This document shows positions 1 through 61,012 of a DNA stretch of 61,012 bases, in pieces. Origin of the DNA: Candidatus Omnitrophota bacterium (GTDB taxonomy: Bacteria > Omnitrophota > Omnitrophia > Omnitrophales > JACROU01). Location: the NCBI GenBank assembly GCA_016214265.1, contig JACROU010000078.1, positions 1 to 61,012 of the forward strand, written 5' to 3'. The notes under the pieces are model-generated. The model worked only from the letters and a program-made list of their open reading frames with translations. It was not told the DNA's origin and did no database searches. How positions within the stretch are numbered: position 1 is the first letter of the stretch; each line of letters begins with the position of its first letter. The translations under genes were made by a program, and so were the position numbers.

Positions 1-78
1 AATCCGAAGGATGCTATTCATTCCCTGATGAACCGCCAGCTCCGGCCGGAGTTTGTGGTGAGTCAAGGGCACCGTTAA
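1..78 (+). CDS. 3' end of upstream gene, possibly NAD(P)H-dependent glycerol-3-phosphate dehydrogenase (partial)
   Basis: Frame 1 reads NPKDAIHSLMNRQLRPEFVVSQGHR*, resembling the GpsA C-terminus; gpsA-hup adjacency is common. Only 25 codons visible. Confidence 0.35.
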   Translation, partial: NPKDAIHSLMNRQLRPEFVVSQGHR

Positions 79-99
79 ATAACGAAAGGGGGTGACATA

Positions 100-372
100 A
101 TGAATAAACAGGAATTAGCTCAGGAAATCGCGAAGAAGACTGAAATTTCCAAAGCCAAAGCCTTGGAGACGATCAACACGACGTTTGATGCCATTAAAGG
201 GGCACTCAAAAAAGGTCAGCGTGTCCAGCTCGTGGGTTTCGGAAGTTTTCTGGTCCGCAAAAGAAAAGCGCGTACTGGACGTAATCCGAAAACCGGCCAG
301 ACCATTCAAATTGCCGCGAAAAAAGTTCCCGCTTTCTCAGCAGGCGCCGAACTGAAAAACGCAGTGAAATAA
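100..372 (+). CDS. hup: DNA-binding protein HU
   Basis: 90 aa with MNKQEL, VQLVGFGSF, RKARTGRNPKTG and VPAFSAG signatures; RBS GGGGGTGA upstream. Confidence 0.97.
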   Translation: MNKQELAQEIAKKTEISKAKALETINTTFDAIKGALKKGQRVQLVGFGSFLVRKRKARTGRNPKTGQTIQIAAKKVPAFSAGAELKNAVK

Positions 373-388
373 TGGTGGGTTAGTAGAG

Positions 389-456
389 TTTCGGTCTCGA
401 GGCGACAGGGGACTTACTCCAAGGATGCGAGTAGGTTTTCCTGTCGGTCGACCGAA
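389..456 (+). other. long imperfect RNA hairpin downstream of hup
   Basis: TTCGGTC/GACCGAA, CGACAGGGGA/TTTCCTGTCG and CTTACTC/GAGTAGG pair around a 9-nt loop; G-U pairs favour the + strand. Confidence 0.55.
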
Positions 457-513
457 CCAAAATCTTCATGTATAATGCCAACCCTTCAGTCCCCAGTCAT
501 AAACCTTTTTCGT

Positions 514-590
514 CGGGCTGTAGCGCAGCTTGGTAGCGCACACGCTTGGGGTGCGTGTGGTCGTGGGTTCGAATCCCGCCAGCCCGACCA
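514..590 (+). tRNA. tRNA-Pro(GGG)
   Basis: Acceptor stem CGGGCTG/CAGCCCG, anticodon arm CACGC-TTGGGGT-GCGTG, GTTCGAATC T-loop, encoded CCA; TATAAT at 471-476 upstream. Confidence 0.97.
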
Positions 591-641
591 TTTTTTTCAT
601 TTCACTCACAATGACTTTGTAAATTTGGGATGGATAGAGCT

Positions 642-3600
642 CTACATCTGTCCGGTAAAAGGATCTGCACCGATAGTGCCGTTCAGGCGGTCCAGGTAGG
701 TGGGGGATTGCACCAGATTCAAATGTTCTTTCGCTTTTGTAAGTCGGGCGCGGAGGTTCAGTTCATTGACGGCGTCTTTGTGATTTTGGTCATTCACCAT
801 TTGCTCCAGATATTTGATGTGCCGAGACCATAACGCGATGTCCCGCAATTGTTTTGTGACAAGGCGTTCCCGGTACCAGGAATTATTTAAAAGATGCTCG
901 CGGGTAAACAGGGCCCGGATCGATGGATCAGTCAGCAATTTCCCCTCAAAATTTCCAAACGCCATGATGTGCAGTAGCGCCTTAAGCGGCGGTGAGGCCG
1001 CGCTTACGCTTCCATCCTCAAAATAATGCCGGGCCACCCGTTGTTGTGTTGTGACGATATTGTCAATGCCTTGAATAAATATGGCCATGTCCTGTTTTTC
1101 CGGCGCCAGCATTTCCTCGTGAAAAACGGCGTTGGGATTGTTGAAAATCCGGCCGAGGAATGTGTGCGCAAACCGCATCGTGATGCGGTAGCCGAGAAGA
1201 CTGGCGTGAACTTTTTTTCCCTGATAATCAAAATCGTTCAGCTTTTCAAGATAACCTTTAGCAATCAGGAATTTCGGGTCCCGCTCCGCGACGGTCATGC
1301 GGGCCCAAATCTCGGGAACTAGGAGACTGATATCATGATCAACCCGGTAATTTGGGCCGATGGACCCGGCGGCTGAAGAAAAGCCGTCAGAACCGGTTAG
1401 GATCCACGAGACCAGCGTGTTGTTCAAATCCACGATGGGCCAAAGCGCGTTGAACGGCCCCTTGGTCAGCGCTCCTTCCGAACCAAAGCCGGTAGTCGAG
1501 GGCGACTTTCCGGTCACACTCGAAATAAAATCCATAAACAACTCCGGCAATTCCTGATAATGAATAGGATTGTAAACAGCCAGTGCGGGAATATTATTTT
1601 TGGAATCGGGAGGATTGCCCCGTCTTCCCGTCAAAACGGCATTTACTGGAAAATGAACGGGCTGATCCGCCGGCACTTTCCGGATAAAGCGCGTGCCGGT
1701 TTCTGCCAAATATTTTTGGCGCGGATTCGCCAGATCGGGTCGCTGTTGAAGATAGCGCGGATTTTTCGAGGGTTTTCCCCCGACAAGGCGGGGGTGGGCG
1801 GATGAAACGATGTAAGCGGGTTTTCTCTCCGCGATAAAATCCCGGATTAAATTTTTTACAGGTTCAGTGTAAAGATCGAAACCGATGGCGTCTTGAATCA
1901 AATCCTGCGCTTGCCCGTAATTGAGCGGTTCAAAATTGGACAAAAAGGTGTTGGGGCTGGATAAATCTTGTTCCGCCTGCTTGTCATATCCGCGGTGAAT
2001 GGCTTCGTCAGGACGCTGGAAAAGAAATTGTTCACAGTTGGTGACCAGCTTCACATCCGGATTGGTGTAGTCGGGGTTCAGATCATTCACATGCTCTTGT
2101 GAAACGACGATCGAAGAGGTAATATCATCCTCCATCTGAATTTTTTCACAAGCGGCGAAATCCTGCCGCACGCGGTAAATGCGCCATGAACCGTCTTTTT
2201 CCTGACCCACGCGCAAATAATTAGCCACCAATTTTTGATCGCGGTATTTCAGCTCGTGACCCAACCGTCCGTTCACCACATCCACGCTAAAATATTGGCG
2301 CCAGTCATCACCCCACTCTTCCAGATAAAAACGTTTTACCAGAAATATAATTTCCAGAATGTGATGGGGAATAGCCCCAAGCCAGGCATTGAATTCATCG
2401 TTATATTCCGGTGACGGCGTAAATAATTTGATGACTGAACCGAGGGATCTGAGCGGACTCAAAATAGGCCGGCTCGGCCGGTTGCGTTCGACCGGATTTT
2501 TAAAACGATGTGCAAAATTACGTTTCAGAATTTCAGCAACCATGTCCATATCTTTGTGAAAGTCGCTGACAAAAATCGGCCCCTGAATCATGGAATTGAT
2601 AATCGATTTCGAAATTTCCGATTTGCCGCCGCCTGAAACCGTGCAGGGTTTGTGACAAAAAGTTCCTTCGGCTACGATGCCGATTAAATGCCACGTGTTC
2701 CCGCCCGTTTGCTTCTTCATGAAAATTTTGTAGCCATTGGGCAGAACATAAGTGTGAGAGATGAGGAGCTTGATTTTTTGCTCTTTTCCACTGAGAGTCC
2801 AGGTAATGGATTGTTTCGGCATGTCGAATTTCGCGTTTTCGGGCACGTAAATAATGTCGGGATGTTTTTTGTCGACGCCGTAGCCTTCCGGTTTGACATC
2901 CATTATGGAACCGTAAAGCCGGGCCAATTCTTTAAACGTGAGGCTCTCACGGAAAATGGGATCGTCAAGATGAAACTCTTCTCCCAAGTCAAAGCTCGGG
3001 AAAGCGATAGCGCCGCCCGCATGCTCTTCTTCCGCCAGGCCGAAAAGATTTGCTGAGTAACTGATTTGCGTTTTGACTTCTTTTTTGCAATAGCCGAAAT
3101 AATTATCCGCGATGATGGTGACAATCACACCATGCTGGTCGCGTCCGGTGATTTTGAACGGTTCGCCGTCATTGTAAAGATCCTCTTCACTGCGCCAGCA
3201 CATACCTTCGCGACGCTGTTTGTCGGTGGCGTTATCGTAATGCGGCAATCCCAATTCTTTTTTTGTGAGACAAACCAGATGGGGGGCCAGAATCACGCAG
3301 CCGGTATGTCCCGTCCAGTGTTCGGTATCCAGCGCGGCATCGTTTTCCGGCAAATAAGGCGAGCCGCCATTGCCAAAAATGGATTCCACAAAATCCAGAT
3401 TGCTTACCAGACTTCCGGGCGCAAAAAAACGAATCTCCATCGATTTTTCGGGAATGTAATTGCTGACCTCCGGGCAAACAACCGGTCTGAGGAGCAGGGA
3501 AACAAATAATTTGGCCTGATGCTCTTGAGCCGCGGTGAATGGCAGCTGCAACAGTTCTTCCGGCGGATTGAGGGCATGCGCCAGCATCCGGCCAAAAGCA

Positions 3601-4082
3601 ATTTTGGGAACGGATAGTTTATCCTCGGGAATTGGAAATCCGCCTTCGGCAATATGAAAAACGCCCTGCGTGGTTCGGCGGTCACTTTTGGGATTATGAA
3701 GCACGCCCTGTTTAACGCGGTACGAATTTACCGTGCTCGAGAAAAAATGATCCTGATTCGGCGGCAATGACATGATGCGCGCCAGTCCCTGGCGATCCAA
3801 AATAAACGTACTGGCGGGAATTCGGGGAGGCAGTTTTAGTTCGACACCTTTCAAATATTCATCGATAAAATCCTGAATGCGCCGGTCGACGGGGCAGAGG
3901 AAATTAGAAAGCAGGCGGACTCTTTCCAGGTGAATGACAAGCAATGGATGAGCGATTTCCAAAAAATCGTTGTCGCTTTTGTTTCCATAAATAGGCTCTC
4001 CCATGGCGGCCAGTTTTAAATTGATGTAGAGGATGACCTTGCCCTGATCATCCCAATGTGTTCCTTCGAGTTTGTAATTCAT
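642..4082 (-). CDS. pyrophosphate-dependent phosphoenolpyruvate carboxykinase (PPi-PEPCK)
   Basis: 1146 aa; motifs DRRTTQGVFH, NYFGYCKKEVKTQISYSANLFG, EEEHAGGA, CHKPCTVSGGGKSEISK and TGKSPSTTGFGSEGALTKGPFN match the Entamoeba/Propionibacterium-type enzyme. Confidence 0.85.
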   Translation of the reverse strand: MNYKLEGTHWDDQGKVILYINLKLAAMGEPIYGNKSDNDFLEIAHPLLVIHLERVRLLSNFLCPVDRRIQDFIDEYLKGVELKLPPRIPASTFILDRQGLARIMSLPPNQDHFFSSTVNSYRVKQGVLHNPKSDRRTTQGVFHIAEGGFPIPEDKLSVPKIAFGRMLAHALNPPEELLQLPFTAAQEHQAKLFVSLLLRPVVCPEVSNYIPEKSMEIRFFAPGSLVSNLDFVESIFGNGGSPYLPENDAALDTEHWTGHTGCVILAPHLVCLTKKELGLPHYDNATDKQRREGMCWRSEEDLYNDGEPFKITGRDQHGVIVTIIADNYFGYCKKEVKTQISYSANLFGLAEEEHAGGAIAFPSFDLGEEFHLDDPIFRESLTFKELARLYGSIMDVKPEGYGVDKKHPDIIYVPENAKFDMPKQSITWTLSGKEQKIKLLISHTYVLPNGYKIFMKKQTGGNTWHLIGIVAEGTFCHKPCTVSGGGKSEISKSIINSMIQGPIFVSDFHKDMDMVAEILKRNFAHRFKNPVERNRPSRPILSPLRSLGSVIKLFTPSPEYNDEFNAWLGAIPHHILEIIFLVKRFYLEEWGDDWRQYFSVDVVNGRLGHELKYRDQKLVANYLRVGQEKDGSWRIYRVRQDFAACEKIQMEDDITSSIVVSQEHVNDLNPDYTNPDVKLVTNCEQFLFQRPDEAIHRGYDKQAEQDLSSPNTFLSNFEPLNYGQAQDLIQDAIGFDLYTEPVKNLIRDFIAERKPAYIVSSAHPRLVGGKPSKNPRYLQQRPDLANPRQKYLAETGTRFIRKVPADQPVHFPVNAVLTGRRGNPPDSKNNIPALAVYNPIHYQELPELFMDFISSVTGKSPSTTGFGSEGALTKGPFNALWPIVDLNNTLVSWILTGSDGFSSAAGSIGPNYRVDHDISLLVPEIWARMTVAERDPKFLIAKGYLEKLNDFDYQGKKVHASLLGYRITMRFAHTFLGRIFNNPNAVFHEEMLAPEKQDMAIFIQGIDNIVTTQQRVARHYFEDGSVSAASPPLKALLHIMAFGNFEGKLLTDPSIRALFTREHLLNNSWYRERLVTKQLRDIALWSRHIKYLEQMVNDQNHKDAVNELNLRARLTKAKEHLNLVQSPTYLDRLNGTIGADPFTGQM

Positions 4083-4176
4083 AGCTTGAACCCCTGAAAG
4101 GATTAGAGTTACAATCTGAATAATAAATATATCATATTCTCTGCTTCGGTAGGGGGATAGCTAAAGAGGGGGATTT

Positions 4177-4635
4177 GTGGATATTTCAAAAGCGATTCAG
4201 GAAATTCAGTATGTTCTAGCACCGGCCATCATGGTCTCAAGCGCGGCACTGCTGATGCTTGGGTTTCAGAATAAATTTTCGAATTTGGCCAGCCGTTTTC
4301 GGCTGTTGAATCAGGAAAAGCGGCAGCTAAGCCACAAACCCAACCGGACAGAGCAGGAGCAGGTCCGCCTGGGTAATTTGGAAGACCAAGTCGGCCATTT
4401 ATTCCGCCGGGCCGCCAAAGTTAAGAACGCAATTCTGCTCACCTACGGCGCCATCGCCTGTTTTATGGGCGCTTCTATCCTGATTTCGCTTAACATTCAT
4501 TCTGCCTGGCAGCTCTACTACGCCATTGTCACAGCCTTTTTGACGGGACTTTTCTTTATCTTTACCGCGTCGATTATCATGATTTCAGAGACCCGTCTTT
4601 TCTTTCACGTCATTCATCTCGAAAAAAAATCATAA
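4177..4635 (+). CDS. DUF2721-like membrane protein
   Basis: 152 aa; N-terminal APAIMVSSAALL helix, coiled region, two C-terminal TM helices. Confidence 0.65.
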   Translation: MDISKAIQEIQYVLAPAIMVSSAALLMLGFQNKFSNLASRFRLLNQEKRQLSHKPNRTEQEQVRLGNLEDQVGHLFRRAAKVKNAILLTYGAIACFMGASILISLNIHSAWQLYYAIVTAFLTGLFFIFTASIIMISETRLFFHVIHLEKKS

Positions 4636-4735
4636 AAAACAAAGGACAGCCGCTGCGAATGCCGCTTCCTTCTCGCCGCCGCTTTTTTGCTATTCTATTC
4701 ATGACTGGGTAGACTTTTAGGAGGAGGGGAAAATT

Positions 4736-6913
4736 ATGGATAATGATGTCCCTTCACCGATGAACTTAAAAGAGCTTTCTTCCAGGATTTCTGATGAAGT
4801 CAGAAGCAAAAGCGTGGAAGAGGGAAATCGGTACTCTGAAGATCACCTAAGAAAGCTCTGGCTTGCCATCGAGGTCAGTCCTAGCATCGTAATGATTACC
4901 GATAAAAACGGTAATATCGAATATACCAATCCCAAATTTGTCAATCTTACCGGCTACAGCTCCGAAGAAGTTCTAGGAAAAAATCCCCGATTCTTAAAAT
5001 CAGGAAAGACGTCCCCTGATGAGTACAAAAAATTATGGGACACCATCTTGTCTCGATCAGCGTGGGAAGGGGAGTTCTGCAACAGAAAAAAGAACGGAGA
5101 ACTATATTGGGAAAGAGCCTCTATTTCGCCCGTCAAAAATTCCGCAGGCGTTACCATTAATTTCGTGAAAGTGGCGGAAGATATTACGGAACTCAAAAAA
5201 GTGAATGAGGAGCTTAATGTACACGCCATTCAGCAAAGAGCCATTACGGAATTGGGGCAGCTGGTGCTTGAGGAAAATGATATGGATCTGCTGATTCAGG
5301 CGGTGTGCTCCCGTATCGTCAAGACGCTTGGAGTCGAGTTTTCTGCCATGTTCAAACTTCTTCCCGACGGCAGACGGTTAATGCTTGCAGAAGGATTGGG
5401 TTGGAAGAAAGGATGCGTTGGGTCCCTCATTGTGGATTGTGAGTGCTTTCAAGGGGGCGGTATTTTTCTGGGCGGTGGGGTGATATTCACGGAGGATTTT
5501 CGAAATGAAAAAAGGTTCAAGGTCCCTTCGGCTCTCCTGGATCATCATGTGGTAAGTGGAATGAGCGTGATTATTCGAACAAGAGGAAAACCGTTTGGCG
5601 TGTTGGGTGCGTACACAACCGAAAACCGGATTTTTGGCAAGGATGACAGTAATTTTCTTGAGGCCATTGCGAATATGCTCGCGGGTGCTTTGGAACGAAA
5701 AAAGACGGAGGAGATCTTGTCCGAAAAAGAAGAACAATTTCGTCAGGCTCAGAAAATGGAAGCTGTCGGACGGCTGGCGGGAGGTATTGCCCACGATTTC
5801 AACAATCTGTTGACCGCTATTTTGGGCTACAGTGATCTTGTTCTTTTAAATTTTTCGAAAGATCATCCCCAACGTAAAGATATTGAAGAAATCAAAATCG
5901 CCGCCGAACGCGCCGCGCTATTGACGAATCAGCTTTTGGTATTTAGCCGTAAGCAAGTGCTGGAACTGCGCGTTATTGATTTAAATACCGTTGTGACCGA
6001 TATGAACAAAATGCTCCACCGTCTTATCGGGGAAGATATTGATTTGGCGATTATTCAAGAACCAAACCTTTGGCATATCAGAGCAGACTCGGCCCAGCTT
6101 GGGCAGGTAATTGTGAATTTATTGGTGAACGCGCGGGATGCCATGCCGAACGGAGGCAAGCTCGTGATCAAGACGGAAAATATTCATATTGATGAAGCTT
6201 ACTGCCGTCAGCAGCATCGCGAACTTTTTCCCGGAAACTACGTCACAATGATTGTCGAAGATTCGGGCTGCGGCATGGATAAAGAGACGCAATCTCATAT
6301 TTTCGAGCCGTTTTTTACGACGAAGGAAAAAGGGAAGGGAACGGGGCTTGGCTTATCGACGGTTTATGGCATTGTCAAGCAAAGCGGCGGTTATATTTCA
6401 GTTTATAGCGAAGCCGGGAAGGGCACTTCATTCAAAATGTATTTTCCCCGTTTTTATCAGGATGTTCAAGAAACCCCTAAATCTGCCGTAGTATCGTCCG
6501 GTGCGCCAGCGGGTAGTGAAACGATTTTTCTTGTCGAAGATGAAAACCTGCTGCGTAAATTGATTCGGGAAATTCTGGAACGAAATGGATATACGGTTCT
6601 TATGGCGGCCGATGCTATTGAAGCAATCCGGGTTGCTGAAAGGTACGAAGGACATATCCACCTGCTCTTGTCGGATCTCGTGATACCTAAAATGAATGGA
6701 AAAGAATTGAAAGAGCATATCCTCAAATTACACCCGGAAATAAAGACTCTTTTTATTTCAGGTTATACAGATGTTGCCGCGACGTATCAGGGATTGATGG
6801 ATTCATCAGAAGCTTTTGTCCAAAAGCCTTTTACGGCCGATGCCCTGAACAAAAAAATCCGTGAAGTTTTAGATGCGCCTTCGAAAAAACACGAAATGAA
6901 ATCAGCCGCGTAA
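4736..6913 (+). CDS. hybrid sensor histidine kinase (PAS-GAF-HisKA-HATPase-REC, CckA-like)
   Basis: PAS (NPKFVNLTGYS), GAF, H-box AGGIAHDFNNLL, N-box NARDAM, G-box GTGLGLS, receiver LVEDE...DLVIP...KPF. Confidence 0.93.
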   Translation: MDNDVPSPMNLKELSSRISDEVRSKSVEEGNRYSEDHLRKLWLAIEVSPSIVMITDKNGNIEYTNPKFVNLTGYSSEEVLGKNPRFLKSGKTSPDEYKKLWDTILSRSAWEGEFCNRKKNGELYWERASISPVKNSAGVTINFVKVAEDITELKKVNEELNVHAIQQRAITELGQLVLEENDMDLLIQAVCSRIVKTLGVEFSAMFKLLPDGRRLMLAEGLGWKKGCVGSLIVDCECFQGGGIFLGGGVIFTEDFRNEKRFKVPSALLDHHVVSGMSVIIRTRGKPFGVLGAYTTENRIFGKDDSNFLEAIANMLAGALERKKTEEILSEKEEQFRQAQKMEAVGRLAGGIAHDFNNLLTAILGYSDLVLLNFSKDHPQRKDIEEIKIAAERAALLTNQLLVFSRKQVLELRVIDLNTVVTDMNKMLHRLIGEDIDLAIIQEPNLWHIRADSAQLGQVIVNLLVNARDAMPNGGKLVIKTENIHIDEAYCRQQHRELFPGNYVTMIVEDSGCGMDKETQSHIFEPFFTTKEKGKGTGLGLSTVYGIVKQSGGYISVYSEAGKGTSFKMYFPRFYQDVQETPKSAVVSSGAPAGSETIFLVEDENLLRKLIREILERNGYTVLMAADAIEAIRVAERYEGHIHLLLSDLVIPKMNGKELKEHILKLHPEIKTLFISGYTDVAATYQGLMDSSEAFVQKPFTADALNKKIREVLDAPSKKHEMKSAA

Positions 6914-6929
6914 ATTCAAAGGAGGTGTT

Positions 6930-7160
6930 ATGAAAAAGTATTTTATTCTCGCAGTGATTCTAATTACCGCAATGTCATCCCCGCTTCTGGCTCAGAAAGC
7001 AGATGATACTCGGGACGGGCTTGTTAATCCGGATGCGGATCAAACAACGCTCAAATCCAGAGTGTCCGAACTCGAATCCACTAACCGCGATCTTACAAAC
7101 AAAGTTGACGATTTAGAAGACCGCGTAACCGACATTGAAGACCGCCTCAGCCGCTCATAA
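6930..7160 (+). CDS. small secreted coiled-coil protein
   Basis: 76 aa, RBS GGAGGT, signal peptide, heptad-patterned C-terminus. Confidence 0.7.
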   Translation: MKKYFILAVILITAMSSPLLAQKADDTRDGLVNPDADQTTLKSRVSELESTNRDLTNKVDDLEDRVTDIEDRLSRS

Positions 7161-7166
7161 TTAACC

Positions 7167-7201
7167 GGGAAGGTAGCGGGGCTGCTACCTTCCCTTTTTT
7201 C
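7167..7201 (+). terminator. rho-independent terminator
   Basis: GGGAAGGTAGC-loop-GCTACCTTCCC followed by a T-tract. Confidence 0.85.
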
Positions 7202-7285
7202 TACCCCCTCATTTTGCTATTTACCCCTTTACTAGCTAGACTTTACGTAGGTATCACAATAGATGCTTAATTCAGGGGGCATAGT

Positions 7286-9529
7286 ATGTCTCTTATTCAG
7301 AAAACGCTGCTAATTGTCGGATCGGTTCTGATCTCTATACTTGTTATTTTCTACTTTCTGGTTTCGGCCGTTGTGTCTAATAATTTTTCGGAATTGGAAA
7401 AAGAAGCAGTGCGTGAAAATGTCCAGCGTGTTCTGGACGCTTTTGCTGATGATATCGGCAAGTTAAATTTTACCGCAAAAGACTGGTCGAAGTGGGATGG
7501 TACGTATGCTTACGTCAAGGATCACAACGAAAGTTATTTTACAGCCAATCTCAATGAAAACAGTATCGCCATAATCAAGCTGAATATCATCGAGTATGTG
7601 GACAGTTCGGGCCGGGTGGTGTTTGGTACGGAAATGGATTTGGAGACGAAGAAAAAAATCCCGGTTCCGGAAAGTTTTGCGCAGTTCCTTTCTTTGCATC
7701 CAGAACTCACAAAACATACCGATGTTAACAGCGCTATTGCCGGAGTTGCCGTTCTTCCGGAAGGCCCGCTTTTAATTGCTTCCCGGCCGATTCTCACAAG
7801 CCAAAGTGAAGGGCCTATTCGCGGAACATTGATATTTGGAAGGTATTACGATCAACATCTTTTGAAAGTGCTGTCTGAGCGCACCCGATTCAAAATTGAA
7901 ATGCGGATATACCGTGACCCCAAACTGCCAAATGCATTTCAGAAAGCGCGCACGCTTTTGTCTAATGAAAACCCCACTGTGATTGAAATTCTTGAGCCGA
8001 ATTTGATAGCGGGATATACCGTGATTAAAGATATTTTTGGTGCCCCCGCGCTATTAATGCGCGTTGATCAAGACAGGGATATTTACCATCAGGGGCAGAT
8101 GAGTTTGCGGTATCTTCTTTTTTGCTTTCTTGCCATTGGGGTTATATTTTTGGGTGTGATTTTTGTTCTGATTAACCGGTTGATTCTTGTGCGACTTTCA
8201 CAGTTTGAGGCCGCTCTTCGAAAGATACGGGGAAATCATGATCTTTCCGCGCGTATTTCTGCTGATGGGCAGGATGAGCTGGCAAGACTGGGGCAAACAA
8301 TTAACAGCATGCTGGGAGAAATAGAAAAATCCCGTGCCGATCGAATTAAAGTTGATGAACAATTGCAGCAAACGCAAAAGATCGACGCGGTAGGTGCTCT
8401 TGCGGGCGGTGTTGCGCATGATTTTAACAATTTGTTGACGGCCATTATCTGCCACAGCGATTTTTTGCTGAAAAATCTTCCCGGTGACAGTCCCTTGAGA
8501 AAAGAAGCCTCAGGAATCTATAAAGCGGGTGAAAAAGCGGCGACTTTAACTCAGCAGTTGATGGCCCTCGGCCGCAAACAGGTGCTTGAGACGGAAGTGC
8601 TTAATTTGAATTCTCTTATTTCTAATACAGAAAGTATTTTGCGGCAGATAGCGGGAAAAAATATTGAATTGGTGATTATTCTTGAAAAAGATCTTGCGCC
8701 GGTGAAAACCGATTTGTTACAGATTGAGCAGGTAATCATCAACCTTGTAACTAATGCACGTGATGCCATGCCTGCCGGAGGCCGGTTGATTATTGAAACG
8801 GCGAATGTGGCATTGGATGAGGCTTATGTGCTGCAAAATGTCAGCTTGCCTGTCGGTCAATACGTGATGCTTGCTGTCAGTGATACGGGAAGTGGAATCA
8901 GCAAGGAAAATTTAACTCATCTGTTCGAGCCGTTTTTTACGACCAAAGGCGGCGATAAAGGAAAAGGGCTTGGTCTTTCGGCTGCTTACGGAATTGTGAA
9001 ACAAAGTGGCGGCGATATTCATGTTTACAGCGAGCCGGATGTGGGGTCCACGTTCAAGATTTATCTGCCCAGGGCGGGGGAGCAAATGGAGATCGAAAAG
9101 CCGGTTCATGTCCCATCACAGCCGGCGCGCAGCCACGAAACCATTTTACTGGTTGAAGATGAAGCCGTTGTCCGCAGACTAGCATACGAAATTCTGAAGC
9201 GCGAAGGCTATACGGTGCTTGAAGCTTCCTGCGGAGAAGAAGCGCTTCAGATTTCTGAAAAGCATAAAGATCCCATTCATCTTCTTCTTACGGATGTTGT
9301 CATGCCCAAAATGAGCGGCCCTGAATTATCTGAGAAGCTGGGACTTTTGCGTCCGGAAATGAAAGTGGTTCTTATGTCGGGGTATACGGACAAAAATATT
9401 GTTTCGGACGATCCGAAGAAACGAAAAATAAATTTTGTTCAAAAGCCGTTTACGCCGGTGATTATAACCCGCAAACTTCGGGAAGTGTTGGATTTAGCGC
9501 GGAATGGAATGGGAGAAATGATCGGATAA
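7286..9529 (+). CDS. hybrid sensor histidine kinase (CHASE4-HAMP-HisKA-HATPase-REC)
   Basis: Two TM helices around a DWSKWDGTY CHASE4-like region, HAMP (DELARLGQTINSM), H-box VAHDFNNLL, receiver DVVMP. Confidence 0.92.
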   Translation: MSLIQKTLLIVGSVLISILVIFYFLVSAVVSNNFSELEKEAVRENVQRVLDAFADDIGKLNFTAKDWSKWDGTYAYVKDHNESYFTANLNENSIAIIKLNIIEYVDSSGRVVFGTEMDLETKKKIPVPESFAQFLSLHPELTKHTDVNSAIAGVAVLPEGPLLIASRPILTSQSEGPIRGTLIFGRYYDQHLLKVLSERTRFKIEMRIYRDPKLPNAFQKARTLLSNENPTVIEILEPNLIAGYTVIKDIFGAPALLMRVDQDRDIYHQGQMSLRYLLFCFLAIGVIFLGVIFVLINRLILVRLSQFEAALRKIRGNHDLSARISADGQDELARLGQTINSMLGEIEKSRADRIKVDEQLQQTQKIDAVGALAGGVAHDFNNLLTAIICHSDFLLKNLPGDSPLRKEASGIYKAGEKAATLTQQLMALGRKQVLETEVLNLNSLISNTESILRQIAGKNIELVIILEKDLAPVKTDLLQIEQVIINLVTNARDAMPAGGRLIIETANVALDEAYVLQNVSLPVGQYVMLAVSDTGSGISKENLTHLFEPFFTTKGGDKGKGLGLSAAYGIVKQSGGDIHVYSEPDVGSTFKIYLPRAGEQMEIEKPVHVPSQPARSHETILLVEDEAVVRRLAYEILKREGYTVLEASCGEEALQISEKHKDPIHLLLTDVVMPKMSGPELSEKLGLLRPEMKVVLMSGYTDKNIVSDDPKKRKINFVQKPFTPVIITRKLREVLDLARNGMGEMIG

Positions 9530-9533
9530 TTTT

Positions 9534-12500
9534 ATGAGTGTTGAAAAAACAGCTAAAACTCAAATGAGCTGGAAACAACGAATGGTGTCGATGTGGTTGG
9601 CGCCTGTCGCCATTCTTGTAATTTCTTTAACGTTCACCTTGTTGATCTGGAAAGCCACCGAATATGTTATTTACATGAAGGAATGGAATCGATTCGAGAT
9701 GGGGGTTATGGAAATTAAACATTTGATTGAAGACCGCGTTCATCTCTTAGATGACGCATTACCCGGCCTTAATGGATTGTTTGCCGCGAGCATAGCGGTT
9801 GACAGAAATGAGTGGGACGCTTATCTGGCCAAGGTCATGGTTCACAGAGAGTATCCTGGAATCAAGGCTTACCGGTTTATTGAACGGGTCAAGGCCCAGG
9901 ATCTATCCAGTTTTATTGAAGGAGTTAAAAATGACAGAAGCGTACTTGCTTCCGGTTATCCTGATTTTGAAATTTTTCCTGAGGGTAAGCGCGATGAGTA
10001 TTTTGTTGTGAAATATATTGTCCCTTATGCCGGAAATGAGCATTTGATGGGGTTTGATTTGGGCGGGGATTCTCTTCGCAGAAAAGTTCTTGAGACGGCG
10101 CGGGATACCGGAAGAATAGTCACCTCTGGCCAGTTATTTATTCCGGATAAACATCATCAAGCCGGTAAATCCGGATTTTTAATGGCAATGCCGGTTTATC
10201 GAAATGGCGCTCCGGTAAAAACGGTTTCAGAACGCCGGGAGGCCTTGACCGGATTTGTGGATATTTTGATTGAGGATGAGCAATTGTTTGTGAATATTTC
10301 TTCCAACATGGGAGAAGATTTTATTGAAAAGCGTGTTGCTTTGAAAATTCTGGATGAGGGTGAGCTCGGAACTCGTACGGAGGATAATACTTTGCTTTAC
10401 GCCAGTGACCAGGGAGTTTATTTTGGCGATTCAAGTTATCACCCCGTTTTTTTGAAAGAAGTCCATCTTAATATTCCGGGCAGATCTTGGAAATTAATTG
10501 TTATAACCCAACCGATGTTTTTTACGGATGTTGATGATAATCTCGACAAGTATTTAAGGGGCGGCGTTATTTTCGGCGGGATGGGCTTAAGTATAGCCAT
10601 TTTTTTCATTTCTCTTCTTCTCGGTACGGCAAGGTCTAGAGCGGTGTCGCTTGCCGAAAAAATGACCGCGGAGCTTAGAGAATCGAAACTCTTTCTGAAA
10701 TCCACGCTGGATTCTCTTTCCGCCCACATTGCCATTCTCGACAACAAAGGAACGATTGTTGCTGTGAACAAAGCCTGGCGCCAGTTTGCGGATGAAAATC
10801 ATTTTACGCTGCCGGATTATGGGGTGGGAACAAATTATTTTGACGTTTGCGATAAAACCGGGAAAAACAAATCTGAAAAGATCTCCGAGGTGGTCAAGGG
10901 CATTCGCATGGTTTTGATGCATCACAACTACGTTTTCACTCAGGAATATACGTGCCATTCCCCCGGGCAAAAACGGTGGTTTGTGATGCACGTGACCCGC
11001 TTTGAGCAAGGCGGGGTGCATGACGGAGGATACATTACCGTGGCGCATGAGGATATTACTCAGCAAAAATTGGCCGAGGAGACGAAAATTCGTCTGGCAA
11101 ATATTGTGGAAAGTTCTGACGATGCTATTTACGCGATGGGGTTGGATGGCGTTGTTGTTTCCTGGAATAAGGGTGCAGAGCAAATGTACGGTTACACCGC
11201 TGAAGAAATGATAGGCAGTTCCATCACGAAGCTTCAGCCGCCGGACCGGCAAAGCGAGATACCGCAGCTTATGGAACGGATCAAAAAGGCGAAAAGCATT
11301 AAGCATCATGAGACCGTGAGAATCAGAAAAGACGGAAAGCCGATTTTCGAAATTCTGGTTCTTTCACCGTTATTGAATGAATCCGGGGAAATTGTTGGGG
11401 CATCGGGGATTGCACGGGACGTTACGGAACGTCACAACATGGAGGAGGTAATTAAAGAAAATCAAGCAAGATTGAAATTATTTCTTGATTCTGCCGTCGA
11501 GGCGATTTTTGGTTTGGATTTGAATGGTGATATTGTCTCGGTTAATCCCGCATGTCTTCGGCTGCTAAAATATCAGGATCCGGTTGAGTTGCTTGGCAAA
11601 AATAGCCACAAACTATTTCATTATAGCCATTCGGACGGCAGTTCGTATCCCCAGGGAGAGTGCGGCATTTACCGGGCTTTTGTAGAAGGAAAAGCGACTC
11701 ATTCGGATGAAGATTTCTTTTGGCGCTCGGATGGGACATGTTTTCCTATCGAATATTGGTCCTATCCCATTTTTCATTCCGGCAAGATTGCGGGCTGTGT
11801 GGTTTCGTTTTTTGATATTACCGTGCGCAAACGGGCTCAAAAAAGAATTTCCATAGAATATCAAATCACGAAAGTTCTGGCTGAATCGGATGCATTGAAA
11901 GAGGCATCCCCGAAAATTCTTAAAATGCTTACCGAATGTTTTGGATGGAAAGCGGGCGCAATTTGGCTCATTAGCACGAAAGCGAACGTTCTGGAATTTA
12001 TTGATGGTTGGTATGAGCCTTCTTTCAGGGGGGCTGAATTTAAAGCGGTGAGTCGTTCCAGAACTTTTGAAAAAGGTATCGGACTTCCGGGGCGGGTTTG
12101 GGCCAGCGGCCAGCCTGCATGGATTGAGGATGTTACCCGGGATAAAAATTTCCCCAGGGCGTTACCTGCCGCAAAGGCGGGACTGCGCGGAGCTTTCGGT
12201 TTTCCTATCTATTCGGGAAATGAAATTCTTGGTGTTATGGAATTTTTCAACGATCGTATCGAAGAGCCTGATGAAGAATTTACCATTATTATGTCCTCAA
12301 TTGCGGGTCAGATGGGGCAGTTTGTGATCAGAGAGAAATATAAGAATGAATTATGTGAAGCACGCGACGTTGCCTTGGAGGCTTCGCGAGCCAAGTCGGA
12401 TTTTTTGGCGACGATGAGTCATGAAATCCGGACTCCGATGAATGCCATTATCGGGATGGCCGAGCTTCTGGATGAGACCTCGCTTAGTACCGAGCAAAAA

Positions 12501-13976
12501 GAATTCGTCCGGATTTTTAGAAGGGCGGGCGACACTCTTTTGAATCTTATCAATGACATTCTGGATTTATCGAAGGTGGAGTCGGGGAATCTTGAATTGG
12601 AAGACATTGAATTTGATTTGAACGAAACTATCGAAAAAATTATGGAAATTATGGCGATTCGCGCCCATCAAAAAGGTTTGGAACTTTCGTATCATATTAT
12701 GCCCGATGTGATGACGTATTTGATGGGGGATCCCAACCGGCTTCGTCAAATTCTGACTAATCTGATTGGAAACGCCATCAAATTTACGGAAAAGGGTGAG
12801 ATTGTGGTCGAGGTAAAACGGCTTAATGGAGAATCTGTTTTTGAAGGATCTTCTATCGGTAAATATGGTTTGCTCTTTTCGGTGAAGGATACAGGCATTG
12901 GGGTTGGTGGAAATAAATTATCATCCATTTTCGAGCCTTTTGTTCAGGCCGATTCGAGTACGACCCGGAAATACGGGGGCAGCGGATTGGGGCTTGCCAT
13001 TACAAAACGGTTGGTGGAATTGATGGGTGGAAAAATTTGGGTGGAAAGCAAGGAGTCCGAGGGTAGTGTCTTTTATTTTACGATTCAATTGGGCACTCTC
13101 AAAGAAGCTCAAATACGTCCATTTTCTCAATCACAGCACAATTTTACCGGACTGCGTGTTCTGATTATCGATGATAATGCCACTAACCGGCTTATTCTAA
13201 GAGAGACTCTGACTGCTTACGGCATGTCCGTGGTGGATGTGGCCAGTGCGGATAAGGGAATTGAAGAATTAAAAAATGCCAGAGTTTCTGGGAAGCCGTA
13301 TCAGCTTCTTCTTCTTGATTGCCGTATGCCGGGGAAGGATGGTTTTCAAGCGGCTGAAGAAATAAAAAAAGATTCCAATATCGAGGGAGTTATTATCATG
13401 ATGCTGACTTCCGAGGGCCGGTACGGGGATATTGCCCGTGCCCGCAAACTGGGACTTTCGGGTTATGTCGTAAAACCCATTAAGAGGCAGGATTTGTTGA
13501 ATACGATTTCACTTGTTTTGAGTCACGGTGAAATAAAGGAAAAAGAGGCTTCTGTCCAAAAACAAGTTTTGCCGCACGGCGTATTATGGAAAATTCTTTT
13601 GGTGGAAGATTCTCTGGATAATCAACTGCTGATGAAGGCGTATTTTAAAAATCTTCCTTATCAACTGGATATTGTTGAAAACGGGGAAGAGGCCGTCAAC
13701 AAGTTTAAAAACAATTCTTATGATCTGGTGTTGATGGATGTTCAAATGCCGGTGATGGATGGACTGACAGCAACGCAGTTGATTCGTGGATGGGAGCGGG
13801 AAAATAAAACGAAACTGACGCCCATTGTGGCGCTTACGGCGCACGCGTTCAAAGAAGATGTTCAGAGATGTCTGGATGCGGGGTGCGATGAGTGTCTTAC
13901 CAAACCCGTTAAGAAAGCAAAACTTTTTGATATGATCACGGCAATAACAAGCAAAATTAATAAGGCCGCGGCATAA
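9534..13976 (+). CDS. hybrid sensor histidine kinase (CHASE-PAS x3-GAF-HisKA-HATPase-2xREC)
   Basis: CHASE (MGFDLGGDSLRR), PAS domains, GAF (GLPGRVW), H-box MSHEIRTPMN, TRKYGGSGLGL, receivers DCRMP and DVQMP. Confidence 0.93.
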   Translation: MSVEKTAKTQMSWKQRMVSMWLAPVAILVISLTFTLLIWKATEYVIYMKEWNRFEMGVMEIKHLIEDRVHLLDDALPGLNGLFAASIAVDRNEWDAYLAKVMVHREYPGIKAYRFIERVKAQDLSSFIEGVKNDRSVLASGYPDFEIFPEGKRDEYFVVKYIVPYAGNEHLMGFDLGGDSLRRKVLETARDTGRIVTSGQLFIPDKHHQAGKSGFLMAMPVYRNGAPVKTVSERREALTGFVDILIEDEQLFVNISSNMGEDFIEKRVALKILDEGELGTRTEDNTLLYASDQGVYFGDSSYHPVFLKEVHLNIPGRSWKLIVITQPMFFTDVDDNLDKYLRGGVIFGGMGLSIAIFFISLLLGTARSRAVSLAEKMTAELRESKLFLKSTLDSLSAHIAILDNKGTIVAVNKAWRQFADENHFTLPDYGVGTNYFDVCDKTGKNKSEKISEVVKGIRMVLMHHNYVFTQEYTCHSPGQKRWFVMHVTRFEQGGVHDGGYITVAHEDITQQKLAEETKIRLANIVESSDDAIYAMGLDGVVVSWNKGAEQMYGYTAEEMIGSSITKLQPPDRQSEIPQLMERIKKAKSIKHHETVRIRKDGKPIFEILVLSPLLNESGEIVGASGIARDVTERHNMEEVIKENQARLKLFLDSAVEAIFGLDLNGDIVSVNPACLRLLKYQDPVELLGKNSHKLFHYSHSDGSSYPQGECGIYRAFVEGKATHSDEDFFWRSDGTCFPIEYWSYPIFHSGKIAGCVVSFFDITVRKRAQKRISIEYQITKVLAESDALKEASPKILKMLTECFGWKAGAIWLISTKANVLEFIDGWYEPSFRGAEFKAVSRSRTFEKGIGLPGRVWASGQPAWIEDVTRDKNFPRALPAAKAGLRGAFGFPIYSGNEILGVMEFFNDRIEEPDEEFTIIMSSIAGQMGQFVIREKYKNELCEARDVALEASRAKSDFLATMSHEIRTPMNAIIGMAELLDETSLSTEQKEFVRIFRRAGDTLLNLINDILDLSKVESGNLELEDIEFDLNETIEKIMEIMAIRAHQKGLELSYHIMPDVMTYLMGDPNRLRQILTNLIGNAIKFTEKGEIVVEVKRLNGESVFEGSSIGKYGLLFSVKDTGIGVGGNKLSSIFEPFVQADSSTTRKYGGSGLGLAITKRLVELMGGKIWVESKESEGSVFYFTIQLGTLKEAQIRPFSQSQHNFTGLRVLIIDDNATNRLILRETLTAYGMSVVDVASADKGIEELKNARVSGKPYQLLLLDCRMPGKDGFQAAEEIKKDSNIEGVIIMMLTSEGRYGDIARARKLGLSGYVVKPIKRQDLLNTISLVLSHGEIKEKEASVQKQVLPHGVLWKILLVEDSLDNQLLMKAYFKNLPYQLDIVENGEEAVNKFKNNSYDLVLMDVQMPVMDGLTATQLIRGWERENKTKLTPIVALTAHAFKEDVQRCLDAGCDECLTKPVKKAKLFDMITAITSKINKAAA

Positions 13977-14005
13977 TCCATCAATTGTTCTTGTGGGTGA
14001 CTTCC

Positions 14006-15235
14006 ATGGACGAATCCAATCAAAAGTCGAATCGTATGGTGTTTGGCTCCGGCATTGCCCGCGGCGAAAGTTACCGGGCTTTGGTCGAGGAAGTGACGGA
14101 TCAGGTGCTTAAAGAGTTGAACGGCGAGCCGGTTGATCTGGCTTTTTTGTTTGTTACGCCGCATTTTCCCGGCCATTACGCGCGCATTCAGGAGGCGGTT
14201 CAGAAAAAAATGAAAGCGCACGTGATTTTGGGATGCACGGCCGTGAGCGTGATTGGCCACGATCGCGAAATCGAATGGGAGCCGGCAATGTCTCTTTTCG
14301 CCGCACATCTTGCCGGTGTCCATAAAGTTCCATTCTGGCTGAAACAATCCGGGCTTGAGGAGTTATCGGATATTGAAAAATGCCGCAGTTATTTTGGCGT
14401 TTCGCCCGCTGATTCGCCTGTCTTTTTCATTCTGCCCGATCCTTTTTCATTCGATATCAACATGTTTATGGAACGCATTCACGCAGCTTATCCGGGCTCG
14501 CCGGTGATGGGCGGCATGGCGAGCGGGTCCGGCGAGCCGGGAGGGAATACGCTTTTTTGGACCGAGGGAGTTTGTGATTCCGGCGCGGTTGGTGTGGTGC
14601 TGACCGGAAATGTTCATGTCAGTCCGTTGGTGTCTCAGGGGTGCCGGCCGTTTGGTGAACCGGTGGTGATTACTGGGGCGCAGGAGAATATTATTTTGTC
14701 GCTGGCGGGTAAACCGGCGCTGGAGTATTTGGAAGAAACGTATCGGAAGGCCTCGGCCAAAGATCAGGTGTTGGCGCGCAATGCCTTGTTTATCGGAGCG
14801 CTGGCGGATGAATACAAACAATATCCGAAGCGCGGCGATTTTGTGATTCGCAACGTGGTCGGGCTGGACCGAGATTCCGGCGCGCTTGCGATTTCCGATT
14901 ATGTGCATTTGGGCGACACGGTTCAGTTTCACGTTCGGGACGCCGAAACAGCGCATGAGGATTTGGAGTCGCTTTGCGAACATCAGAAAGTCCACGGCGA
15001 TTTTCCGAATATCGCTCCGGATCCGAAAGCGGCGCTGATTTTCAGCTGCAATGGCCGCGGTTCCAACATGTTCAAAACGAAAAATCACGATATTGGAACG
15101 CTTCAGGAACATCTTGGGAAATTTCCAACAGCCGGATTTTTCTGCGCCGGAGAGCTGGGGCCGATCGGGAAGAAAAATTTTATGCACAGTTTTACCGCCA
15201 GCATCGCTCTTTTCTACGAAAAAAAACCGCAGTAA
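14006..15235 (+). CDS. FIST N/C signal transduction protein
   Basis: ILGCTA, GGMASG, VSQGCRPFG, FSCNGRG and GFFCAGELGP motifs; start could also be TTG 13985 or ATG 14036. Confidence 0.88.
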   Translation: MDESNQKSNRMVFGSGIARGESYRALVEEVTDQVLKELNGEPVDLAFLFVTPHFPGHYARIQEAVQKKMKAHVILGCTAVSVIGHDREIEWEPAMSLFAAHLAGVHKVPFWLKQSGLEELSDIEKCRSYFGVSPADSPVFFILPDPFSFDINMFMERIHAAYPGSPVMGGMASGSGEPGGNTLFWTEGVCDSGAVGVVLTGNVHVSPLVSQGCRPFGEPVVITGAQENIILSLAGKPALEYLEETYRKASAKDQVLARNALFIGALADEYKQYPKRGDFVIRNVVGLDRDSGALAISDYVHLGDTVQFHVRDAETAHEDLESLCEHQKVHGDFPNIAPDPKAALIFSCNGRGSNMFKTKNHDIGTLQEHLGKFPTAGFFCAGELGPIGKKNFMHSFTASIALFYEKKPQ

Positions 15236-15252
15236 TTAACGGAGGTGTCAGC

Positions 15253-15837
15253 ATGAAACGTTTGATGGTTGCTTTGACGATGATTTCGGTTGGTTTGTTG
15301 GCGAACACGGTTTGGGCCGACACATTTAAAGTCGATCCGGATCATTCCACGGTGGGTTTTAAAATCCGCCACTTACTTGGAAATGTCAACGGTACGTTCG
15401 ATCAATTCGAAGGCACCATCGACTATGATCCCGCCCAGCCTGAATTGTCCAAAACTAGCGGCACGATTCAAACGGCAAGTATTAACACCCGGGTGTCAAA
15501 ACGGGATGATCATCTTCGCGGAGGAGATTTTTTTGATGTCGAAAAATTCCCGCAGATTGCGTTTACAAGCACGAAAGTGCTGGAATCAACTCCCGAAGGT
15601 GGAAAGTTGGAAGGCGTGCTCATGATTCACGGAGTCGAGAAGCCCGTGGTGCTGAATGTCGAAATTCACGGTATCGCCAACGATCCGTGGGGGCACACCC
15701 GCGCGGCGTTTACCGCCACCACGAAAATCAATCGGCAGGACTTTGGCCTGACATGGAACAAAGCCGTCGAGGCCGGTAAATTTCTGGTGGGTGATGAGGT
15801 CACGATCACCATCGAAGCCGAGGCGATCAAGCAGTAA
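15253..15837 (+). CDS. YceI family polyisoprenoid-binding protein
   Basis: RBS GGAGGT then ATG 15253; signal peptide; DPDHSTVGFKIRH, RDDHLR, DPWG, RQDFGL. Confidence 0.92.
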   Translation: MKRLMVALTMISVGLLANTVWADTFKVDPDHSTVGFKIRHLLGNVNGTFDQFEGTIDYDPAQPELSKTSGTIQTASINTRVSKRDDHLRGGDFFDVEKFPQIAFTSTKVLESTPEGGKLEGVLMIHGVEKPVVLNVEIHGIANDPWGHTRAAFTATTKINRQDFGLTWNKAVEAGKFLVGDEVTITIEAEAIKQ

Positions 15838-15838
15838 A

Positions 15839-15862
15839 AGGTTCCTGGAACCTAAGTGCCAC
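15839..15862. repeat. REP-like palindrome, left member of an inverted pair flanking the flippase
   Basis: AGGTTCCTGGAACCTAAGTGCCAC; its reverse complement matches 17462-17485 at 23/24 nt. Confidence 0.75.
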
Positions 15863-15869
15863 CTTAAAT

Positions 15870-15901
15870 GACAAGCCTGTTGTTGACAGGCTTGTCGTTT
15901 T
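15870..15901 (+). terminator. probable terminator hairpin
   Basis: GACAAGCCTGT/ACAGGCTTGTC stem followed by GTTTT. Confidence 0.6.
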
Positions 15902-15919
15902 CATCTAGGCTCCCAACTT

Positions 15920-17452
15920 ATGAGTTCTAAAAAAGAAATTATCAAAGACGTCGGTCTTTATGCCTTCGCGACTTATCTGACTCAGGCCATCGATATTGTC
16001 ATTTCCGTGGTCATGAAGCGCCTCCTTGGCCCCACGTTCAGCGGGGTGTGGGCCAGCTTGCAGGTTATCCTCATTTACGCCAAACATATCAATCTGGGCA
16101 CTACGGATGCCTCCTATCGCGAAATTCCTTATCTGATGGGCAAGGGCGAGGTAAAGCAGGCGGAGATGATTAAGAATACCGTATTCTGGTTCGCGTTTAT
16201 CAACGCCGTAATTCTTTCGGTCGGAATTATTGGTTATGCGCTGATTTTTCGTTCAAAACTCTCGGCCCCGGTTTTTTGGGGACTTATTACTATCGCCATT
16301 CTTGTTGTGCTTCAGCGTGTTTATAATTTTTTCGTGGTGCTTCTGCGCGCCTTCAAAAATTTCACTCTGGCCAGTAAAGTCATGGTGTTCTCGAGCGCGG
16401 CGGGCGCGCTCCCGCTTCTTTTTTTCACCTGGAAATTCAAAATTTACGGATACTTTGCCGCTACTCTGCTGATTTTTTCGATGAATATTATTTTTATTCA
16501 GCTCAATCAGCATTACCGATTTCCCTGGACGCTATCGTGGGAGCGCCTGAAACCGCTGATTATTTTCGGTTTCAGCATCATGGTGCTGGGAATGGTGGAC
16601 AGCGTGTTTCGCAGTATCGACCGCATTGTCATTCCCAAGTTTATGGGTTTCGAACAGATGGGATTTTATTCGCTGGCGATTATGGCTACGAATTATCTGA
16701 CCAGTTTTCCGAATATGCTGAACGTGGTTTTGTTCCCGCATTTTCAGGAAAAATTTTCGAAGCGGGATAAACCTGAGGATTTGAAAAATTTTGTGATGCA
16801 TAGCACGATTGCGCTCGGATACTTGTTCCCGTTTTTGCTCGGCGCCTGCTGGATTTTTGCGGAACTTCTTGTTGCCTGGATTCTGCCTCAATTCCGTCCC
16901 GGAATATTTCCACTCAAAATTCTGGCCGTCGGTGTTTTCTTTATTTGCCTCAATCAGCAATTCTCGATTTTGCTGATTACGATCAAAAAACACGTAATTA
17001 TGATTCCGATTATCGCAGTTCTGGCCGCACTTTCAGGATTCATGCAATACCTTGCGATTAAAAACGGATACGGTCTTCCGGGATGCGCAATTGTGATGTC
17101 TGTGAGTTATTTCATTTACTTCATGGTTTATTTCCGTCTTGCGTCGCGGCATGTGATGTCAAAAGGGGAGGCCTTTCAATTGCTGGCCCGCATTATGGGA
17201 ATTTTTATTTATTTCGTGGCGCTCTTGCTTGTCATCGACTTCGTGATTCCCGCGCCCAAATCGGTGCTGCTGCGCACCCTGATGCGCTACGCCATCTTCG
17301 CGACTGCCCTGATGCCGTTCATGTTTCACCTGAATAAAGAAACCCGGATGTGGTCTCATCTGAAAGAAATGTTTCTGGAGCGTATCCAGAAACGCAAAAA
17401 AGGGGAAGAACCGGATCTCCTCCCGCCGAACGGCCCGAACGGAATTTCGTAA
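15920..17452 (+). CDS. oligosaccharide flippase (Wzx/MOP superfamily)
   Basis: 510 aa, many TM helices, IDRIVIPKFMGFEQMGFYSLA pattern typical of polysaccharide exporters. Confidence 0.82.
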   Translation: MSSKKEIIKDVGLYAFATYLTQAIDIVISVVMKRLLGPTFSGVWASLQVILIYAKHINLGTTDASYREIPYLMGKGEVKQAEMIKNTVFWFAFINAVILSVGIIGYALIFRSKLSAPVFWGLITIAILVVLQRVYNFFVVLLRAFKNFTLASKVMVFSSAAGALPLLFFTWKFKIYGYFAATLLIFSMNIIFIQLNQHYRFPWTLSWERLKPLIIFGFSIMVLGMVDSVFRSIDRIVIPKFMGFEQMGFYSLAIMATNYLTSFPNMLNVVLFPHFQEKFSKRDKPEDLKNFVMHSTIALGYLFPFLLGACWIFAELLVAWILPQFRPGIFPLKILAVGVFFICLNQQFSILLITIKKHVIMIPIIAVLAALSGFMQYLAIKNGYGLPGCAIVMSVSYFIYFMVYFRLASRHVMSKGEAFQLLARIMGIFIYFVALLLVIDFVIPAPKSVLLRTLMRYAIFATALMPFMFHLNKETRMWSHLKEMFLERIQKRKKGEEPDLLPPNGPNGIS

Positions 17453-17461
17453 AGAACCAAC

Positions 17462-17485
17462 GTGGCACTAAGGTTCCAGGAACCT
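17462..17485. repeat. REP-like palindrome, right member of the inverted pair
   Basis: GTGGCACTAAGGTTCCAGGAACCT. Confidence 0.75.
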
Positions 17486-17587
17486 ATCCGGTATCCGGTA
17501 CCTTCTCTCATTTTGTCTTTTTCCCATTTTCAAACCCGCTTTTTTTGATATAATCCGCACTTTTCCCACATTGCTAGGAGTCAGTAA

Positions 17588-17947
17588 ATGCTTCTCGATT
17601 ATTTCTGGGTGTTTGTTTTCATGATCATCAGCCTGCTCTTTGCCGGCTTCGCCACCCTTATCCCCTATTTCATCGCGCCGAAAAGCCGTGGTCTTACCCG
17701 CGGAAGCACCTACGAAAGCGGCATGCCCACCATCGGTACGGCCTGGATTCAATTCAATGTCCTCTATTATTTATACGCCCTCGTTTTTCTGGTGTTTGAC
17801 GTTGAGGTTGTTTTTCTCTTTCCGCTCGCGCTTGCTTTTCGTAAAACCGAAGGTTTTCTTGTCCTTATCGAGATCGTGATTTTTATCGGCATCCTGTCCC
17901 TCGCACTGGTTTATGCCATTCGCAAAGGGGTATTCAAATGGAAATGA
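17588..17947 (+). CDS. nuoA: NADH-quinone oxidoreductase subunit A
   Basis: [31 protein letters not shown]. Confidence 0.95.
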
Positions 17948-18420
17948 ACGTGAACCCTCAGCAGGCGGCGGCACATCAGAAAGACGGTTTGATGGGTGTG
18001 GTGTTCGCGTCGCTGGAAAAACTGTTGAATATCGGCCGCGCCAATTCGCTGTGGCCGCTCACGTTTGGACTGCATTGCTGCGCTATCGAGATGATGGCCG
18101 CGAGCGCGTCGCGTTTCGACCTGGATCGTTTCGGCGCCGGCGTGTTCCGTGGATCTCCCCGCCAGGCCGATTTGATGATTGTGGCCGGAACGGTATCTCG
18201 CAAAATGGCGCCCCGTATCAAAATGCTTTACGATCAAATGCCCGCTCCGAAATATGTGATTGCGATGGGTGGCTGTGCGATGTGGGGAGGCCCTTATCAA
18301 TATGATGGGCAGTACGCGATTATTGAAGGCGTTGACCGGATCGTTCCGGCGGACGTTCACGTGCCGGGCTGTCCGCCCCGGCCGGAAGGATTAATCGAAG
18401 GATTACTTTCGTCCGCCTGA
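17938..18420 (+). CDS. nuoB: NADH-quinone oxidoreductase subunit B (C-terminus apparently truncated)
   Basis: [30 protein letters not shown]; ends abruptly GLLSSA*. Confidence 0.9.
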
Positions 18421-19781
18421 AGCAGCCGTGGAACGAATACCGTGTCCCTTCGATTACGGGTGTTTATGCCGGCGCAAATTGGTACGAGCGCGAGGCGTTT
18501 GATATGTACGGTATGAAGATCGATAATCATCCGAAACTTGATCGTCTGCTTTTGCCCGAGTATTCCAATTTTCATCCGCTTCGCAAAGGGTTCAAGTTCG
18601 AAGGTGATTCCGTGGACGACATGAACCGCACTTGGGAGATTGAGCGCGAGGCGGATCAGAAAGTCAGTTCGACAGTTTTGGAGCATCATCGCCGCGATTA
18701 TTTCGTGAACATGGGCCCTCAGCATCCCAGTACTCACGGTGTGCTGCGCCTTTTGCTTCACATGGATGGCGAGACGATTTTGGAAATTGATCCGGTGATT
18801 GGTTACGCACACCGGGCGGACGAGAAAATGGGTGAGAATGGAAATTACATGCAGTTTTATCCGTATCCGAGCCGTGTCGATTATTTGGCCGGAATGATTT
18901 ATAACTGGGGCTATGTCGGCACCGTCGAGCGCGCGATCGGCATCGAGATTACCGAACGGGCCCAATACATCCGCGTGATTGTTTCCGAGCTTCAGCGTCT
19001 TGCCAGCCACCTGATGTGGTATGGCGCTTTCCTGATGGATGTTGGCAGTTTCACGCCGTTTCTTTACTGCTTTCAGGACCGGGAAGAAATTCTGGATATG
19101 TTCGAAATGTGTGACGGGAGTCGACTGACCTACAACTATTTTCGTTTCGGCGGCCAGGAGCGCGATTTATCGCCCGAAATGCTCGACCGCGCGCGCAAAT
19201 TTATTCCGATGATGAAATCCCACCTGAAAGATTATGAAAAGCTGGTTCAGAAAAATATTATTTTTCGGAAACGTACCGAAGGGGTTGGTGTGATTACGAA
19301 GGATATGGCTATTCAATATGGTGTGACGGGGGCCTCTCTGCGGGCCAGCGGATTTGCCTACGATGTTCGCAAAAGCGAGCCCTACGGCATTTACAATCAA
19401 TTTGAGTGGGACGTGCCGACGGCAACCACCGGGGATGCTTACGGGCGGTTCGCGGTTCGTGTGCAGGAAATGTGGCAGTCGCTTCGAATTCTGGAACAGG
19501 CGCTGACACGTATTCCGGAAGGGCCGTACAACAATCCCGCCGCGCCGAAACGGTTCAAACCGAATCCGGGTGAATTTTATTTTTGCGTGGAGTCGCCGCG
19601 CGGCGAGATGGGAATTTATTTGATTTCGGACGGAACCGAAAATCCGTACCGGATTAAAATGCGCACACCGTGCTATTCCAATTTGCAGGTGATTAAAGAT
19701 GTCGGGCGCAAGAATTTTCTGGCGGACGTCGTGTGTATTTTGGGAAGTTTGGATATCGTGGTTCCGGACGTGGACCGGTAG
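18408..19781 (+). CDS. nuoCD: fused NADH-quinone oxidoreductase subunit C/D, N-terminal part of C missing
   Basis: The frame upstream of ATG 18504 already reads [35 protein letters not shown] (NuoC), then [14 protein letters not shown] ... ESPRGE ... DVDR (NuoD); no proper start codon. Confidence 0.85.
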
Positions 19782-19863
19782 GATCGTGAGCCGTGGACCG
19801 GGTACCGTGAACCGGAAAAGAAACCGCTTTTTTTCGGATCACGGATCACGGATCACGGTCCAC
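19782..19863. repeat. 7-mer tandem-repeat hairpin (NNCCGTG / CACGGNN)
   Basis: GATCGTG AGCCGTG GACCGGG TACCGTG AACCGG ... CGGAT CACGGAT CACGGAT CACGGTC CAC between nuoD and nuoH. Confidence 0.8.
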
Positions 19864-19873
19864 TAAAACAATT

Positions 19874-20830
19874 ATGATAAATATCGCAATTCAAATTCTG
19901 ATCTGGGCTGTTGGCATCATTGCCGTCGTGACGGTAAATGCGCTGGCGCTGGTGTATCTTGAGCGAAAGGTGAGCGCGCATATTCAGTGCCGCCTGGGAC
20001 CGATGCAGGTGGGCTTTCACGGATTGCTGCAGACCGTTGCGGATGCCGTGAAACTGGTGTCGAAAGAGCAAATCATCCCAAAGAATGCGGATAAAGTTCT
20101 GTTCATCCTAGCGCCCATTCTGGCTTTTTTCCCGGTGATCGTTCTTTTTGTGGTGATGCCGTTTGCGCCGAATCTGATTTGCCGCGATCTGAATATCGGT
20201 GTGCTGTACGTGTTTTCGTTCGCCAGCTTGGAAGTGATCGCGATTTTTATGGCGGGGTGGTCGTCAAATAACAAATATTCGCTGCTGGGCGCGATGCGTT
20301 CGGTAGCTCAGGTAGTTTCCTACGAAGTGCCGCTTCTTCTCGCGGTACTCGCCGTCGTACTGGTGATCGGTTCCCTAAAAATGTCTGAAGTGGTTCAGTA
20401 TCAACATAAAATTTGGATGATATTTCTTCAGCCGGCGGCGTTCCTTATTTTTATGATGGGTGGACTTGCGGACACGAACCGTTCTCCCTTCGACATTCCT
20501 GAAGCTGAGTCAGAATTGATCGCCGGATTTCACACGGAATATTCTGGAATGCGTTTTGCGCTCTTTTTTCTGTCTGAATATTCAAACGTGTTTTTGGTTT
20601 CCTGTATTGCGACCGCGCTTTTTCTGGGCGGATGGTACGGGCCGTTTGTGAACGGCATTCACTGGTTTGTGATTAAGGTGTACGCGCTTGTGTTCGTGAT
20701 GATGTGGGTTCGCTGGACTTTGCCGCGCCTACGTCCGGATCAGTTGATGAATTTTTGCTGGAAAATTTTGACACCGATCGCCATTCTGAATTTGTTGGTG
20801 ACGGGCGTTGTACTGAAATTGGTGCATTAA
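19874..20830 (+). CDS. nuoH: NADH-quinone oxidoreductase subunit H
   Basis: ERKVSAHIQCRLGP, NKYSLLGAMR, PFDIPEAESEL, PRLRPDQLM. Confidence 0.96.
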   Translation: MINIAIQILIWAVGIIAVVTVNALALVYLERKVSAHIQCRLGPMQVGFHGLLQTVADAVKLVSKEQIIPKNADKVLFILAPILAFFPVIVLFVVMPFAPNLICRDLNIGVLYVFSFASLEVIAIFMAGWSSNNKYSLLGAMRSVAQVVSYEVPLLLAVLAVVLVIGSLKMSEVVQYQHKIWMIFLQPAAFLIFMMGGLADTNRSPFDIPEAESELIAGFHTEYSGMRFALFFLSEYSNVFLVSCIATALFLGGWYGPFVNGIHWFVIKVYALVFVMMWVRWTLPRLRPDQLMNFCWKILTPIAILNLLVTGVVLKLVH

Positions 20831-20832
20831 TC

Positions 20833-21300
20833 ATGTTCAAAAATATCAAAGAAATATTTACCGGCGCCTGGAGCATTCTGGTCGGCATGTTCATCACGTT
20901 CAAATGGATGCTGAAACGACCGGTTACAATTCAGTATCCCAAACAGCCGACCCGTCCTTCACCGGTACACAAGGGCCGCATTCGTTTCGTGATTTTCCCG
21001 GCAACCGGAACTCATGATTGCATCGCGTGTTTGAAGTGTCAGAATATTTGTCCGTCCGATTGTTTCGAGATTAAAGGAGATAAGCCGGCGGAAGGTGGAA
21101 AGAAACGCCCCAACTTTTTCACGTACAATTTTTCAAATTGTTCGCTCTGCAGTCTCTGTATCGAGGCTTGTCCTACGAAGACACTGGAGCATTCTCCGGA
21201 GTTTAATCTTGCCAGCGAGAATAAAGATGATTATTTTTATAATTTCTTGAACGACGTTGAAGAGAGAAAGAAAAAAGTAGATGCCACTGTCAATCGGTGA
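20833..21300 (+). CDS. nuoI: NADH-quinone oxidoreductase subunit I
   Basis: VTIQYP; two CxxCxxCxxxCP 4Fe-4S motifs; ATG 20833 directly after the nuoH stop. Confidence 0.92.
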   Translation: MFKNIKEIFTGAWSILVGMFITFKWMLKRPVTIQYPKQPTRPSPVHKGRIRFVIFPATGTHDCIACLKCQNICPSDCFEIKGDKPAEGGKKRPNFFTYNFSNCSLCSLCIEACPTKTLEHSPEFNLASENKDDYFYNFLNDVEERKKKVDATVNR

Positions 21301-21838
21301 TTTGATTTTCGTGTGTTTTGTCGGCATCACGTTCGCCGGGGCCATTATGGCCGTGAGCCTCAAGAATATTTTTCATAACGCGCTCAGCCTTGCTTTGACA
21401 CTGTTGGGGACCGCGGGAATTTTTGTTTTTCTGCACTGTGAGTTTTTGGGCCTGATGCAGATCCTGATTTACGCGGGTGCTATTTCGATTGCCATTATTT
21501 TTGCCGTAATGTTGTCGCCCCCGCTTTCGCTGAAACCGAAGAAGAGGAGTGTGACCAAAGTTCTGGTTTCGCTTTCCGTCAGCACGCTTACGTTTGTTAC
21601 ATTGGCCTACATTTTTATCCGTACGCCGTGGCCGATTTCCGCCAATGCGGACGCGGGAGATTTTTCGGCGACTCATATCGGAGAAATCTTGATCAGCCGT
21701 TACGCGTTTGCGTTCGAGCTGATTTCAATCGTGCTTTTGGTCGCGATTCTCGGCGCTCTCGTGATTGCCCACGAAGAGCCAGGGGACCGGAGACTGGATC
21801 CCGAGATTTCTTTGGAAGACGAAAGGTGGGCGTCATGA
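21281..21838 (+). CDS. nuoJ: NADH-quinone oxidoreductase subunit J
   Basis: QILIYAGAI, FELISIVLLVAILGA. Confidence 0.93.
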   Translation: MPLSIGDLIFVCFVGITFAGAIMAVSLKNIFHNALSLALTLLGTAGIFVFLHCEFLGLMQILIYAGAISIAIIFAVMLSPPLSLKPKKRSVTKVLVSLSVSTLTFVTLAYIFIRTPWPISANADAGDFSATHIGEILISRYAFAFELISIVLLVAILGALVIAHEEPGDRRLDPEISLEDERWAS

Positions 21839-22149
21839 TTTACAATCAGCTCACGCCGTATCTTTTGGTTTCCGCCGTTCTTTTTTGCGCGGGGCTTTAC
21901 GGCATTATCGAGCGCCGGTCTTTGATCGGAATTCTGATTGCCGCCGAACTGATTTTGAACGCGGCCAATATCAACTTTCTGGCGTTCGGGCGTTTCATGG
22001 ATGTGGATAAAGCAATCGGGCAGATTTACGCGATTTTTGTGATTGGCCTTGCCGCGGCTGAGGTGGCAGTGGGCTTGAGCATTGTGATTATGATTCACCG
22101 GAAATTCAAAAGCATCAACGTTGAAAAATTGGTGAAGTTGAAGGGTTAA
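21835..22149 (+). CDS. nuoK: NADH-quinone oxidoreductase subunit K
   Basis: ELILNAANINF, AAAEVAVGL; ATGA overlap with nuoJ. Confidence 0.93.
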   Translation: MIYNQLTPYLLVSAVLFCAGLYGIIERRSLIGILIAAELILNAANINFLAFGRFMDVDKAIGQIYAIFVIGLAAAEVAVGLSIVIMIHRKFKSINVEKLVKLKG

Positions 22150-22155
22150 CGAATA

Positions 22156-24003
22156 ATGAATTTGAATCTGTTACACATTTCCGTTTTTGCCAACTTTCTG
22201 GCATTCGTCGTCATCGTCTTTTTGCCGAAGACGTGGGTGAAGCGGTCCGTGACGGTGGCGGTGTCTTTCGCCGGTATCGGCGCTCTGGCCTCGACGATAC
22301 TTTTATTCCGTCAGTTCAGCGCGCCCGCTCCGATTGAATGGGTGATTCCGTGGCTGAAATGGAATTCCGCGCAGGTGAACGTCGGCTACTATCTCGACAC
22401 GCTCGCGCTGGTGATGCTTACTTCGGTGTGCGTGATCAGTTTCCTCATCCAGCTTTATTCCGTCTGGTACATGAATGAAGATCCCGCGAAGAAACGTTTC
22501 TTCGGGACGATCACGTTTTTTACCTGGGCGATGATTTCGTTCGTCGTCTCCGTCAATCTGTTTGCCAGCTATTTATTCTGGGAATTAATCGGTCTGGCTT
22601 CCTATTTATTAATTGGATTTTGGCACGAGAAAGCTTCCGCTCGCGCTGCCGCGATCAAGGCCTTTGTCATGACGCGCTTCGGCGATTTGGGATTTATGGC
22701 AGCCGTGATTTTGCTCATCATTCAAGTTCACAATACCGATATTTCATTTTTGATCACACAGGCGGGTTCCCAGCTTGGCCAGACTCAGCTGTTAATTATC
22801 GTGGGGCTGATTTTCCTCGGCGTGATGGGGAAGTCGGCGCAGTTTCCACTGTACACTTGGTTGCCCGATGCCATGGAAGGTCCGACACCAGTCAGCGCGC
22901 TGATTCATTCGGCGACGATGGTGGCGGCGGGCGTTTTTTTGCTGGTTCGCCTTTTTCCGCTCATCGAACTTTCGAGCGCGGGGATGCATTACATCTGTTT
23001 TATCGGGGGGCTTTCATCCCTCCTTACCGCGATTCTGGCCCTGCTCGAGCGGGATATGAAGCGGATTCTCGCGTACTCCACCTGCAGTCAGCTGGGATTT
23101 ATGGTGATGGCGGTGGGGGCGGGGACGTGGTCGGGCGGCATGTTTCATCTTCTGACGCACGCGTTTTTCAAATCGATGCTCTTTTTGCTTTCCGGCTATT
23201 TTATTTTCGCCTCGCATCATTCCAATGACATTTTCGATATGGCCAAGGTGCCGCTGAAAGATAAATCGAAACTGATGCTTGCGCTCCTGTGGATTGGTGC
23301 GCTTGCGCTCGCCGGACTGTTTCCACTTTCCGGATTTATGAGCAAAGAAAATATTTTCGGCTATCTTCTCGAGCATCATCATTACGGCATTTACAGCGTA
23401 GCGCTTACGATTAGTTTTCTCACCGCTTATTACACGTCGCGCATGGCGTTTGTGGTGTCGAGGGACGGGCATCATCAAATGGAACATCACACAATTTCGA
23501 AGGGGCTCAACATTGCGCTTCGTGTACCGGTGACCGTGCTGGGCTTGGTGACGGTGGCCGGAGTTTGGGTGTTTTTTCCGTGGCTCAAAGAATTTTTCCA
23601 GCTTCATCTGGAATTGAATCGGGAGTTCTGGCTGAATTTTGGGATTACCACCACGGTCGTTCTGACGGGCATCGGCATCGCGTATCTTTATTTCGGAAGA
23701 AAAACGTTTAGCGAAAAAGGATGGGTGGGATTTGTTCCGGGACTGGATTTTCTGATCGCTAAGAAATTTTATCTCGATATTTTCTGGAACGCCGTGATGC
23801 AAAAGGGCGTGTATGGACTGGCGAAAGCCGGATTCTGGAGCGAGGCGCATATCGTGAATGCCGCGGTGAATAATGTCGGCTATGCCTGCGTGCGTGGTGG
23901 AAAAGCTGTCACGAAGCTGCAGGCAGGCGAGGTGCAGCGCTACATTGTGATTGCGGTGCTGGTGATTGTTGCCGTGGTGCTCTATTTGACGTTTAGGGGA
24001 TAG
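22156..24003 (+). CDS. nuoL: NADH-quinone oxidoreductase subunit L
   Basis: GKSAQFPLYTWLPDAMEGPTPVSALIHSATMV, FHLLTHAFFK. Confidence 0.96.
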   Translation: MNLNLLHISVFANFLAFVVIVFLPKTWVKRSVTVAVSFAGIGALASTILLFRQFSAPAPIEWVIPWLKWNSAQVNVGYYLDTLALVMLTSVCVISFLIQLYSVWYMNEDPAKKRFFGTITFFTWAMISFVVSVNLFASYLFWELIGLASYLLIGFWHEKASARAAAIKAFVMTRFGDLGFMAAVILLIIQVHNTDISFLITQAGSQLGQTQLLIIVGLIFLGVMGKSAQFPLYTWLPDAMEGPTPVSALIHSATMVAAGVFLLVRLFPLIELSSAGMHYICFIGGLSSLLTAILALLERDMKRILAYSTCSQLGFMVMAVGAGTWSGGMFHLLTHAFFKSMLFLLSGYFIFASHHSNDIFDMAKVPLKDKSKLMLALLWIGALALAGLFPLSGFMSKENIFGYLLEHHHYGIYSVALTISFLTAYYTSRMAFVVSRDGHHQMEHHTISKGLNIALRVPVTVLGLVTVAGVWVFFPWLKEFFQLHLELNREFWLNFGITTTVVLTGIGIAYLYFGRKTFSEKGWVGFVPGLDFLIAKKFYLDIFWNAVMQKGVYGLAKAGFWSEAHIVNAAVNNVGYACVRGGKAVTKLQAGEVQRYIVIAVLVIVAVVLYLTFRG

Positions 24004-24009
24004 GACAGT

Positions 24010-25512
24010 ATGAAATTTCCAATTCTGACTACTATTTTATTGGCTCCGATTACGGCCATGATTCTCATCATGCTCGTCAAAGAGACCCAGACCAAACTGA
24101 TCAAGACACTGGCTTTGGTCGGGAGCGGCATTTCGTTCGTGCTGTCTGCCTACCTGGTGTGCACGTTTGACTTTCAGCACCCCAGTTTTCAGTGGACCGA
24201 ACAATTTTTCACGGTGCCGGGGTGGGGGATTCAATTTCTGCTGGCCGTTGACGGACTCAGCATTCCACTGCTCCTTCTGACCTCGATTATCATGGTGTCC
24301 GGCGTGCTGGTGACTCAGCGCCTTACGTTCCGTGTGAAAGAATATTTTGCCCTGCTTCTTTTCCTTGTTTCCGGCGCGTACGGTGTGCTTCTTTCGATGG
24401 ATATGTTTTTCTTCTTTCTCTTTTACGAAGTCGCCGTGATCCCGATGTTTTTACTCGTCAATGTTTGGGGATCCGGGAATAAAGTGTACGCGGCGAACAA
24501 ACTGACACTCTATCTTCTGGCCGGATCCGCGCTGGTGCTTTTCGGATTTTTTATTCTCTATTTCAAGTCCGGACTTTACTCCTTCGATCTGAAAGCGCTG
24601 TTGGACGGGAACATTCACTTTGATGCCGGAACTCAGAAATGGCTGTTTATCCTTTTCTTGATCGGATTCGGCACGTTGGCCGCGACGTGGCCGTTTCACT
24701 CCTGGTCGCCCGACGGATACGCTTCGGCGCCGACCGCGGCCAGCATGCTGCACGCCGCTGTGCTGAAAACGCTGGGAGCTTACGGCATTTTGCGCGTCGC
24801 GATTCCGCTGTTTCCGGAAGGGGCCAAATATTGGCAGCCGCTGATGCTCGCGCTTGGCACCATCAACATTCTTTACGCGGCGTTCTGCGTTATCGCGCAG
24901 AAAGATTTGAAATATATCGTGGGTTATTCCTGCGTGTCCCACATGGGCGTAGTGATGCTCGGCATCGGAACCCTCACGCAAACCGGTTTTAACGGAGCGA
25001 TGTTTCAAATGTTCTCGCATGGGATTATGGTGGCGCTTCTGTTCGCCTGCGTCGGCTATGTGTATGACACCAAACATACCCGGAATATTGAAGAGCTTGG
25101 AGGTTTATTCAAAGAGATGCCTCGACTTTCCATTTTCTTCATTTTGGCTGGTTTGACGGCGCTGGGACTTCCCGGACTTTCAGGATTTGTCGCGGAATTT
25201 CTCGTAATTTATTCGACGTACACCGTCTCGCCGATTTACGGAACGCTGGCTCTTGCCGGACTGGTGCTTTCAGCGATTTATATCCTGCGCGTCGTCAAAC
25301 GCGCGTTCTGGGGCGTGCCGGCCGGAGTGGTTTCGGTGGGAAAAGGCCACGGCCACGATCAAGGCCCCATTTTGGCGGGGGAGGATTTAAATTGGAGCAT
25401 GTCGATCCCAAATTATTTGCTCTTTTCATTTTTATTGGTTCTTGGAATTTACCCTAAACTGTTCACGGATTTTGTGATGCAAACGACCGCGTTGCTCTTG
25501 AAGGGATTTTAA
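24010..25512 (+). CDS. nuoM: NADH-quinone oxidoreductase subunit M
   Basis: VDGLS, PFHSWSPDGY, SHMG, GLPGLSGFVAEF. Confidence 0.95.
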   Translation: MKFPILTTILLAPITAMILIMLVKETQTKLIKTLALVGSGISFVLSAYLVCTFDFQHPSFQWTEQFFTVPGWGIQFLLAVDGLSIPLLLLTSIIMVSGVLVTQRLTFRVKEYFALLLFLVSGAYGVLLSMDMFFFFLFYEVAVIPMFLLVNVWGSGNKVYAANKLTLYLLAGSALVLFGFFILYFKSGLYSFDLKALLDGNIHFDAGTQKWLFILFLIGFGTLAATWPFHSWSPDGYASAPTAASMLHAAVLKTLGAYGILRVAIPLFPEGAKYWQPLMLALGTINILYAAFCVIAQKDLKYIVGYSCVSHMGVVMLGIGTLTQTGFNGAMFQMFSHGIMVALLFACVGYVYDTKHTRNIEELGGLFKEMPRLSIFFILAGLTALGLPGLSGFVAEFLVIYSTYTVSPIYGTLALAGLVLSAIYILRVVKRAFWGVPAGVVSVGKGHGHDQGPILAGEDLNWSMSIPNYLLFSFLLVLGIYPKLFTDFVMQTTALLLKGF

Positions 25513-25514
25513 TT

Positions 25515-26933
25515 ATGTGGTTTTACGCGATTGAAACTATTTTAACTGTTGCCGCGATTTTTTTCTTTGCTTCAAGTTTGCGCCGCGATCTTAATGTGGA
25601 AGCGCTCGAGAAATTCGCTTCGGTGTGCGGAGCGGTTGTGCTTGCTTCCGCCGTTTTGTCGTTTGGTTTTCGCGGAATCTTTTTCGCGGGCACTTACGAG
25701 ATGGATGCCTTCAGCCAGTTTGTGAAATTGATTCTGGCCCTCGGATATTTCATCGCGCTCTTGATCTCACGCAACATTCACGACATTGAAGGAAAATATC
25801 GGCCGGAATATTTTCTGTTTCTGACCACTGCCACACTTGGCATGACCGTGCTGGTGAGCGCGAAGGATTTAATTACGCTGTACACGGGGCTCGAGCTTTC
25901 CTCGTATTCGTTGTATCTCTTGATCCCGATGAGAAAACATGACAACGCGAGTATTGAGGCTGCAATCAAATATTTAATCATCGGCATCGCCTCGACTGGC
26001 GTCATGATTTACGGATTCAGTTTGCTGTTCGGCCTCACGCAGACGACGTATCTGAATGAAATTGCGGCCAAACTGCCCGGCCTGATTCATCTTCATGTTT
26101 TCTGGGTCGCGTTTTTTCTTTCGGTCGTGGCGTTCCTGTTCAAACTTTCGCTCTTTCCGCTTCATGCCTGGGCCCCGGATGTTTATGAAGGGGGCAACGC
26201 TCAGACGGTGGGATTTATTTCCACGGTGTCGAAAGTGGCAGGACTGGCTGTGTTCATTCGTTTCGTGATGATGGCGGGGCATGACAACCGGGTTCTTGAA
26301 GGTGTGTGGATTTCTCTGGCGATCGCGTCGATGACGCTCGGAAACCTTTCCGCGCTGATTCAGGGCGATATGAAGCGCCTTTTGGCTTATTCCAGCATCG
26401 CCCAGGCCGGGTATCTCTTGGTTGGTGTGCTGTGTCTGAACGATAAAGGTTTGAGCGCGGCGATGTTTTATGCCGCGGTGTATGTCGTGATGAATTTCGC
26501 GGCCTTCTTCGTCGTGACGCAAATTTCCGAGGGCGGAAAAAATGTCAGCATCAGCCAATTCCGCGGACTTTCCAGCCGCTCACCGCTTTTGGCGCTCGTG
26601 CTGATGCTCGCCCTTTTCTCTTTGGCCGGAGTTCCGCCACTTGCGGGGTTTACCGGAAAATGGTTTTTGTTCACCGCTGCTGTTTCCAGCGGTTTTAAAG
26701 TGGTTGCGATGATCGCGATTATCAACAGCGTCATTTCACTCTACTATTATTTAGTGATTATCAAAGAAGCCTACACATCACCGGATCAAGGTGCCTACAT
26801 TCAGCCGCTGGTTTTAAGTCCTGTGTCGCGCCTGTTCTGCTTTGCGGTTATTTTAGTGCTTGCCGTCGCCGGATTTTTTCCGGGAATTCTGATGCCGCTT
26901 GCCGCTAAGAGCGTGTCGATGTTTTTTGGGTAA
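25515..26933 (+). CDS. nuoN: NADH-quinone oxidoreductase subunit N
   Basis: EAAIKY, HAWAPDVYEG, KRLLAYSSIAQAGY, SLAGVPPLAGF. Confidence 0.95.
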   Translation: MWFYAIETILTVAAIFFFASSLRRDLNVEALEKFASVCGAVVLASAVLSFGFRGIFFAGTYEMDAFSQFVKLILALGYFIALLISRNIHDIEGKYRPEYFLFLTTATLGMTVLVSAKDLITLYTGLELSSYSLYLLIPMRKHDNASIEAAIKYLIIGIASTGVMIYGFSLLFGLTQTTYLNEIAAKLPGLIHLHVFWVAFFLSVVAFLFKLSLFPLHAWAPDVYEGGNAQTVGFISTVSKVAGLAVFIRFVMMAGHDNRVLEGVWISLAIASMTLGNLSALIQGDMKRLLAYSSIAQAGYLLVGVLCLNDKGLSAAMFYAAVYVVMNFAAFFVVTQISEGGKNVSISQFRGLSSRSPLLALVLMLALFSLAGVPPLAGFTGKWFLFTAAVSSGFKVVAMIAIINSVISLYYYLVIIKEAYTSPDQGAYIQPLVLSPVSRLFCFAVILVLAVAGFFPGILMPLAAKSVSMFFG

Positions 26934-26934
26934 T

Positions 26935-27031
26935 TGTCATCCCGGCGAAGGCCGGGATCCAGAAATTAAGTGCCAGGTTCATGAACCTGGCACCTAATAC
27001 GACTGGATTCTGGGTCAAGCCTGGAATGACA
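26935..27031. repeat. GTCAT...ATGAC palindromic element (RPE/REP-like) with nested GTGCCAGG palindrome
   Basis: TGTCATCCCGGCGAAGGCCGGGATCCAG ... CTGGATTCTGGGTCAAGCCTGGAATGACA enclosing GTGCCAGGTTCATGAACCTGGCAC; related inverted copy at 52411-52521. Confidence 0.85.
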
Positions 27032-27042
27032 GAGAAACGACT

Positions 27043-27312
27043 ATGTCTAACATTCAACAAATTGGTGTGATTGCGAGTGCTGTTCTTCCATTATTTAATA
27101 TCCCGCTGATTATTAAGCTCGTATCCCGGAAATCGTCGAGAGATTTCAGTCTTGTGTGGGTGCTCGGCTGTTGGGCGTGTACGATTTTGATGTTTCCTGC
27201 CGCCATGGTGAGTCAGGATCTTGCTTTCAAAGTGTTTGTGACTGTGAACGTAGTTCTGTTTTCCATCGTAACATTTCTCGTGGTAAGATACCGAAATGGA
27301 GCCAAATCATGA
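27043..27312 (+). CDS. SemiSWEET / PQ-loop family small transporter
   Basis: 89 aa, three TM helices, P-x-I-I-K ... RKSSRDFS pattern. Confidence 0.7.
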   Translation: MSNIQQIGVIASAVLPLFNIPLIIKLVSRKSSRDFSLVWVLGCWACTILMFPAAMVSQDLAFKVFVTVNVVLFSIVTFLVVRYRNGAKS

Positions 27313-28694
27313 ACATGCGAACTGAAAAAGACACTATGGGCACCAAAGAAGTTCCGGCTGACTCACTTTATGGCATTCAAACGTTCCGCGCCGTCGAAAA
27401 TTTTCCTATCAGCGGTTTGCGCGCGCACAAACATTTTGTGTGGGCGACGGTGGTGATCAAGAAAGCTGCCGCGCTCGTGAATATGCAAGTCGGCAAACTC
27501 CCGAAAGATATGGGCGAGGCGATCGTGAAAGCCTGCGACGAAGTTCTGGCGGGGCAGTGGCGTGAGCATTTCGTGGTGGATGTGTATCAGGCCGGTGCGG
27601 GAACGTCCCACAACATGAACGCCAACGAAGTCATCGCCAATCGTGCGGCCGAAATTCTGGGACTCCCGAAAGGTGACTATACCAAAATCAATCCCAACGA
27701 TCACGTCAACATGGGCCAGTCGACGAATGATATTTTTCCGACGGCGATGCGGCTGGCAATTCTGAAACAGCTGGAGGATTTTTATCCGCCGCTTCTTCAG
27801 CTTGAAAAAACGTTTATCAAAAAAGGCGAGGAATTTAAACATATATTGAAGTCGGGCCGCACGCATCTTCAGGATGCCGTGCCGGTGACGCTGGGACAGG
27901 AATTTAACGCTTACGGTCTGGCGATGAAAAAAGCGCATGAGCGCATTCACCAGGCGGCTGAGGGGATCAAAGTGCTTGGCATCGGCGGCAGCGCGGTTGG
28001 TACCGGACTGAACGCGGCTCCGGGATACCGCGAGGGCATGATTCGCGAGCTTTCAAAAATCACGGGCTGGCAGCTTTCCAGCGCGAAAAGTTTGTTTGAG
28101 GCGATGGAAAGTGCGGCGGATTTTACCGGCATTTCATCCGCCATTAAAAATTTAGCGGTTGAGTTGATTCGAATTGCCAACGATCTTCGGCTTCTGGCCT
28201 CGGGTCCGCGCACCGGATTTAACGAAATTATTCTTCCGCCGGTTCAGCCGGGATCCAGCATTATGCCGGGCAAAGTCAATCCCGTGATGGCCGAGATGCT
28301 CGACATGGTGGGCTATCAGGTGCTGGGTTACGACCAGACGGTGACGCTGGCGGCGCAGGCCGGTCAGCTGGAGTTGAACGTGATGATGCCGGTGATGATT
28401 CACAGCATTCTCTCCTCGCTTGAGATTCTTAAAAATTCCATCGCGGTATTTGATAAACGCTGTATTGACGGTATCAAAGCGAATATCGAAATCTGCGAAG
28501 AATTCATGCACAAAAGTTTAGGCATCGCGACGGTGCTCAATCCTTTCATCGGATACGCGAAAGCGGCCGAGGTGAATAAAGAAGCGTACCGGAGCGGAAA
28601 AACAGTTCGCGAAGTGATTCTGGAAAAGAAAATTCTTTCGGAAGAGGAACTGAATAAAATTCTGACGCCGAAATATTTGACGGGAGTGGAATAA
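27309..28694 (+). CDS. aspA: aspartate ammonia-lyase (class II fumarase/aspartase family)
   Basis: YGIQTFRA, QAGAGTSHNMNANE, GRTHLQDA, GSSIMPGKVNPV; fumarase activity is not excluded. Confidence 0.8.
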   Translation: MNMRTEKDTMGTKEVPADSLYGIQTFRAVENFPISGLRAHKHFVWATVVIKKAAALVNMQVGKLPKDMGEAIVKACDEVLAGQWREHFVVDVYQAGAGTSHNMNANEVIANRAAEILGLPKGDYTKINPNDHVNMGQSTNDIFPTAMRLAILKQLEDFYPPLLQLEKTFIKKGEEFKHILKSGRTHLQDAVPVTLGQEFNAYGLAMKKAHERIHQAAEGIKVLGIGGSAVGTGLNAAPGYREGMIRELSKITGWQLSSAKSLFEAMESAADFTGISSAIKNLAVELIRIANDLRLLASGPRTGFNEIILPPVQPGSSIMPGKVNPVMAEMLDMVGYQVLGYDQTVTLAAQAGQLELNVMMPVMIHSILSSLEILKNSIAVFDKRCIDGIKANIEICEEFMHKSLGIATVLNPFIGYAKAAEVNKEAYRSGKTVREVILEKKILSEEELNKILTPKYLTGVE

Positions 28695-28695
28695 C

Positions 28696-29313
28696 ATGAA
28701 TCGTGGACCGTGGACCGTGGACCGTGGGTTGCTGCTGATTTTGGTGCTGACGGTGGGTTTAGCTATTCCCGCGTGCGGCAAGAAAAAAGATAAGACGGAT
28801 ATCATTGCCGATCTGGAATCCAAGCCCGTGGTGACGGAAGTAAAGTCCGAAGCCAAGCCGGCGGCGGAAGAAAAGAAAGAGGCGGAACCCAAGGTCGTGG
28901 ACAACAGTCCGAATCCGGTTTCGACAGACATTCAGCCCACGCAAACACCTGTGCCGTCAACGTCGGCAACGCCTGCTACAACTCCGACTCAAGGCTATGA
29001 AGTATCTGCACAGAAAGTGGGGGCTCCGTCAGTTCCATCAGCTCCCGGGGTACCTCAAGTGCCGGCTGTGCCGCAGACGCCGGCGCCATATCCGCCGTAT
29101 CAGGGGTACAAAGCGCCGCAGCAGGGAGCCGCCTCGCCGTATTCGAATCCTTACGGAGCGCCTCCGCCCAATCCTTATTACGGGGGATACACTCCGCCTC
29201 AGAAATACAAAGCGCCGGGTCCGATTGAATCCACTGGCGAATTTATCGGTCATCTCGTCAATCCGTTCAAACGCAAGGAAGATGAGAGCAAGAAAACCTA
29301 CAAGGGAATTTAA
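28696..29313 (+). CDS. Pro/Tyr-rich lipoprotein
   Basis: Hydrophobic stretch and lipobox-like IPAC; low-complexity P/Y-rich C-terminus; first codons are 7-mer repeats. Confidence 0.7.
   Translation: MNRGPWTVDRGLLLILVLTVGLAIPACGKKKDKTDIIADLESKPVVTEVKSEAKPAAEEKKEAEPKVVDNSPNPVSTDIQPTQTPVPSTSATPATTPTQGYEVSAQKVGAPSVPSAPGVPQVPAVPQTPAPYPPYQGYKAPQQGAASPYSNPYGAPPPNPYYGGYTPPQKYKAPGPIESTGEFIGHLVNPFKRKEDESKKTYKGI
28699..28726 (+). repeat. 7-mer tandem repeat, left arm only
   Basis: AATCGTG GACCGTG GACCGTG GACCGTG, encoding NRGPWTVDR. Confidence 0.8.
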
Positions 29314-30497
29314 TGTTTCTCACGATCGTTATTGCCTGCGTTATTTTGACGGTTCTTCAACATTCGTTTATTGCCAATTTCTTTTTCGTCACCGAGAAAA
29401 ATTTATTAGTCAAACATCCACCGTATACCCCGAAAGTTTCCATCATTATTCCATGTCGAGGCATTGACCCACATTTTGACACCAGTATCAAATCGATTTT
29501 GAATCAGGATTATCCTGATTACGAAATTGTGTTTGCCACGAGTGATGAAGAAGACCCCGCGTACGCACGGCTTCAAGAACTGATCCAAAATCACGCGTGT
29601 GTGAAAGCGCAGATTGTCATCGCGGGCCACCCTACGATTTCGACGGGCAAGCTCAATAATTTGGTCGCGGGTGTTGGGCAGGTCCGCGCGGATTCTGAGA
29701 TTCTCGTGTTTATGGATTCCGACACGTGCCCGCAGCCAAAATGGCTCGAGCACTTGATTGCGCCGATGCAGTATCCGCATGTCGGCATTACTACAGGCAT
29801 TCCGGTGTATGTGCCGCTGAAACACACTTTTTGGTCGCTCGTCAAATCGATGTGGATGGCGGGGCTGGGCGCGTTCGTGACGGTGAAGCGTTTCCGCGGC
29901 TGTTACGGCGGGGCGATGGCCGTGCGTAAAAAACATTTCGATCAATTTAACGTGCGTGAAATTTGGAAAACGGCGCTGACGGATGATCTCACGCTCAGCA
30001 TGGCGCTGAAACCGACGGGAACCATCAATTATTTTGTGCCGCAGTGCATGGTTCCGATTTACGAAGGAACCAATCTAATCGATTTTATCAAATGGGCGAA
30101 CCGTCAGTCGCTTTTGTCCCGCGTTTATTTCCGGAAACAGTGGGCATTTGTGGCGGTGATGTTTGCTTTGCGGATGATTTTTATGGTGGCCAGTCCGATT
30201 GTTTTTCTATCAGCCCTTTTTACCGGATCGCTTGGGCTTATTCACTGGATTTTTCTGTGTCCGGTTTATGTCGCGGTGTATAACGGGATTCTCTTGATGA
30301 AAGCGACCGATGACGCGATGAGACACGAAGTAGCCGGCATTCATAAAATCACGCGCTGGTATCCCGTGCTTGCGCCCACGACCCAAATTTTAGCGATTGT
30401 TAATTTTGTCATTCCGCTTTTTGCCCGCAAAATGACTTGGAGGGGAATTACCTACAAATTCACTTCAAGTACCGAAGTCATCGTAGAAAAACGTTAA
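29313..30497 (+). CDS. GT2/GT21-like glycosyltransferase (ceramide glucosyltransferase/HpnI-like)
   Basis: VSIIIPCRG, GKLNNL, FMDSD, TDD, WANRQ, TWRGITY. Confidence 0.82.
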   Translation: MFLTIVIACVILTVLQHSFIANFFFVTEKNLLVKHPPYTPKVSIIIPCRGIDPHFDTSIKSILNQDYPDYEIVFATSDEEDPAYARLQELIQNHACVKAQIVIAGHPTISTGKLNNLVAGVGQVRADSEILVFMDSDTCPQPKWLEHLIAPMQYPHVGITTGIPVYVPLKHTFWSLVKSMWMAGLGAFVTVKRFRGCYGGAMAVRKKHFDQFNVREIWKTALTDDLTLSMALKPTGTINYFVPQCMVPIYEGTNLIDFIKWANRQSLLSRVYFRKQWAFVAVMFALRMIFMVASPIVFLSALFTGSLGLIHWIFLCPVYVAVYNGILLMKATDDAMRHEVAGIHKITRWYPVLAPTTQILAIVNFVIPLFARKMTWRGITYKFTSSTEVIVEKR

Positions 30498-31000
30498 CGA
30501 GTTCCTTCCCAAACTCCGCGATTCGCTTTCTTCGCGCCTTTTTCATAAAACCGAAACCGGTGGTATTGCTTACACGGAAATTTTTTCGACGAATAAACGT
30601 ATCCGCGCCACAGCAGATCTTCTTGGATCGTGCCCGCCGGGGCAGGCGTTGATTCCAGCGTTACGTAAGCCAGCAGTCGTCCCATGTCATCCCGCATTTT
30701 TTTATCATACGCCAGCCGAATCGTCTTTCCTTTAATTTCCGCGCTGAGGAATTCAATGGCCTTCCGGTTCACATCAATTTTCCGGCTGGCTTCAACGCCG
30801 AGCAGGCGGACGGATTCTCCCGTCTCGATCTGAATAATATTCGGAGCGTAAACCTCCTTCACTTTTGCGCTGATCGGAGCTTTGGGTTTGGCGGATTCAG
30901 GGGCAATATCGTAGAACTTGGGTGGGGCCATCTCCTCGGCGGAGAGGATAGAAGGGAGCGCCAGCAAGCCTACAATGATTAGGGATATCCATCGAGTCAT
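30494..31000 (-). CDS. secreted thermonuclease (SNase) family protein
   Basis: VRLLGVE, DDMGRLLAYV, AKKANRGVW; signal peptide; the usual DGDT motif appears degenerate. Confidence 0.75.
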   Translation of the reverse strand: MTRWISLIIVGLLALPSILSAEEMAPPKFYDIAPESAKPKAPISAKVKEVYAPNIIQIETGESVRLLGVEASRKIDVNRKAIEFLSAEIKGKTIRLAYDKKMRDDMGRLLAYVTLESTPAPAGTIQEDLLWRGYVYSSKKFPCKQYHRFRFYEKGAKKANRGVWEGTR

Positions 31001-31057
31001 GAAGGCATTTTAGCACTCTATCAATAGGGGGCAAAAAAATAATTAAAGAAATTCCGC

Positions 31058-31086
31058 TTGAATACCGAACATTTGTTCGGTATCAT
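31058..31086 (+). promoter_or_regulatory. sigma70 promoter overlapped by a LexA-type SOS box
   Basis: TTGAAT-17 bp-TATCAT with CGAAC-ATTT-GTTCG (31066-31079) inside the longer palindrome ATACCGAAC-N4-GTTCGGTAT. Confidence 0.82.
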
Positions 31087-31095
31087 CTTAACCCT

Positions 31096-32169
31096 ATGGC
31101 AAACGCAACGATTCAAGAAAATACAATATTACCTTCCCAGGTAAGCAAGAGGCTTTTCGAGGATGTCCGTTCGCTTATCGAGCAGTCCCGCGGACGGGTA
31201 GCCCAGTACGTCAATTCGGAGCTTGTGATGTTGTATTGGAAAGTAGGGCGGCGAGTGCGCAAAGATATATTGGGAAATGAGCGTAGTCCTTATGGAAAAG
31301 AAATTGTCCAGACAGTGTCTGGACAATTAGTGGCAGATTATGGAAAAGGGTTTAGTCGAAGCAATTTGTTTAATATGGTTCGTTTCTCAAATATTTTCCC
31401 TAAACCGGGAATTGTCGCGACACTGTCGCTCCAATTGGGCTGGAGTCATTTTATCGAGATTATTCCAATTGAAGATTCTCTTAAACGCGATTTTTATTCT
31501 GAAATGTGCCGTATTGAGCGATGGAGTGTCCGGACACTGAGAGCCAAAATCGACAGCATGCTTTTCGAGCGTACCGCCCTTTCGAAGAAACCAAAGAAAC
31601 TCATTCAACAGGAAATCGATACGCTGAGAAAAGAAGATCAGATGACGCCCGATCTTGTTTTTCGGGATCCGTACTTTCTGGATTTTCTGGGATTGAAAGG
31701 TTCTTTCAGTGAAAAAGATGTTGAATCGGCAATCTTAAGAGAGCTTGAAAAATTCATTTTGGAACTCGGAACAGATTTCACTTTTGTGGATCGTCAGAAA
31801 CGGATGACAATTGGCGGGGAAGATTTTTATCTGGATTTGCTTTTTTATCACCGCCGGCTCCGGCGATTGGTTGTTTTTGAATTGAAGCTCGGGAAATTTC
31901 AGGCGGGGGATAAAGGGCAAATGGAACTTTATTTGAGATGGCTGGAAAAGTACGAAAAACGTGAAGGGGAGGAGTCTCCGTTGGGTTTGATTCTGTGCAG
32001 CGAGAAAAGCCAGGAGCAAGTTTCATTGCTGAAGTTGGATCATGGCGAGATTCGGGTTGCGGAGTATCTCACAGAACTACCGTCTCAAGAGGTCTTCGAA
32101 AAGAAACTTCATGATGCGATTTCGATCGCGAAAGAACAATTGACGGTCAATGGGAAAGGGTCTTCATGA
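31096..32169 (+). CDS. yhcG: YhcG / DUF1016 family PD-(D/E)XK nuclease-like protein
   Basis: LYWKVG, LGWSH, WSVRTL, RDPYFLDFLGL, ELGTDF, DLLFYHRRLRRLVVFELK, GQMELYL. Confidence 0.9.
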   Translation: MANATIQENTILPSQVSKRLFEDVRSLIEQSRGRVAQYVNSELVMLYWKVGRRVRKDILGNERSPYGKEIVQTVSGQLVADYGKGFSRSNLFNMVRFSNIFPKPGIVATLSLQLGWSHFIEIIPIEDSLKRDFYSEMCRIERWSVRTLRAKIDSMLFERTALSKKPKKLIQQEIDTLRKEDQMTPDLVFRDPYFLDFLGLKGSFSEKDVESAILRELEKFILELGTDFTFVDRQKRMTIGGEDFYLDLLFYHRRLRRLVVFELKLGKFQAGDKGQMELYLRWLEKYEKREGEESPLGLILCSEKSQEQVSLLKLDHGEIRVAEYLTELPSQEVFEKKLHDAISIAKEQLTVNGKGSS

Positions 32170-32750
32170 AACAAATCGGATCCACTCAAAAACATATTCT
32201 GGAATTGATCAAAGACTTTTCGGCGGCGGAGGGCTATCCGCCAACGGTGCGGGATATCGCGAAGGTGCTTAAGCTCGCGGTCAGTACGGTGCATGAGCAT
32301 TTGGCGAAATTGCGGGAGAAGGGACTTTTGAGGCATGAAGCGGGGCGGTCTCGCGGTGTGTGGTTTTCGGGAAGACGGGAGGCGGTGGAGCTTCCAATCG
32401 TCGGTCAAATAGCTGCGGGCCGTCCTATTCTTGCCGTGGAGGAAAAGCGCGATTGGGTTCCGCTTCCGAAAGATTTGGTGGGCGGGGGCGACTTCATTAT
32501 TCAAGTGAAGGGTGACAGTATGACGGGGGAAGGGATTCACGATGGAGATCATGTTGTCATTCGCCAACAGGAGACGGCGGCTGACGGAGACATTGTGGCC
32601 GCGCTAATCGACGAAGAAGTCACACTCAAAACAATTTATAAGAAAAAAGATTATGTCATTTTAAAAGCAGCCAATCCCAAATATGACGATTTGAAATATC
32701 CAAGCATAAAAATTATCGGGAAATTGGTGGGCTTGTTTCGTAAATACTAA
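32166..32750 (+). CDS. lexA: SOS repressor LexA
   Basis: GYPPTVRDI winged HTH, Ala-Gly cleavage site (IAAGRP), catalytic Ser (GDSM) and Lys (VTLK). Confidence 0.95.
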   Translation: MKQIGSTQKHILELIKDFSAAEGYPPTVRDIAKVLKLAVSTVHEHLAKLREKGLLRHEAGRSRGVWFSGRREAVELPIVGQIAAGRPILAVEEKRDWVPLPKDLVGGGDFIIQVKGDSMTGEGIHDGDHVVIRQQETAADGDIVAALIDEEVTLKTIYKKKDYVILKAANPKYDDLKYPSIKIIGKLVGLFRKY

Positions 32751-32773
32751 TCAACAATCAATAAGGAGGGGTT

Positions 32774-33025
32774 ATGGTGATGGAAGTCGCTGAAAAAATC
32801 GAAGTGGGGGCTATTTTTAGACGAGGGCATGTGAAACCGGTTTGGTTTATTTGGAAAAGCAGGCGGCATTCCGTCAAAGATGTCACTTACGAATGGCATG
32901 AAAAACGGGGTGAGAATTTTCTGCACTATTTCCAGTTGGTTGCGGAAGAGGGGATTTACAAAGTCAGCCTTGATTCCAAATGCCTCAGTTGGAATCTTGA
33001 GAAGGTTTATGACGATGTAGCTTGA
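32774..33025 (+). CDS. small conserved protein of lexA-dinB cassettes (DUF6504-like)
   Basis: 83 aa, strong RBS AAGGAGG, PVWFIWKSRRH ... W ... HYF pattern. Confidence 0.6.
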   Translation: MVMEVAEKIEVGAIFRRGHVKPVWFIWKSRRHSVKDVTYEWHEKRGENFLHYFQLVAEEGIYKVSLDSKCLSWNLEKVYDDVA

Positions 33026-33026
33026 A

Positions 33027-33061
33027 AACCGTGAACCGTGGTCCGTGGACAGTGAACCGTG
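33027..33061 (+). repeat. five 7-mer units, left arm of a 30-bp inverted repeat
   Basis: AACCGTG AACCGTG GTCCGTG GACAGTG AACCGTG. Confidence 0.92.
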
Positions 33062-33066
33062 AATTG

Positions 33067-33426
33067 ATGAAGATACAAAGCTACAAGGATCTCAATGTTT
33101 GGAAAAAGGGGATAGAAATAGTAAACCTTGTTTATGATTTGTCAGAAAAATTTCCGAATCAGGAAAGGTTTGGTTTGATATCTCAAGTGCAGCGTTCGGC
33201 CGTTTCAATCCCTTCTAACATTGCAGAAGGTTTTTCTCGGCAGCATACAAAAGAGTATCAGCAATTCTGTTACATCGCGCTTGGTTCTTGTGCGGAGCTG
33301 GAGACTCAAATGATAATCGCGAAATTTCGCGGGTTTGTAGAGAAAGAAACATTCGCCAAGTTAGAGGAATTTTTGAATCATGAGAGTAGGATGTTGGAGA
33401 ATCTAATAAAAAGCTTAAATCGTTAA
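33067..33426 (+). CDS. four-helix-bundle protein (23S rRNA IVS protein / Avd-like family)
   Basis: SYKDLNVWKK, FPNQERFGLISQVQRSAVSIPSNIAEG, ALGSCAELETQ. Confidence 0.93.
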   Translation: MKIQSYKDLNVWKKGIEIVNLVYDLSEKFPNQERFGLISQVQRSAVSIPSNIAEGFSRQHTKEYQQFCYIALGSCAELETQMIIAKFRGFVEKETFAKLEEFLNHESRMLENLIKSLNR

Positions 33427-33466
33427 CGGTTCACTGTCCACGGACCACGGTTCACAATCCACGAGT
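33426..33466 (-). repeat. 7-mer array, right arm of the inverted repeat
   Basis: 33426-33455 is the exact reverse complement of 33031-33060; two degenerate units follow. Confidence 0.92.
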
Positions 33467-33471
33467 AATCA

Positions 33472-34746
33472 GTGCTTACCCGAAAATCCATTACTTATGA
33501 CCGGAGTGATTCACCTCCTGAAATAAACCGCATCATCTTCCATGCGGATATGGACGCGTTTTTTGCGTCCGTGGAGCAAAGCGCGAATCCATTGCTTCGC
33601 GGCAAACCGGTACTGGTGGGCGGGCATTCGCTGACACGCGGGGTGGTAACCACCGCCAGTTATGAGGCCCGGCCTTACGGGATTAAAGCCGGGATGAGTT
33701 TGGGGGAGGCGCGGCGGTTGTGTCCTCACGCCATTATCGTTCCCGCCGACAGCGGCAAATACGTTGAAACCTCGCAGGTCATTTTTTCAAAACTCCGTCA
33801 ATATACTCCGCTGGTGGAGGTGTTTTCGATCGACGAAGCATTTTTGGATGTGACTGCGACATTCCGTCATTTCTTTAAAACCCCGGAGGATTTGGCTCTT
33901 CATCTTAAATCCTGGGTGACGAAACAATTCCGGATTACGATGTCCGTCGGCATCGCGTCGAACAAGCTTCTTGCCAAATTGGCCAGCGATGTTCGTAAGC
34001 CCAACGGCCTTTTCCGCATTCATCATGAGAGGATTTCCTCTTTTCTCGAAAAACTTCCTGTCGAAACATTGTGCGGTATCGGACCTTCTCTGAAAGAGCA
34101 TTTGCATGGAATGGGAGTGCGCACTTGCGGGGAATTAGGCCGGTTTTCCGAACATCTTCTTTTCGAACGATTCGGCGTGATTGGTCCCGTGCTCAAAAAT
34201 ATGGGGATGGGGATAGATCACGCTCCAGTGATGCCGGCCGATGCGCCTGATATTACCAAATCGATGGGGCATTCCTACACGCTGTTGGAAGACATTTTTG
34301 AATTACGCGACGTGAAAAAATATTTGCTTTGGCTGGCTGAGCGCGTGGGCCGGCGTCTTCGGAGGGAAAATTTTCGCGGCTGTGTGGTGCATTTGTGGAT
34401 CCGTTACGGTGACCGGAGTTCATTCGTTCGTCAGCGCGCCTGCCATTATGATTTGGATGATGGGCAAGATATTTATCACGAGGCGCTTAAAATTTTCGGA
34501 GGTTCCGGTTCTGTGTGGAAAGAAAAGGGGGTCCGCGCGCTGGGGGTCAGTGTTTCCGGTCTCAGACAATCAGGGCATGAACTCTGGCTTCTGGAGGAAT
34601 ACGAAAAACACCGACGTCTCCGGAAATCGTTGGATGCGATTAACGATAGATTTGGTGAATTTACCGTAAAACCGGCCTCCATCAATTTTAAGGGTGATGA
34701 TAAAGCAGAAAGCGATGTGATTGATTTGTTTGGATCAGGGAAATAA
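33472..34746 (+). CDS. dinB: DNA polymerase IV (Y family)
   Basis: HADMDAFFASVEQ, ASYEAR, SIDEAFLD, LAKLASD ... KPNG; C-terminal DAINDRFG. Confidence 0.93.
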   Translation: MLTRKSITYDRSDSPPEINRIIFHADMDAFFASVEQSANPLLRGKPVLVGGHSLTRGVVTTASYEARPYGIKAGMSLGEARRLCPHAIIVPADSGKYVETSQVIFSKLRQYTPLVEVFSIDEAFLDVTATFRHFFKTPEDLALHLKSWVTKQFRITMSVGIASNKLLAKLASDVRKPNGLFRIHHERISSFLEKLPVETLCGIGPSLKEHLHGMGVRTCGELGRFSEHLLFERFGVIGPVLKNMGMGIDHAPVMPADAPDITKSMGHSYTLLEDIFELRDVKKYLLWLAERVGRRLRRENFRGCVVHLWIRYGDRSSFVRQRACHYDLDDGQDIYHEALKIFGGSGSVWKEKGVRALGVSVSGLRQSGHELWLLEEYEKHRRLRKSLDAINDRFGEFTVKPASINFKGDDKAESDVIDLFGSGK

Positions 34747-34752
34747 ATATTG

Positions 34753-35229
34753 CTACTGGCTTCGCGAATCAAAAGTTTCTTCGCGCGGCGCCTGGTATTT
34801 CCAGGTGCTGGCAGAGGTCTGCATTTGAATTGGGCCGATGCCAAATCGTTTACTGCGCCGCGATTCATCTGACTGTTCTTCACGCGTAAACTGAAAATGG
34901 TAGTCAAATACGGGGCGCGGATCCGAAGGTCCTGTCGGCAACAACAATTCAAAACGAGTTCTGGAGTCGGGAAGCAAGTTCGGCAGGCGGGTGGTTAGCT
35001 CCTGTTTTAACGATGTTCCTTCATAAACCTGAGTGATGAGATCCACGTTATAAACCAGATAGGGGCTGTTGTTGCTGACGGCGCCTTCCAGAGTTTTTTT
35101 TCCGTCAGCCCCGCGCAGAATCTGCCACTCGGTGACTTCAACTTTAGCGCCTTCCGGAAAGGGTTTTGGCGTGCTAGCGCATCCGGTGATGAGGAGTAAC
35201 GTCAGAACCATGACGGCTGTGTTTTTCAT
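34753..35229 (-). CDS. lipoprotein, possibly FxLYD-like Ig domain
   Basis: Lipobox ITGC; LEGAVSNNS ... NLLPDSRTRFEL pattern. Confidence 0.6.
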   Translation of the reverse strand: MKNTAVMVLTLLLITGCASTPKPFPEGAKVEVTEWQILRGADGKKTLEGAVSNNSPYLVYNVDLITQVYEGTSLKQELTTRLPNLLPDSRTRFELLLPTGPSDPRPVFDYHFQFTREEQSDESRRSKRFGIGPIQMQTSASTWKYQAPREETFDSRSQ

Positions 35230-35304
35230 ATCAAAGATGATACCCGATAAATTTTGTTTTGTTTATGCTAAAATACGCGTTCATTTCAGAGGAGTTTTTC
35301 ACGA

Positions 35305-36312
35305 ATGCCCGTTGCGTTACGATTAGTTCTCTTTTATTTTTTTGTCGCTCTCTTTCTTATTCTTCTGCCCATTTTTATGCTTTCATCGCTGGGCTATCGT
35401 TACAATAGCGCTACCCACAGTTTTCAACGCCTGGGCATGATTTCTCTCCGCACATATCCCGAAGAAGCCTCAATCACCTTGAATAAAAAGAGGCTCAAAC
35501 AAAAAACTCCCGCGAAGCTTACCAATTTATTTCCAGGAAAATATTCTTTGCTGCTTGAAAAAAAAGGTTTCAAATCCTGGTCTGAAGAAGTAGAAGTCCG
35601 GTCTAACTGGGTGACTCAGCTGGAATCCATTTTTCTTTTCCCGGAAAAAATGCGATTTTTGCCGGTGACAGACCTGGCCGCGGCAAGTTTCTTTCCGTCT
35701 CCCAAATCGCGAAAAATGGTTATCTGGGGTAAATCTTCCGAAGACAGCGGGCTATGGCTTTTGAATTTGTTTCTGGAGGAAGAAACGCTGATTCTCGAAG
35801 AAAATCAGGTGCCGCCCGGATTTTTTTCGCGGGATATGGAAATTTATTGGTCTAAAAATGAACGTTCGATCGTAATTCAAAAAAAAGGCCAGTGCTTTCT
35901 TCTCAATTTTAAAAAACCCAATCACATTGTGAATGTAAAAAATATTATTGGATTTGACGAAGAGCCCACGGTTTCCCAGGGCACTGAGAAAACATTTCAA
36001 TTTGACGCTAATAAAATTATTTCATTAAATCAAAAACATGCGTTTTTGCGACAGGTGGGCCCGGAGGCCGTAGGATATACTCAGAAAATTTTTTCATTTC
36101 CAGCGGGATGGAAGCAAATTTATTTTGATTCACAATTTAAACAATTGTATTTTATTCAAGGAAGCCGCTTGATGCGCGTGAATCTGGCTTACGGGCGTTT
36201 CAGTAAGCTGATGGAAAATATGCGCGAAACTATGTCGGGTAGCGTGCAGTTTTTTGATTCGCGTGACTTATTTGACCATTCTGCTTCTTTTGGCTTATCG
36301 CAATCTTCGTAA
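35305..36312 (+). CDS. PEGA domain-containing membrane-anchored protein
   Basis: N-terminal TM, GYRYN, TYPEEASITLN, TPAKLTNLFPGKYSLLLEKKGFKSW; true 3' end uncertain because it overlaps the next gene. Confidence 0.75.
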   Translation: MPVALRLVLFYFFVALFLILLPIFMLSSLGYRYNSATHSFQRLGMISLRTYPEEASITLNKKRLKQKTPAKLTNLFPGKYSLLLEKKGFKSWSEEVEVRSNWVTQLESIFLFPEKMRFLPVTDLAAASFFPSPKSRKMVIWGKSSEDSGLWLLNLFLEEETLILEENQVPPGFFSRDMEIYWSKNERSIVIQKKGQCFLLNFKKPNHIVNVKNIIGFDEEPTVSQGTEKTFQFDANKIISLNQKHAFLRQVGPEAVGYTQKIFSFPAGWKQIYFDSQFKQLYFIQGSRLMRVNLAYGRFSKLMENMRETMSGSVQFFDSRDLFDHSASFGLSQSS

Positions 36313-37609
36313 AATGAAACAGGAAGATTGGATGGCGAAGTGTAAAACTTTAGAGCTTGCCGGATGCGATAAGCGGACGGACCAGCTCTGGCACGCGGTT
36401 ATTTTTCCGGCATTCCGGGAAACTGAATCGACATTAGCACCATCCATCGAAGCGCTGATCCGGTCTCATTATCCGCTCAAACGGATTATCGTAGTGCTTG
36501 CCATTGAAGATCGGGGTGGTGAGGCGGTGTGGAAAGCGGCGCATCAGATGAAAGCCGAGTACGAATCTCATTTTGCCGATTTTCTGGTTTATGTGCATCC
36601 CGACGGTTTGCCGGGTGAATTCAAAACGAAGGGGGCGAATATCACCTGGGCCGGTAGGAAATTGAAAGAATATTTTGATGAACGCAAAATCGCGTATGAC
36701 GATGTTTTGATTTCCTGTTTCGATTCCGACACGCGCGTAAATCATAATTATTTTTCCTGCCTGACCTATCAATATCTGGCCAATCCGAAAAGAACGCGCG
36801 CCAGTTATCAGCCCGTCCCGGTATATCACAATAATATTTGGGAGGCAAAATCGTTCGCCCGTGTGATTGAGATTACCTCTTCATTCTGGCAGCTGGTGGA
36901 GGGGATGAAACGCGAAAAATTTGTCAGTTTTTCCAGTCACAGTTTGAGTATGAAGGCGCTGGTCGACGTTGATTTCTGGCCTGTCGATATGATCTCGGAT
37001 GACTCCGCTATTTTCTGGCGTTGCTACATTCATTATCACGGGGACTATCATGTGGTTCCGATGTATGTGACTGTATCGATGGATATCGCGACTGCGCCGA
37101 CGATTTGGGGAACCATCAAAAATCAATACAAACAAAAACGTCGCTGGGCGTGGGGCGTGGAAAATTTTCCGGTGATGATGATGGCCTTTCGTAAAGACAC
37201 GAAAATTTCATTCATAGAAAAACTGAGGCGTTCGACCCAAATTTTGGGGGAGCATTTTACGTGGGCCACGTGGGCCATTGTGATTGGCTGGATCAGCCCT
37301 CTGCCTATTCTTTTCCGCGATTACCTTTTTTCGCAAAGCATCATCGGCTATCAATTCCCCAGCATTACGGGGACTCTTCTTAATTTAACCGGATTTTCCA
37401 TAATTATTTGTATCTTGATTAGTTTTGCGCTGTTACCGCATAAACCTGCCAATGTCCGGCGTGTTCAAATTGTGAAAATGTTTACCCAATGGTTGTTCAC
37501 ACCCGTAATCACTCTTGTGATTGCGTCTTTGCCGACGCTGGATGCCCAGACCCGTTTAATGACTGGTAAATATCTTGGTGTTTTGGTGACGCCAAAGGCG
37601 GGTGGCTAG
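36254..37609 (+). CDS. GT2 family membrane glycosyltransferase (N-terminus possibly missing)
   Basis: TKGANITW, FDSDT, YQPVP, SDD, QKRRWAWG (D,D,D,QxxRW pattern), C-terminal TM helices. Confidence 0.82.
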   Translation: MIRVTYLTILLLLAYRNLRKMKQEDWMAKCKTLELAGCDKRTDQLWHAVIFPAFRETESTLAPSIEALIRSHYPLKRIIVVLAIEDRGGEAVWKAAHQMKAEYESHFADFLVYVHPDGLPGEFKTKGANITWAGRKLKEYFDERKIAYDDVLISCFDSDTRVNHNYFSCLTYQYLANPKRTRASYQPVPVYHNNIWEAKSFARVIEITSSFWQLVEGMKREKFVSFSSHSLSMKALVDVDFWPVDMISDDSAIFWRCYIHYHGDYHVVPMYVTVSMDIATAPTIWGTIKNQYKQKRRWAWGVENFPVMMMAFRKDTKISFIEKLRRSTQILGEHFTWATWAIVIGWISPLPILFRDYLFSQSIIGYQFPSITGTLLNLTGFSIIICILISFALLPHKPANVRRVQIVKMFTQWLFTPVITLVIASLPTLDAQTRLMTGKYLGVLVTPKAGG

Positions 37610-37611
37610 AC

Positions 37612-37632
37612 AGAAGGTATCAGATACCTTCT
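37612..37632. repeat. short REP-like palindrome
   Basis: AGAAGGTATC-A-GATACCTTCT, same AAGGT...ACCTT frame as 38199-38256. Confidence 0.55.
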
Positions 37633-37772
37633 CTTTCTCCCCCATCCCTCGATTTAGTCTTGAGTTATGGAAAAGCTTCAGTATAATTGCCCCGATTTTT
37701 CGCAGGTGAGAATTTTTCATTATCCTTTTGAAATGGCATACTTGATTTGACGAGAGAAAGAGGACGAACACG

Positions 37773-38201
37773 ATGGCGAAGAAACAAAAAAAATCCAAAG
37801 TAAAATTGAAAGCCCAAAAGGCGAAACCCGCCCAAAAAAAAGTTGCGAAAAAAGTAAAAGCTAAAATTCAGAAAAAAAATGTAAAAGTTAAGGCGGCTGC
37901 AAAGCCGGTGCCCGGAAAAAAACCGGCGCTTACGGTAAAAGATGAAAAAAAGAAACCGGTAAAAGCATTTGTTCCTGACGAGGAAAAGGATTTGTTCGAT
38001 GAGAAAGTCGGGGAAGATATTTTCGAAAAGAAAGGTTTAGCAGGAAAGGATGACGAACCTGCGGCTAAGCCGGATGAAGATGAGGACGAAGACGCCGATT
38101 GGGATGATGATGATGAAAAAGAGGTCGGTGAGGGAAACAAGAAAGAAGACTGGCAAACTCCTCTGCCTGGCCGCTTTGAAGAAGACGACGACGATCTTTA
38201 A
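37773..38201 (+). CDS. hypothetical protein, Lys/Ala-rich N-half and acidic C-half
   Basis: 142 aa, RBS GAGGA, strongly charge-segregated low-complexity sequence. Confidence 0.7.
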   Translation: MAKKQKKSKVKLKAQKAKPAQKKVAKKVKAKIQKKNVKVKAAAKPVPGKKPALTVKDEKKKPVKAFVPDEEKDLFDEKVGEDIFEKKGLAGKDDEPAAKPDEDEDEDADWDDDDEKEVGEGNKKEDWQTPLPGRFEEDDDDL

Positions 38202-38256
38202 TACAGAAGGTGCCAGGCACCTTTAGAACGTAAGGTGCCAGGCACCTTCTGTATTA
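38199..38256. repeat. REP doublet hairpin
   Basis: Two AAGGTGCCAGGCACCTT palindromes inside TAATACAG...CTGTATTA arms. Confidence 0.8.
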
Positions 38257-38272
38257 TCCTCACCCCCAAGTT

Positions 38273-38800
38273 ATGCAAAAACTCACCCATCAGGAAATTT
38301 TAAGCTCCCGAACTAAAAACAAAAATTTAGAACGCCTGCCGGTTTGTCTTCTGGCCGATAATATTCGCAGTCTTTATAATGTTGGCAGCCTGTTTCGTCT
38401 GGCCGACGGCGCCCGGCTTGAGCGCATTCTTCTCGCTGGTATTACCGGTACGCCGCCTCAATTGGGGATACGAAAAACCGCTCTAGGTGCCGATGAATGT
38501 GTTCCGTGGGAATATCATGTCGACAGTGTGAAACTGGCCAAACGGCTGTCGAATTTGGGCTATCAGCTGGTGGTGCTCGAGCATGTGGATTCCGCGAAAA
38601 TTCACTGGGAAATTAATTATCAATTTCCGCTGTGTCTGATTGTCGGCAATGAAGTGAGTGGAGTGCGGTCTGAAATTGTTGAACTCGCTGATTATGCGAT
38701 CGAAGTGCCGATGAAAGGCGAGAAGAATTCATTGAATGTTGCGATGGCTGCCGGAGTGGCGGTTTACGAAATGGTGAGGCAGTATGCCCAATTGGGATAG
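38273..38800 (+). CDS. TrmH/SpoU family RNA methyltransferase
   Basis: DNIRSLYNVGSLFR, KTALGA, VGNEVSG, PMKGEKNSLNVA. Confidence 0.92.
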   Translation: MQKLTHQEILSSRTKNKNLERLPVCLLADNIRSLYNVGSLFRLADGARLERILLAGITGTPPQLGIRKTALGADECVPWEYHVDSVKLAKRLSNLGYQLVVLEHVDSAKIHWEINYQFPLCLIVGNEVSGVRSEIVELADYAIEVPMKGEKNSLNVAMAAGVAVYEMVRQYAQLG

Positions 38801-39896
38801 TATCCGCAAAATTGATTTTCCGATTACGCAAAAATTTACTTACCTGGATCATGCCGCTGGCGGAGTAGTTTCGCGTCCGGCGTTTCAAGCGGCGAACGAA
38901 TTTTGGAAGCAGGCTCTTCGAGAAGGCGATTTCCGCTGGATTGAATGGCTTGAACGCAAAGAAGTAGCCCGCCGCCAGATTGCTGCATTTATTAATGCTG
39001 AACCTGAAGAAATCGCGTTTGTTCCAAATACCTCCGAAGGCATGAATCTGATCGCAGAGCTTTTTGACTCGAAAGCAGAGGTGATTGCCAGTGATATGGA
39101 ATTTCCGGCCTCAACGATCCCGTTTCTTTACCGGAAATTTCCGGTCCGTTTTTTGAAGGCTCGCGGCAACAAAACCCTGCCGGAAGATTTCCGGAAAGCG
39201 CTTCGTCCCAAAACAAAAATAATTATTTCCAGCTACGTTCAGTATGCGTCCGGCTTTCGTCAAAATATCCGCGAACTATCCCGTGTTGCGAAACGACATG
39301 GAGCCGTGCTTGTTGTGAACGCGTCACAGGCGCTCGGCGCTTTTCCGATCGACGTGAAGGCGCTCGGCATCGATTGTCTTGCCGCGAACAGCTACAAATG
39401 GATGCTGGCGGGCTACGGCGGAGGTATCGTGTTTGTCCGTAAAGGCCTGCTTCGGAAAAGGAAACCCCGGTTCGCCGGATGGAGAAGTGTGAATGAACCT
39501 GATTGTTACGATAATCGCCGGATTGATGTGAAATCGGAGGCATCCCGCTATGAGTATGGAGGGCCGGCTTTCCCGAACTTTTTCGCGTTGGGCACCGCTT
39601 GCGATTATTTGACTTCAATCGGTAAAGAGGCAATCGCCAAGCGAATTCTTAGTTTGACGGATTATTTAGTCGATGAACTGAGAGCGCATTCAATACCCGT
39701 TTTGTCGCCGCTTGAGCCAGAATTCCGATCAGGCATTGTTATCGCGAAAGTCCAAAATCCGGCGGAGACTTCAAAGAAATTATTTCGCCATAAAATTTTC
39801 GCCATCCCCAGAGGCGAAGGGCTTCGCATTGCGCCGCATTTTTATAATAATGAGTCGGATGTGGACCGCCTCATCCGATTCCTAAGAAAGGGATAA
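38784..39896 (+). CDS. class V PLP-dependent aminotransferase family enzyme
   Basis: YLDHAA, NTSEG, NASQALG, SYKWML (PLP lysine), RIAPHFYN. Confidence 0.88.
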   Translation: MPNWDSIRKIDFPITQKFTYLDHAAGGVVSRPAFQAANEFWKQALREGDFRWIEWLERKEVARRQIAAFINAEPEEIAFVPNTSEGMNLIAELFDSKAEVIASDMEFPASTIPFLYRKFPVRFLKARGNKTLPEDFRKALRPKTKIIISSYVQYASGFRQNIRELSRVAKRHGAVLVVNASQALGAFPIDVKALGIDCLAANSYKWMLAGYGGGIVFVRKGLLRKRKPRFAGWRSVNEPDCYDNRRIDVKSEASRYEYGGPAFPNFFALGTACDYLTSIGKEAIAKRILSLTDYLVDELRAHSIPVLSPLEPEFRSGIVIAKVQNPAETSKKLFRHKIFAIPRGEGLRIAPHFYNNESDVDRLIRFLRKG

Positions 39897-39897
39897 G

Positions 39898-39999
39898 ATG
39901 AAACCTCATCACAAAGTAATTTGGATTGCGATAGTGATCGCTGCATTGCTGTTTTTGGCCATTATTTTCTTGCCCAGGGTTATGCATGGAACAAATTGA
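39898..39999 (+). CDS. putative 33-aa single-pass membrane protein (below ORF-track cutoff)
   Basis: MKPHHKVIWIAIVIAALLFLAIIFLPRVMHGTN*; starts 1 nt after the previous stop and overlaps the next start. Confidence 0.55.
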   Translation: MKPHHKVIWIAIVIAALLFLAIIFLPRVMHGTN

Positions 40000-41512
40000 A
40001 GTCGATGTTTTGTTCGTCGGCGCCGGACCTGCTTCGTTAGCCGCGGCGTATCGTCTGTCCGCACTCATTAAGAAAAATAATCTCCCCAATATTTCCATCG
40101 CCATCATTGAAAAGTCCAAAGAACCGGGCGATCACATTCTCTCTGGCGCTGTGATGGATCCATCCGCGCTTCGGGAGCTCATCCCGGATTTTATCGAGCG
40201 GGGCGCTCCGGTGGATACTCCGGTTAAGCGGGATGACGTGATGTTCCTGACACGCAATGGAAAATTTACTTTTCCGATTCTTCCCCCAGCATTTCAAAAT
40301 CACGGAAATTTTATTCTTTCAGCAGGAAAGTTGACTCAGTGGCTTGGCGAGCAGGTTCAAAAAATGGGGGTCGATATTTTTTTTGCGACGCCCGGCGCTG
40401 AGATTTTATACGACGGTGAGCGTGTCATCGGTGTCCGCACCGCTCCTCGGGGGCTGAATAAGTCAGGCGAGAAAAAAAACAATTTTCAGCCGGAGGTCGA
40501 CATTAAAGCCAAAGTCACGATTTTGGGCGAGGGAGCTTTCGGATCGCTGTCTCAATCTTTGATTCAGAAATTAAATTTGTCTCTTGGAAAAAAACGCCAG
40601 CACTTTTCTCTTGGGGTCAAAGAGATTTGGGAAATTTCCCGTGAAAACCATGAAGAAGCGCGCGTCATTCATACGCTCGGATTTCCCCTCAAATTCGGGA
40701 CATTCGGAGGCGGATGGATTTATCAGATGAAAAATAATCAGGTCTCGATCGGATTTGTCGTCGGGCTTGATTATTCCAATCCGGATATGGATGTTCAAGA
40801 GGAACTTCAAAAATACAAAACGCATCCTCTGATCGCCAAGCTGCTCACCGGCGGAAAACAAATTGCCTACGGCGCAAAAACGATTTCGGAGGGTGGTTAT
40901 TTTTCTATGCCTCGACTTTATGGCGACGGTTTTCTGTTGATTGGGGAAAGTGGGGGATTTCTGAATCTCGCGCGTCTGAAAGGAATTCATTTGGCAATGA
41001 AATCGGGAATGCTCGCCGCCGAGACCGTTGTTGAATCCTTAAGGAAAAACGATTTCTCAAAAGCCGCTCTTTCAGATTATGAAAAACGTTTTGAAGCCAG
41101 CTGGGCAAAAAAAGAATTGTGGAACTCTCGTTACTTTTATCAAATTTTCAATCCCGGAAAAAAAGAAGATTGGCAAACGCTTCGTTATCAGCCCAGGCTT
41201 TCGAAAAGGGATAGGAGCAATAAACTTTCCGATCTCTATCTTTCCGGCGTTTATCACGAGGAAGATCAGCCGAGTCACATCGTGATTCTGGACAACAACA
41301 TTTGCCACATGCGCTGCCGTCAGGAATATGGAAATCCGTGCCAGAATTTCTGCCCGGCCGGGGTGTTTGAAATTGTCGGCGATGAGAAACTGCTTCGACT
41401 CAGTCCTTCAAACTGTGTGCATTGCAAAACCTGCCAAATCAAAGATCCCTACCAAATTGTCCTCTGGAAAGTCCCCGAAGGCGGGGGCGGTCCGCGCTAT
41501 AAAAGCATGTAA
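39986..41512 (+). CDS. electron transfer flavoprotein-quinone oxidoreductase
   Basis: VGAGPA FAD motif, HILSGA, KGIHLAMKSG, HEEDQPSH, FCPAGVFE, NCVHCKTC, PEGGGGP. Confidence 0.92.
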   Translation: MEQIEVDVLFVGAGPASLAAAYRLSALIKKNNLPNISIAIIEKSKEPGDHILSGAVMDPSALRELIPDFIERGAPVDTPVKRDDVMFLTRNGKFTFPILPPAFQNHGNFILSAGKLTQWLGEQVQKMGVDIFFATPGAEILYDGERVIGVRTAPRGLNKSGEKKNNFQPEVDIKAKVTILGEGAFGSLSQSLIQKLNLSLGKKRQHFSLGVKEIWEISRENHEEARVIHTLGFPLKFGTFGGGWIYQMKNNQVSIGFVVGLDYSNPDMDVQEELQKYKTHPLIAKLLTGGKQIAYGAKTISEGGYFSMPRLYGDGFLLIGESGGFLNLARLKGIHLAMKSGMLAAETVVESLRKNDFSKAALSDYEKRFEASWAKKELWNSRYFYQIFNPGKKEDWQTLRYQPRLSKRDRSNKLSDLYLSGVYHEEDQPSHIVILDNNICHMRCRQEYGNPCQNFCPAGVFEIVGDEKLLRLSPSNCVHCKTCQIKDPYQIVLWKVPEGGGGPRYKSM

Positions 41513-41591
41513 GACGGGGGTGGGCTGTCTTGCTTTTCACCCGTTATTCGAGTATCATACCCCGCTTTATTCAGATAGTTCCGGAGGCGTT

Positions 41592-42869
41592 ATGCGGTCT
41601 ATCCATGTGGGACTTCTCGGGTTAGGACAAATTGGTTCCGGGCTATATAAACTTATTAGCCGGAAAAGCAGTTTTTGTGAGCGTCGCTACGGTGTCCGTT
41701 TCGAAATTTCGAAAATTCTCGTGAAAAATCTCAAGAAAAAACGTTTTCCGGGATTAAATTCGCGCCTTATCACTTCGGATGCCAATCAGATTTTGGATGA
41801 TCCGTCTATCGACGTGATTGTGGAACTCATCGGCGGTATTCTGCCCGCCAAGAAATTGATTATCGAAGCACTTCGTAAAGGCAAGGATGTGATTACGGCC
41901 AACAAGGCCCTTTTAGCCGAAGAAGGTGAGGAGATATTTACGTTGGCGCGCAAGCTGGACCGTCAGGTTTTTTTCGAAGCCAGTGTTGGCGGAGGCATTC
42001 CGGTAATTAAAACTCTGCGTGAAGGACTTTCGGCCAATCGTATCGATTCGATTTTGGGCATCGTCAATGGAACCTGCAATTACATTTTGACTCAGATGAG
42101 TCACGGAGGTATGGATTTTGACGCGGCGCTTAGGCAGGCTCAGGAAAAAGGATTTGCCGAAGCCGATCCCAGTTTTGACATCGATGGCATTGATTCCGCA
42201 CACAAAATGGCTGTGTTAGCGCGGCTTGCGTTTGAACAACCCATTCCTTTTCGGGAAGTTTATTGCGAAGGTATACGACACATTGCTGAGCAGGACATCA
42301 CTTTCGCTAAAGATTTTGGTTATTGCATCAAGTTGCTGGCAATTGCCAAGCGTGAGAAAGACGGAATTGAGGCGCGTATTCAGCCGACGCTTGTTCCGAA
42401 AGATCATATTCTTGCGAAAGTGGATGGTTCGTTTAACGCGATTCTTTTTGACGGCGATGAAGTAGGTGAAATCCTGCTTTATGGCAAAGGCGCGGGCCCT
42501 GAACCCACGGCCAGTGCGGTGATGAGCGATCTGATCGACTGGTCAAAAGGAATCGAAAGTAAATTACCCGCGGATGGTGAAAAGCCGCTTAAAATAAAAA
42601 GTATTTCCACGATTTTGTCGCGCTACTACCTGAGATTTTCTGTGCTGGATCAGCCTGGTGCACTGTCGAAAATCGCGGGCGTGCTGGGTAAGCACAATGT
42701 CAGCATTTCTGATGTGATTCAGACGGAGCGGAAAAGCGGGACGGTGGTTCCGCTGATTTTGTTGACGCATCATGTGCATGAAAAAGATATTCGCGAAGCC
42801 ATCCGCATTATTGATGGAATGAAAACGATGATTCGCGCCAAATCAAGATTGATTCGAATCGAGGCCTAA
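41592..42869 (+). CDS. hom: homoserine dehydrogenase
   Basis: RBS GGAGG then ATG 41592; GLGQIG, TANKA, FEASVGGGIP, NGTCNYIL, GAGPEPTASAV, C-terminal ACT domain. Confidence 0.95.
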   Translation: MRSIHVGLLGLGQIGSGLYKLISRKSSFCERRYGVRFEISKILVKNLKKKRFPGLNSRLITSDANQILDDPSIDVIVELIGGILPAKKLIIEALRKGKDVITANKALLAEEGEEIFTLARKLDRQVFFEASVGGGIPVIKTLREGLSANRIDSILGIVNGTCNYILTQMSHGGMDFDAALRQAQEKGFAEADPSFDIDGIDSAHKMAVLARLAFEQPIPFREVYCEGIRHIAEQDITFAKDFGYCIKLLAIAKREKDGIEARIQPTLVPKDHILAKVDGSFNAILFDGDEVGEILLYGKGAGPEPTASAVMSDLIDWSKGIESKLPADGEKPLKIKSISTILSRYYLRFSVLDQPGALSKIAGVLGKHNVSISDVIQTERKSGTVVPLILLTHHVHEKDIREAIRIIDGMKTMIRAKSRLIRIEA

Positions 42870-42873
42870 CCTA

Positions 42874-43950
42874 ATGCCAAAAAAAATTGAGAAAAAAATA
42901 GGAATTATTGAACGATACGCGGAATTTCTACCCATTACGGTGAATACACCAATTGTATCTTTGAATGAAGGTAATACGCCGCTTATTCTGTCGGAGGCGC
43001 TTCCGAAAGAGTTCAATTTGAACTTGAGAATTTACTACAAGTTCGAGGGATTGAATCCGACCGGATCTTTCAAAGACCGTGGCATGACGATGGCCGTCTC
43101 GAAAGCGATTGAGGAAGGGTTCAAGGCAATTGTTTGCGCCTCCACCGGAAACACATCCGCTTCTGCGGCGGCATATGCGTCGCGGTCGGGACTGAAATGT
43201 TACGTGTTTGTTCCGGAAGGCAATATCGCGAAAGGAAAGTTGGTTCAGGCGTACCGCTATGGCGCGACGGTGATTTCCGTGCGCGGTAATTTTGACGACG
43301 CGCTTCGGCTCGTCAAAGAAATCGCAGAGAAATATCCGATTAAACTCGTTAATTCAGTGAATCCGTATCGGATTGAAGGACAGAAGTCCGCGGCGTTTGA
43401 AATTTGCGACGAGTTGGGCGATGCGCCAGAATATCATTTAATTCCGGTCGGTAACGCGGGAAATATCACGGCGTACTGGAAAGGCTACAAAGAATATAAG
43501 GCTAAAGGATTATCCGAAACGCTTCCGATCATGTGTGGTTTTCAGGCGGCTGGATCCGCGCCGATTGTGCTGGGTCACATTGTCGAAAAACCGCAAACGA
43601 TTGCGACGGCTATCAAAATTGGAAATCCGGCGAGCTGGAAACAGGCCGAAGCCGCGCGCGATGAATCCGGCGGACTGATCGAAGCGGTGACCGACGAGGA
43701 AATTGGCTGGGCCTATCGATTTATCGCGGAGCGAGACGGTGTTTTCGCCGAGCCGGCTTCCGCGGCTTCTGTGGCCGGTTTGATCAAGCTGGCGAAGCGA
43801 AATTATTTCAAGCCCGGCAGCCGCGTGGTGTGTACGCTGACCGGTTCAGGATTAAAAGATCCGGATTATGCGATGAGTTTTGATGACAAGATGACCAGTG
43901 TGGCCCCGAATATTGAAGAAGTGCTCAAAGTGATGGGGCTCAAAAAATGA
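42874..43950 (+). CDS. thrC: threonine synthase
   Basis: EGNTPL, NPTGSFKDRG, CASTGNTSAS, PVGNAGN, TGSGLKDP. Confidence 0.96.
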   Translation: MPKKIEKKIGIIERYAEFLPITVNTPIVSLNEGNTPLILSEALPKEFNLNLRIYYKFEGLNPTGSFKDRGMTMAVSKAIEEGFKAIVCASTGNTSASAAAYASRSGLKCYVFVPEGNIAKGKLVQAYRYGATVISVRGNFDDALRLVKEIAEKYPIKLVNSVNPYRIEGQKSAAFEICDELGDAPEYHLIPVGNAGNITAYWKGYKEYKAKGLSETLPIMCGFQAAGSAPIVLGHIVEKPQTIATAIKIGNPASWKQAEAARDESGGLIEAVTDEEIGWAYRFIAERDGVFAEPASAASVAGLIKLAKRNYFKPGSRVVCTLTGSGLKDPDYAMSFDDKMTSVAPNIEEVLKVMGLKK

Positions 43951-45140
43951 AATACATCGTTCTTGTTCCCGACGGAGTCAGTGATCACGCCTGTGACGAG
44001 CTGAACGGGAAAACGCCGCTTGAAGCCGCGTCGATCCCCAATATGAATTGGTTTTCGAAAATCGGGCGGATGGGAGCCGCCAATACGATTCCGGATGGCT
44101 TGCTTCCGGGATCCGATGTCGGGCATCTTTCGATTTTGGGGTATGACCCCAAAACCTGCTACACCGGCCGCGCCCCGATTGAAGCTGCCAGCATGGGGAT
44201 CGGACTGAAAGATGGTGAAGTCGCGTTCCGTATGAATTTGATTACCGAAGCCGACGGCAAGCTGATCGATTACAGCGCCGGACATATCAGCACAAAAGAA
44301 GCGCAATCGATTGTGAATTTTTTGAAAACGCGTCTGGATTCCGATCGTGTGAAACTGCATCCAGGCATTCAATACCGCCACATTGCCGTTATCAGCGATC
44401 CGGAGGGAATCGAGGGGCTTTCGGCGAAATGCACACCGCCGCACGATATTCAGGGCAAGGCGTTTGACGAATATTTGCCTAAGGGCCATGGCGCTGAGAT
44501 GCTTAAAAAAGTGATGGATGAAGCGCGCATTTTGTTGCGCGATCACGAAGTCAATCGCGTGCGTGTTGATCTGAAAGAAAATCCGGCTAACATGATTTGG
44601 TTTTGGGGCCAGGGCGTGATGCCGAAGATCGAGAGCTTTCAGAAGAAATTCGGCAAAACCGGCTCGCTGATTTCTGCCGTGGATTTGGTGAAGGGCATCG
44701 GGCACCTCGCCGGTCTTGAGATTTTGAAGGTTCCCGGAATTACCGGCTACATCGACACCAATTATGAAGGCAAGGTAGAGTACGGCCTGAAAAGTTTGGA
44801 AAAAAAAGATCTGACTTACATTCACGTTGAGGCGACGGATGAAGCCGGTCATGAAGGCAATGTGAAACTGAAAATTATGGCTATCGAGGATTTTGACAAA
44901 AAAGTCGTGGGGCCGATTCGGGAGTACGTGAAATCGCATCCCGCGACTCGCGTGTTGATTATGCCGGATCATTCCACATCCTGCAAAGTGAAGACGCATG
45001 TGCGCGGGAGTGTTCCGTTTGTGATGGCCGGGGAAGGTATTGAGCGTGCCGGGGCCGATGAATTTACCGAATCCGCCGCCGCCGCCTCTTCCGTCCAAGT
45101 GCCGCAAGCGCATCATTTGATGAGAGAGTTTTTGAGTTAG
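43947..45140 (+). CDS. apgM: ApgM-type cofactor-independent phosphoglycerate mutase family protein (proposed homoserine kinase subfamily)
   Basis: [38 protein letters not shown]. Confidence 0.85.
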
Positions 45141-45141
45141 T

Positions 45142-45172
45142 TGTAGGGGCGACCCTCGTGGTCGCCCCTACA
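45142..45172. repeat. GTAG-family REP palindrome
   Basis: TGTAGGGGCGACC-CTCGT-GGTCGCCCCTACA. Confidence 0.8.
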
Positions 45173-45228
45173 CGCCTTCGCGCGTTCAGAATGACAATAT
45201 GGTATTTTCGAGATACCGGAGTTTTATA

Positions 45229-46449
45229 ATGATTATCGTTCAAAAATTTGGCGGCAGTTCAGTTGCTAATGTAAAAAAAATTAAAAATGTGGCCCGCCGC
45301 ATTGTCAGCACAAAGCGGAAAGGTTACGACGTTGTGGTCGTGGTTTCCGCACCCGGAGACACGACGGATGATTTGATTGAATTGGCCGGAAAAATTTCGA
45401 AGATCCCGAGTCGTCGGGAAATGGATATGCTACTTTCAACCGGAGAACAGATGTCGGTCGCGCTCCTCGCGATGGCGATTCATGAATTGGGCGAAGATGC
45501 CGTGTCGATGACCGGCTATCAAGTCGGAATTATTACTGATGATGTTCACGGGTCGGCGAAGATCGAGGATATTCATTCCGGGCGCATGCTGGAAGAACTA
45601 AAAAAAGGCAAAGTGGTGATTGTGGCGGGGTTTCAGGGGAAAACTCCGAATCATGAGATTACGACATTGGGCCGCGGTGGTTCCGATTTGACGGCGGTGG
45701 CGCTTGCCAGCGTGCTGAAGGCGAAGGTATGTGAAATTTACACGGACGTTGACGGGGTTTACACCACAGATCCCAGGATTTGTAAAGACGCACGGAAACT
45801 CGATGAGATCAGCTATGAAGAAATGATGGAGATGGCCGCGCTCGGCGCGAAAGTGATGCAGAGCCGCTCCGTGGAGGTTGGTAAGAAATATGACATTCCG
45901 ATTTTAGTCAGAAACAGCATGAACCATACTCAAGGGACTTTGATTACGAAGGAGAATAAGAAAATGGAAAAAGTTTTAGTGAGTGGTGTGACCATCAATG
46001 AAGATGAAGCGAAAGTAACCCTTTTGAAAGTTCCGGACAAACCCGGAATTGCCGCCAAAGTGTTTCAGAAAATCGCGGAAAAAAATATTAACGTCGATAT
46101 GATCATTCAGAACAAGTCGACCACCAATTACAACGATATTTCGTTTACGGTAATGCGTTCGGATCTGAAGCGATCACTGCCGGTGGTTCGCGAAGCCGCC
46201 AATCTGGTTAAGGCGCGGGGAATTCAGGTGGATGACAAGATCGCCAAGGTTAGCATCGTCGGCGTCGGTATGAAATCGCATTCCGGTGTGGCCGCAAAAA
46301 TGTTCAGCGCGCTGGCCGAAAAAGGAATCAATATTGACATGATTTCCACTTCCGAGATCAAGATTTCGTGCGTGGTGGACGGGCGCAGGGGCAAAGACGC
46401 GGTTAAAGTGCTTCACAAAAAGTTTGAATTGGGAAAGAAGAGCAAATGA
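45229..46449 (+). CDS. lysC: aspartate kinase
   Basis: [24 protein letters not shown], two ACT domains, STSEIKIS. Confidence 0.96.
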
Positions 46450-48011
46450 AAATCACAATCTATGACACAACGTTAAGAGACGGGACGCAGGGCGAGGGAA
46501 TGAGTCTGTCCCTCGATGACAAATTGAAGCTGGCCAAACGGCTGGATCAATTCGGCATTCATTACATTGAGGGCGGCTGGCCGGGTTCCAATCCGAAGGA
46601 TATGGAATTCTTCAAAGAGGTCAAGAAACTGAAACTCAAGCACGCGAAAATCGCCGCTTTTGGTTCCACGCGCCGCGCCAACATCAAAGTGACTCAGGAT
46701 GATAATTTGGCCAAAATTCTTGAGACGAAAACCGAAGCGGCCACGATTTTTGGCAAAACCTGGGATTTTCACGTCAAAGAAGTTCTGAAAACGACGCCGA
46801 AAGAAAATCTGGCGATGATTGAGGAGTCTGTTGCTTATTTGAAATCCAAAGGTTTAGAAGTGATTTACGACGCCGAACATTTTTTTGACGGTTACAAAGC
46901 CAATCCGAAATACGCGGTGGAGACGTTGCGAGCAGCGGAGAAGGGTGGAGCCAGTTATTTGGTGCTTTGTGACACGAACGGCGGCACATTGCCGACCGAA
47001 GTGTTCGACTTCATCACGAAAATTAAAAAAGAAGTGAAAACCCCGCTCGGTATTCACTGTCACAACGATTGTAATCTGGGTGTAGCTAATTCTATCGCCG
47101 CGATTCAGGCCGGAGCCGGACAGGTTCAGGGAACCATCAACGGTTACGGCGAACGTTGCGGCAACGCGAATCTGACGAGCGTGATTCCGGTACTGGTGCT
47201 GAAAATGGGAATTCCGGTGATGCCGCAAGAAAAAATGAAAGAGTTGACCGAGCTCAGTCGGTATGTCACCGAAGTGTGCAATATGCCGCTTGAGCGTAAT
47301 CAGCCGTTTGTCGGCAAGTCGGCGTTTGCCCACAAAGGCGGCGTGCATGTCAACGCGATGGTGAAAAATGCCAGGACGTATGAGCATATCGATCCCAAGC
47401 TGGTCGGCAACGCGACACGTTTTCTGGTTTCCGAACTTTCCGGAAAGTCGAATGTGCTTGTGAAGGCGAAAGAGTTATCGCTTGATATGGATAGCGAATC
47501 GCCCGAGACGCGGAAAATTCTGGAGAAAGTCCGCGAGCTTGAAAATCAAGGCTATCAATTCGAAGCTGCGGAAGCGTCGTTCGATCTTCTGATGCGCCGC
47601 ATGATGGGCAAAGAAAAGAAATTTTTCGAGCTGATGGAAGCGCATGTCCACGATGAGCTGTTGAAAGATGGTAAAGTTAATTCCAACGCCACGGTGAAAC
47701 TTCGTATCAACGGGGTGGTAGAACATACTGCCGCGGAAGGCGACGGACCTGTCAACGCGCTGGATAAGGCTCTGCGCAAGGCTCTGATCAAATTTTTCCC
47801 TGTTGTCGAAAAAATACACCTCATCGATTTTAAAGTGCGCGTGATTAATGAATCTGCCGGCACGGCCGGCCGTGTGCGCGTGTTCATCACGTTTCAGGAC
47901 GAGAAAGACACGTGGACCACGGTGGGTGTGTCCGAAAACATTATCGAAGCCAGCTGGCAAGCGCTCGTCGAAGCAGTTGAGTATAAATTGTTGAAAGGCG
48001 AAAAGATTTAA
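46446..48011 (+). CDS. cimA: citramalate synthase
   Basis: [52 protein letters not shown]. Confidence 0.92.
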
Positions 48012-48013
48012 TA

Positions 48014-48090
48014 GTGTCGAATGACGAATGACGAATGTCGATCTGGAACGCCGCGTTTTTTTTCGACATTTGACATTCGAAATTCGACAT
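48014..48090. repeat. second-type 7-mer tandem-repeat hairpin
   Basis: TGTC GAATGAC GAATGAC GAATGTC GA ... TC GACATTT GACATTC GAAATTC GACAT. Confidence 0.75.
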
Positions 48091-48118
48091 TTTTATTTTG
48101 AGAATGTGAAATTTTATT

Positions 48119-50752
48119 ATGAAAATCGAACTCGACAAAACATACAATCCCCGAGAAATTGAGACAAAGTGGTATGAACATTGGGAAAAGTCCGGATACT
48201 TTTCTCCGAAAGTAAATGCCGCTAAAAAGCCGTTTGTCATCGTCATTCCTCCGCCCAATGTGACGGGCATTCTCCACATGGGCCATGCGCTCAATAACAC
48301 CATTCAGGATATTCTGATCCGCTGGCACCGGATGCGGCAGGAGCCGACTTTGTGGGTTCCGGGAACGGATCACGCCGGTATCGCGACGCAGAACGTGGTT
48401 GAGAAAAAACTCGCCAAACAGAATAAGACCCGCCACGATTTCAGCCGCGAAGAATTTTTGAGCGAAGTTTGGAAATGGAAAGAAGAGCACGGTTCGACGA
48501 TTGTCCGTCAGCTGCGCCGTCTCGGGGCTTCTTGCGATTGGACGCGCGAGCGGTTCACGATGGATGAAGGGCTGTCAAAAGCCGTGCGCGAAGCGTTTGT
48601 CCGGCTCTACGAAAAGGACATGATTTATCAAGGCTACCGCATCATCAACTGGTGCCCGCGCTGCCACACCGCACTTTCCGACGAAGAAGCGCCTCACAAA
48701 GAGCTTGAAGGAATGCTTTACTACATCAAATATCCAGTGAAGGGCAAGACCGGCGAGCATATCACCGTCGCCACCACGCGCCCCGAAACGATGCTGGGCG
48801 ACACGGCCGTCGCGGTCAATCCGAAGGATGAGCGCTATCACGCGATTCACCATCACAAAATTATTCTCCCGCTCGTAGACCGCGAACTTTCCGTAATTCA
48901 GGATGAATTTGTCGATCCGGATTTCGGATCCGGCATCGTGAAAGTGACGCCGGCTCATGATCCAAACGATTTTGAAATGGGCCAGCGTCACAAACTGGAA
49001 TTTATCAATGTCCTCAATCCGGATGGAACCATCAACGAAAAGGGCGGCGCCTACGCCGGCATGGACCGATTTAAAGCCCGCAAGCAGATTGTCGAAGACC
49101 TCGAGGCGCAGGGATTGCTCGTCAAAAAAGTGTCGCATCTGCACGCCGTCGGCCATTGCTATCGCTGTCATACTGTGATCGAGCCGTATTATTCGAAGCA
49201 GTGGTTCGTGAAAATGAGACCGCTTGCGGATATGGCTGCCAAAGCTGTCCGTGAACAAAAAGTCAATTTCGTTCCCGACCGGTGGACCAAAGTTTATCTG
49301 AACTGGATGGATAATATCCGCGACTGGTGCATTTCGCGTCAGATCTGGTGGGGCCATCAAATCCCGGTCTGGTATTGCGATAATAAAAATTGTAAGCCGA
49401 TTGTATCGCGCGAAAACCCGACGAAATGTCCGGCCTGCGGTTCGGCGAAACTCAAGCAGGATGAGGATGTGCTCGACACCTGGTTTTCCTCGTGGTTGTG
49501 GCCGTTTTCCACGCTTGGCTGGCCGGAGAAAACACCGGACCTGAAATGTTTTTATCCCACTTCGGATTTGGTGACCGCCTCCGAAATTATTTTTTTCTGG
49601 GTGGCGCGTATGATTATGGCCGGATGTGAATTTATGGGCGCGGCGCCATTTAACACGGTCAACATTCACGGGACGATCCGCACCGAAACCGGGCAGAAAA
49701 TGTCGAAATCGCTGGGCAATATTATCGATCCGCTCGATGTGATCGATCATGTCGGCGCCGACGCGCTCCGGTTCAGCTTGATGATGATTACCGGAGCCGG
49801 GCAGGACGCGTTTCTATCGCCTGAGAAATTTGAAATCGGTAGGAATTTCACGAATAAAATCTGGAACGCCTGCCGTTTCGTGTTTATGAATATGAAAACC
49901 GAGTCATTCGACAATTTTGAATTGACCGCGGAGAAAATCAAAAATTTAGGCTGGGTGGATCAATGGATTCTTTCCGAGCTGAATCGTTCCATTGATGAAA
50001 CGAACCGGGCTTTGGAAACGTATCGCTTCAACGATGCCTGCGGCACTCTTTACCATTTCTTCTGGCATGATTTCTGCGATTGGTATGTCGAGCTGTCGAA
50101 ACAGAAACTGTCCGAAAAGGTTTTTTTGCACGTGCTTGAGAAAAGCTTGCGGCTTCTTCATCCGCTCATGCCTTTCCAGACCGAGGAGATTTGGCAGAAA
50201 TTGAAACTCATTACCAAAAAGGATTTAGGCGAAACGATCTCACTCGCCGAATGGCCGGTTTCGAATAAGTCACAGGTATTCGATGCCGCGGTAAAAAAGG
50301 CGGAATTGTTGAAAGATGTGGTGTTTCTGCTCCGGAACTTTCGGGCCGAAAATGACATCGATCCCAAAAAAGGAATTCACGTGGCCATTGATTCCCAGGA
50401 TGCGCTCATTAAAGAATTAAGCTCGGAAATCAAATTGCTGGTGCGCGCGGAGGAAGTCGCCTTCAAATCGGGAGTGAAAGGCTGGCTCAAAGTGGGCGTT
50501 GTGAAGGGGGCGGTTGTTTATGTCGACGCCAGCAAGGATATCGACATTGCCAAGCGCAAGAAGGCGATCGAAGATAACGTCAAAAAACTCGAAGGTTATC
50601 TGAAAGCGCTCGACGCGAAGCTTGCAAACGACGACTTCAAAAAGCGCGCGCCGAAAGAAGTGTATGACGGGGAACTTGCCAAACAGCAGGAATCTCTCCA
50701 AAAACTCAATCATTTCAAGGACGAACAGAAAGCGCTTGAAACGCTTTCATAA
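48119..50752 (+). CDS. valS: valine--tRNA ligase
   Basis: PPPNVTGILHMGH, DHAGIATQ, DWCISRQIWWGH, KMSKS, C-terminal coiled coil. Confidence 0.98.
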   Translation: MKIELDKTYNPREIETKWYEHWEKSGYFSPKVNAAKKPFVIVIPPPNVTGILHMGHALNNTIQDILIRWHRMRQEPTLWVPGTDHAGIATQNVVEKKLAKQNKTRHDFSREEFLSEVWKWKEEHGSTIVRQLRRLGASCDWTRERFTMDEGLSKAVREAFVRLYEKDMIYQGYRIINWCPRCHTALSDEEAPHKELEGMLYYIKYPVKGKTGEHITVATTRPETMLGDTAVAVNPKDERYHAIHHHKIILPLVDRELSVIQDEFVDPDFGSGIVKVTPAHDPNDFEMGQRHKLEFINVLNPDGTINEKGGAYAGMDRFKARKQIVEDLEAQGLLVKKVSHLHAVGHCYRCHTVIEPYYSKQWFVKMRPLADMAAKAVREQKVNFVPDRWTKVYLNWMDNIRDWCISRQIWWGHQIPVWYCDNKNCKPIVSRENPTKCPACGSAKLKQDEDVLDTWFSSWLWPFSTLGWPEKTPDLKCFYPTSDLVTASEIIFFWVARMIMAGCEFMGAAPFNTVNIHGTIRTETGQKMSKSLGNIIDPLDVIDHVGADALRFSLMMITGAGQDAFLSPEKFEIGRNFTNKIWNACRFVFMNMKTESFDNFELTAEKIKNLGWVDQWILSELNRSIDETNRALETYRFNDACGTLYHFFWHDFCDWYVELSKQKLSEKVFLHVLEKSLRLLHPLMPFQTEEIWQKLKLITKKDLGETISLAEWPVSNKSQVFDAAVKKAELLKDVVFLLRNFRAENDIDPKKGIHVAIDSQDALIKELSSEIKLLVRAEEVAFKSGVKGWLKVGVVKGAVVYVDASKDIDIAKRKKAIEDNVKKLEGYLKALDAKLANDDFKKRAPKEVYDGELAKQQESLQKLNHFKDEQKALETLS

Positions 50753-50767
50753 CCCGATCGGAATATC

Positions 50768-51514
50768 ATGAAAGAACGTCTCGCAAAATATTTGGCGCAT
50801 GCCGGAGTGGCCAGCCGCCGCAAGGCTGAAACGTGGATTCGGCTCGGCAGTATTTCGGTAAACGGAAAAATTGTGACGGAAGTGGCGACGCTTGTTGACC
50901 CGCAGGAAGATCGTATCGAGGTCGAGGGCAAGCGCGTTCGGCCGGAGCATGTCACTTATGTGGCGTTCAACAAGCCGAAAGGCGTGATGTGTACACTCGA
51001 GGATCCGCATTCCCACAACACGCTCACCGAATGGCTGCCGCAAAAACTCGGACGTATTTATCCGGTCGGCCGGCTCGACAAAAATTCTACTGGTCTTCTA
51101 CTTCTGACCAACGATGGTGAGCTCGCGAATCGATTGATTCATCCGCGCTACAAAGTGGACAAGATTTATCTGGTGGATGTCTCGGGTGCGTTCCGGTCTG
51201 ATGACGTGAAGCGTCTCGAGCGGGGTATTGTGCTCGAGGAAGGAAAAACGCATCCATGCAAAGTTGAAATTTTAAATTTGGGAAACAAAATCTCGAAACT
51301 CCGGTTCACACTTCAAGAAGGAAAAAAACGTCAAATCCGGCGCATGCTCGAGGTTATTGGTTATGAAGTTAAAATGCTGCACCGGGTTTCGATCGGCCCA
51401 ATTCAATTGGGACCACTCAAAGAAGGAAAATGGCGTTTCTTAAGTCCCGTCGAGGTGAGCCGCCTTAAAACCGCGGCCGGACTGGGCGTTCAGGTCATCA
51501 TTCGTGAAAAATAA
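50768..51514 (+). CDS. rluB: rRNA pseudouridine synthase (RsuA/RluB family)
   Basis: S4 domain ERLAKYLA...SRRKAE; VGRLD; EGKKRQIRRM. Confidence 0.85.
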   Translation: MKERLAKYLAHAGVASRRKAETWIRLGSISVNGKIVTEVATLVDPQEDRIEVEGKRVRPEHVTYVAFNKPKGVMCTLEDPHSHNTLTEWLPQKLGRIYPVGRLDKNSTGLLLLTNDGELANRLIHPRYKVDKIYLVDVSGAFRSDDVKRLERGIVLEEGKTHPCKVEILNLGNKISKLRFTLQEGKKRQIRRMLEVIGYEVKMLHRVSIGPIQLGPLKEGKWRFLSPVEVSRLKTAAGLGVQVIIREK

Positions 51515-52427
51515 CATGCCTCTCAATCTCTATTTCAGCCCCACATTAATTCGCCGGCTCAAACTGGCGCTGTATGAAGATATCCAGTCCGGGGATATCA
51601 CCACCAATTTGATTGTACCGCGCAACTTTGACATTACGGCGAAACTGATTACGCGCGAATCATGTGTTATCTCGGGATTGATTCTTATCCCTATAATTTT
51701 CCGGTTTTTGAGCGCCAAAGTTAAAGTTACTTTGATAGCGAAGGAAGGCTCACAGGTAAAAGCCGGTCAGACGATTGCGACGATATCCGGCCCGGCCCGG
51801 GCGATTCTGACAGGTGAGCGCGTTGCGATTAATTTTGCGGCGAAACTTTCCGGTATTGCGACGGCCACGCACGAATTTGTGAAACGCATCGAGCCCTATC
51901 ACACCGAACTATTGGCCACACGAAAAACGGCACCGCTTCTTCGGGATGTGGAAAAATACGCGGTTCAGTGCGGCGGTGGGCATACGCATCGTCAGGGCCT
52001 TTTCGATCAATACATGGTTAAAGACAATCATAAAGAAGTTTTAAAGGCGATGGGAGCAAGGCTGGCTAGCAAAGCCATCGAACGATTGCGTCGATCAAGA
52101 AAAAAAGGAGTTCTTTTGACTGTTGAAGTAGATTCGGTTCGAGAAATTCCTTGGGCCATGTCGTTTCGTCCCGAGATTATTTTGCTCGATAATTTTAGCA
52201 TTTCCGATCTCAGAAAAGCGGTTCGTTTTGTGCGAGAATTGTCAAAGGACGAAGGCGTGGCGAAGCCGCTACTGGAAGCTTCGGGCGGCATCGCGTTGGA
52301 TAAGGTGCGCGCGATCGCGAAAACCGGGGTCGAGCGGATTTCTGTCGGCAGTATCACGCATTCCGTGCGATCGATGAATTTTAGCTTGGAGGTGACATCG
52401 CCTGAGGCGTTGTCATCCCGGGCTTGA
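51504..52427 (+). CDS. nadC: nicotinate-nucleotide diphosphorylase (quinolinate phosphoribosyltransferase)
   Basis: EDIQSGDITT, ERVAIN, TRKTAP, HRQGL, KDNH, LDN, EASGG. Confidence 0.95.
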   Translation: MKNNMPLNLYFSPTLIRRLKLALYEDIQSGDITTNLIVPRNFDITAKLITRESCVISGLILIPIIFRFLSAKVKVTLIAKEGSQVKAGQTIATISGPARAILTGERVAINFAAKLSGIATATHEFVKRIEPYHTELLATRKTAPLLRDVEKYAVQCGGGHTHRQGLFDQYMVKDNHKEVLKAMGARLASKAIERLRRSRKKGVLLTVEVDSVREIPWAMSFRPEIILLDNFSISDLRKAVRFVRELSKDEGVAKPLLEASGGIALDKVRAIAKTGVERISVGSITHSVRSMNFSLEVTSPEALSSRA

Positions 52428-52521
52428 CCCGGGATCCAGTCGTATTAGGTGCCAGGTTCATGAACCTGGCACCTAATTCCTCGGAGTTTGCCCCGGACAC
52501 CGATCCGGGGCGGGAATGACA
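52411..52521. repeat. GTCAT...ATGAC palindromic element with nested GTGCCAGG palindrome
   Basis: Inverted relative of 26935-27031; supplies the nadC stop codon. Confidence 0.85.
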
Positions 52522-52529
52522 AAAAAAAT

Positions 52530-54554
52530 ATGTTCACTCTTGTCTCATCATTCAAACCGGAAGGCGATCAGCCGCAAGCGATTGAAAAATTAGTTTCCGG
52601 ACTCCGGCAGGGAATGAAAGAGCAGGTGCTCGTCGGCGTTACCGGATCCGGAAAAACGTTTACGATGGCCAATATCATTCGCGAGTTGGGCCGTCCGACG
52701 CTGGTGATTTCCCACAACAAAACACTCGCTGCTCAGCTTTATTCCGAGCTTAAAGAATTTTTTCCGTCGAACGCCGTCGAATATTTCGTTTCCTACTACG
52801 ATTATTATCAGCCCGAAGCGTACATTCCGCACACCGATACCTACATCGAAAAAGACGCGTCGATCAATGATGACCTCGACCGCCTGCGTTTGGCCGCGAC
52901 CAGTTCACTGTTGTCGCGCAAAGATGCGATTATCGTGGCGTCGGTGTCCTGCATTTACGGATTGGGTTCCCCGGAAGATTGGGCGGGACTCTTGGTTCAA
53001 ATTGAGCGGGGCCAAACCATCGATCGGGATGATTTGATTCGCCAACTCGTCGCGATTCAGTACGCCCGGGCCGACTCCGATTTTAAGCGCGGCTCACTGC
53101 GCGTTCGCGGAGACGTCATCGAAATTTTTCCGTCATACCGGGAAAATCCCTATCGAATTCAAATGTCCGGCGATAAAGTGGAGCAGATTACGCTTTTGGA
53201 TAAAGAAAATTTCACGCCCATCGAGGATTTGGCGAAGCTTGCGGTTTATCCGGCAAAACACTTCGTTTCATCCTCCGACCGGATCAAAGAAGCCATCAAG
53301 TCCATCGAGACGGAAGCCGCCGAGCAGGTGCGTGAATTGGAGCGATCGGGGAAAATGCTCGAGGCGAAGCGTCTTCATTCCCGGACGATGTATGATTTGG
53401 AAATGCTTCAAGAGGTGGGATACTGTTCCGGCATCGAAAATTATTCCCGCCATTTGTCCGGACGCTTGCCGGGCTCGAAGCCGTACACGCTCATCGATTA
53501 TTTCCCAAAAGATTTTTTGACCATCATCGACGAATCGCACGCGACGGTGCCACAAATCCGCGGAATGTACAACGGAGACCTGGCCCGAAAAAAGACACTC
53601 GTGGAACACGGATTCCGCCTGCCGTCAGCCCTCGACAATCGTCCGCTGAATTTCGCCGAGTTCGAGAAAATGGTCGGGCAGGTGATTTATGTTTCCGCCA
53701 CACCCGGTCCTTACGAAATGAACCGGACGGATCAAATCGTCGAACAGATTATCCGTCCGACCGGATTGATGGACCCAGAAATCGAAGTGCGTCCGACGAA
53801 AGGGCAGATCGATGATCTGGTCGGCGAAATCAAAAAGCGCGCAGCGGTTCATGAGCGCGTGCTTGTCACGACGCTCACGAAACGGATGTCGGAAGATTTG
53901 ACGACTTATCTGAAAGATATGGGCGTTCAGGTGCGGTATCTGCATTCTGAAATCGACGCGATCAAACGTATGGAAATTCTGCGCGATCTCAGGATGCGGA
54001 AATTCGATTGTCTCGTGGGCATCAATCTGCTGCGTGAAGGATTGGATTTGCCTGAGGTGTCACTCGTCGTGATTCTGGACGCCGATAAAGAAGGATTCCT
54101 CCGGAGTGACGTTTCGTTGATTCAGACCTCGGGGCGCGCGGCGCGAAATGTGAACGGACGCGTCATCATGTACGCCGATCAAATTACCGATTCGATGCGC
54201 GTCGCTATTCAAGAAACCGAACGCCGCCGGAAAATTCAGGGACGTTACAATCAGGAAAATAATGTCACGCCCACCTCCATCGTGAAAGCCATTCGCGACG
54301 GCATCGAATCCGTGCGCCGCGCGGAAGAATTCGTGAACGAAGTGGTGGGCGAATCCAGAGAAGAGTACGAGCTTAAATCGTATGTGGCCTATCTGAAAGA
54401 GCGTATGGAACGTGCTTCCGTTGCCCTCGATTTCGAAAAAGCTGCCCGCTTCCGCGACGAAATCCGCAAAGTCGAGTCGGAATACGGCATGGAAGTCATC
54501 CCCAAAGCAGCACCTAAGACCAAGCCCAAACCTAAGTTAAGACCGAAGAAATAA
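52530..54554 (+). CDS. uvrB: excinuclease ABC subunit B
   Basis: [46 protein letters not shown]-terminal UVR motif. Confidence 0.98.
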
Positions 54555-54614
54555 GCCTCTTCTGGACCTTGAAATCCTCCAATCATGTGCTACATTTATT
54601 ATCTTACTAAAGAC

Positions 54615-57188
54615 ATGAGAAAAATCTTTACCTTCCTAACGTTATTCTTCTTCACGGCCAACACTTTGGTGTGGGGGGCTCCGGCAGATGCGGCTACTTT
54701 GCTGGCCGGCACTTCGCGCTCTGAAGGCGACTTTGCCATTATTCATATTCAGGACGCGCATTCCAATTATGAAGTGCAGAAAAGCATTCGCGAAATTTTG
54801 TCGCATCTTCATGACGATGAAGGTGTTAGTTTCGTCGCGCTCGAGGGTGCCTGGCAGCCGCTCGCTCCCAATGTTTACCATTTTTTTCCGGATGCAAAAT
54901 CTAATCTTAAAGTTGCCGATTATTTGGCGCAAAAAGGGGAAATGTCGGGCGCGGAACTGTACGCGCTCGAGTTGTCAGTAGGAGCGGTTCGCGAACCGCC
55001 CGTACACTTCGAGGGTGTCGAAGACGCGAAAATTTATCGCGAAGATTACGAGCTTTTCAAAAAAGTACTGGCTAGGCAGGACGAAGTTAAAAAATATTAT
55101 GATGATCTGTTTGCGAAACTGGATGTTGAAAAGTCCAAAGTCTACTCTTCTGAATTTTTAAGATTCGACCGGAATATCCGCGATTACGAAAATAAGCATC
55201 TTGAACTCGCGGCTTTTTTGAGAATTCTCGAGAAATCCGCGAAAGAAAAACTTCAAACAGAATTAACCAGCCCCGATAATCAGCGCGAATGGCCATATCT
55301 TTGCCGTATGCTTCGGGTCATGAATGCTTCGCAGGGATTGAATATGAAGGCGGTGGAAAAAGACGCCGCGAAACTCTGTATTGATTTGAACGATAAATCT
55401 CTTGCGGCCAATCCCCGCGGATTTTTCGAATCCGTTTACTTGGATTCCCTCAATAAGGGTATGCCTCTCGATGGCTATCAAGCCTTGCGTCAATATTCCG
55501 AGCATCTCATTCTCAAAAGCGAAATCATCGGCCCGGAACTTTTTGCGGAAATGGATTCATTGATCGGCAAGCTCTCCAATGCTTATGCCGCGAACGCGAA
55601 GGAAAAGGAACTTCTGAATCGTTCCCGCGAAGCGCGACTTACCGAGAAACTTTTGAAATTTGAGGCGACAGGGAGGGAATGGCAAGAATATTCTCGTGAG
55701 CCGTGGTCTGTGTACCGTGGTCCGGTTCACAGTTCACTGTCCACGGTCCACGAAACAGCTTTTCGATTTTACCAACTCGCCGAACAACGCAACCAAATCC
55801 TTCTCGACAACACGCTCGCGAAAATGAAATCGCGCGGCGTGAAAAAAGCCGTTCTCATTACCGGCGGATTTCACTCGCGGGGGATCGAAACTTTAGCGAA
55901 ACAGAAAAACATTTCGTACCGCACTATTCAACCGAAAATTCGCGAAGAATTTTCAAATCAGCGTTATCGTGATGCTGTCCTCGGCACTTGGTGGCGAAAA
56001 ACGGCTGAATCAAAAATTCCAAAACCGCTTTGGATGGTGCAAGAGCCTGACGATGCTGTTGAGCGCTCGAAGATCATAAGGATTGCCATTGCACAAATGT
56101 CACGAGCCGCTTCTCTTGGTCAGCAGATTCCAAACGCAAATACTCACTCGCTTATCCAACCACTTACGGAAGCTGAATCCCATCAGTTGGCTGAACGGGT
56201 TCTCGTAAAATTACACGGAACAAAATTCACCGAGCACGAACCCATCATTGTCAACGGCCGGCGATTTGGTTTTGAATCTGACCAAGAATTTGATCCGGCC
56301 GATCCATGGTTTGCTCTTTCCCGCATCATTCGTCTTGGTCCGCTGGTTTTTGTTGTCATTTCGCGGAGATTTGACGCTGCTGCTGTTGAACGGAAAGTCG
56401 GCTTGATGAAACAGACGCTGGGTGATGTTTTTGCCAGAAATTCCGGAAATATATTTTTTATTCAACCGACATCAGACGGAACCGAGACAAATAAAATGCC
56501 TCTAAGTCCATACTCGCGTTCCATGATTGCGGCGATGCTGGCGTACCCGGAAAAATTTAAGGGTGCCATTGCAGCTGATTTTGGTGCTGGCGACGGATTG
56601 CTTTCCCGTATCGCTCTGGGGCTTGGCGCGAAACAAGTATTTTTGATCGAAAGGGATGCTGTGAATTCGAGGATAGCCGAAGCGTTTTTACGGCAGGATG
56701 GCCGCGATAATTTCATTATTTCATCCAACGATATTACTTCGCAGCAATTCGAAACCTTTTCGCGAGAATATCAGTTGTCAGAAAAAGTAAATGTGGTGCT
56801 TGCAAACTTGGGGCCCTGGAAACATTACGGAGATGCTAATCAGCAAGTTTTGAATTTTATTGCTCGATGGAAAAATATTGAATTGCTGATTAACGGAGGG
56901 TATGGATTCCCAGAAGGCTGGATCGGAAAAGCGGGACTTCTTTTAAAGGGATTGTGGCATGTCAGTCATGAGCCCGCGTTCAAGATCGCAAAACAAAATC
57001 TTGAAAAAAATCTTTTTCTGACAGTTCTAACGCTCGCGGACGCATTCTGGATGAAATCACGCGGGCGCATTCACCCGAGGAAGCTGCCGAGGGGCTTAAA
57101 CAATTGTCCGCGATTTTGGCCGCGGAAGCTGAAACCGAATTCCGCCAGGGAGAGGATGACGGTTACAATCGTCCGGGACCTGATGTGA
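54615..57188 (+). CDS. N-terminal part of a giant secreted modular protein (TraB/TIKI-like domain plus SAM methyltransferase module)
   Basis: Signal peptide MRKIFTFLTLFFFTANTLVWGAPA; HIQDAH, ALEG, RN, LITGGFH; RAASLG linker; DFGAGDG SAM motif. ATG 54585 lies inside a TTGAAA...TGcTACATT promoter-like element. Coding likely changes frame near 57005-57020. Confidence 0.75.
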   Translation: MRKIFTFLTLFFFTANTLVWGAPADAATLLAGTSRSEGDFAIIHIQDAHSNYEVQKSIREILSHLHDDEGVSFVALEGAWQPLAPNVYHFFPDAKSNLKVADYLAQKGEMSGAELYALELSVGAVREPPVHFEGVEDAKIYREDYELFKKVLARQDEVKKYYDDLFAKLDVEKSKVYSSEFLRFDRNIRDYENKHLELAAFLRILEKSAKEKLQTELTSPDNQREWPYLCRMLRVMNASQGLNMKAVEKDAAKLCIDLNDKSLAANPRGFFESVYLDSLNKGMPLDGYQALRQYSEHLILKSEIIGPELFAEMDSLIGKLSNAYAANAKEKELLNRSREARLTEKLLKFEATGREWQEYSREPWSVYRGPVHSSLSTVHETAFRFYQLAEQRNQILLDNTLAKMKSRGVKKAVLITGGFHSRGIETLAKQKNISYRTIQPKIREEFSNQRYRDAVLGTWWRKTAESKIPKPLWMVQEPDDAVERSKIIRIAIAQMSRAASLGQQIPNANTHSLIQPLTEAESHQLAERVLVKLHGTKFTEHEPIIVNGRRFGFESDQEFDPADPWFALSRIIRLGPLVFVVISRRFDAAAVERKVGLMKQTLGDVFARNSGNIFFIQPTSDGTETNKMPLSPYSRSMIAAMLAYPEKFKGAIAADFGAGDGLLSRIALGLGAKQVFLIERDAVNSRIAEAFLRQDGRDNFIISSNDITSQQFETFSREYQLSEKVNVVLANLGPWKHYGDANQQVLNFIARWKNIELLINGGYGFPEGWIGKAGLLLKGLWHVSHEPAFKIAKQNLEKNLFLTVLTLADAFWMKSRGRIHPRKLPRGLNNCPRFWPRKLKPNSARERMTVTIVRDLM
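54978..55005. repeat. GTAG-family REP palindrome inside a CDS
   Basis: GTAGGAGCGGTTCGCGAACCGCCCGTAC, read as VGAVREPPV. Confidence 0.7.
55694..55753. repeat. 7-mer hairpin inside a CDS (60 bp, frame-preserving)
   Basis: TCGTG AGCCGTG GTCTGTG TACCGTG GTCCGGTT CACAGTT CACTGTC CACGGTC CACGA. Confidence 0.82.

Positions 57189-61012: not shown

Follow-up and report, generated by a model that had tools for sequence, protein, structure and literature searches.

The window, that is, the whole 61,012-nt stretch of Omnitrophota DNA analyzed here, presents on its forward strand a string of co-oriented genes that comprises a yhcG-like nuclease gene, lexA, orf83, a small gene-bearing cassette and dinB. 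The string opens with the YhcG/DUF1016 PDDEXK nuclease gene (31096–32169; PF06250 1.5e-45, PF17761 6.6e-45, PADLOC PDC-S02 1e-126), the end of which overlaps the start of lexA by 4 nt. The lexA gene for the SOS repressor (32166–32750; Peptidase_S24 4e-31, LexA_DNA_bind 1.4e-16) is followed by orf83 (32774–33025), which encodes a small conserved protein with no Pfam or NCBIfam match, and beyond the cassette lies dinB for the Y-family DNA polymerase IV (33472–34746; IMS 8e-49, IMS_C 2e-19). Matches to orf83 were found in 6 of the 61 genomes searched, the present one (G000) included; in relatives it accompanies lexA/dinB, and these two genes flank it at loci L113 and L115. An orf83 match at one locus of a metagenome scan (L118) was discarded as spurious, since 21 residues aligned and nothing else did. 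In an alignment with the orthologue from a genome of the sister genus (G001), the GTG that starts dinB at 33472 falls opposite the ATG start. No sigma-70-like site was found on the forward strand from lexA to dinB.

The cassette is framed by two arms. In a genome-wide inverted-repeat scan, 33031–33060 and 33426–33455 came out as exact reverse complements of 30 nt, 365 nt apart; the orf83 stop codon ends 5 nt upstream of this stem and dinB starts 16 nt past it. Extended to 33 nt (33031–33063 and 33423–33455), the arms are 97% complementary and separated by 359 nt. Both are tandem arrays of 7-mers, with the variants GTGAACC, GTGGTCC, GTGGACA and GTGAACC mirrored in order, and the heptamer unit contains TGA. 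The 5′ array (33027–33063, forward strand) holds about five heptamers and is scored by Tandem Repeats Finder as period 7 with 5.3 copies, while the mirror-image 3′ array (33423–33463, forward strand) ends in an imperfect extra unit. The exact reverse complementarity of the two arms, unit variants included, had been claimed in the first-pass annotation and is confirmed by both the sequence and the scan. The three-unit pattern GTGNNCNGTGNNCNGTG is matched 13 times within the window, where shuffled sequence would give 0.01 matches. Among pairs no more than 1.5 kb apart in the 2.3-Mb assembly, this inverted repeat ranks third in length, and no other 7-periodic one has a spacer above 40 nt; the assembly holds 52 period-7 arrays, compared with 2–5 for periods 5, 6, 8 and 10. 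An intrinsic terminator was considered and rejected, given the 365-nt loop and the absence of a T-run behind the 3′ arm, after position 33455. No target-site duplication was seen by eye at the arm ends. A Rfam E-value search with ten cassette loci returned sR1 as its sole match (E 0.46), which is a chance hit.

The enclosed gene, here IVP (33067–33426, forward strand), encodes a four-helix-bundle protein of 119 aa that belongs to PF05635 (23S_rRNA_IVP; E 1.1e-37, 129 bits, cut-off 33.8) and TIGR02436 (E 3.7e-35, 120.5 bits, cut-off 24), and the solved structure of XCC0516 (PDB code 2GSC) matches it with E 1.1e-23. These matches bear out the earlier assignment to the four-helix-bundle family of 23S rRNA intervening sequences. 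The homology to the DGR protein Avd that had been proposed alongside is weak, as the NF033474 profile gave E 0.004 and 17.5 bits against a cut-off of 80. The core R-x3-S-x3-N-x2-E, a conserved motif of the PF05635 family according to the available part of PMC3936711, is present as R43, S47, N51 and E54, of which N51 and E54 are invariant among 21 aligned family sequences. The stem and the ATG are separated by 3 nt, no Shine-Dalgarno sequence precedes the ATG, and the stop codon overlaps the 33-nt 3′ arm. The gene has a GC content of 0.38 versus 0.44–0.50 in its neighbors, and PADLOC matched neither its product nor orf83. Values of dN/dS for IVP-family proteins are 0.02–0.16 in six pairs; the four-helix-bundle protein is under purifying selection.

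Inverted heptamer arrays around PF05635 genes

PF05635 matches occur in 29 of the 41 genomes of the order, with up to eight in a genome and a single one in G000. With the flanks of 28 order copies oriented by the gene, most have an array ahead of the gene that recurs behind it as the reverse complement; the repeat unit differs from locus to locus, and the stop codon often falls inside the downstream arm. A scan of species-representative genomes with one motif gave at least 595 relatives among at least 600 candidates listed. The best 80 of these at least 595 relatives, all in named genomes with about 20 phylum-level labels, were chosen by similarity to the IVP protein and by the one motif and are thus not an unbiased sample of PF05635. 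Flanks of 160 nt were given an ungapped inverted-repeat score (IR score), and windows shifted by 900 nt served as controls. A score of at least 13 was reached by 44 of the best 80 loci and a score of at least 11 by 62, whereas the controls (n = 147) had a maximum of 12, and 136 of them scored 9 or less. When the order copies are pooled with these best 80, 58 of the 108 loci score at least 13 and 79 at least 11, with a median arm of 25 nt, a mismatch of 7.7% and a loop of about 415 nt; the 29 loci below 11 count against the IVS-type reading set out below. Scores of at least 13 were also obtained for 13 of 20 further copies. Among the 108 loci, period 7 fits best in 58 of the upstream and 54 of the downstream flanks, versus 13 of 206 controls, and period 8 fits best in five of the upstream flanks. 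Plasmids of cultured cyanobacteria reach IR scores of 31 (Nostoc edaphicum) and 22 (Geminocystis). Two copies in Nostoc PCC 7120 lie beside an ISL3 transposase gene with a downstream array only, and score 7 each. The hairpin of heptamer arrays is the usual packaging of the PF05635 family and not a local oddity, and the stem-plus-gene anatomy of most homologues backs the 'intervening sequence'-like reading made at first pass.

Chance similarity or an assembly artefact as the explanation of hairpin and gene is already refuted, and we give it virtually no chance. The source is a metagenome-assembled genome in which several contigs begin near heptamer arrays, a circumstance that would suit an artefact. 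But one contig of a second sequencing run matches 32909–33555 with zero differences, shuffle and shift controls rule out chance, and a like anatomy is found in complete genomes and in plasmids of cultured strains. For 32100–34800, the sequencing runs listed were four DNA runs of one study, and no RNA run was among them. Contigs of these DNA runs contained neither a cassette-skipping joint nor an empty-site allele, a result that is uninformative either way; in one contig, the outermost stem base at 33455 carries a C>T change.

Both neighbors are co-oriented with the PF05635 gene in 72 of the 108 loci, and where the upstream ORF is co-oriented, its stop lies inside the left arm or no more than 10 nt from it in 44 of 70. 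All three reading frames are closed by the 5′ arm in 17 of 58 loci and by the 3′ arm in 6 of 58; another count of 17 in the same 58 is that of 5′ arms without any stop. The base composition of 5′ arms (G 0.32, C 0.14) is uninformative on gene orientation, because a hairpin of the form X-loop-rc(X) is identical on both strands; a polarity of the arms relative to the gene was rejected for this reason.

Gene and arms vary together. In the protein tree (a quick IQ-TREE search, with a length filter of 90–150 aa that excluded 8 of the 108 proteins), close relatives have a common repeat unit and even a common period. Units of CGTG type, for example, are common to IVP, L031 and L037, and other units to a TAAGNNN clade, to a CGGTTTT clade and to each of two 8-mer clades. 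Over 75 loci, the unit distance between nearest protein neighbors is 2.60, versus 3.49 ± 0.13 for shuffled labels, and none of 2,000 shuffles was as low as the observed value; at protein identities under about 60% the signal weakens. The proteins of L070 and L084 are 90% identical and their arms are alike, in flanks that are unrelated; the homology block of this pair begins inside the upstream array and extends beyond the downstream arm. Other close pairs in unrelated flanks are L085/L104, L008/L071 and the window cassette against L031 and L037, which, among the best relatives listed, are its closest and carry CGTG-type units at different loci. In syntenic pairs, the arrays grow, shrink and switch variants. 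As close relatives with a common unit stand in unrelated flanks, gene and arms, judged from these sequence comparisons, are inherited and relocated together. The suggestion of a mobile family with no recognizable transposase is likewise backed by the cassettes in unrelated flanks, and no transposase is present at the locus.

The orf83–dinB site in relatives and the gene-less hairpins

The site between orf83 and dinB exists in three states. It holds the cassette in G000, and in G001 of the sister genus, a 94% complete genome with no PF05635 match, the spacer holds a gene-less imperfect hairpin of GAAGTCA type. In G005, a more distant relative, dinB comes directly after orf83 with neither hairpin nor gene, and this is the empty orthologous site that had been sought.

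Hairpins without a gene are present in the window as well. The first-pass annotation had pointed to three gene-less copies. Two of them, at 19782–19865 in the nuoD|nuoH spacer and at 55694–55752 inside an 867-aa open frame, are imperfect hairpins of the GTGNNCC unit family, to which no strand is assigned. The third is a single direct array of CGTGGAC (28702–28727, forward strand, 3.7 copies) over the first codons of a 205-aa ORF and lacks an inverted partner, the best partner score being 5. A gene-less hairpin of a different heptamer, of the CGAATGA or TCGAATG type, stands at 48015–48095 (no strand assigned). Across G000, GTGNNCN arrays occur at 13 sites, the two cassette arms included; neither of the sister genomes, G001 or G002, has any. 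Some 20 heptamer hairpins with short loops, drawn from several unit families, stand directly behind stop codons, and some of these hairpins precede T-runs or adjoin tRNA genes.

Gene-less heptamer hairpins far outnumber cassettes. G009 has 94 TAAG-array (TAAGNNN) matches, and its hrcA-grpE-dnaJ genes have a hairpin between each adjacent pair. On contig C9 of this genome, two TAAG arrays far apart were examined as a possible cargo-bearing element and proved to be two neighboring intercistronic hairpins. G008 has 77 TAAG-array matches, and none of its six PF05635 copies is TAAG-flanked. Within one genome, each PF05635 copy has its own unit, and among the gene-less hairpins one unit prevails. A model of cognate autonomous and gene-less forms fits G000, where CGTG-type arrays flank the only copy, and G009 in part. 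Cassette unit and dominant gene-less unit agree in G000 and partly in G009, and the match fails in G008 and G001. A derivation of gene-less hairpins from cassettes is a conjecture only, and because of these two failures we retain the cognate model only within the reading of the protein as a trans-acting factor, which is weighed below.

An intervening-sequence-type reading and its rivals

ORF-bearing intervening sequences (IVSs) of 23S rRNA include those of Leptospira. For the helix-45 IVS of Coxiella, the available part of PMC4990558 describes a terminal stem of 28 bp that holds a homologous S23p ORF, heptamers in tandem immediately before the ORF, their number varying by strain, and RNase III cuts mapped in the stem; the ORF is reported there as decaying and untranslated. 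As far as that account goes, the present cassette is similar in having the same protein family in the loop, a terminal stem of about 28–30 bp, heptamers in the stem next to the ORF, a poor or absent Shine-Dalgarno sequence and a variable heptamer copy number. It differs in that the host transcript is a protein-coding operon and no rRNA helix is interrupted, in that cutting by RNase III is putative here, and in that purifying selection acts on the ORF family, against a Coxiella ORF reported as decaying. No match to LSU (23S) rRNA was found in the assembly. The terminal-repeat stem and the stem heptamers of an rRNA IVS are both present, but the cassette lies between orf83 and dinB and not in an rRNA gene, and by position it is thus not an rRNA IVS. 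By analogy, it probably works like one.

The predicted RNA fold of 33015–33475 has a minimum free energy (MFE) of −157.3 kcal/mol (z −8.3 against 100 shuffles), and the 30-bp stem appears in both the MFE and the centroid structures, in line with the earlier statement that the transcript loops the ORF out on this stem. The genome also has an RNase III gene (contig C101, 31601–31975). On the strength of the Coxiella precedent, the predicted stem and the RNase III gene, we read the element as a free-standing IVS-type cassette, a PF05635 gene in a hairpin loop that is carried in mRNA in the orf83|dinB spacer, and we hold this reading with moderate confidence. The cassette, presumably with no promoter of its own, would be co-transcribed with the operon, and its RNA would fold into a perfect 30-bp duplex with the 360-nt ORF looped out. 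RNase III would cut this duplex, as in the IVSs of 23S rRNA; the four-helix-bundle mRNA would thereby come free as a fragment capped by the stem, and the lexA-orf83 RNA would be parted from the dinB RNA. With the ATG 3 nt from the stem and no Shine-Dalgarno sequence, translation of the enclosed ORF probably depends on the opening or cutting of the stem. The same lack of a Shine-Dalgarno sequence, the ATG abutting the stem and the homologous Coxiella ORF, seemingly untranslated in the available part of PMC4990558, speak against the IVS-type reading.

The gene-less hairpins of the PF05635-free G001 and the mismatch in G008 suggest that the arms may be a host element and not part of the cassette. 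REP-like intercistronic heptamer hairpins would then have come first and a PF05635 gene would have landed in the loop of one, which makes the arms the target and not the cargo. Such an order of events agrees with the position of rRNA IVSs, which likewise sit at helix tips, with the 13 GTGNNCN places of G000, only two of them cassette arms and none shared with G001 or G002, and with the gene-less hairpin of G001 in the same orf83|dinB spacer. It agrees as well with the hairpin in each hrcA-grpE-dnaJ spacer of G009 among 94 TAAG-array matches, with the 77 such matches of G008 that flank none of six copies, and with the 70–75 inverted GGGAATC pairs of Xanthomonas, for which the available part of PMC4692102 gives no link to a PF05635 gene. 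We nevertheless think it unlikely: close protein relatives keep unit and period across hosts and in unrelated flanks, the 8-mer clades included, the L070/L084 homology block takes in the arms, and copies in one genome differ in unit when the gene-less hairpins are mostly of one. The hairpin might also be domesticated operon punctuation that serves the host in the orf83|dinB spacer, whether as an insulator of translation and transcription or as an element of mRNA stability, with the gene as a passenger; a period that is not a multiple of three, combined with a stop-containing unit, would close all three frames in both directions. Periods of almost only 7 or 8, the TGA in the cassette unit, the closure of all frames by 17 of 58 5′ arms compared with 6 of 58 3′ arms, and the gene-less hairpins directly behind stop codons, several with T-runs after them, are what such a role would lead one to expect. 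This proposal is nonetheless quite improbable in our view. No T-run follows the 3′ arm of the cassette, 17 of 58 5′ arms have no stop, G005 has no element at the site, and the strong purifying selection on the enclosed gene means that it is not a mere passenger.

At the level of DNA, the arms could be terminal inverted repeats or single-stranded hairpins used in transposition, recombination or templated copying, and template switching in quasi-palindromes together with slippage could keep them complementary, the RNA stem being incidental. Mismatches in the stems of 58 loci show no preference for pairs that would be G·U-compatible in the sense RNA (33 G·T/T·G versus 41 A·C/C·A, p 0.42), a strand-symmetric spectrum that gives no RNA-specific signal and speaks against a purely RNA-level constraint; the arms may therefore be kept complementary in the DNA itself, and their upkeep through template switching and slippage is a serious alternative. 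The expansion and contraction of arrays between orthologous loci, the differing heptamer copy number among Coxiella strains (in the available part of PMC4990558), the relocation of the gene-plus-arms unit between genomes and the upstream stops in or within 10 nt of the left arm (44 of 70), as for an insertion, all favor an element of this kind. However, no transposase, integrase or nuclease is linked to the cassette among the ORFs and profile matches at the locus, the only reverse transcriptase match and the only Y1 transposase match lie on other contigs, and no target-site duplication was seen by eye at the arm ends. The 365-nt spacer is also unfavorable to cruciform extrusion. We regard the DNA-level element, with the RNA stem as incidental, as distinctly unlikely. 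Equally doubtful to us is a reading in which the protein pentamer is the trans-acting factor of widespread hairpin elements that have no transposase. It would bind the periodic stem, either as RNA or as single-stranded DNA, and like Avd would bring in a polymerase or a nuclease that would copy, move or extend the stem; rRNA IVSs, mRNA cassettes and the thousands of gene-less heptamer hairpins would be autonomous and derived forms of one element. Were it true, the surplus of 7-nt repeats in bacterial genomes, so far unexplained, would belong here too.

Relation to known elements and meaning for the PF05635 family

The IVS-type cassette shares features with several known elements. Heptamer-repeat arrays are familiar from cyanobacteria as STRR. 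Published intergenic arrays include TAACTGA heptamers in Beggiatoaceae, Microcystis and Bacteroidetes (PMC4679880) and, in Xanthomonas, 70–75 inverted pairs of GGGAATC arrays (PMC4692102). In the portions of these sources available, they resemble the cassette arms in their 7-nt units, their intergenic position near start and stop codons, the ability of convergent arrays to form stem-loops, and a unit and copy number specific to the lineage. Unlike the cassette, they are described there as gene-less and are read as G-quadruplex or translational elements, and no link to PF05635 or to a loop-held gene was found in the accessible portions of the literature searched. With REP/BIME elements, MITEs and integron cassettes, the present element has in common short structured repeats between operon genes, the coexistence of autonomous-looking and gene-less forms, and a promoterless ORF tightly bracketed by a structured site. 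It differs in that no RAYT, transposase or integrase is linked and in that its arms are locus-specific tandem 7-mers with no conserved terminal repeat; the attC of an integron, moreover, stands on one side only. Classification as a transposon or MITE was rejected, as there is no transposase, the arms differ among copies in one genome, and no duplication was seen by eye.

The Avd pentamer of DGRs binds nucleic acid, and the IVP protein is of the same four-helix-bundle superfamily. The present locus is unlike a DGR in having no adjacent reverse transcriptase and no template or variable repeats; the NF033474 score is 17.5 bits against a cut-off of 80. The only RVT_1 match in the genome is on contig C58, and a reading of its N-terminus makes this reverse transcriptase look group-II-intron-like. 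Heptamer arrays beside it were considered as gene-enclosing arms and lie instead inside a coding region. According to the available part of PMC10053308, PF05635 is the commonest Pfam family beside DGR reverse transcriptases, and in that of PMC3936711, PF05635 genes are scattered through operons, cas operons included.

The rRNA IVSs with an ORF, the heptamers in one of them, the scattered PF05635 genes, and the heptamer arrays and inverted pairs are thus already known. The rule that free-standing PF05635 genes lie inside co-moving inverted arrays of locus-specific 7–8-nt units was not found in the literature searched, with subscription journals and supplements outside that search. Since free-standing members have the anatomy of an IVS and relocate as whole units, two phenomena are tied together, which suggests a general cassette with rRNA IVSs as one of its landing sites. 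This cassette looks like a widespread and little-understood selfish element.

PF05635 is a large family of unknown function, met in rRNA IVSs, in DGRs and in scattered operons, and rRNA IVSs have been without an origin story for decades. The present results connect the family to the long-noted and unexplained heptamer repeats and inverted pairs of bacteria. They also give a testable RNA-processing hypothesis for any operon that hosts a PF05635 cassette, and culturable carriers are at hand in Nostoc edaphicum CCNP1411, where the cassette on pNe_5 lies between the two genes for ribonucleotide reductase, and in Geminocystis sp. NIES-3709, Adhaeretor mobilis HG15A2 and Bosea sp. OK403. In the organism studied here, the host operon is an SOS operon, with the cassette just ahead of the gene for an error-prone polymerase.

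REP-like palindromes and the Y1 transposase of the assembly

The window carries a 34-nt perfect palindrome with the core CCAGGTTCATGAACCTGG at two places, 26965-26998 and 52444-52477, and a related tandem/inverted form lies at 38196-38256. A genome-wide scan of the 2.3-Mb assembly located 48 sites of the 34-nt palindrome, which is a REP-like element separate from the heptamer hairpins. The sole match to the Y1-transposase family PF01797 in this assembly falls outside the window, at positions 3452-3784 of contig C35, where it is enclosed by a 28-nt inverted repeat (3224-3251 and 3878-3905) that includes the palindrome GGTTCCTGGAACC. The whole segment, C35:3224-3905, looks like a RAYT together with its own REPs.

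Open frames, repeats and a nuclease gene within the window

The heptamer hairpin at 55694-55752 is traversed by an 867-aa open frame (54585-57188) that stays open throughout; a Pfam search returned no match for this frame, which may represent two genes joined by a stop-free insert or, alternatively, an in-frame insertion. Codons 2-11 of a 205-aa ORF consist of the CGTGGAC array (28696-28730), and the residues that come next look like a lipoprotein signal peptide. A similar peptide would be encoded by the open frame 5' of the ATG of the cassette, the four-helix-bundle gene with its flanking arms. At the window end, a tandem repeat with a 195-nt unit (60608-61012; 2.1 copies, 87% identity) continues past the last base. 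The gene at 31096-32169 encodes a YhcG/DUF1016 PDDEXK nuclease and corresponds to the PADLOC candidate system PDC-S02 (E 1e-126). It overlaps the start of lexA by 4 nt, and for this reason may be under SOS-operon control.

Hairpins and cassettes in the window and in other genomes

In the contig of the deepest run, position 33455, where the 3' arm of the window's cassette has its outermost base, is T in place of C; at the RNA level a G.U pair would then replace G-C. On the Nostoc edaphicum plasmid pNe_5 (locus L144), a cassette with TAGGGAG-type arms (34-nt arm match, inverted-repeat score 31) is placed between the genes for both ribonucleotide-reductase subunits, antisense to each. One four-helix-bundle protein accession is annotated on both the gamma (L142) and alpha (L143) plasmids of Nostoc sp. 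PCC 7120, and on each plasmid its gene lies immediately 3' of one for an ISL3 transposase, with the downstream heptamer array present and the upstream arm absent.

Heptamer hairpins of the TAAGNNN type occupy every spacer of the hrcA-grpE-dnaJ string of the relative G009 (L139, G009:C9:35500-41200), and the unit is matched 94 times in G009 and 77 times in a second relative, G008. Three cassettes of G009 and G015 (L003, L005 and L030) hold an additional conserved hairpin in the stretch that separates the upstream arm from the start codon, for which an Rfam search gave nothing. There a CCCTCC(ACGAA) stretch is able to pair with the Shine-Dalgarno sequence GGAGGG, some 25 nt further on; this CCCTCC/GGAGGG pairing would be a structure within the cassette that sequesters the Shine-Dalgarno sequence.
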